The notes under the pieces are model-generated. The model was not told the DNA's origin and did no database searches. It saw only the letters and a program-made list of their open reading frames with translations. DNA of 24,000 nucleotides, taken from NCBI RefSeq assembly GCF_014873875.1, contig NZ_JADBEM010000001.1:10198717-10222716 (forward strand). The letters are read 5' to 3'. Shown piece after piece: positions 1-24,000 of the stretch. The number at the start of each line of letters is the position of its first letter. Position 1 is the first letter of the stretch. The translations under genes and the position numbers were made by a program. Source of the stretch: Actinopolymorpha pittospori (GTDB lineage Bacteria; Actinomycetota; Actinomycetes; Propionibacteriales; Actinopolymorphaceae).

Positions 1-1282
1 ACCGCCACCGCGGAGCTGAGGAGGATCGTCGTCGGCGCGACGAGTGCGTACAACACGACGTACCTCATCTCGCCGAAGCCGAGTCGCTTACGGAGGTACT
101 CAGGCGTACGACCGACCATCAGTCCACCGATGAACACCGAGACGAGGACGGCGATCAGCAGGCCGTACAGGCCACTGCCCGTGCCGCCGGGCGCGATCTC
201 GCCGAGCATCATCGCCGACAGCAACACGGCGCCGCCGAAGCTGGAGAAGCTGTCGTAGGAGGAGTTGACCGCGCCGTCCGCGGTGGCGGTGGCGGACACG
301 CCGAACAGTGTGCTGCCAGGGATGCCGATCCGCGTCTCGGTGCCTTCCACCTGACCCCCGACGGCCTCGGTGACCGTACCGTTGTGCGCGCTCTGCGCGA
401 GGTTGGCGGCGAGCAGCAGCAGGCCGAAGAGGATGCCGACGATGGCGAGCAACGTCCACCCCTGCTTGAGACTTCCGATCAGCCGGCCGTAGGTGCGCAG
501 GAACGCCGTCGGGATGAGCAGCATGAGCACGATCTCGACGGTGTTCGACCAGGCCGAGGGGTTCTCGAACGGGTGAGCGCTGCTGACGTTGAAGAATCCA
601 CCGCCGTCGCCGGACATCAGCTTGATCGACTCCCACGATCCCACCGGACCGCCGATGAGCGTCTGCTGACCTCCCGCCAGGGTGCTCACGGTGTGGGCTC
701 CGGCGAGGTTCTGCTGGACACCGAGCGCGATCAGACGAGCCCGGAGACGACCGCGATAGGGACCAGGATCCGCAGGATGGTGCGGATCAGATCGACCCAG
801 AAGTTACCGAGTTGGTCGGTGCTGCGACGGACGAAGCCACGCACCAGCGCGAGCGCGACGCAGATGCCGACGGCGGCGGAGGCGAACGCCTGGGTGCCGA
901 GCCCCGCCATCACCGCGAGATGGCCCGTCGTCGACTCACCCGCGTAGTTCTGCCAACTGGTGTTGGTGGTGAAGCTGACCGCTGTGTGCAGGGCCAGCCG
1001 CCACGGCATCCCCTCGTGCCCGAGCGACCAGGGAAGTTTGTCCTGGAAGGTGAACAGGGCGAAGAGCGCCGCGATGCTCGCGAAGGTGAACGCGAGCAGC
1101 GCGAGCAGGTAGTGGCGCCAGTCCTGTTCCTTGTCCGGATCGACGCCGCACACCCGGTAGATCGCGGTCTCGACCCTGAGGTGACGCGCACCGTCGAGGG
1201 CCCTGGCCATGTAGTCACCGAGCGGGACGTGCAGAGCCACGACAAGGGTGACGACGAACAGCGCCTGGATCAGGCCGTACAT
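1..1282 (-). pseudogene. kdpA: K+-transporting ATPase subunit A (KdpA). The reading frame is broken once near 731-735 and the 3' end runs off the window start.
   Basis: ORF 731..1282 is a KdpA N-terminus (MYGLIQALF...AVSFTTNTSWQNYAGESTTGHL...GNFWVDLIRTILRILVPIAVVSGLV*). I hand-translated the minus strand from 728 to 1 in the neighbouring frame. It is open throughout and continues KdpA (LIALGVQQNLAG...GGFFNVSSAHPFENPS...GGLMVGRTPEYLRKRLGFGEM...). A GGGAG Shine-Dalgarno motif lies upstream of the ATG at 1282. Confidence 0.85.
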
Positions 1283-1283
1283 C

Positions 1284-2186
1284 TCATGCTCCCTGCACGG
1301 GGTGGGTGCGGTCGAGGGCGATGTTCAGCTCGAGCACGTTGACGCTCGGTGCTCCGAGGAAGCCCAGCGCACGGCCGGTGGTGTAGGTGTCGACCAACGC
1401 GAGAACGGTCCGCTCGCTGATGCCGCGTTCGCGTGCGACGCGTGCGACCTGCAGCCTGGCATAGGCCGGGCTGATGTGCGGGTCCAGACCGCTTCCGCTG
1501 GCGGTGACCGCGTCGGCGGGAACCTTCGGGTCGGCGGGTGCGTCGCCTCGGATCGGCGTGACCACCGCCTGGTGGTAGTCCGCTCCTGGTTGCGCGCACT
1601 GGACCGTGACACCTTCGTAGGTGCGGACGAACGGGCGCGCCGGGCATGCCTGGTTGAGGCTGACCACCCGCCGGGCGGTGCCGGTCAGGCCGTCGGCGCG
1701 GAAGACGCCGAGGACGGCTCCCACACCGTCCGGCGTACAGAAGGGGCGGCGCCCGTCGACGCGCTCGAGTTCTCCGACCTGCCGGCTCAGCGCGCACACC
1801 TGCGTGAGCAGGCTCTGCTTGCCCGAGTCAGGATCATCCGCGCCGGGCAGGGTGTCGACGACGCTTTCCGGACCGAGGTTGCCCGCTGCCGAGGCGGCGG
1901 CGTCGTACCCGTCGCCCGCGTTGGACGGCCGCGGCTGGAAGTAGGCGCGCACGGCTTGTCCGTCGGCGTCGCTGAACGACTGACCGATCAGCGAACTTCC
2001 GACCTGCCTGCCGTCGGGACCGTCCACCCGCGATCCCTGGGCCCTGGAGCGCAGCCCCGGCACCTGCGCGACGGCGGTCATCGCGAGCGGGTAGGCCAGG
2101 CCCACCACCACGGTGATCACCACGACAACCCGGACCGCCGCCAACAACTGGCGGAGCCAGGAGGACTCCACAGACAGACGAGACAT
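1284..2186 (-). CDS. kdpC: K+-transporting ATPase subunit C (KdpC)
   Basis: The internal Met of ORF 1284..2279 gives [34 protein letters not shown]... (N-terminal TM helix). The C-terminal signature is [25 protein letters not shown]...[11 protein letters not shown], typical of KdpC. The ATG at 2186 lies 2 nt after the kdpB stop. Confidence 0.9.
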
Positions 2187-2188
2187 GG

Positions 2189-4357
2189 TCAGATCCCGGG
2201 GATGAACGAGACGATGGCGACGTCGATGAACTTGATCGCGAGGAACGGCACGACCAGCCCGCCCAGGCCGTACACCCACAGGTTCCTGGTGAGCAGGTCG
2301 GACGCGCCGCTCGGCCGATACAGCACCCCTCGCAGGGCAAGCGGATCAGCGCGACGATGACGACCGCGTTGAAGATGACGGCGGACAGGATCGCCGACGT
2401 CGGAGAGTGCAACTGCATGATGTTGACGTTCCGCAGCGACGGGTAGACGCCGCCGAACATCGCGGGAAGGATCGCGAAGTACTTCGCGATGTCGTTGGCG
2501 ATCGAGAAGGTCGTCAACGCTCCACGAGTGATCAGGAGCTGCTTTCCGATCTCGACGATGTCCATGATCTTCGTCGGGTCGGAGTCGAGGTCGACCATGT
2601 TGCCGGCCTCCTTGGCGGCCGACGTCCCCGTACTCATCGCCACGCCGACGTCGGCCTGCGCCAGAGCCGGCGCGTCGTTCGTGCCGTCCCCGGTCATCGC
2701 GATCAGGTGGCCGTCGGCCTGCTCGCGCCGGATGAGGGCCAGCTTGTCCTCGGGGGTCGCCTCCGCGACGAAGTCGTCCACGCCGGCCTCGGCGGCGATC
2801 GCCTTCGCGGTCACCGGGTTGTCACCGGTCACCATGACGGTACGGATACCCATCCGCCGCATCTCACCGAAACGCGCCGCCAAGCCTGGCTTGACGACAT
2901 CCTTGAGGTGGATGACGCCCAGCACCCGGGCCGGCTGGTCGTCGACCCGCTCGGCCACCACCAGCGGCGTTCCGCCGGCCGCCGACACCCCTTCGACAAG
3001 CGGAGCCAGGGTCGCGGGGACTGTTCCACGACCGCCCTCCACCCAGTCGGCGACGGCGGTCGCGGCACCCTTGCGGAGTTGGTGTCCCTCCGGCAGGTCG
3101 ACGCCCGACATGCGAGTGGTGGCGCTGAAGGCCACCCAGAGGGCCCCCGGCAGGTTCGTGCCCTCTCCCGACGACGGCGTGCCACGGTGCGCGAGGTCGA
3201 CGATCGAACGGCCCTCCGGCGTCTCGTCCGCGAGGCTGGACCGAAGCGCCGCGTCCGCGAGCCGCTCCGGGGCGACCCCGTCGACGAGGAGGAACTCCAC
3301 CGCCTGCCGGTTGCCGTAGGTGATGGTTCCGGTCTTGTCCAGGAGCAGGGTGTTGACATCGCCGGCCGCCTCGACCGCTCGCCCGGACATCGCGAGAACG
3401 TTCCGTTGAACCAGCCGGTCCATGCCCGCGATACCGATAGCCGAGAGCAACCCACCGATCGTCGTCGGGATCAGGCAGACCAACAGGGACACCAGGACGA
3501 TGCCGGTGACCCCGTCGGAGGTCAACGCCTCGGTGTCCCGCGCCGCTCCCATGAAGGCCTTGGAGAAGATCGCCATCGGCTGGACGGTGACCACCGCGAC
3601 CAGGAAGACGAAGGTCAGCATGACCAGCAGCAGGTTGAGGGCGAGTTCGTTCGGCGTCTTCTTGCGGTTGGCGCCTTCGACGAGGGCGATCATCCGGTCC
3701 AGGAAGCTCGCCCCTGGTTCCTGCGTGATGCGTACGACGATCCGGTCGGACAGCACCTTCGTACCGCCGGTCACCGGACCGATCGCCGCCCGACTCACGA
3801 ATCACCGGGGCGGACTCGCCGCTGATCGCCGACTCGTCGACGCTGGCCACTCCCTCCACGACGTCACCGTCGCCCGGGATGAGTTCGCCGGCCGTGACCA
3901 GCACCAGGTCGCCGCGACGCAGGTCGATCGCCGGAACCGTCTCCTCGGCAAGGTCCGACGGCGCGAGGCCTGGCTGCCAGTTGCCGACTCTGCGTCCACT
4001 GGTCTGCTGGCGCGTACGCCGAAGCGTGTCCGCCTGCGCCTTCCCACGGCTCTCGGCGACCGCCTCGGCGAGGTTGGCGAAGACCACGGTCAGCCACAGC
4101 CACGCGGTGATCAGCCACCCGAACACGCTCGGGTGCACGATGGCGAGGCACGTGGTCAACGCCGCCCCGATCTCGGTGACGAACATGACCGGGTTGCGGA
4201 TCATGGTGACGGGGTTGAGCTTGCGCAGCGCGGCCGGCAGGGCAAGCCACAGTTGACGCGGATCCAGCAGGCCCGCACCGACGCGGTGCGGGCGCTCCGG
4301 TCCCGGCGAGTGGTCGGCCTGGTCGGGCGCGGGCCTCACGGGCGCTGTGGCGCTCAT
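2189..4357 (-). pseudogene. kdpB: K+-transporting P-type ATPase subunit B (KdpB), split over three frame segments by two compensating 1-nt indels
   Basis: The N-terminal segment is in ORF 2864..4357 (MSATAP...[13 protein letters not shown]). The middle segment is in ORF 1834..3798 ([12 protein letters not shown]...[14 protein letters not shown]...[10 protein letters not shown]...[18 protein letters not shown]...[14 protein letters not shown]). The C-terminal segment is hand-translated in the first frame again ([50 protein letters not shown], stop 2189-2191). Total length is 2169 nt, which is 723 codons. Confidence 0.88.
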
Positions 4358-4446
4358 CAGAACCGCTCCGGGACGATGAGGGCGGACAGCAGGTAGCCGG
4401 CCAGGACCACGGCGACAACGAGTGCGGCGACGTTTTCGAGAGTCAC
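4357..4446 (-). CDS. kdpF: K+-transporting ATPase subunit F (KdpF), 29 aa
   Basis: The last 29 codons of ORF 4357..4887 read VTLENVAALVVAVVLAGYLLSALIVPERF*, a single TM helix of KdpF size. The start is GTG with a GAGG motif 6 nt upstream. The stop overlaps the kdpB ATG (ATGA). Confidence 0.7.
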   Translation of the reverse strand: MTLENVAALVVAVVLAGYLLSALIVPERF

Positions 4447-4530
4447 CAGAACCTCACAGTTACGGGCCAGGTGGGGTTGGCCGGGTTCGGCGCGACGTCG
4501 CGCGAACTCCTGACGCCAGAGGTGGTGCGA

Positions 4531-4548
4531 CCGGCCGTCTCCGGCCGG
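4531..4548 (-). terminator. GC-rich hairpin 6 nt downstream of the SAV_915-like stop; possible factor-independent terminator or insulator ahead of the kdp promoter region
   Basis: CCGGCCG-TCTC-CGGCCGG forms a perfect 7-bp stem with a 4-nt loop. No U-tract follows. Confidence 0.35.
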
Positions 4549-4553
4549 GAGAA

Positions 4554-4979
4554 TCAGGACCCGTACGCCCCGACGCGGCCGGCGCTCGCCCACTCGGGCT
4601 CGCCCGGCTGGCAGGAGGCGGAGGGGCTGTTCTTGGCCCGCGCCGCGCGACTCGGATCGGGGGCGGTCGCGGCGCTCCGTCCGGAGGCCTTCACTCCGGG
4701 GGCGGCGAACTGTGGGTCCACGGTGACCGTGGCCACGCCCAGTGGTTCGACCATGGCGCGCATCGCGGGCTCGGCGAGCCTGATCCAGGCCTGGTTCTGA
4801 CCGAGCAGGGCGACGAGGCGCTCCTGGGTGGTGAATCCGACGGCGGTACGACGGCCCAGCGGCGTACGGAAGAGTCGGATCGCACACGAGGCTGAACCCG
4901 ACCGGACGGGAACGAAGAGCGGCCCGGCCGGGCGCAGTTCCGATGGGTCCGGGTCGTCACTGAGCGTGGCGTCGGTCAT
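4554..4979 (-). CDS. SAV_915-family / SseB-N-terminal-like small protein
   Basis: The translation MTDATLSDDPDPSELRPAGPLFVPVRSG...IRLFRTPLGRRTAVGFTTQERLVALLGQNQAWIRLAEPAMRAMVEPLGVATVTVDP matches my memory of the actinobacterial SAV_915 family pattern. A GAGGAG Shine-Dalgarno motif lies about 9 nt upstream of the ATG. Confidence 0.55.
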   Translation of the reverse strand: MTDATLSDDPDPSELRPAGPLFVPVRSGSASCAIRLFRTPLGRRTAVGFTTQERLVALLGQNQAWIRLAEPAMRAMVEPLGVATVTVDPQFAAPGVKASGRSAATAPDPSRAARAKNSPSASCQPGEPEWASAGRVGAYGS

Positions 4980-5174
4980 GACATGTTCTCCTCAGGTAGC
5001 CGAACCCGCCGTCTTCGGCGGGCGCTCCATGACCGTAGAACCGCCGCCCCGACGTGACGCCGACGTTGATACGGCGTTGACGGGCCCGACCGAACCATTG
5101 ACGGGTTGCTAAGACGGAGCACACTTGCCTAGGACCGAAACGAGGTTGATCAGCTGGGCTGGACGGCGCCAGAG

Positions 5175-5670
5175 GTGAAGTGGGCGGACGAGCCCTTCAC
5201 CGGGAATGAGCGCGCGACTCTGGAGGGCTTCCTCGAACGGGGCCGGTCCACCCTCCTCCACAAGTGCGCCGGCCTCACCGCCGAGCAGCTGGCACTTCGG
5301 ACGGTGTCACCCTCGTCGCTGTCACTGCTCGGCCTGATCCGACACGTCACCGACGTGGAGCGAACCTGGTTCCCTCGACGATTCGCGGGTCGGGACGTCC
5401 CGAGCATCTACGGTCGCCCCGACACCCCGAACGCCGCCTTCGATGACGTGGACTCCCCTCACGCCGAAGCGGCGTACCACCTGCTGGTCCGGGAGTGGGA
5501 GGTGTCGTGAGGCGGTCCGCGACCGGTCGCTCGAGGAGACGTTCTCCCATCCCCGCTACGGGCCGATGTCCCTGCGCTGGATCATGTGCCACATGTGTTC
5601 GGAGTACGACCGCCACAACGGCCACGCCGACCTACTTCGCGAACGCATCGACGGCCGCACCGGTAGTTGA
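5175..5670 (+). pseudogene. DinB-fold DUF664 (mycothiol-transferase-like) protein interrupted by a 1-nt insertion near 5501-5502
   Basis: ORF 5175..5510 (EPFTGNERATLEGFLERGRSTLLHKCAGLTAEQLALRTVSPSSLSLLGLIRHVTDVERTWF...LLVREWEVS*) continues in the +1 frame of ORF 5443..5670 (CREAVRDRSLEETFSHPRYGPMSLRWIMCHMCSEYDRHNGHADLLRERIDGRTGS*). Joined, the two give a typical full-length DUF664 protein. Confidence 0.78.
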
Positions 5671-5859
5671 ACGCTGCCTCGACGCCTCGTGTGTGGGTCC
5701 GCGACTGGCACCAGCCCTGACGCCGTCGGTGGTCACGACCAGGCCTGGCCGTCCACCGGTATGGTCGTCCGGGTGTGTCGCCCGGACGTTCGGAGCGACT
5801 CCCGGCGAGACCCGCGACACCCAAGCGTTCGACGTTCAGCCATACGACTGGGAGGTTTC

Positions 5860-6429
5860 GTGAACCGAGGCTTGCTCCTCAACGGAGTCAACGGCGTCGG
5901 AAAGTCCACCATGATCGGCGCGATCGGAGGGGTCCTGACATCGGCAGGCCTTGTCACCGCGGTCGTCGACACGGACGACCTCGCCCAGTTCGGCCCACCA
6001 CCACCAAGCGGATCGGCCCTGCGTAACGGGTTCTACGACCGGTTGAAGTGCGCGAACCTCGCCGCCGTCTGGCCGAACTACCGGGCGCTCGGCGCCGAGT
6101 ACATCGTCGTCTCGACCGGCATCGACAGCGCGGCCATGCGAGACGAGTTCGCCAACAGCCTCGGCGACTGCGAGGTTCAGCTGGTCCGGCTCGTTGCCCC
6201 CACGGAGCTCGTGCGCGCACGCCTTCGTGGCAGGGACACGGGCGCGCTCCTCGACAGGCAACTGGCACAGCTGACCGAACAGGAGGCGCTGCTCGACGCC
6301 GCGGGCCTCGAGGACTTCACGGTGGTCAACGATGTCCGGCCGATTCCGGAAGTCGCGCGCGAGATCGTCGTCCGCGCCGGCTGGATCCAACCGGTCGGCG
6401 AGAGCGAGTACGCCAACGCGAGCAGGTGA
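5860..6429 (+). CDS. P-loop NTPase / small-molecule-kinase-like protein
   Basis: A GTG preceded by GGAGG gives VNRGLLLNGVNGVGKSTMIGAIGG (Walker A, GxxGxGKS). The part of ORF 5689..6429 upstream of this start is Arg/Pro-rich and non-coding-looking. Confidence 0.7.
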   Translation: MNRGLLLNGVNGVGKSTMIGAIGGVLTSAGLVTAVVDTDDLAQFGPPPPSGSALRNGFYDRLKCANLAAVWPNYRALGAEYIVVSTGIDSAAMRDEFANSLGDCEVQLVRLVAPTELVRARLRGRDTGALLDRQLAQLTEQEALLDAAGLEDFTVVNDVRPIPEVAREIVVRAGWIQPVGESEYANASR

Positions 6430-6544
6430 TCGCGCGCCCCGGCCAAGCGGTAGGCGGGGCCGCGCCCCAGGGGTCTTTGGGTGCGGACGTCGCCACAGCC
6501 GGCTCAGAGGCGAGTCCGCCCGTCTGCGGCGTTGGCAGCTTCGG

Positions 6545-7501
6545 TCATGAGGCCGGGGCCCGTTCGCGGATCTCCACCGCCGTCTCGAGCATCTGCTGGG
6601 TGTTGGTGAACGAGTCCTGCAGATTCAGATCCAGGATGAGCTCGTTCGCGCCCGCCTCTGCGGCCGTGTGGATGTCCTCCATGATCTGGTCGAGCGTGCC
6701 GATGAACGCCGACCGGTCAGGTCCTGCCAGACGGTCGGTGAAGGTGATGTTTCCCACCACGACCATCTCCATCCGGCTCGCGTCCCGGCCGTACTCGGAA
6801 GCCATCTCCCGGATGCGGTCCCAGTTCGCGTGCAGTTCCGCGGCTCCGGCCGGCCCGGGTGTGGTGAGGAGCGGCAACCAGCCGTCCGCACGTTTGGCGA
6901 CACGCTCCATGGCCTTGGGACTGCCACTGCGGCCCAGGTTGGCGGCACCGCCTGCGAGCATCACGGGGATCTTCGAAACGGGCTTGGGCAGGACCGCCGC
7001 ATTGTTGATGATCACGCGAGGACTCCGGAAGTTCACCAGGTCCGGCCCCCACACGGCCTCGAACACGTCCAGCGTCTCGTCGAGGAAGCGGCCGCGATCC
7101 GCTCGGGTGGCGCCGGCCGCCTGGAGTCCGTCGGTGGCCCAGCCTGCGCCCATACCCGCGACCACACGCCCACCGCTGATCTGGTCGATCGTGGCCAGCT
7201 GCTTCGCCAGCTGGAGGGGTGTATGGAGAGCGGCGATCAGAACGGCGGTACCGAGGCGGACCTGTTCGGTCACCACCGCTGCCGCCGTGAGGACTGCCAG
7301 GGGGTCGGCGGTCTGCCGCCCGCTTTCCGGCCACGGCACGTTCGGCGGAGCATACGGTTCGATGGGCGTCTCGGCGAAGAGGAGCTGTTCATACGTCCAC
7401 AAACTGGAGTATCCGGCCGCTTCGGCCGTTTTGGCTGCTTCGACCAGGTCGTGTTGCAGGTCGACCCTCAGTCTCTGGGGCAGCCGAAGTCCGAGTTTCA
7501 T
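6545..7501 (-). CDS. LLM-class (luciferase-like) F420-dependent oxidoreductase
   Basis: The 318-aa ORF begins MKLGLRLPQ... and contains AGYSSLWTYEQLLF, VRLGTAVLIAALHTPLQLAKQLATIDQISGGRVVAGMGAGW and a C-terminal LILDLN motif, all typical of TIGR03619/LLM proteins. A GGAGG Shine-Dalgarno motif is present. Confidence 0.85.
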   Translation of the reverse strand: MKLGLRLPQRLRVDLQHDLVEAAKTAEAAGYSSLWTYEQLLFAETPIEPYAPPNVPWPESGRQTADPLAVLTAAAVVTEQVRLGTAVLIAALHTPLQLAKQLATIDQISGGRVVAGMGAGWATDGLQAAGATRADRGRFLDETLDVFEAVWGPDLVNFRSPRVIINNAAVLPKPVSKIPVMLAGGAANLGRSGSPKAMERVAKRADGWLPLLTTPGPAGAAELHANWDRIREMASEYGRDASRMEMVVVGNITFTDRLAGPDRSAFIGTLDQIMEDIHTAAEAGANELILDLNLQDSFTNTQQMLETAVEIRERAPAS

Positions 7502-7572
7502 CTGGAGCCTCCGATGTGGTCGTGATTGTCGTGGCCGCCACAGCAGCCGCTCTCGTCACCTCGGGTGCGAGC

Positions 7573-7603
7573 CTTGAACACTCACACAGATGTGAAGGTC
7601 AAG
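7573..7603. promoter_or_regulatory. Imperfect nested palindrome in the LLM/MerR divergent intergenic region; candidate MerR operator
   Basis: The outer arms are CTTGAAC...GGTCAAG (6/7 complementary). They enclose TCACA-N4-TGTGA. A TAGGGT -10-like hexamer at 7607-7612 ends 7 nt before the merR ATG, so the mRNA may be leaderless. Confidence 0.3.
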
Positions 7604-7619
7604 TCGTAGGGTTGAGCAG

Positions 7620-8012
7620 ATGAGAATTGGAGACCTCGCGGAACGTACGGGCGTGTCCCGTCGGCTGCTGCGCTACTACGAGGAGCAGGGAATGCTCACA
7701 CCCAGCCGCGCCTTCAACGGATACCGCGAATACGAAGATTCACACGTGGACATCGTGGTGCAGATCAAGGGACTGCTCGACGCCGGACTACCGACGCGCA
7801 TCATCCAGCAGCTCCTGCCGTGCCTGGACAAGCAGCAGACGATCTACGCCACCGACGTGACACCCGAAATGATCGCCACACTGCAACGTGAACAAGCTCG
7901 ACTGTCCGAACGCATCGAGTGCCTGACCCGCAACAGGGACGCAATGGCCGACTATCTCGACACGGTTCTCAGCGTCAGGTCAGCGAACACCGAGACCACG
8001 GCGACATCATGA
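7620..8012 (+). CDS. MerR-family transcriptional regulator
   Basis: MRIGDLAERTGVSRRLLRYYEEQGMLTPSRAFNGYREY is the canonical MerR HTH. A coiled-coil dimerisation helix follows. Confidence 0.9.
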   Translation: MRIGDLAERTGVSRRLLRYYEEQGMLTPSRAFNGYREYEDSHVDIVVQIKGLLDAGLPTRIIQQLLPCLDKQQTIYATDVTPEMIATLQREQARLSERIECLTRNRDAMADYLDTVLSVRSANTETTATS

Positions 8013-8560
8013 CAGACCCTAACCACACAGCATCAACGTTCAGGCACGCCGCCGTTCGCATCGTCGAGTACGACCCGACCTGGCCGACGCGCTACGCCGA
8101 AGAAGCCACACTGCTCACCGAGACACTCGGTTCTCGGCTCCTGCGCGTGGAGCACGTGGGCAGCACGTCCGTGCCCGGCATGCCGGCGAAGCCGATCATC
8201 GACATCCTGGCCGCCGTCGCTGGGTACGACGATTTCCCGACGGTGGTAACTGACCTGGAAAAGATCGGCTACCTCTACACGCCCGAGTCCGAGTCCGACG
8301 ATCCGGATCGACGTGTCTTTCGCAAGGGGCCGGACGACATGACCCGACTCCGGACCCACCACCTGCACGTCACCGAAGCGGGTAGCCCCTACTGGCAGCG
8401 CATCGTGGCGTTCCGCGACCACCTCAGACGAACCCCCGAGGTGGCAACCGCCTACGCGGACCTCAAGAAGGGCCTTGCCGCCGAGCACGCGCGGGAACCG
8501 CGCAGCTACACGGCGGGCAAGCACGACTTCGTCACCACGGTCGAAAGGATCACTTCGTGA
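8009..8560 (+). CDS. GrpB-family (UPF0157) protein
   Basis: The internal Met of ORF 7919..8560 gives MTDPNHT...VRIVEYDPTWPTRYAEEATLL...VEHVGSTSVPGMPAKPIIDIL...HHLHV...FRDHLRRTPEVATAYADLK, the GrpB signature. Its ATG overlaps the merR stop (ATGA). Confidence 0.85.
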   Translation: MTDPNHTASTFRHAAVRIVEYDPTWPTRYAEEATLLTETLGSRLLRVEHVGSTSVPGMPAKPIIDILAAVAGYDDFPTVVTDLEKIGYLYTPESESDDPDRRVFRKGPDDMTRLRTHHLHVTEAGSPYWQRIVAFRDHLRRTPEVATAYADLKKGLAAEHAREPRSYTAGKHDFVTTVERITS

Positions 8561-8625
8561 CAATGGGGCGGTTTGAGGGATACCGGCAACGCGCGGTTGG
8601 CGGCTCAGCTCAGTAGGTTCGGCGC

Positions 8626-9078
8626 ATGGACATCCGAGTCGAACCACTTCACGAGGCGACGGACGAGGCGGTCGAGGCGTTCGGACGCCTGCTGCCACAG
8701 CTCTCCTCGTCCGCGACCCCGCTGAGTCACGACGCCCTGGCCACGATCCTGGCCTGCCCCACGAACACCGTGCTCGTCGCCCGAACCGACGATCGGATCG
8801 TCGGCGCGCTGACCCTCGTCATGATCCCGATTCCGACCGGGACACGCGCCTGGATCGAGGACGTCATCGTCGACAACGACGCGCGAGGGCTCGGCCTGGG
8901 TTCGACTCTCACCACGGAGGCGATCCGCGTGGCGCTGGAGTCCGGGGCCAGGACGGTCGACCTCACGTCGCGCCCCTCGCGCGTCGCGGCGAACCGGCTG
9001 TACGAGAAGGTCGGCTTCAAGCGTCGGGAGACCAACGTCTACCGGTTCGAGGTGGCCGACCGTTCGGCCCAGACCTGA
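8626..9078 (+). CDS. GNAT-family N-acetyltransferase
   Basis: The 150-aa ORF contains WIEDVIVDNDARGLGLGSTLTTEAI (acetyl-CoA-binding Q/RxxGxG/A motif) and ANRLYEKVGFK. Confidence 0.85.
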   Translation: MDIRVEPLHEATDEAVEAFGRLLPQLSSSATPLSHDALATILACPTNTVLVARTDDRIVGALTLVMIPIPTGTRAWIEDVIVDNDARGLGLGSTLTTEAIRVALESGARTVDLTSRPSRVAANRLYEKVGFKRRETNVYRFEVADRSAQT

Positions 9079-9130
9079 TCGGTACGGCGGACGCGAGGTT
9101 GTGGAGGTTCCCGGCGCCTGACAGGATCGC

Positions 9131-9967
9131 GTGGTGCTGCCGGCAGACAATCACGTCCACAGCGAATGGTCCTGGGACGCGCTGAACGGGTCGATGGAGC
9201 AGACCTGCGCGCGAGCCGTCGAGATCGGTCTTTCCGCGCTCGCGTTCACCGAGCACGTCGATCACACGAAGTGGACGGCGACGGCCGATGACTTCGATGA
9301 GGATCTTCGTCCGCTGATCGGGCCGGACGGGCTGCTGACCCCGCCCGTCATGGACGTGGACGGCTACCTCGAATGCATCCAGCGCTGCCGCGAGAAGTTC
9401 CCGAGCCTGCGGATCATCTCCGGGATGGAGTTGGGCGAACCTCATCGGCACGAGGCCGCCATCTCCAAGCTGCTCCACGCCGGTAGCTTCGACCGGCTAC
9501 TCGGCTCCCTGCACTGCCTGCCAGACGGCGACCGTTTCCTCGAGCCGCCAGATCTGTTTCGGAAGCGACCGGCGGCGGAGGTCGTACGCGACTACCTGAC
9601 CGAACTGCCGCGACTGATCGCGGGCTCCGACGTGTTCGCGGTACTCGCGCACATCGACTACCCGTTTCGCTACTGGCCGGCCGATGCCGGGCCGTTCGAT
9701 CCGACCGCGTTCGAGGACGAGTTCCGCGAGGCACTGCGGGCGCTCGCTCGCAGCGGTCGGGCGCTGGAAGTCAACACCAACCTGCCCCTCGACCCGCGGG
9801 TGGTCCGCTGGTGGCACGAAGAGGGCGGCGAGGCGATCACGTTCGGGAGCGACGCCCACGACCCGACCGGGCTCGCCCGCGGCTTCCGCGAGGCGGCCGC
9901 CATGGTCGAGGCCAACGGGTTCCGGCCCGGCCGGCACCCCTTCGACTTCTGGGCCCGTTCAGGCTGA
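9131..9967 (+). CDS. PHP-domain metal-dependent phosphoesterase (histidinol-phosphatase-like family)
   Basis: The N-terminus is DNHVHSEWSWDA. AFTEHVD, GMELG, LAHIDYP and FGSDAH follow, matching the PHP His/Asp metal-ligand pattern. Confidence 0.8.
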   Translation: MVLPADNHVHSEWSWDALNGSMEQTCARAVEIGLSALAFTEHVDHTKWTATADDFDEDLRPLIGPDGLLTPPVMDVDGYLECIQRCREKFPSLRIISGMELGEPHRHEAAISKLLHAGSFDRLLGSLHCLPDGDRFLEPPDLFRKRPAAEVVRDYLTELPRLIAGSDVFAVLAHIDYPFRYWPADAGPFDPTAFEDEFREALRALARSGRALEVNTNLPLDPRVVRWWHEEGGEAITFGSDAHDPTGLARGFREAAAMVEANGFRPGRHPFDFWARSG

Positions 9968-9969
9968 CG

Positions 9970-9989
9970 GCCCACCGGCCGCGGGCCGG
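9970..9989 (+). repeat. Candidate left-end subterminal hairpin of the IS
   Basis: The sequence is GCCCACCGGCCGCGGGCCGG. It contains a CCGGCC-GCG-GGCCGG stem-loop. Its first 9 nt are identical to the right-end hairpin. Confidence 0.45.
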
Positions 9990-10126
9990 CCATCGGATAG
10001 CTAGCGAGGGGACCGGTGTCTTTAGGTATGGGGGAATCGCTTGTCTGGGTTGCTCTGGGCTTAACTGTTCCCGCAGGTCTGCATTGTTGATCTCGGCTAG
10101 ATGTGGGGCGTGTGTATGGTGATCGG

Positions 10127-10564
10127 ATGGCTGTGCCGCGGAGGGTTCGCCGGTACTCCGGTGGTGTGTATGACTTGGGTTTGCACGTGGTGTGGTGCCC
10201 GAAGTACCGTCGCCAGGTTCTTGGTGGCCGGGTCGCGGTCCGCCTGCGTGAGTTGATCGAGGCGAAGGCGGCCGAGAAGGGCTGGGAGATTATCGCCCTT
10301 GAGGTGATGCCCGACCATGTGCACCTGTTCCTCAAGCACGGGCCGAAGGCTTCCGCCTCCTACGTGGCGAACCAGTTCAAGGGCTTCACTTCCCGCGTGC
10401 TGCGCGAGGAATTCCCGCACTTGAAGTCGCGGATGCCGACCCTGTGGTCGTCGTCGTTGTTGGTTGCCTCGGTCGGCGCCCTCAGCGCGGGCACGGTGGA
10501 GAAGTACATCGACACCCAGTCCGAACGTCCCTGGGCGAAGGAGCAGGAGGAGGGGCAGGGGTGA
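10127..10564 (+). CDS. tnpA: IS200/IS605-family Y1 (HUH) transposase TnpA
   Basis: MAVPRRVRRYSGGVYDLGLHVVWCPKYRRQVL...VMPDHVHLFL (HUH motif)...TLWSSSLLVASVG...VEKYIDTQ (catalytic Tyr helix). An alternative GTG start lies at 10103. Confidence 0.9.
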   Translation: MAVPRRVRRYSGGVYDLGLHVVWCPKYRRQVLGGRVAVRLRELIEAKAAEKGWEIIALEVMPDHVHLFLKHGPKASASYVANQFKGFTSRVLREEFPHLKSRMPTLWSSSLLVASVGALSAGTVEKYIDTQSERPWAKEQEEGQG

Positions 10565-11769
10565 TACGTGCCTACAAGTTCCTCCTCCGTCCCACTCTCG
10601 GGCAGGCGCGGGCTCTCGGTGAGATGCTGGCTGATCACTGCTCCCTGTACAACGGGGCGTTGCAGGAACGCCGCGAGGCCTATCGGCACGTCTCCAAGAC
10701 CAGCCTCCGGTACGGGGATCAGTCCGCCCAGCTCAAGGAGATCCGCGCCTTCGACCCGGAGCGTCAAGGGCGTTGGTCGTTCTCCTCGCAGCAGGCCACG
10801 TTGCGGCGTCTGGACAAGGCGTTCCAAGCCTTCTTCCGGCGGCTGAAGGGCGGGCAGAAGCCCGGTTTTCCCAGGTTCCGAGGCGTGAACTGGTTCGACA
10901 CGGTGGAGTTCCCCAAGGACGGGGATGGCTGCCGGTGGGACTCCACCCCCCACGATCGCCTCACTCGTGTCCGCCTGCAAGGCGTCGGGCACGTCCGCGT
11001 CCACCAGCACCGCCTCGTGAAGGGTCGCGTCAAGACGGTCAGCGTTAAGCGGGAGGGGCGGCAGTGGTACGTCGTTCTCGCCTGCGACAACGTGCCCGCC
11101 GAACCGCTGCCCGCCACGGGCGCGGTGACCGGTATCGACATGGGCGTCACGCACTTCCTGACCACCTGCCAGGGTGCCCACGTCGAAAACCCTCGACATG
11201 GCAAGCGCAACGCTGACGCCTTGAAGCAGGCGCAGCGGGCGCTCAAGGCGTTCCCCCGAACCAAGCGGGAGAACCGCACCGCCAAGCACCGGCAGACGGT
11301 GGAGAAGGTTGCCAAGCTGCTGCGCAAGGTGGCGCGTCAGCGCCTGGACCATGCACACAAGACCGCGCTTGGGCTGGTCCGCGACTACGACCAGATCGCA
11401 CACGAGCGGCTGAACATTGCGAACATGGTTCGTGCCCCCAGGCCGAAGCCCGACCCCGAGCAGCCCGGCGCGTTCTTGCCGAACGGTGCTGCCTGCAAGG
11501 CCGGACTCAACCGCAGCATTCTTGACGCGGGTTGGGGGGTGTTCCTGGGCATCCTCGCGCAGAAGGCTGAAAGCGCCGCTCGCGTCCTGATCCCGGTCGA
11601 CCCCCGCAACACCTCCCGCACCTGCCCCGAATGCGGGCACGTGGACGGCGAGAACCGCGACGGCGAAAAGTTCCAGTGCACCGCCTGCGACCACCGCGAC
11701 CACGCGGACCGGGTAGGCGCCTGGAACATCGCGCTCAGGGCCGGGCTGGTCCTTCCCGACGTGGCCTGA
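10561..11769 (+). CDS. tnpB: TnpB (OrfB) RNA-guided endonuclease, 402 aa, apparently intact
   Basis: The translation begins VIRAYKFLLRPTLGQ. The RuvC-I Asp is in TGIDMGV and the RuvC-II Glu is in IAHERLNI. The zinc finger is CPECG...CTAC. The RuvC-III Asp is in HADRVGAWNIA. Confidence 0.9.
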   Translation: MIRAYKFLLRPTLGQARALGEMLADHCSLYNGALQERREAYRHVSKTSLRYGDQSAQLKEIRAFDPERQGRWSFSSQQATLRRLDKAFQAFFRRLKGGQKPGFPRFRGVNWFDTVEFPKDGDGCRWDSTPHDRLTRVRLQGVGHVRVHQHRLVKGRVKTVSVKREGRQWYVVLACDNVPAEPLPATGAVTGIDMGVTHFLTTCQGAHVENPRHGKRNADALKQAQRALKAFPRTKRENRTAKHRQTVEKVAKLLRKVARQRLDHAHKTALGLVRDYDQIAHERLNIANMVRAPRPKPDPEQPGAFLPNGAACKAGLNRSILDAGWGVFLGILAQKAESAARVLIPVDPRNTSRTCPECGHVDGENRDGEKFQCTACDHRDHADRVGAWNIALRAGLVLPDVA

Positions 11770-11840
11770 GCCACCGACAGGAGAAGCCCACCGGATAAAT
11801 CCGGGGGAGGAGTCACAATCCGGTGTCCCGGGAACCCGGG
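11600..11840 (+). ncRNA. Predicted omega (right-end) RNA of TnpB. The scaffold would overlap the tnpB 3' end and the right end, with the guide taken from the flank. The extent is approximate.
   Basis: This call rests on position only. By family precedent the omega RNA spans the last about 150-250 nt up to the right-end boundary. A bulged hairpin CCC(A)CCGG-ATAAAT-CCGGGGG lies at 11787-11807, 18 nt after the tnpB stop. Confidence 0.35.
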
Positions 11841-11860
11841 TCTGAACTACCGTCCAGCGG

Positions 11861-12424
11861 ATGAGTCCGGAACCCGCGTCCACTCCCCTGTATCTCGTCA
11901 CCGGCGCAGCCGGAGCCGGAAAGACCACGCTGCTCCCCGAACTCGTCCGGCTCGGGCAGGGCATCGTGGTGATGGACCAGGACGAGCTTCTGGAGGATCG
12001 CGCACTCCTCGGCGTACCCATCGCCGTCCCCGAAGCGGCACCGATCTGGCCGGCGTACAACCGGATGTGGGGCCGCATCATCCACATCGTCCGGCGAGCG
12101 GGGCATCCGGTGATCCTGCTGTGTCCCACCCCTTCACCCGAGGACGTCATCGCCGGTGCCGACCCGGACGGGTCCGTCCACTGGGTGCTCCTTGACTGCG
12201 CCGACGACCTTCGAGAGTCCCGCCTCCATGCCCGCGGCTGGTCCAGCGAGTGGATCGAGGACGCCCTGACCGACGCGGCGCAGGCTCGCGAACTCGTCCC
12301 CACCGTGATCACCACGGACGACGAGGACACCGAGAAGATCGCCCGGCGAGTCCTCGCCTGGGTGGAAGCGGAAACACGCTCCCTCCCTAATCTTCCCTAT
12401 CGATCCCTATTGCGCTCTCTCTGA
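11861..12424 (+). CDS. P-loop NTPase / AAA-type small kinase-like protein
   Basis: LYLVTGAAGAGKTTLLPEL is a Walker A motif and VVMDQDELL is Walker-B-like. The last about 14 codons (SLPNLPYRSLLRSL) run through a low-GC repeat tract, so the true C-terminus is uncertain. Confidence 0.7.
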   Translation: MSPEPASTPLYLVTGAAGAGKTTLLPELVRLGQGIVVMDQDELLEDRALLGVPIAVPEAAPIWPAYNRMWGRIIHIVRRAGHPVILLCPTPSPEDVIAGADPDGSVHWVLLDCADDLRESRLHARGWSSEWIEDALTDAAQARELVPTVITTDDEDTEKIARRVLAWVEAETRSLPNLPYRSLLRSL

Positions 12425-12428
12425 GGGA
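12380..12428. promoter_or_regulatory. Helically phased TCCCTA direct repeats plus one inverted copy; candidate operator upstream of the HTH gene
   Basis: TCCCTA occurs at 12384, 12394 and 12404, exactly 10 bp apart. An extra TCCCT lies at 12380 and an inverted TGAGGGA at 12422-12428. A TACGGT -10-like hexamer at 12433-12438 ends 6 nt before the GTG at 12445. Confidence 0.35.
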
Positions 12429-12444
12429 CGGTTACGGTATTTTC

Positions 12445-12876
12445 GTGAACGACCGCTTCTACTCCGTCGAACAAGTCGCCGAACGCCTGGGCCTGCACGT
12501 GCGCACCATCCGCACCTACGTGCGCGACGGCCGGCTCAAGGCCGTCCGGATCGGCAAGCAGTACCGGATCGCGCACGAGGACCTGGAGGCATTCACCGGC
12601 CGCCCGGTTCCGGAGTCCCCCCGCGAGACGGTCGGGCGCCACCGGCGTACCGACGTGTCGAGCATCGTGGAGGTCGACGCGATCAGCCCCGAGACGGCCC
12701 ACCGCCTGACCACCGCCCTGACGGCCTCGGTCGCCCACCGCGGCCAGGGCGACGAGCCACTGCGGATCGAGACGGCGTACGACGAGGGGCGGGCGCGGAT
12801 GAAGATCATCATCCTGGGTAGCCCCGGCGACACCGCCCGGCTGCTCGACTACATCGAGGCGGTGCTCGCGTCATGA
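12445..12876 (+). CDS. Helix-turn-helix (excisionase/MerR-superfamily HTH_17-type) DNA-binding protein with an uncharacterised C-terminal domain
   Basis: FYSVEQVAERLGLHVRTIRTYVRDGRLKAVRIGKQYRIAHEDLEAF is the classic excisionase-type HTH. The stop overlaps the next ATG (ATGA). Confidence 0.8.
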   Translation: MNDRFYSVEQVAERLGLHVRTIRTYVRDGRLKAVRIGKQYRIAHEDLEAFTGRPVPESPRETVGRHRRTDVSSIVEVDAISPETAHRLTTALTASVAHRGQGDEPLRIETAYDEGRARMKIIILGSPGDTARLLDYIEAVLAS

Positions 12877-13712
12877 ACACGATCTACAAGTCCGAGGCCG
12901 GCGCGAGCGAGATCCAGCGCCGCTACCGGGACATGCTGGCGACCTGGCCGGTCCATGCCGAGCACGTCCGGGTGCCCACCCGCGCGGGTGAGACCTTCGT
13001 CGTCGTCTCCGGGCCGCCGGACGCCCCGCCCCTGCTGCTCCTGCACGGATCGGGCGCGAACGCCATCATGTGGGGGGCCGACATCGCCGCCTGGGCCGGG
13101 ACTTTCCGCACCTACGCCGTCGACCTGATCGGTGAGCCGGGCCTGAGTGCTCCGTCCCGGCCGCCGTTGGCCTCCGACGCCTACGCGTTGTGGCTGGACG
13201 ACGTGCTGGAGGGACTCGGCATCACGACGACCTCGATCGTCGGGGCCTCCCTCGGCGGCTGGATGGCACTCGACTACGCCACCCGGCGACCGGAGCGGGT
13301 GACGAAGCTGGCCCTTCTGTGCCCGGCCGGCATCGGCAGGCAGAAGATCGGATGGCTCTTCAAGGCGCTGCTTCTGCGCCCGTTCGGACGCTGGGGAATA
13401 CGCCGGTCGGCCCGATCCGTCACCGGCTCGACGACACCCGAGAGCGGAGCTGTCCTCGACTACCTGGTCCTGACGTTCACGCAGTTCAAGCCGCGCATGG
13501 ATCGCCTGCCCGCGTTCCCGGACGAGGCGTTGCGCCACCTGACCATGCCGATCCTGGTGATCGTCGGTGGCCGCGATGTCATGCTCGACTCCGAGGGAAC
13601 GGCCCGGCGGGTGCGTCAGTGCCTCCCACACGCGACCGTGAACCTCCTGCCCGAGGTGGGACACGCGATCCTCGGCCAGACCGATTCCGTCCTGGCGTTC
13701 CTCCGCGGCTGA
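12873..13712 (+). CDS. Alpha/beta-fold hydrolase
   Basis: LLLLHGSGAN is the oxyanion region and VGASLGG is the nucleophile elbow (GxSxG). ILVIVGGRDVM and EVGHAI provide the acid and His of the triad. Confidence 0.85.
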   Translation: MNTIYKSEAGASEIQRRYRDMLATWPVHAEHVRVPTRAGETFVVVSGPPDAPPLLLLHGSGANAIMWGADIAAWAGTFRTYAVDLIGEPGLSAPSRPPLASDAYALWLDDVLEGLGITTTSIVGASLGGWMALDYATRRPERVTKLALLCPAGIGRQKIGWLFKALLLRPFGRWGIRRSARSVTGSTTPESGAVLDYLVLTFTQFKPRMDRLPAFPDEALRHLTMPILVIVGGRDVMLDSEGTARRVRQCLPHATVNLLPEVGHAILGQTDSVLAFLRG

Positions 13713-13718
13713 CCACCG

Positions 13719-14276
13719 ATGGAGCGCGCAACCCCGCCTTGCCACCCACTGGGCCGGCCCATGACCTTCGACATCGACGCGTGTCAGTACCGAGTTGACA
13801 CCGAACCCGACCACCGTGCGATCGGTGCGGTCGTGGATGCCGAGATCAAGAGGTACTTCATGGGCCGGACCGTGGTGGTGCGCGGCATCGGTTCCCAGGA
13901 CCATCCCGGCAGGACCGTCGACGAACTCGTCGAGATCATCAGGTGGTCCGGCACCGACCGTTACGACCCGACCCGCAAGGGGCTCGGGTATGAGAACCTC
14001 GAGAACAAGCACATCGACCTGTTCGCCATCCGGCGCAAGGTCACACCGCGGATGCGGCTGTTCAAGGACCTGAGCTGGGGCTTCTACCACGGGTCGATCG
14101 CCGTTCACGGCAAGCCGACCCGCCTCGACATCCTCACGATCTACGACGCCGCGAAACTCAGGCAGGTACTCCACCAGTACGAAGGTCGGACTGACCGGAA
14201 GCGGGACGGGTTCGTGTTCAGGCACCCCGAGCGTCGGCAGGAGGCAGTGCTCGGCATAGCCAAGCTGTCCCGGTGA
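13719..14276 (+). CDS. Hypothetical protein with no family recognised
   Basis: The ORF is GC3-rich throughout and co-directional and tightly packed with its neighbours. Neither the 13719 nor the 13761 ATG has a clear Shine-Dalgarno motif. Confidence 0.55.
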   Translation: MERATPPCHPLGRPMTFDIDACQYRVDTEPDHRAIGAVVDAEIKRYFMGRTVVVRGIGSQDHPGRTVDELVEIIRWSGTDRYDPTRKGLGYENLENKHIDLFAIRRKVTPRMRLFKDLSWGFYHGSIAVHGKPTRLDILTIYDAAKLRQVLHQYEGRTDRKRDGFVFRHPERRQEAVLGIAKLSR

Positions 14277-14365
14277 CGGCGTGCCTACCGGCGACGACGC
14301 GTCGATCTGGCGAACATGCTCCTCGGAGTGAAGACTCGTGTCCCTTTCTCCGAAGGAGCAGGACT

Positions 14366-15304
14366 GTGATCGAGAGCGTGCCCCGGCCCGACGTCCGCCG
14401 TGACGACCTCGCCGAATGGTGCGCCGTCAACCTCGGCGCCGAAGCGGTCGAGGAGATGTTCGCCACCGGACACCTGTCCCAGGTCGTGGGGCTGCGCCTC
14501 GGCGACGGGCGGCAGGTGGTCGTCAAGGTGCGCCCTCCAGCCCCTCGCCTGGCCGGCTGCGTCGAGGTGCAGCACGTCCTGGGGACACGAGGGTTCCCGT
14601 GCCCGCGACTCCTTGCCGGACCCACTCCCCTCGGCGCCCACACCGCCACCGCGGAGGCCCTCCTTCCGGGCGGCGCGATCCTCGCCGCGTCACCGGCGAC
14701 CACTCGGCTGTCCGCGCGGGCGCTGCGGCACCTCATCGTCCTCGCACCAGGCGCCGAGACCGTTCCGACGTTGGAACCCACGCCCCCGTGGGCCGGCTGG
14801 GACCACACCGAGGGCGGCGTCTGGCCGATACCCGACGACCGGGCCGCCGACCTCAACGCCCATCCAGGACCGGCCTGGCTCGACACCGTTGGCGAGCGCG
14901 TACGAACCCGCCTCACTTCGAGTCCGCTCCCCCACGTCGTGGCCCATGTGGACTGGGAGATGCAGAACCTCCGATGGCGCGGAGAGCACCTGCACGCCGC
15001 CCACGACTGGGACAGCGTGGCGGTACGGCCCGAAGCGGGCATCGTGGGCCTGGCCGCAGCCGTTCACACCGTGACCGGCGAACCGTCGAGAGAAGCGAGC
15101 GACGACCAGGTCGAGGACTTCCTGCTGGCCTACAAAGACGCACGCCGACGGGCGTTCACGCGAGAGGAACGGGAGGTCGCCTGGGCGGCAGGGTTGTGGG
15201 TCCGGGCGTTCAACGCGAAGAAGGACTCACTCGACGGCGACGGGCCAACCCTGGCTCGACTCGCGGCGGAGGCACCAAGGCGGCTGGAGCGCGCTTCCGC
15301 CTAG
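14366..15304 (+). CDS. APH-fold phosphotransferase (PF01636-like), paralogue 1
   Basis: A GTG follows an AAGGAG motif. The catalytic loop is HVDWEMQNL (HxDxxxxN) and the metal-binding motif is HDWDS. Confidence 0.72.
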   Translation: MIESVPRPDVRRDDLAEWCAVNLGAEAVEEMFATGHLSQVVGLRLGDGRQVVVKVRPPAPRLAGCVEVQHVLGTRGFPCPRLLAGPTPLGAHTATAEALLPGGAILAASPATTRLSARALRHLIVLAPGAETVPTLEPTPPWAGWDHTEGGVWPIPDDRAADLNAHPGPAWLDTVGERVRTRLTSSPLPHVVAHVDWEMQNLRWRGEHLHAAHDWDSVAVRPEAGIVGLAAAVHTVTGEPSREASDDQVEDFLLAYKDARRRAFTREEREVAWAAGLWVRAFNAKKDSLDGDGPTLARLAAEAPRRLERASA

Positions 15305-15398
15305 CGGCGTAGGGTGCCGCCGACCAGAACCGGATCTTTCGGCTGCAGCTGCCGGTCGAGGCGGATGATGTCCTCGAAGTCGCCGAAGGAGGGTGCTC

Positions 15399-16373
15399 AT
15401 GCGTAAGCCCGACGTGGACCTCCGAGCGCTGGACAGACTGCTGGCGGTGGTCTTCGGCTCGAGCGTCGAGTACACCTGCCGCCGGACGGCGACGGGATCC
15501 TCCACCCAGGTCTATCGGGTGGACCGGGGTACGGGAACGTTCTACGTCCGCATCGCTGAGAGCGCGGGGGACAGCTTCGCCCCGGAGGTCGCACTGCACC
15601 GGGCCCTTCGTACCGCCGGCGCGAACGTACCCGCGGTCGTCCACTACGAGCCCTTCTGCGCATCGCTTGCCCGATCAGTCATGGTGACCACCGAGATCGC
15701 CGGCGGCCCCATGAACAGGTCGACACCGGGGGCCGCGGCAGCGAAGATCGGCCGGGGTGCGGGTCGTGACCTGGCCAGGATCCATGGCGTCGCTGTCCAG
15801 GGCTTCGGTTGGATCATGCGCGAGCACGCCACACCCGGCTGGCCCCTGCGCGCCGAACACGCCACCTACGCCTCGTACGTCGACCCGGCGAGTGTCGGCG
15901 ATCCCCTTCTGGGGATCGGCTTCGACCTCGCCCAGGCCCAGCGTGTCGAGTCGTTGTTGGAGGAAGCCATCGCCGTGGGTCCCGCGGCCGGTGTTGGTCG
16001 GGTCGCGCACGGCGACTTCGACACCAGCCACATCTTCCAGTCGCGCGCCCTCTACACGGGGCTGATCGACTTCGGCGAGATCAGAGGAACCGACTACACC
16101 TTCGACTTCGCGACCCTGATCCTGAGTTCCGACGAGCACCATCCGGCGTCCCAGATTCGCCGTCACGTCGAAGCCGGCTACTCAGAGATCCGAGCTCTAC
16201 CTGAGGACCACGAACGTCGGCTCTACCTTGCCTGCATACTCAGCGCCACGCATCGGCTGTGTGGCTGGTTTCGCCGCGACGGACCTGATGCCGCCCGTGG
16301 ACCGTTCTTCCGGTGGATCCGAGACCGCCTGGCGGACCTTCTCGACAGCGAGCGCCTCGCCGTCCGGGACTGA
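15399..16373 (+). CDS. APH-fold phosphotransferase, paralogue 2
   Basis: An ATG follows an AAGGAGGG motif. FYVRIAES supplies the Lys/Arg region, HGDFDTSHI is the catalytic loop and LIDFGE is the DFG-like motif. Confidence 0.8.
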   Translation: MRKPDVDLRALDRLLAVVFGSSVEYTCRRTATGSSTQVYRVDRGTGTFYVRIAESAGDSFAPEVALHRALRTAGANVPAVVHYEPFCASLARSVMVTTEIAGGPMNRSTPGAAAAKIGRGAGRDLARIHGVAVQGFGWIMREHATPGWPLRAEHATYASYVDPASVGDPLLGIGFDLAQAQRVESLLEEAIAVGPAAGVGRVAHGDFDTSHIFQSRALYTGLIDFGEIRGTDYTFDFATLILSSDEHHPASQIRRHVEAGYSEIRALPEDHERRLYLACILSATHRLCGWFRRDGPDAARGPFFRWIRDRLADLLDSERLAVRD

Positions 16374-16491
16374 CCCGCTCGGTCGCGGCATCCCGCGGGG
16401 CTGGACGTACGCGCGGGTCGATGTAACGATTGCCCGCCTCGCGAACGATGCTGGAACGACGAAGCTGACCAGCTCACGGAGGAGGACTCTG

Positions 16492-16914
16492 ATGCCCGCA
16501 GACCCAGGCACGTCGGTGGCGGTGGCCGCCTTGCGCGAGCAGCGTCTCGCGCCCAACGGTTCGAAGCTCGTCCTGGTCGAGTGGACCATCCCAGGCGCCT
16601 CGTCCGACTCCCCGGAGTGGGTGGCACCGGTGCACATCCATCACGATGACGATGAGGCGTGGTACGTCCTCGAAGGATCCCTCCGCGTCCGCATCGGCCA
16701 GGACGAGCACGACGTAGCCGCCGGTGGCGCGGTGATCGGGCCACGCGGCATACCGCACACCTTCTGCAACCCGGATCCCGCGCCGGCCCGATACATCCTC
16801 GTCATGTCCGACCGAACCAGCGCGCTGCTCGACGACCTGCACAGCGGCAAGCGCCTGGAACCAGCGGAGCTTCGCGATCTCTACGCCACCTACGGATGCG
16901 AGCTGCTTGGCTGA
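16492..16914 (+). CDS. Cupin-domain protein
   Basis: An ATG follows a GGAGGAGG motif. APVHIHHDDDEAWYVLEGSL...GPRGIPHTF matches the two cupin motifs (HxH...E...H). Confidence 0.8.
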   Translation: MPADPGTSVAVAALREQRLAPNGSKLVLVEWTIPGASSDSPEWVAPVHIHHDDDEAWYVLEGSLRVRIGQDEHDVAAGGAVIGPRGIPHTFCNPDPAPARYILVMSDRTSALLDDLHSGKRLEPAELRDLYATYGCELLG

Positions 16915-16968
16915 CCAGTGCGCCAGGCACCACTCGTCCCCGGCGGCGACCAGCCCACTGGAGGGATC

Positions 16969-17997
16969 GTGTACACCCCAACCCCGGAAGTGGTCGCGCA
17001 GGCGTTCGACCTCGGGCGTCCGCTCGGTGACCTCGTGCTCGTCAGGCGCGGCGACACCGACACCTGGCGGCTCGACACCGCCGAGGGCAGCTACCTCGTC
17101 AAGGGGTACTGGTCGAGCTCAGCCGGACGGTACGCGGGTCGACAACTCCTCGATCAGCTCGAGGCCGCGATGGCCTTCGAGCGCCGTGCACTCGAAGCCG
17201 GCATCGACATGGCCGAACCGATCCCGCCGACCGACCCCACGGCGGGTTGGGTGACCCGCCTCGACGAACGGCTCTTCCGGGTCTACCGATGGGTCGAGAA
17301 CCGAGAGCTTCGACCCGACGACGACCTCGCCGGCTGGCTCGGCCGCACCATGGCGCGGATCCACCAGCTGAAGCCGCTGAGCCAGGTGGGCTTACCGGAC
17401 TGGTGGCGCTCGCCGGTCTGGCCGCGGGCGACCTGGGAGGAGTGGTTCGCCGAGGCGCGGCGGCGCGACAAATCCTGGTCGGACCTCGCACAGGAACGCC
17501 TGCCGTCCATCCTCGAGATGTCGGAACGGATCGAACGTCTCTGCGAAGTCGCTGCGGACTGCGTGACGACGCATGGCGACTTCAAGACGCACAACATGGT
17601 CATGGCACCGACCGGCCCGGTGTTGGTCGACTGGGACAGTGTGAGGGTCGACAGCGCGGCCCTGGAGGCTGGTCGGGTCGCCTACATCTTCGGGGCGGCG
17701 GGGATCGAACCGATCAGGCGAATCCTGGCCGCGTACGTCGCGGCCGGCGGTGAGGTCAGCTGGGCCGGACGCGACCTCTTCCTCAGTGTGGCAAGGCACG
17801 ATCTGCAGGTTCTCTTCGAGCGGATCCTGGTCTCGCTCGAACGAGCGCCTGCCGCCCGGTGGATGGGCGACAGCCAGACGACCGAGCACACCATCGGCGA
17901 ACTGCTGCGTGAGCTGCCCGACACGTTCGAGCACCTGGGCCGTCTCGCCGCGGAGATGAGCGACATCGGGTCAACCGGTCAGATCGGCCGCCCGTAA
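16969..17997 (+). CDS. APH-fold phosphotransferase, paralogue 3
   Basis: A GTG follows a GGAGGG motif. An alternative GTG at 16918 lies 4 nt after the cupin stop. SYLVKG is present, THGDFKTHNMV is the catalytic loop and LVDWDS is the DFG-like motif. Confidence 0.78.
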   Translation: MYTPTPEVVAQAFDLGRPLGDLVLVRRGDTDTWRLDTAEGSYLVKGYWSSSAGRYAGRQLLDQLEAAMAFERRALEAGIDMAEPIPPTDPTAGWVTRLDERLFRVYRWVENRELRPDDDLAGWLGRTMARIHQLKPLSQVGLPDWWRSPVWPRATWEEWFAEARRRDKSWSDLAQERLPSILEMSERIERLCEVAADCVTTHGDFKTHNMVMAPTGPVLVDWDSVRVDSAALEAGRVAYIFGAAGIEPIRRILAAYVAAGGEVSWAGRDLFLSVARHDLQVLFERILVSLERAPAARWMGDSQTTEHTIGELLRELPDTFEHLGRLAAEMSDIGSTGQIGRP

Positions 17998-18050
17998 GCG
18001 GGTGGTAGGGACGACCCGGATGTCGGTCAGAATGGTCGGCGGCTTCGTTC

Positions 18051-18164
18051 ACCGTGGACGAGGGAGATCACCGTGGACGAGGGAGATCACCGTGGACGAG
18101 GGAGATCACCGTGGACGAGGGAGATCACCGTGGACGAGGGAGATCACCGTGGACGAAGGAGAGA
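18051..18164. repeat. Tandem repeat of 5 perfect copies of the 19-bp unit ACCGTGGACGAGGGAGATC plus a degenerate sixth copy (16/19)
   Basis: I counted the units directly at 18051, 18070, 18089, 18108 and 18127, with the degenerate copy at 18146-18164. No spacers separate them. Confidence 0.95.
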
Positions 18165-18170
18165 GCGCTG

Positions 18171-18950
18171 GTGGGTGAGGTACCCGAGATGGAGCGGGGA
18201 CGGTTCTCGGCGCCCGTACGCCACGGCGACGAGGTGCACCGGCGCCCCGCCCGCGACAACACGCAGGTGCACAGACTCCTGGAGCACTTCGAATCGGCCG
18301 GATGCACGCTGACTCCTCGTTTCCTGGGCATGACCGCCGATGGTGCTGAACGGTTGACCTTCATCGAGGGCGTCACGGGATATCCGCCGCTTTCGCAGGA
18401 CATCCGATCCGAGGAGGCCCTGGTCAGCGTCGCGAAGGCGATCCGGCAGGTCCATGACGTCAGCCAGAGCTTCGTACCGTCCGGCTCCACCGAGTGGCGC
18501 GGCTACGAGATCGCCCGCCCTGCCACGATCGACTGCATCGGACACCACGACCTGGCGCCATGGAACTTCGTCTTCGACTCGACGGGCGTACGCGGCATCA
18601 TCGACTGGGACACCGCGGGGCCATCCAGCCGGGTCTGGGATCTCTCCTACGCCGCGTATCAGTTCGTCCCGTTCCACCCGACCGCTGATCTGCAGGGGTG
18701 GGGCTGGTCAAGCGAACCGGATCGGCGTCGACGGCTGCGCCTGTTCCTCGACAGTTACGCGGCGGGTATGTCCTCGGCGGAGATCGTGGACACGGCGGTC
18801 ACGAGGATCTACAGCATCGGCGCGTACATCGATCGCGAGGTGGCCAGGGGCAACCCCGCGTTCGAGGTTCATGCCCGCGAGGGGCACGCGGCGGGGTACT
18901 TCAGGGCGGCTTCCGCACTCATGGCGATGCGGGTGTCCAGGGTCCAGTGA
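18171..18950 (+). CDS. APH-fold phosphotransferase, paralogue 4
   Basis: The GTG at 18171 follows a GAAGGAGAG motif. An ATG at 18189 is an alternative start. VRHGDEVHRRPA...LTFIEGV is present, GHHDLAPWNFVF is the catalytic loop and IIDWDT is the DFG-like motif. The ORF-track start at 18054 runs through the repeat and is unlikely. Confidence 0.75.
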   Translation: MGEVPEMERGRFSAPVRHGDEVHRRPARDNTQVHRLLEHFESAGCTLTPRFLGMTADGAERLTFIEGVTGYPPLSQDIRSEEALVSVAKAIRQVHDVSQSFVPSGSTEWRGYEIARPATIDCIGHHDLAPWNFVFDSTGVRGIIDWDTAGPSSRVWDLSYAAYQFVPFHPTADLQGWGWSSEPDRRRRLRLFLDSYAAGMSSAEIVDTAVTRIYSIGAYIDREVARGNPAFEVHAREGHAAGYFRAASALMAMRVSRVQ

Positions 18951-19491
18951 CGCCGGCATGAGGAGCGGGGCCGATCCACTGCACGAGTTCGGTCAACACT
19001 CGCTCATAGGCTCGGTGAGTCAGGTGCACGCCGTCGGGCTCATGGACGTCGACACTCATGCCAGACAGAGCGAATCGAACGTCAAGCGTCGTCCCGCCGT
19101 GCTCGGCGAAGATCGTCGCTGCCGCGGCCGAGTATCGCTGGATCGCAGCGTTCGTCCTGTCACCAGGTCCGGTGGGACCCCGTTCGTCCACGCCGGGCGA
19201 AGTGAGGTAGATGAGCCTGGCCTCGGGCAGGTCCGAGAGCAATCTCGTGAGTTCTCTCCTGAAGCGTGGCAGCGGGACCTCTTTCCAGGGCGCCGCGTCG
19301 TTCGTTCCCACTGACACGACTACTGTGTCGGCCGGCCGATGGCCGTTGAGCTGGCGTGCCAGATCGAGACTGTTCGCCCCGCCTACCGCGGCATTGACGA
19401 CCCGCCGGCCGGTCTCGCGCTCGATATGGCGTGTGCGTGCACCACGAATACGGGCGAGGTGGCTATCGCCAAGGAGGAGAACCTCGGACAT
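18919..19491 (-). CDS. SGNH/GDSL-family hydrolase
   Basis: LLLGDSH is block I, AVGGAN is block II, VSVGTNDA is block III and DGVHLT is block V. Confidence 0.8.
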   Translation of the reverse strand: MSEVLLLGDSHLARIRGARTRHIERETGRRVVNAAVGGANSLDLARQLNGHRPADTVVVSVGTNDAAPWKEVPLPRFRRELTRLLSDLPEARLIYLTSPGVDERGPTGPGDRTNAAIQRYSAAAATIFAEHGGTTLDVRFALSGMSVDVHEPDGVHLTHRAYERVLTELVQWIGPAPHAGVTGPWTPASP

Positions 19492-19584
19492 GCCGAGACC
19501 CTAGCTGGATCCAGCCGCCCGTACGTCGTGAAGCTGGCCCTGCGCGGCGGTCCACCAAAGTGGCTCTTCGTAGATCCGTCCGTG

Positions 19585-20730
19585 TCAGCGATCGCGGCGG
19601 GCGTTGATCCGGGCGGCCCGGCGCGTCAGGTGATCGCGTTCGGCGAGGTTGGGTGCCTTCTGCGCCGCCTCGGCGTACAGCCGTGCCGCCGTGGCCAGGT
19701 CGCTGTCGCGCTCATGGAGGTACGCCGCCACCGCGGCGCGGCGGGGCAGTGCGTCGTCCAGCGCCGCGAGGGCCGCCAGCCCGGCGCGCGGTCCGTCTGC
19801 CTCCCCGACGGCCACGGCGCGGTTGAGCCGGACCACCGGGCTGTCGGTCAGGCGCGCGAGTTCGTCGTACCACTCGACGATCTGCACCCAGTCGGTCTCC
19901 TCAGAGGTGGGCGCGTCAGCGTGGAGTGCCGCGATGGCGGCCTGGGCCTGGAACTCGCCCAGCCGGTCGCGGGCGAGGGCCGCCTGCAGGATTTTGACGC
20001 CCTCGGCGATCGACCGCGTGTCCCACCGGCCGCGGTCCTGCTCGGCGAGTGGCACCAGGCTGCCGTCGGGTGCGGTCCGGGTGGCGCGCCGGGCATGGTG
20101 GAGCAGCATGAGGGCCAGCAGCCCCGCCACTTCGGGGTGGTCGATCGCGGCCGCGAGCTGGCGGGTGAGCCGGATGGACTCGGCGGCGAGGTCGACGTCG
20201 CCGGAGTAGCCCTCGTTGAAGACCAGGTAGAGGACGCGCAGCACTGTGGCGACGTCGCCGGGCTGGTCGAATCGCACGTCGGAGACCGTGCGCTTGGCCC
20301 GGCTGATGCGTTGCGCCATGGTCGCCTCGGGCACCAGGTAGGCCTGGGCGATCTGGCGGGTGGTGAGCCCGCCGACGGCGCGGAGCGTGAGCGCGACGGC
20401 CGAGGACGGCGTCAGCGACGGGTGGGCACACAGGAAGTAGAGCTGGAGCGTGTCGTCCACCGCCGGCGCGGGCCCGGGTGCCGGCTCCTCCGCGACGAGG
20501 TCCTCACGCCGGCGGCGGGCGGCATCCGAGCGGGTGGCGTCGAGGAACTTGCGCCAGGCCACGGTGACCAGCCAGCCCTTCGGGTCCCGCGGCGGGTCGG
20601 CCAGCCAGACGCGGACCGCCTCGACCAGCGCGTCCTGGACGGCGTCCTCGGCCGCCGCGAAGTCGGCTCCGCGGCGGACGAGGACCCCGAGCACGCTCGG
20701 TGTGAGGCTCCGGAGCAGGGCCTCGTTCAT
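19585..20730 (-). CDS. ECF sigma factor with a long C-terminal TPR-like extension (ECF42-like / DUF6596 type)
   Basis: From the internal Met the sequence reads MNEALLRSLTPSVLGVLVRRGADFAAAEDAVQDALVEA (region 2), then LRAVGGLTTRQIAQAYLVPEATMAQRISRAKR (region 4 HTH), then about 200 further residues. The ATG overlaps the upstream gene's stop (ATGA). Confidence 0.85.
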   Translation of the reverse strand: MNEALLRSLTPSVLGVLVRRGADFAAAEDAVQDALVEAVRVWLADPPRDPKGWLVTVAWRKFLDATRSDAARRRREDLVAEEPAPGPAPAVDDTLQLYFLCAHPSLTPSSAVALTLRAVGGLTTRQIAQAYLVPEATMAQRISRAKRTVSDVRFDQPGDVATVLRVLYLVFNEGYSGDVDLAAESIRLTRQLAAAIDHPEVAGLLALMLLHHARRATRTAPDGSLVPLAEQDRGRWDTRSIAEGVKILQAALARDRLGEFQAQAAIAALHADAPTSEETDWVQIVEWYDELARLTDSPVVRLNRAVAVGEADGPRAGLAALAALDDALPRRAAVAAYLHERDSDLATAARLYAEAAQKAPNLAERDHLTRRAARINARRDR

Positions 20731-21146
20731 CTGAGGTGGCACTCCGTGATGGTGGGCGGCTCGGCCAGGAAGGGGCGCAGCTCGAGCCACTCGTGAATCG
20801 GCTCCCCGCCCTTCCCGGGGGCGGCCGACAGCTCCCCGGCCAGCTCGAGCGCGCGCTCGTGGCTGTCGACGTCGATCACCATCCAGCCGGCGATGAGGTC
20901 CTTGGTCTCGGCGAACGGGCCGTCGGTGACCGGCGGGCGCCCCTCACCGTCGTACCGGACGAACGTGCCCTCGGGGGCGAGCGCCTGACCGTCGACGTAC
21001 TCGCCGGTCTGCTCCAGCCGGGCCGCGAAGTCGTGCATGTACTGCACGTGCGCCGAGATCTCCTCCGGCGTCCACTGGTCCATGGGCACGTCGTTGGCCG
21101 GAGCCGGGGCGCCGCGGTAGTGCTTGAGCAGGAGGTACTTGGCCAT
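20727..21146 (-). CDS. YciI-like / DGPF-domain protein
   Basis: MAKYLLLKHYRG...PPVTDGPFAETKDLIAGWMVIDVDS contains the DGPF motif. A GAGGAG Shine-Dalgarno motif precedes the ATG at 21146. Confidence 0.85.
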   Translation of the reverse strand: MAKYLLLKHYRGAPAPANDVPMDQWTPEEISAHVQYMHDFAARLEQTGEYVDGQALAPEGTFVRYDGEGRPPVTDGPFAETKDLIAGWMVIDVDSHERALELAGELSAAPGKGGEPIHEWLELRPFLAEPPTITECHLR

Positions 21147-21197
21147 CGTGTGTCTCCTCAGTGCTGGTGGGACCATTTTGGTCACCTTCACCGCGGG

Positions 21198-21224
21198 GAC
21201 GGAGCCAGGCTCGGGTTCTCGACA
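21198..21224 (-). promoter_or_regulatory. Candidate ECF-type promoter upstream of the DGPF-sigma operon
   Basis: The minus strand reads TGTCGA-N17-CGTC about 50 nt upstream of the DGPF ATG. From memory, this resembles the TGTC...CGTC motifs reported for the ECF41/42 groups. Confidence 0.3.
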
Positions 21225-21354
21225 TCGCCGGCAAAAAATCTTGCTCCCGTGGCTGAGCCGCCCTCCCCGTGGCGCCTACGAGAAGCGGTCGGCCGGCGGA
21301 GGTTCTAGGCTGGTGCGCCTGATGACGGTCTGTGCCGACAGAATCGGGTGATCA

Positions 21355-21726
21355 GTGATGCGGCTGTATCGGGTGATCGTGCCAGTCCCCCACATCGACC
21401 AGGCCGCCGTCTACTACGAGTCTCTGCTCGGTCTTCCCGGCAAGCGCGTCTCATCGGGACGGCACTATCTCGACTGCGAAGGCACGATCCTCGCCTTGTT
21501 CAGCCCCCGAGAAGACACCGATCCCTTCGACCCGCGCTCGAACCAGGGACATCTGTACCTCGCCGTGGACGACCTTGCGGCAGTTCATGAGCGCGCCCTC
21601 GGCCTGGGTCACGAGGTGGATGAGACGATCGAGACACGTCCCTGGGGAGAGCGCTCGTTCTACCTCGAGGATCCCTTCGGTAATCCGTTGTGCATGGTCG
21701 ACCAGAACACTCTCTTCACGGGTTGA
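21355..21726 (+). CDS. VOC-family (glyoxalase/bleomycin-resistance/dioxygenase fold) protein
   Basis: The 123-aa ORF contains VPVPHIDQAAVYYESLLG, HLYLAVDDL and RPWGERSFYLEDPFGNPL, typical of VOC proteins. An ATG at 21358 is an alternative start. Confidence 0.8.
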   Translation: MMRLYRVIVPVPHIDQAAVYYESLLGLPGKRVSSGRHYLDCEGTILALFSPREDTDPFDPRSNQGHLYLAVDDLAAVHERALGLGHEVDETIETRPWGERSFYLEDPFGNPLCMVDQNTLFTG

Positions 21727-21790
21727 GAGCGAAGGCTGCCCAACACCAGAGCCGCACCAGCGGCCGACCAGGTCACGGCGGGCCGTCGAC

Positions 21791-22465
21791 TTACTTCAGC
21801 CAGTCGATGTCGAGGTCGACGAAGGTGTCGTTGACGGGATCTGCTCCGTACTTCTTGGCGGGGTCGTTGTCGACGTTGAGCTTTTCGAAGCGACCGTTCT
21901 CGGAGACCTCACCCATCTTGGAGCCGTAGGCTATGAGCTCCAGGCAAAGAGAACCGACCGTGAGGCCGGCCGCGAGGGCATTGATGCGGGTCAGAACAGT
22001 TTGTGCTACCGCTGCGGGTGCCCGGTACAACGGAAACAGCCCCGCCACCCACAAGACAGCCAGCCCTCCGACCGTGATGTAGTCCTGGGTGCGCATCGCG
22101 TGTTGAAGGTCCTTGACCGACTCCAGCGTCTGCTCCAGCGCTGCCATCGCGTTGTAGGCAGCCGTCGAGGCATTGTCGACCTCGGTTTCGAAGTTGGCCA
22201 CCCAGACGTCAAAGGCTTCCCGCGCGTCGTCGTCCCACGCGGTCTTCGGCAGCAGCGCACCGCCACCCTCGCCGGTGAACGTCTTGAGCGTGCTGATCGA
22301 GTCGAGTTCGTCCGCGACCGAGAACCACGCCGACTTGGCCCTGCCGATCTCCTCGTCGTCAGGCTGGACGGTCACCCACATGGCCAACGACAGCATCGAT
22401 CCAGCGAACGGCACGACCATCAGCGGCGCGAAGGAGCATTTCAACAGCGCGGATGCGCGCCACAT
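21791..22465 (-). CDS. Hypothetical membrane protein: N-terminal hydrophobic segment, helical soluble domain, two predicted TM helices and an acidic tail
   Basis: The ORF is GC3-rich. Hydrophobic stretches are ALLKCSFAPLMVVPFAGSMLSLAMWV, ITVGGLAVLWVAGLFPLY and LAAGLTVGSLCLELIAY. No Shine-Dalgarno motif precedes the ATG at 22465, and this frame is open upstream to 22527. Confidence 0.55.
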   Translation of the reverse strand: MWRASALLKCSFAPLMVVPFAGSMLSLAMWVTVQPDDEEIGRAKSAWFSVADELDSISTLKTFTGEGGGALLPKTAWDDDAREAFDVWVANFETEVDNASTAAYNAMAALEQTLESVKDLQHAMRTQDYITVGGLAVLWVAGLFPLYRAPAAVAQTVLTRINALAAGLTVGSLCLELIAYGSKMGEVSENGRFEKLNVDNDPAKKYGADPVNDTFVDLDIDWLK

Positions 22466-22877
22466 GAGACGGAGGTAAGCAAACGTCGACCACGAAAAGG
22501 CGCGAGAGAGCGGAGAAGCCGGTGATCACGTCCTTCGGCGCGTCGGGTTTCGTGACCGGGACTCGGGGGGTCTTGGTGAGGTCGATCGTGTTGGCCTTCT
22601 CCGTGACCGCCATGCGGAAGGCCACCTCGTTCATCCCCGCGATCATCTTCGCGAGTCGGTCCAGGCCGTCCTCGAGGTTCTTGATCTGACTTTCCCTGGC
22701 CGGGTTGTAGCGAGGCATCAGAATTCTCGAGGGGACACTGCCGAAAGCGTTCGGACCGAGTGAGGTGTAGTCCTTCGCGTACTGAAGCGCCGCCCTCAGA
22801 TGCGGATAGTCGTCAGTGGCGACCGCACTCGCCGCCTGCTCGATCCGTGCACGGTCCTGCTTCTTGTCCGCCGACAC
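22359..22877 (-). CDS. Hypothetical helical protein. The 3' about 150 nt look non-coding in this frame, so it may be fused to the downstream ORF by a frameshift.
   Basis: A GTG at 22877 follows an AGGAG motif 5 nt upstream. The translation begins MSADKKQDRARIEQAASAVATDDYPHLRAALQYAKDY... GC3 drops sharply after ...KPDAPKDVITG (about 22525). Confidence 0.45.
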   Translation of the reverse strand: MSADKKQDRARIEQAASAVATDDYPHLRAALQYAKDYTSLGPNAFGSVPSRILMPRYNPARESQIKNLEDGLDRLAKMIAGMNEVAFRMAVTEKANTIDLTKTPRVPVTKPDAPKDVITGFSALSRLFVVDVCLPPSHVARIRAVEMLLRAADGRAVRWIDAVVGHVGDRPA

Positions 22878-23053
22878 CTTGACTCCTGTCGTGAACCCTC
22901 CAAGATCGCTCCGAAGCCTAACGACTGCATCGCCTCGGCCGCGTGACGCGACGCGCGGCTGTGGACAACCCTTCGCGACCGGCGGTGAGACGGCGACTCC
23001 TGTCGGCAACGGCGTCGACGTTTTCTCGCCAGCCGTACGTCGCGGTCGGGCGG

Positions 23054-23218
23054 TCAGTCGCTTCGGGGTTGGAAGGTCGCGAACATGCCGAGGAGGGCGG
23101 CCAGCGAAGCGACCGCCAGGACGGCTCTACCGAGGAGCGGGTGGTGGCTCGCGAGCCCGGCAACACCGGCGAGGGCAAGCGTCGCCACGGTCGCCCCGTA
23201 GACGACGCGAGAAGTCAT
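23054..23218 (-). CDS. Small (54-aa) two-TM membrane protein, below the ORF-track size cutoff
   Basis: My hand translation is MTSRVVYGATVATLALAGVAGLASHHPLLGRAVLAVASLAALLGMFATFQPRSD*. GC3 is high and the 165 nt are in frame. No Shine-Dalgarno motif is present. Confidence 0.4.
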   Translation of the reverse strand: MTSRVVYGATVATLALAGVAGLASHHPLLGRAVLAVASLAALLGMFATFQPRSD

Positions 23219-23351
23219 GGGAGGGAGTTTAGGTCATGGCTGTTCCGCCACAGGAAGGCTCCGAGGGGCGGGCGGGTGTGGCCGGTTGGGGTTGTACCGT
23301 GGCTCGGTCTGACTGGCCATGCTGGGTGGCGATTCGACGAGGAGGACGCTC

Positions 23352-23957
23352 GTGCCGCGACGACTACCTGTCACTGCCGATGATGTCGATCGCGTCGTTG
23401 ATGTCGTACTCCAGTGTCTGCGGCCCGGGACAAACCTTGACTGGACGGTGCCGGCCGGATCTTTGGAGTTGACGTGTCGCCAGACGGTTGAGCACATGCA
23501 GGGCCTTCTGGTGTACGCCGGCCAGCTCGCCATCCGGAAGCAGGAGGCACGCTACGTCCGGCTGTTCCCTCGCCCGACGACCGACACCATGCCGCCGAGC
23601 GAGCTTCTCGAAGGCTTCGAGGCTGCGGGGCGTTTGCTGGCGATGGTTGTACGAGGAAGCCCGCCGGAGGTGAGAGCCTGGTCGCCGCGAGGCTGTGCCG
23701 ATCCCGAGGGTTACGCGGGCGCGGGCTGCGTCGAAGCTCTGGTCCACGGCTGGGACGTGGCGACCGGCCTGCGCCTCTCCTACGACCCACCTCGCGACGT
23801 CTGCGCACGCGTCCTGGCCAGGATGTTCCCCGACCTGGGGGCCGGAACCGATGATCCGTGGGCCGCGATCTTGTGGGCCACCGGCCGTGCTGACCTGCCG
23901 GGCCAGCCCACTCAGACCGAATGGCGCTGGGACGCTACCCCTCAACCGCTTGACTGA
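23352..23957 (+). CDS. DinB-like / maleylpyruvate-isomerase-N-terminal (TIGR03083-type, mycothiol-dependent family) protein
   Basis: A GTG follows a GAGGAGGA motif. LDWTVPAGSLELTCRQTVEHM...CVEALVHGWDVATGL fits the W-x-metal-His...H-x-W-D pattern of this actinobacterial family. Confidence 0.65.
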   Translation: MPRRLPVTADDVDRVVDVVLQCLRPGTNLDWTVPAGSLELTCRQTVEHMQGLLVYAGQLAIRKQEARYVRLFPRPTTDTMPPSELLEGFEAAGRLLAMVVRGSPPEVRAWSPRGCADPEGYAGAGCVEALVHGWDVATGLRLSYDPPRDVCARVLARMFPDLGAGTDDPWAAILWATGRADLPGQPTQTEWRWDATPQPLD

Positions 23958-24000
23958 TCCTCATCGTCCAGCGCTCGTGTCAGCAGTCGCCTCGGCGGGG

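Follow-up and report, generated by a model that had tools for sequence, protein, structure and literature searches.

What does a stack of nearly identical ribosome-binding segments do shortly upstream of a kinase gene, and is it there to regulate that gene? The window considered here, meaning the whole 24,000-nucleotide stretch of DNA that was analysed, carries five head-to-tail copies of the 19-bp unit ACCGTGGACGAGGGAGATC with 0 mismatches (18051-18145), followed by a sixth, degenerate copy, ACCGTGGACGAAGGAGAGA, with 3 mismatches to the unit (18146-18164). The array spans 114 bp in total. A first-pass annotation of the same sequence had counted five perfect units and one degenerate unit, and re-counting gave the same result. 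TRF reported a period of 19, 6.0 copies, 98% matches and a score of 221 over positions 18049-18162, and found no second strong array in the 24 kb. Six unit matches were observed in the window against 0.05 expected, and at least six were obtained in 0 of 100 shuffles. Head-to-tail copies of a unit of some 10-100 bp, significantly more numerous than chance predicts, are characteristic of a minisatellite or variable-number tandem repeat (VNTR).

The gene served by the leader encodes a protein that is 100% identical to WP_192755885.1 (259 aa) from Actinopolymorpha pittospori, an entry to which the submitter proteins MBE1612927.1 and GAA5035809.1 are linked. It could not be placed in a subfamily by NCBIfam, where no model matched at cutoff and matches were sub-threshold only, and a PDB sequence search with the kinase returned no match. 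The locus is chromosomal, on a contig of 10.56 Mb, and the GC content around it is about 0.66. According to Pfam, the gene sits in a cluster of APH-type kinases, and its neighbours in the window comprise APH kinases, a cupin, an SGNH hydrolase, a sigma factor and a YCII protein. The coordinates of the features discussed are collected in Table 1.

Table 1. Features of the repeat array, its leader and the adjoining genes (positions in the window).
Feature	Position	Strand	Remarks
APH-3, co-oriented upstream APH-family gene	16918..17997	+	Stop TAA at 17995-17997, 173 nt 5' of the kinase start
Leader 5' of the array	17998..18050	+	From the leader alignment; common to relatives despite a different upstream gene
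Imperfect inverted repeat CTTCGTTCA-CCG-TGGACGAGG	18043..18063	+	Left flank plus first unit; 9-bp RNA hairpin with G·U pairs
Five perfect 19-bp units ACCGTGGACGAGGGAGATC	18051..18145	+	Each junction GAGGGAG-ATCACC-GTG
Sixth, degenerate unit ACCGTGGACGAAGGAGAGA with the kinase Shine-Dalgarno AAGGAG at 18156-18161	18146..18164	+	Homologous to unit 2 in every relative
APH-family (PF01636) phosphotransferase, 259 aa	18171..18950	+	Pfam APH E = 7e-14; gene served by the leader
TGA ending the ORFs from GTG 18092, GTG 18149 and ATG 18032	18176..18178	+	5 nt inside the kinase coding sequence

Judged by sequence comparison, the kinase starts at GTG 18171, since its orthologues begin there and the NCBI protein does likewise. 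Orthologues with 81%, 72% and 55-58% identity all start at the position of 18171, and in the L019 orthologue VNDVPEMERGRF is found directly 3' of the stop of the upstream gene, with no leader at all. A search of genome contigs with the kinase gave 16 loci at 47-58% identity in Kribbella, Actinopolymorpha, Streptomyces and Actinoplanes; none of these was syntenic and none carried the repeat, and they helped to fix the start codon only. The Shine-Dalgarno sequence of this start lies 9 nt 5' of the GTG and inside the sixth unit, where the first-pass annotation had placed it.

That annotation had also described each unit junction as a Shine-Dalgarno-like motif followed by a GTG, with the GTGs rotating through the three reading frames. 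Both observations are borne out, the former by the sequence of the junctions and the latter by the positions of the GTGs (18054, 18073, 18092, 18111, 18130 and 18149), which occupy all three frames, as the period of 19 is not divisible by 3. The predicted energy of the duplex with the anti-Shine-Dalgarno is -9.3 kcal/mol at the unit junctions, versus -9.6 kcal/mol at the real site. The GTGs at 18054 and 18111 are in the kinase frame and would extend it by 39 and 20 codons, respectively, 18073 and 18130 are the starts of out-of-frame ORFs that end at 18312, and the ORFs from 18092 and 18149 terminate at a TGA inside the kinase coding sequence, a geometry that is compatible with termination-reinitiation. 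Such features are not rare by chance, as about 64% of random units give an array that is open (stop-free) in all three frames. Since duplication of the ribosome-binding segment of the gene itself is enough to yield a Shine-Dalgarno plus GTG module, and the chance of a Shine-Dalgarno plus start codon in a random unit is about 0.17, the module is no evidence of design.

It had further been suggested that gain or loss of units would alter which decoy starts are in frame. This turned out to be wrong: the register of each GTG depends on how far it lies from the array's 3' end, and a change in unit number appends or removes only the most distal GTG. The kinase's own frame is unaffected by unit number as well, because its start lies downstream of the array. 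Phase-variable loci switch by frameshift or by the length of a promoter spacer; here the GTG registers are fixed, the start is downstream, and no -35/-10 pair was found in or around the array with the sigma-70 consensus.

The copy number at this locus differs between related genomes. Six units are present here versus two in L017/L018, L021/L022 and L023, all with homologous flanks, the amino acid identity of the kinase to that of the window being 96% for L017 and L018, 94% for L021 and L022 (an isolate assembly and its Logan assembly) and 94% for L023. At 19 bp per unit, six-unit and two-unit alleles differ by 76 bp. The two-unit alleles are reliable, with Logan k=31 contigs passing straight across the site, while the six-unit allele is represented by one assembly (n=1) whose nearest comparators are about 5% diverged. 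BLAST breakpoints against L017 fall at window positions 17993-18002, and 1-nt indels distinguish the alleles in the purine tail. As far as sequences can tell, the array is a true copy-number variant, and the growth from 2 to 6 units is confined to this strain. Unit turnover is visible too: five units are identical here, and in L023 an A>C substitution occurs in both units (GTGGCC), and unit 2 carries the G12 of unit 1. The sharing of one substitution by the L023 units suggests concerted evolution. The earlier proposal of recent expansion or active homogenisation is thereby strengthened by the two units of the relatives and by the shared substitution, and the copy-number polymorphism that it had recommended looking for was found between lineages (6 versus 2).

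Leader identity between these alleles is 88-96%, versus 90-95% at third codon positions, a comparison of low divergence and little power. At that low divergence, conservation of the leader does not appear to exceed that of synonymous sites. The upstream ORF that opens at the proximal GTG has 9, 8, 9 and 44 codons in the window, L017, L021 and L023, respectively, and its frames and stops differ; the L023 ORF is out of frame, that of L021 differs by 1 nt, and in L017 the stop overlaps the kinase start as GTGA. Neither frame, length nor peptide is thus conserved among the relatives, and the leader ATG (18032-18034) has been lost in L021. The idea that the short ORFs and decoys constitute a device fits poorly with upstream ORFs that differ between alleles in a leader evolving at about the synonymous rate.

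A -10-like hexamer, CAGAAT, is located at 18028-18033 in the leader and is a candidate promoter element. A scan with the sigma-70 consensus, which covers actinobacterial and ECF promoters poorly, identified no promoter in the leader or array. By eye, TGGACG resembles a -35 element, with no -10 at 16-18 nt downstream, and the ECF-type motifs in the leader have the wrong spacing. No terminator consensus was found in the region. An Rfam scan of the leader gave no match at E <= 1 and the fold z-scores are weak (-2.1 and -1.1), so neither an Rfam match nor a stable covarying fold marks the leader as a known structured RNA. The hairpin at 18043-18063 is unsupported by conservation, as its pairing is weakened in L023 by an A>C change in the 3' arm with no compensating change. 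RNA structure was rejected as the main mechanism given the weak z-scores and a predicted accessibility of the Shine-Dalgarno and start that is roughly constant from 3 to 9 units.

The origin and distribution of the unit were also considered. The resemblance of GTGGACGAGG in the unit to GTGGGTGAGG at the real start, together with the M/V-D-E beginning of many orthologues, prompted the idea that the unit is a duplicate of the start region of the gene; this was discarded, the alignment being no better than with shuffles or other windows (p ~0.3). No copy of the unit with up to 3 mismatches was found elsewhere in the 24-kb window. JGI metagenomes scanned for two units and for the left junction gave 0 matches, and so did viral contigs scanned for the unit. 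Exact-protein look-ups with the kinase from three possible starts and with the upstream gene yielded no closer alleles.

Taken together, we favour the reading, at a probability of roughly 65%, that the array is a slippage-generated minisatellite in the 5' leader of the kinase gene, near neutral and with a possible quantitative effect on translation. In the ancestral state of the clade, a 19-bp segment with the Shine-Dalgarno of the gene would be present as two direct copies, and replication slippage or unequal recombination between these would have raised their number from 2 to 6 on the branch leading to this strain. The expansion is probably recent because the five units are identical, and the units are best seen as copies of the ribosome-binding segment because the last of them is the real ribosome-binding site. 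The unit has a GTG as well, on this reading by chance, and in combination with the Shine-Dalgarno it makes each junction resemble an initiation site. The initiation-like junctions and the three-frame GTGs are by-products of the duplicated segment, and not a designed device.

Such by-products may still have consequences. The four extra Shine-Dalgarno-GTG sites, about as strong as the real one, should capture ribosomes in a leader that is weakly structured and purine-rich. Captured ribosomes would translate short upstream ORFs, some of which stop at the TGA on the real start while others enter the gene out of frame, and minor forms of the kinase with N-terminal extensions (+20 and +39 aa) would be produced. 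The expected outcome is quantitative, with kinase output shifted somewhat. As the predicted strength of the decoy sites equals that of the real Shine-Dalgarno, they could plausibly influence expression and, through it, come under selection. An ON/OFF frameshift switch is not expected because unit number leaves the kinase frame unchanged, and nothing in the analysis argues for a functional switch. That three lineages have each kept exactly two units could be a sign of function instead of common ancestry.

An adaptive role would go further than this, with the number of Shine-Dalgarno-GTG copies being selected, as in a translational rheostat or contingency element, to tune the output or the isoforms of the kinase. 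The extra Shine-Dalgarnos could then serve as standby or loading sites for ribosomes and raise output, or act as decoys with overlapping upstream ORFs and lower it, and frequent slippage would create expression diversity in the population. Junctions with a Shine-Dalgarno as strong as the real one and a suitable spacer, a weakly structured leader and the difference in copy number between lineages all agree with such a role, as does the fact that promoter repeats in Mycobacterium tuberculosis show variation at 1e-2 to 1e-3 within isogenic populations and have been tied to phenotypes (PMC12817950). Expanded alleles, however, amount to n=1, constraint beyond the synonymous rate was not detected, and a Shine-Dalgarno with GTG and open frames readily arises by chance. 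The upstream ORFs that end on the TGA overlapping the start, and the GTGA of L017, have the geometry of translational coupling, but frames and lengths are not conserved (44 codons out of frame in L023, a 1-nt difference in L021), and the frames of the existing starts are independent of unit number. Likewise, although the gene is one of several clustered APH-type kinase genes, and resistance enzymes are found in this family, this kinase matches no resistance family in NCBIfam or PDB. We therefore regard selection on copy number as unlikely. Improbable in our view is that the units are DNA-binding sites, iteron-like or operator half-sites, with extra units titrating or re-positioning a regulator. 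Direct repeats of 19 bp are of iteron size, the two-unit arrangement is kept in all relatives, and a MerR-family gene lies nearby in L017 and L023, as does an HTH_17 gene 5' of the APH cluster in L017, L021 and L022. Against this, neither a replication gene nor an AT-rich origin was present among the genes examined (GC ~0.66), the unit has no other copy in the window, a spacing of 19 bp does not match the helical phase of about 21 bp, and the leader is unchanged in the window and in L021, both of which are without the MerR gene. The imperfect palindrome at 18043-18063, which could be a recognition site, is broken in L023 and uncompensated.

Two further possibilities concern the annotation and the assembly. 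If the repeat were inside the true coding sequence, with the start at GTG 18054, GTG 18111 or ATG 18032, unit number would act as an ON/OFF frameshift. The frame is indeed open from 18054 into the kinase, a Shine-Dalgarno precedes GTG 18111, and the ORF from ATG 18032 would be fused in frame to the kinase at 2, 5 or 8 units. This is contradicted by the start position shared by all orthologues, including that of L019 with no leader, and by the NCBI protein; the real start has a strong Shine-Dalgarno of its own, whereas GTG 18054 is without one (-4.8 kcal/mol), ATG 18032 is lost in L021, and GC3 is 0.61 in the in-frame extension versus 0.84 in the kinase coding sequence. We consider a start within the repeat very improbable. 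Equally hard to credit is an assembly or polishing artefact in a strain that truly has two units. Every other allele does have two, but assemblers tend to collapse tandem repeats rather than expand them (see also PMC12817950), the 114-bp array is shorter than a single read, the length of the contig with the protein (10.56 Mb) points to a long-read assembly, and the five identical units are in register with intact flanks.

How does the slippage-generated minisatellite compare with known systems? Simple-sequence contingency loci of Neisseria, Haemophilus and other bacteria have units of 1-7 nt within coding sequences or the -35/-10 spacer and switch genes ON and OFF. The array shares with them perfect tandem units in or near a gene and, probably, slipped-strand mispairing, but is located in the 5' leader between any promoter and the start, where frame and GTG register are unchanged. 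It resembles plasmid iterons in being made of head-to-tail direct repeats in the range of about 19-22 bp. Unlike iterons, it is chromosomal, has two copies in relatives and ends in a ribosome-binding site, and no rep or initiator gene, replication origin or AT-rich region was found around it; the earlier suggestion of iteron-like sites is weakened by this lack of a replication context, by the two copies in relatives and by the absence of the unit elsewhere in the sequences searched. In bicistronic designs, a leader ORF contains the Shine-Dalgarno of the main gene and terminates where that gene begins. The ORFs that open at GTG 18149 and 18092 do contain the real Shine-Dalgarno and stop at the TGA, and L017 has its GTGA, but the arrangement is not conserved (44 codons out of frame in L023) and is a by-product of the duplication. 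A model of translational coupling is available (PMC4538824).

Mycobacterial interspersed repetitive units (MIRUs), described by Supply et al. 1997 and summarised in PMC3184786, are 40-100 bp long and form a dispersed family with about 40-50 copies in the genome. MIRUs are likewise intergenic tandem units between co-oriented genes, variable in copy number and with small ORFs that overlap their neighbours. The 19-mer, in contrast, appears as a single-locus duplication of local sequence, being too short for the family and having no copies in the 24-kb window or in the metagenome and viral scans.

The closest analogue is provided by the promoter tandem repeats (intergenic VNTRs) of M. tuberculosis, such as the 58-bp one ahead of lpdA and the 54-56-bp one ahead of cysG-efpA (PMC12817950). 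In that species, there is ample documentation of variable tandem repeats a short way 5' of genes, and the first-pass annotation's description of the array as unusual for a high-GC actinobacterium was accordingly overstated (PMC12817950). By this analogy, the array adds to a known kind of repeat: both are actinobacterial, with exact head-to-tail units tens of bases or less 5' of a start, a copy number that varies between strains, presumed slippage or unequal recombination, and a plausible effect on expression of the downstream gene. The M. tuberculosis units, however, are 54-58 bp long, carry the promoter of leaderless genes and act on transcription, whereas the unit here has 19 bp, carries a Shine-Dalgarno and no promoter-like motif, and any effect would be translational. 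Variation within populations and links to phenotype have been shown for the M. tuberculosis repeats, while the array described here is known from its sequence. A search of the literature for natural tandem Shine-Dalgarno arrays found nothing relevant. A more far-reaching version of the analogy, in which the array would be a hypermutable Shine-Dalgarno-plus-start minisatellite whose copy number determines how many ribosomes are caught ahead of the real start, and that thereby heritably and reversibly tunes the amount of an enzyme resembling antibiotic kinases and its N-terminal isoforms (+0, +20 and +39 aa), as a translational counterpart of the promoter repeats, is a long shot.

The locus offers a clean non-mycobacterial case in which a tandem repeat has grown across the ribosome-binding site of a gene, with the ancestral (two-unit) and derived (six-unit) alleles both in hand, and the array should be useful as a strain marker. 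It also holds a warning for gene callers, as all frames are open and false starts backed by a Shine-Dalgarno add 20-39 residues. Furthermore, if unit number were found to change kinase output and to vary within cultures, phase variation by copy number, known in actinobacteria for promoters, would also include translation-initiation regions.

The leader between APH-3, the APH-family gene next upstream, and the kinase start contains five exact head-to-tail copies of ACCGTGGACGAGGGAGATC (18051-18145), directly followed by a sixth unit, ACCGTGGACGAAGGAGAGA (18146-18164), with three mismatches to it. Tandem Repeats Finder reported a period of 19, 6.0 copies and a score of 221, and no second array of comparable strength in the 24-kb window. 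Six unit matches were found against 0.05 expected by chance (up to three mismatches allowed), and scans of JGI metagenome and viral contigs revealed no further copies of the unit. The array is real, beyond chance expectation, and polymorphic across lineages. Units, mismatches, GTG positions and frames were rechecked, and the sequence-level statements of the first-pass annotation were all borne out.

Coordinates of the array, the kinase and neighbouring genes, in window numbering
Feature	Position	Strand	Remarks
TnpB-type ORF, IS200/IS605-family element	10444-11769	+	441 aa; OrfB_IS605 and Cas12f1-like TNB domain matches
APH-family kinase gene	15393-16373	+	Upstream of kinase; cupin gene between it and APH-3
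APH-3, APH-family kinase gene	16918-17997	+	Upstream of kinase
Array (Tandem Repeats Finder)	18049-18162		
Repeat GTGs	18054, 18111		Same frame as kinase
Repeat GTGs	18073, 18130		Out-of-frame ORF, end 18312
Repeat GTGs	18092, 18149		ORFs terminate at TGA 18176-18178
Kinase gene	18171-18950	+	APH-family phosphotransferase (Pfam PF01636)
SGNH/GDSL hydrolase gene	18919-19491	-	
Sigma-70/ECF-like factor and YCII-domain gene, paired	19585-21191	-	Factor has C-terminal DUF6596; YCII gene upstream of it

Related alleles were located by protein search and cluster listing, and three independent lineages had readable DNA: L017 (ENA soil scaffold) with L018 (Logan), 96% identical to the kinase at the protein level; L021 (NCBI GCA_053604725.1, labelled A. 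pittospori) with L022 (Logan), 94%; and L023 (JGI metagenome), 94%. BLAST identified homologous flanks on either side of the array in these alleles. All have the leader in common but only two units: the one is of the same type as unit 1, the other degenerate. These alleles can be trusted because the Logan contigs (k=31) are unbroken at the site, where an extra perfect unit would be expected to branch the 31-mer. The copy-number polymorphism that the first-pass annotation proposed to look for is therefore present, and since all three lineages have only two units, this is the ancestral state, with six units specific to the window's strain.

The five identical units, compared with a DNA divergence of about 5% between lineages, mean that the expansion is recent. 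Both units of L023 carry GTGGCCGAG, whereas all other units carry GTGGACGAG, and the second L023 unit shares G12 with unit 1. This is a signature of concerted evolution, by contraction and re-duplication or by gene conversion. The earlier suggestion of recent expansion or homogenisation agrees with both observations. Furthermore, the purine-rich tail 3' of the last unit differs by 1-nt indels between alleles. The array is a single-locus VNTR spanning the ribosome-binding segment, with two- and six-unit alleles and units evolving in concert; expansion probably occurred via slipped-strand mispairing or unequal recombination.

Directly 5' of the leader is an indel of about 860 bp (window 17993-18002; L017 5040-5897; L023 about 1773-2640), with only short CGT(A/C)A microhomology at its breakpoints. 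In L017 and L023 the segment that separates APH-3 from the kinase leader encodes a minus-strand MerR-family gene and an ORF of 146-149 aa, both absent from the window and L021. The APH-3 homologue of L017 has a 377-bp internal deletion. The paralogous phosphotransferases (15393-17997 plus the kinase) form a co-oriented cluster whose order is kept in L021 and L022, as is the sigma factor/YCII pair. The 3' ends of the kinase and the convergent hydrolase gene overlap by 32 nt (18919-18950), also in L021 and L023. A 656-aa antisense ORF without a Pfam match overlaps the TnpB-type ORF.

The kinase matched no NCBIfam model at cutoff and no solved structure by sequence. Its start is GTG 18171, as shown by its orthologues: that of locus L019 (81% identical) starts VNDVPEMERGRF, abutting the stop of the gene upstream, and the start position of more distant ones matches. 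WP_192755885.1 (NCBI, A. pittospori; 259 aa; N-terminus MGEVPEME), encoded on a 10.56-Mb contig, is 100% identical to the window's kinase and likewise begins there. Another NCBI record of it, WP_238363258.1 (206 aa, A. pittospori), has an internal Met start (MTADGAER...), so the start annotation has been unstable, possibly as a result of the repeat-filled leader. The AAGGAG at 18156-18161, 9 nt 5' of the kinase start, belongs to the sixth unit, so what has been repeated is the kinase gene's ribosome-binding segment.

Arrays of 1-10 units were modelled for GTG registers. Because every unit is the same and the array precedes the real start, each register is set by the distance from the array's 3' end: -22 gives a short ORF ending on the kinase start, -41 an out-of-frame ORF and -60 an in-frame extension of 20 aa, and -79, -98 and -117 repeat this cycle. 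In the model, unit gain or loss appends or removes the most distal GTG while the others keep their register, and the kinase's own frame is unaffected at any unit number. Frame cycling is limited to features that lie 5' of the units, ATG 18032 being one example. This refutes the first-pass claim that unit number alters the set of in-frame decoy starts, and frameshift ON/OFF switching of the classic kind does not apply.

The actinobacterial anti-Shine-Dalgarno (anti-SD) tail is ACCUCCUUUCU, and SD strength was calculated as duplex energy against it. Each unit junction gave -9.3 kcal/mol, its duplex being followed by a spacer of 5 nt, and the real kinase SD gave -9.6 kcal/mol. The value 5' of GTG 18054 is only -4.8 kcal/mol, leaving this first GTG without an SD. 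On these predicted energies the junction SD-GTG sites are physically plausible. The array would lie in a 5' UTR, or in intercistronic RNA downstream of APH-3, where the extra sites would take some ribosomes and modestly shift kinase output in a direction that is not predictable. A ribosome starting at the -22 or -41 GTG would block access to the real site by steric hindrance, ORFs ending at 18176-18178 might feed into reinitiation, and in-frame repeat GTGs could yield minor isoforms of +20 and +39 aa.

An adaptive translational rheostat is unlikely, and so is a hypermutable array of initiation modules tuning translation. Tests for design of the SD-GTG module (chance odds, GC3, ORF conservation and leader constraint) gave no positive result. 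A start codon falls 5-9 nt 3' of GGAG by chance in 17% of random same-composition GGAG-containing units in a cyclic array. The array is stop-free in every forward frame, as are 64% of random units, and GC3 is 0.61 in the in-frame extension vs 0.84 in the kinase, so the extension is unlike coding sequence; the chance that the repeat is coding is small. The upstream ORFs are unconserved among alleles: the proximal-GTG ORF has 9 codons in the window, 8 in L017 (its stop overlapping the kinase start as GTGA), 9 in L021 and 44, out of frame, in L023. The leader ATG 18032, with no SD 5' of it, opens an ORF to TGA 18176-18178; the ATG is found in three alleles and lost (CTG) in L021. This ORF crosses the entire array in 48 codons, and its equivalent in L017 and L023 has 23 codons and ends at that stop as well. 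Its frame survives the four extra units because the window's tail is also 1 nt shorter, with 1-in-3 odds of coincidence. Alleles are 88-96% identical in the leader and 90-95% at kinase third codon positions, so no added constraint is detectable in this low-power test.

The first-pass alternative of iteron-like binding sites found no support and is improbable, given the gene neighbourhood (kinases, cupin, SGNH hydrolase, sigma factor/YCII pair), a local GC of about 0.66, and only two copies in relatives. An assembly artefact is likewise a slight possibility. No sigma-70-type promoter or intrinsic terminator was found in 17800-18400, nor any Rfam match to the leader. The leader RNA fold is weak (z = -2.1 with six units, -1.1 with two), and between 3 and 9 units the real SD and start hardly change in predicted accessibility. 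On the left flank, CTTCGTTCA (18043-18051) forms an imperfect inverted repeat with TGGACGAGG within the unit, a pairing broken in L023 with no compensating change. A 14-nt inverted repeat from the APH-3 end to the leader start (17957-17970 and 18016-18029; 86% complementary, 45 nt between arms) is weaker in L021 and absent from L017, and thus probably non-functional. Derivation of the unit from the gene's own start region failed a permutation test (p ~0.3).

The closest known system is the promoter tandem repeats/VNTRs of M. tuberculosis, exact 54-58-bp units located 12-29 bp 5' of lpdA and cysG, which vary between strains and, at 1e-2 to 1e-3, in isogenic populations, and are proposed phase-variable promoters (PMC12817950). 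The present alleles were compared between lineages only, and the array duplicates an SD whereas those repeats duplicate a promoter. MIRUs, as summarised in PMC3184786 from Supply 1997, are intergenic with small ORFs overlapping the genes alongside, a likeness which the array shares. The 19-bp unit is far shorter than those of either system, and it duplicates local sequence, whereas the known systems include a dispersed family. Tested as a frameshift contingency locus, a MIRU, an iteron, a conserved upstream ORF or a known structured RNA, the array failed each time.

On every feature tested the array is a VNTR, and what is most striking about it is a side effect of which segment was duplicated. 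We consider it probable, at roughly 65%, that the array is a near-neutral slippage product.
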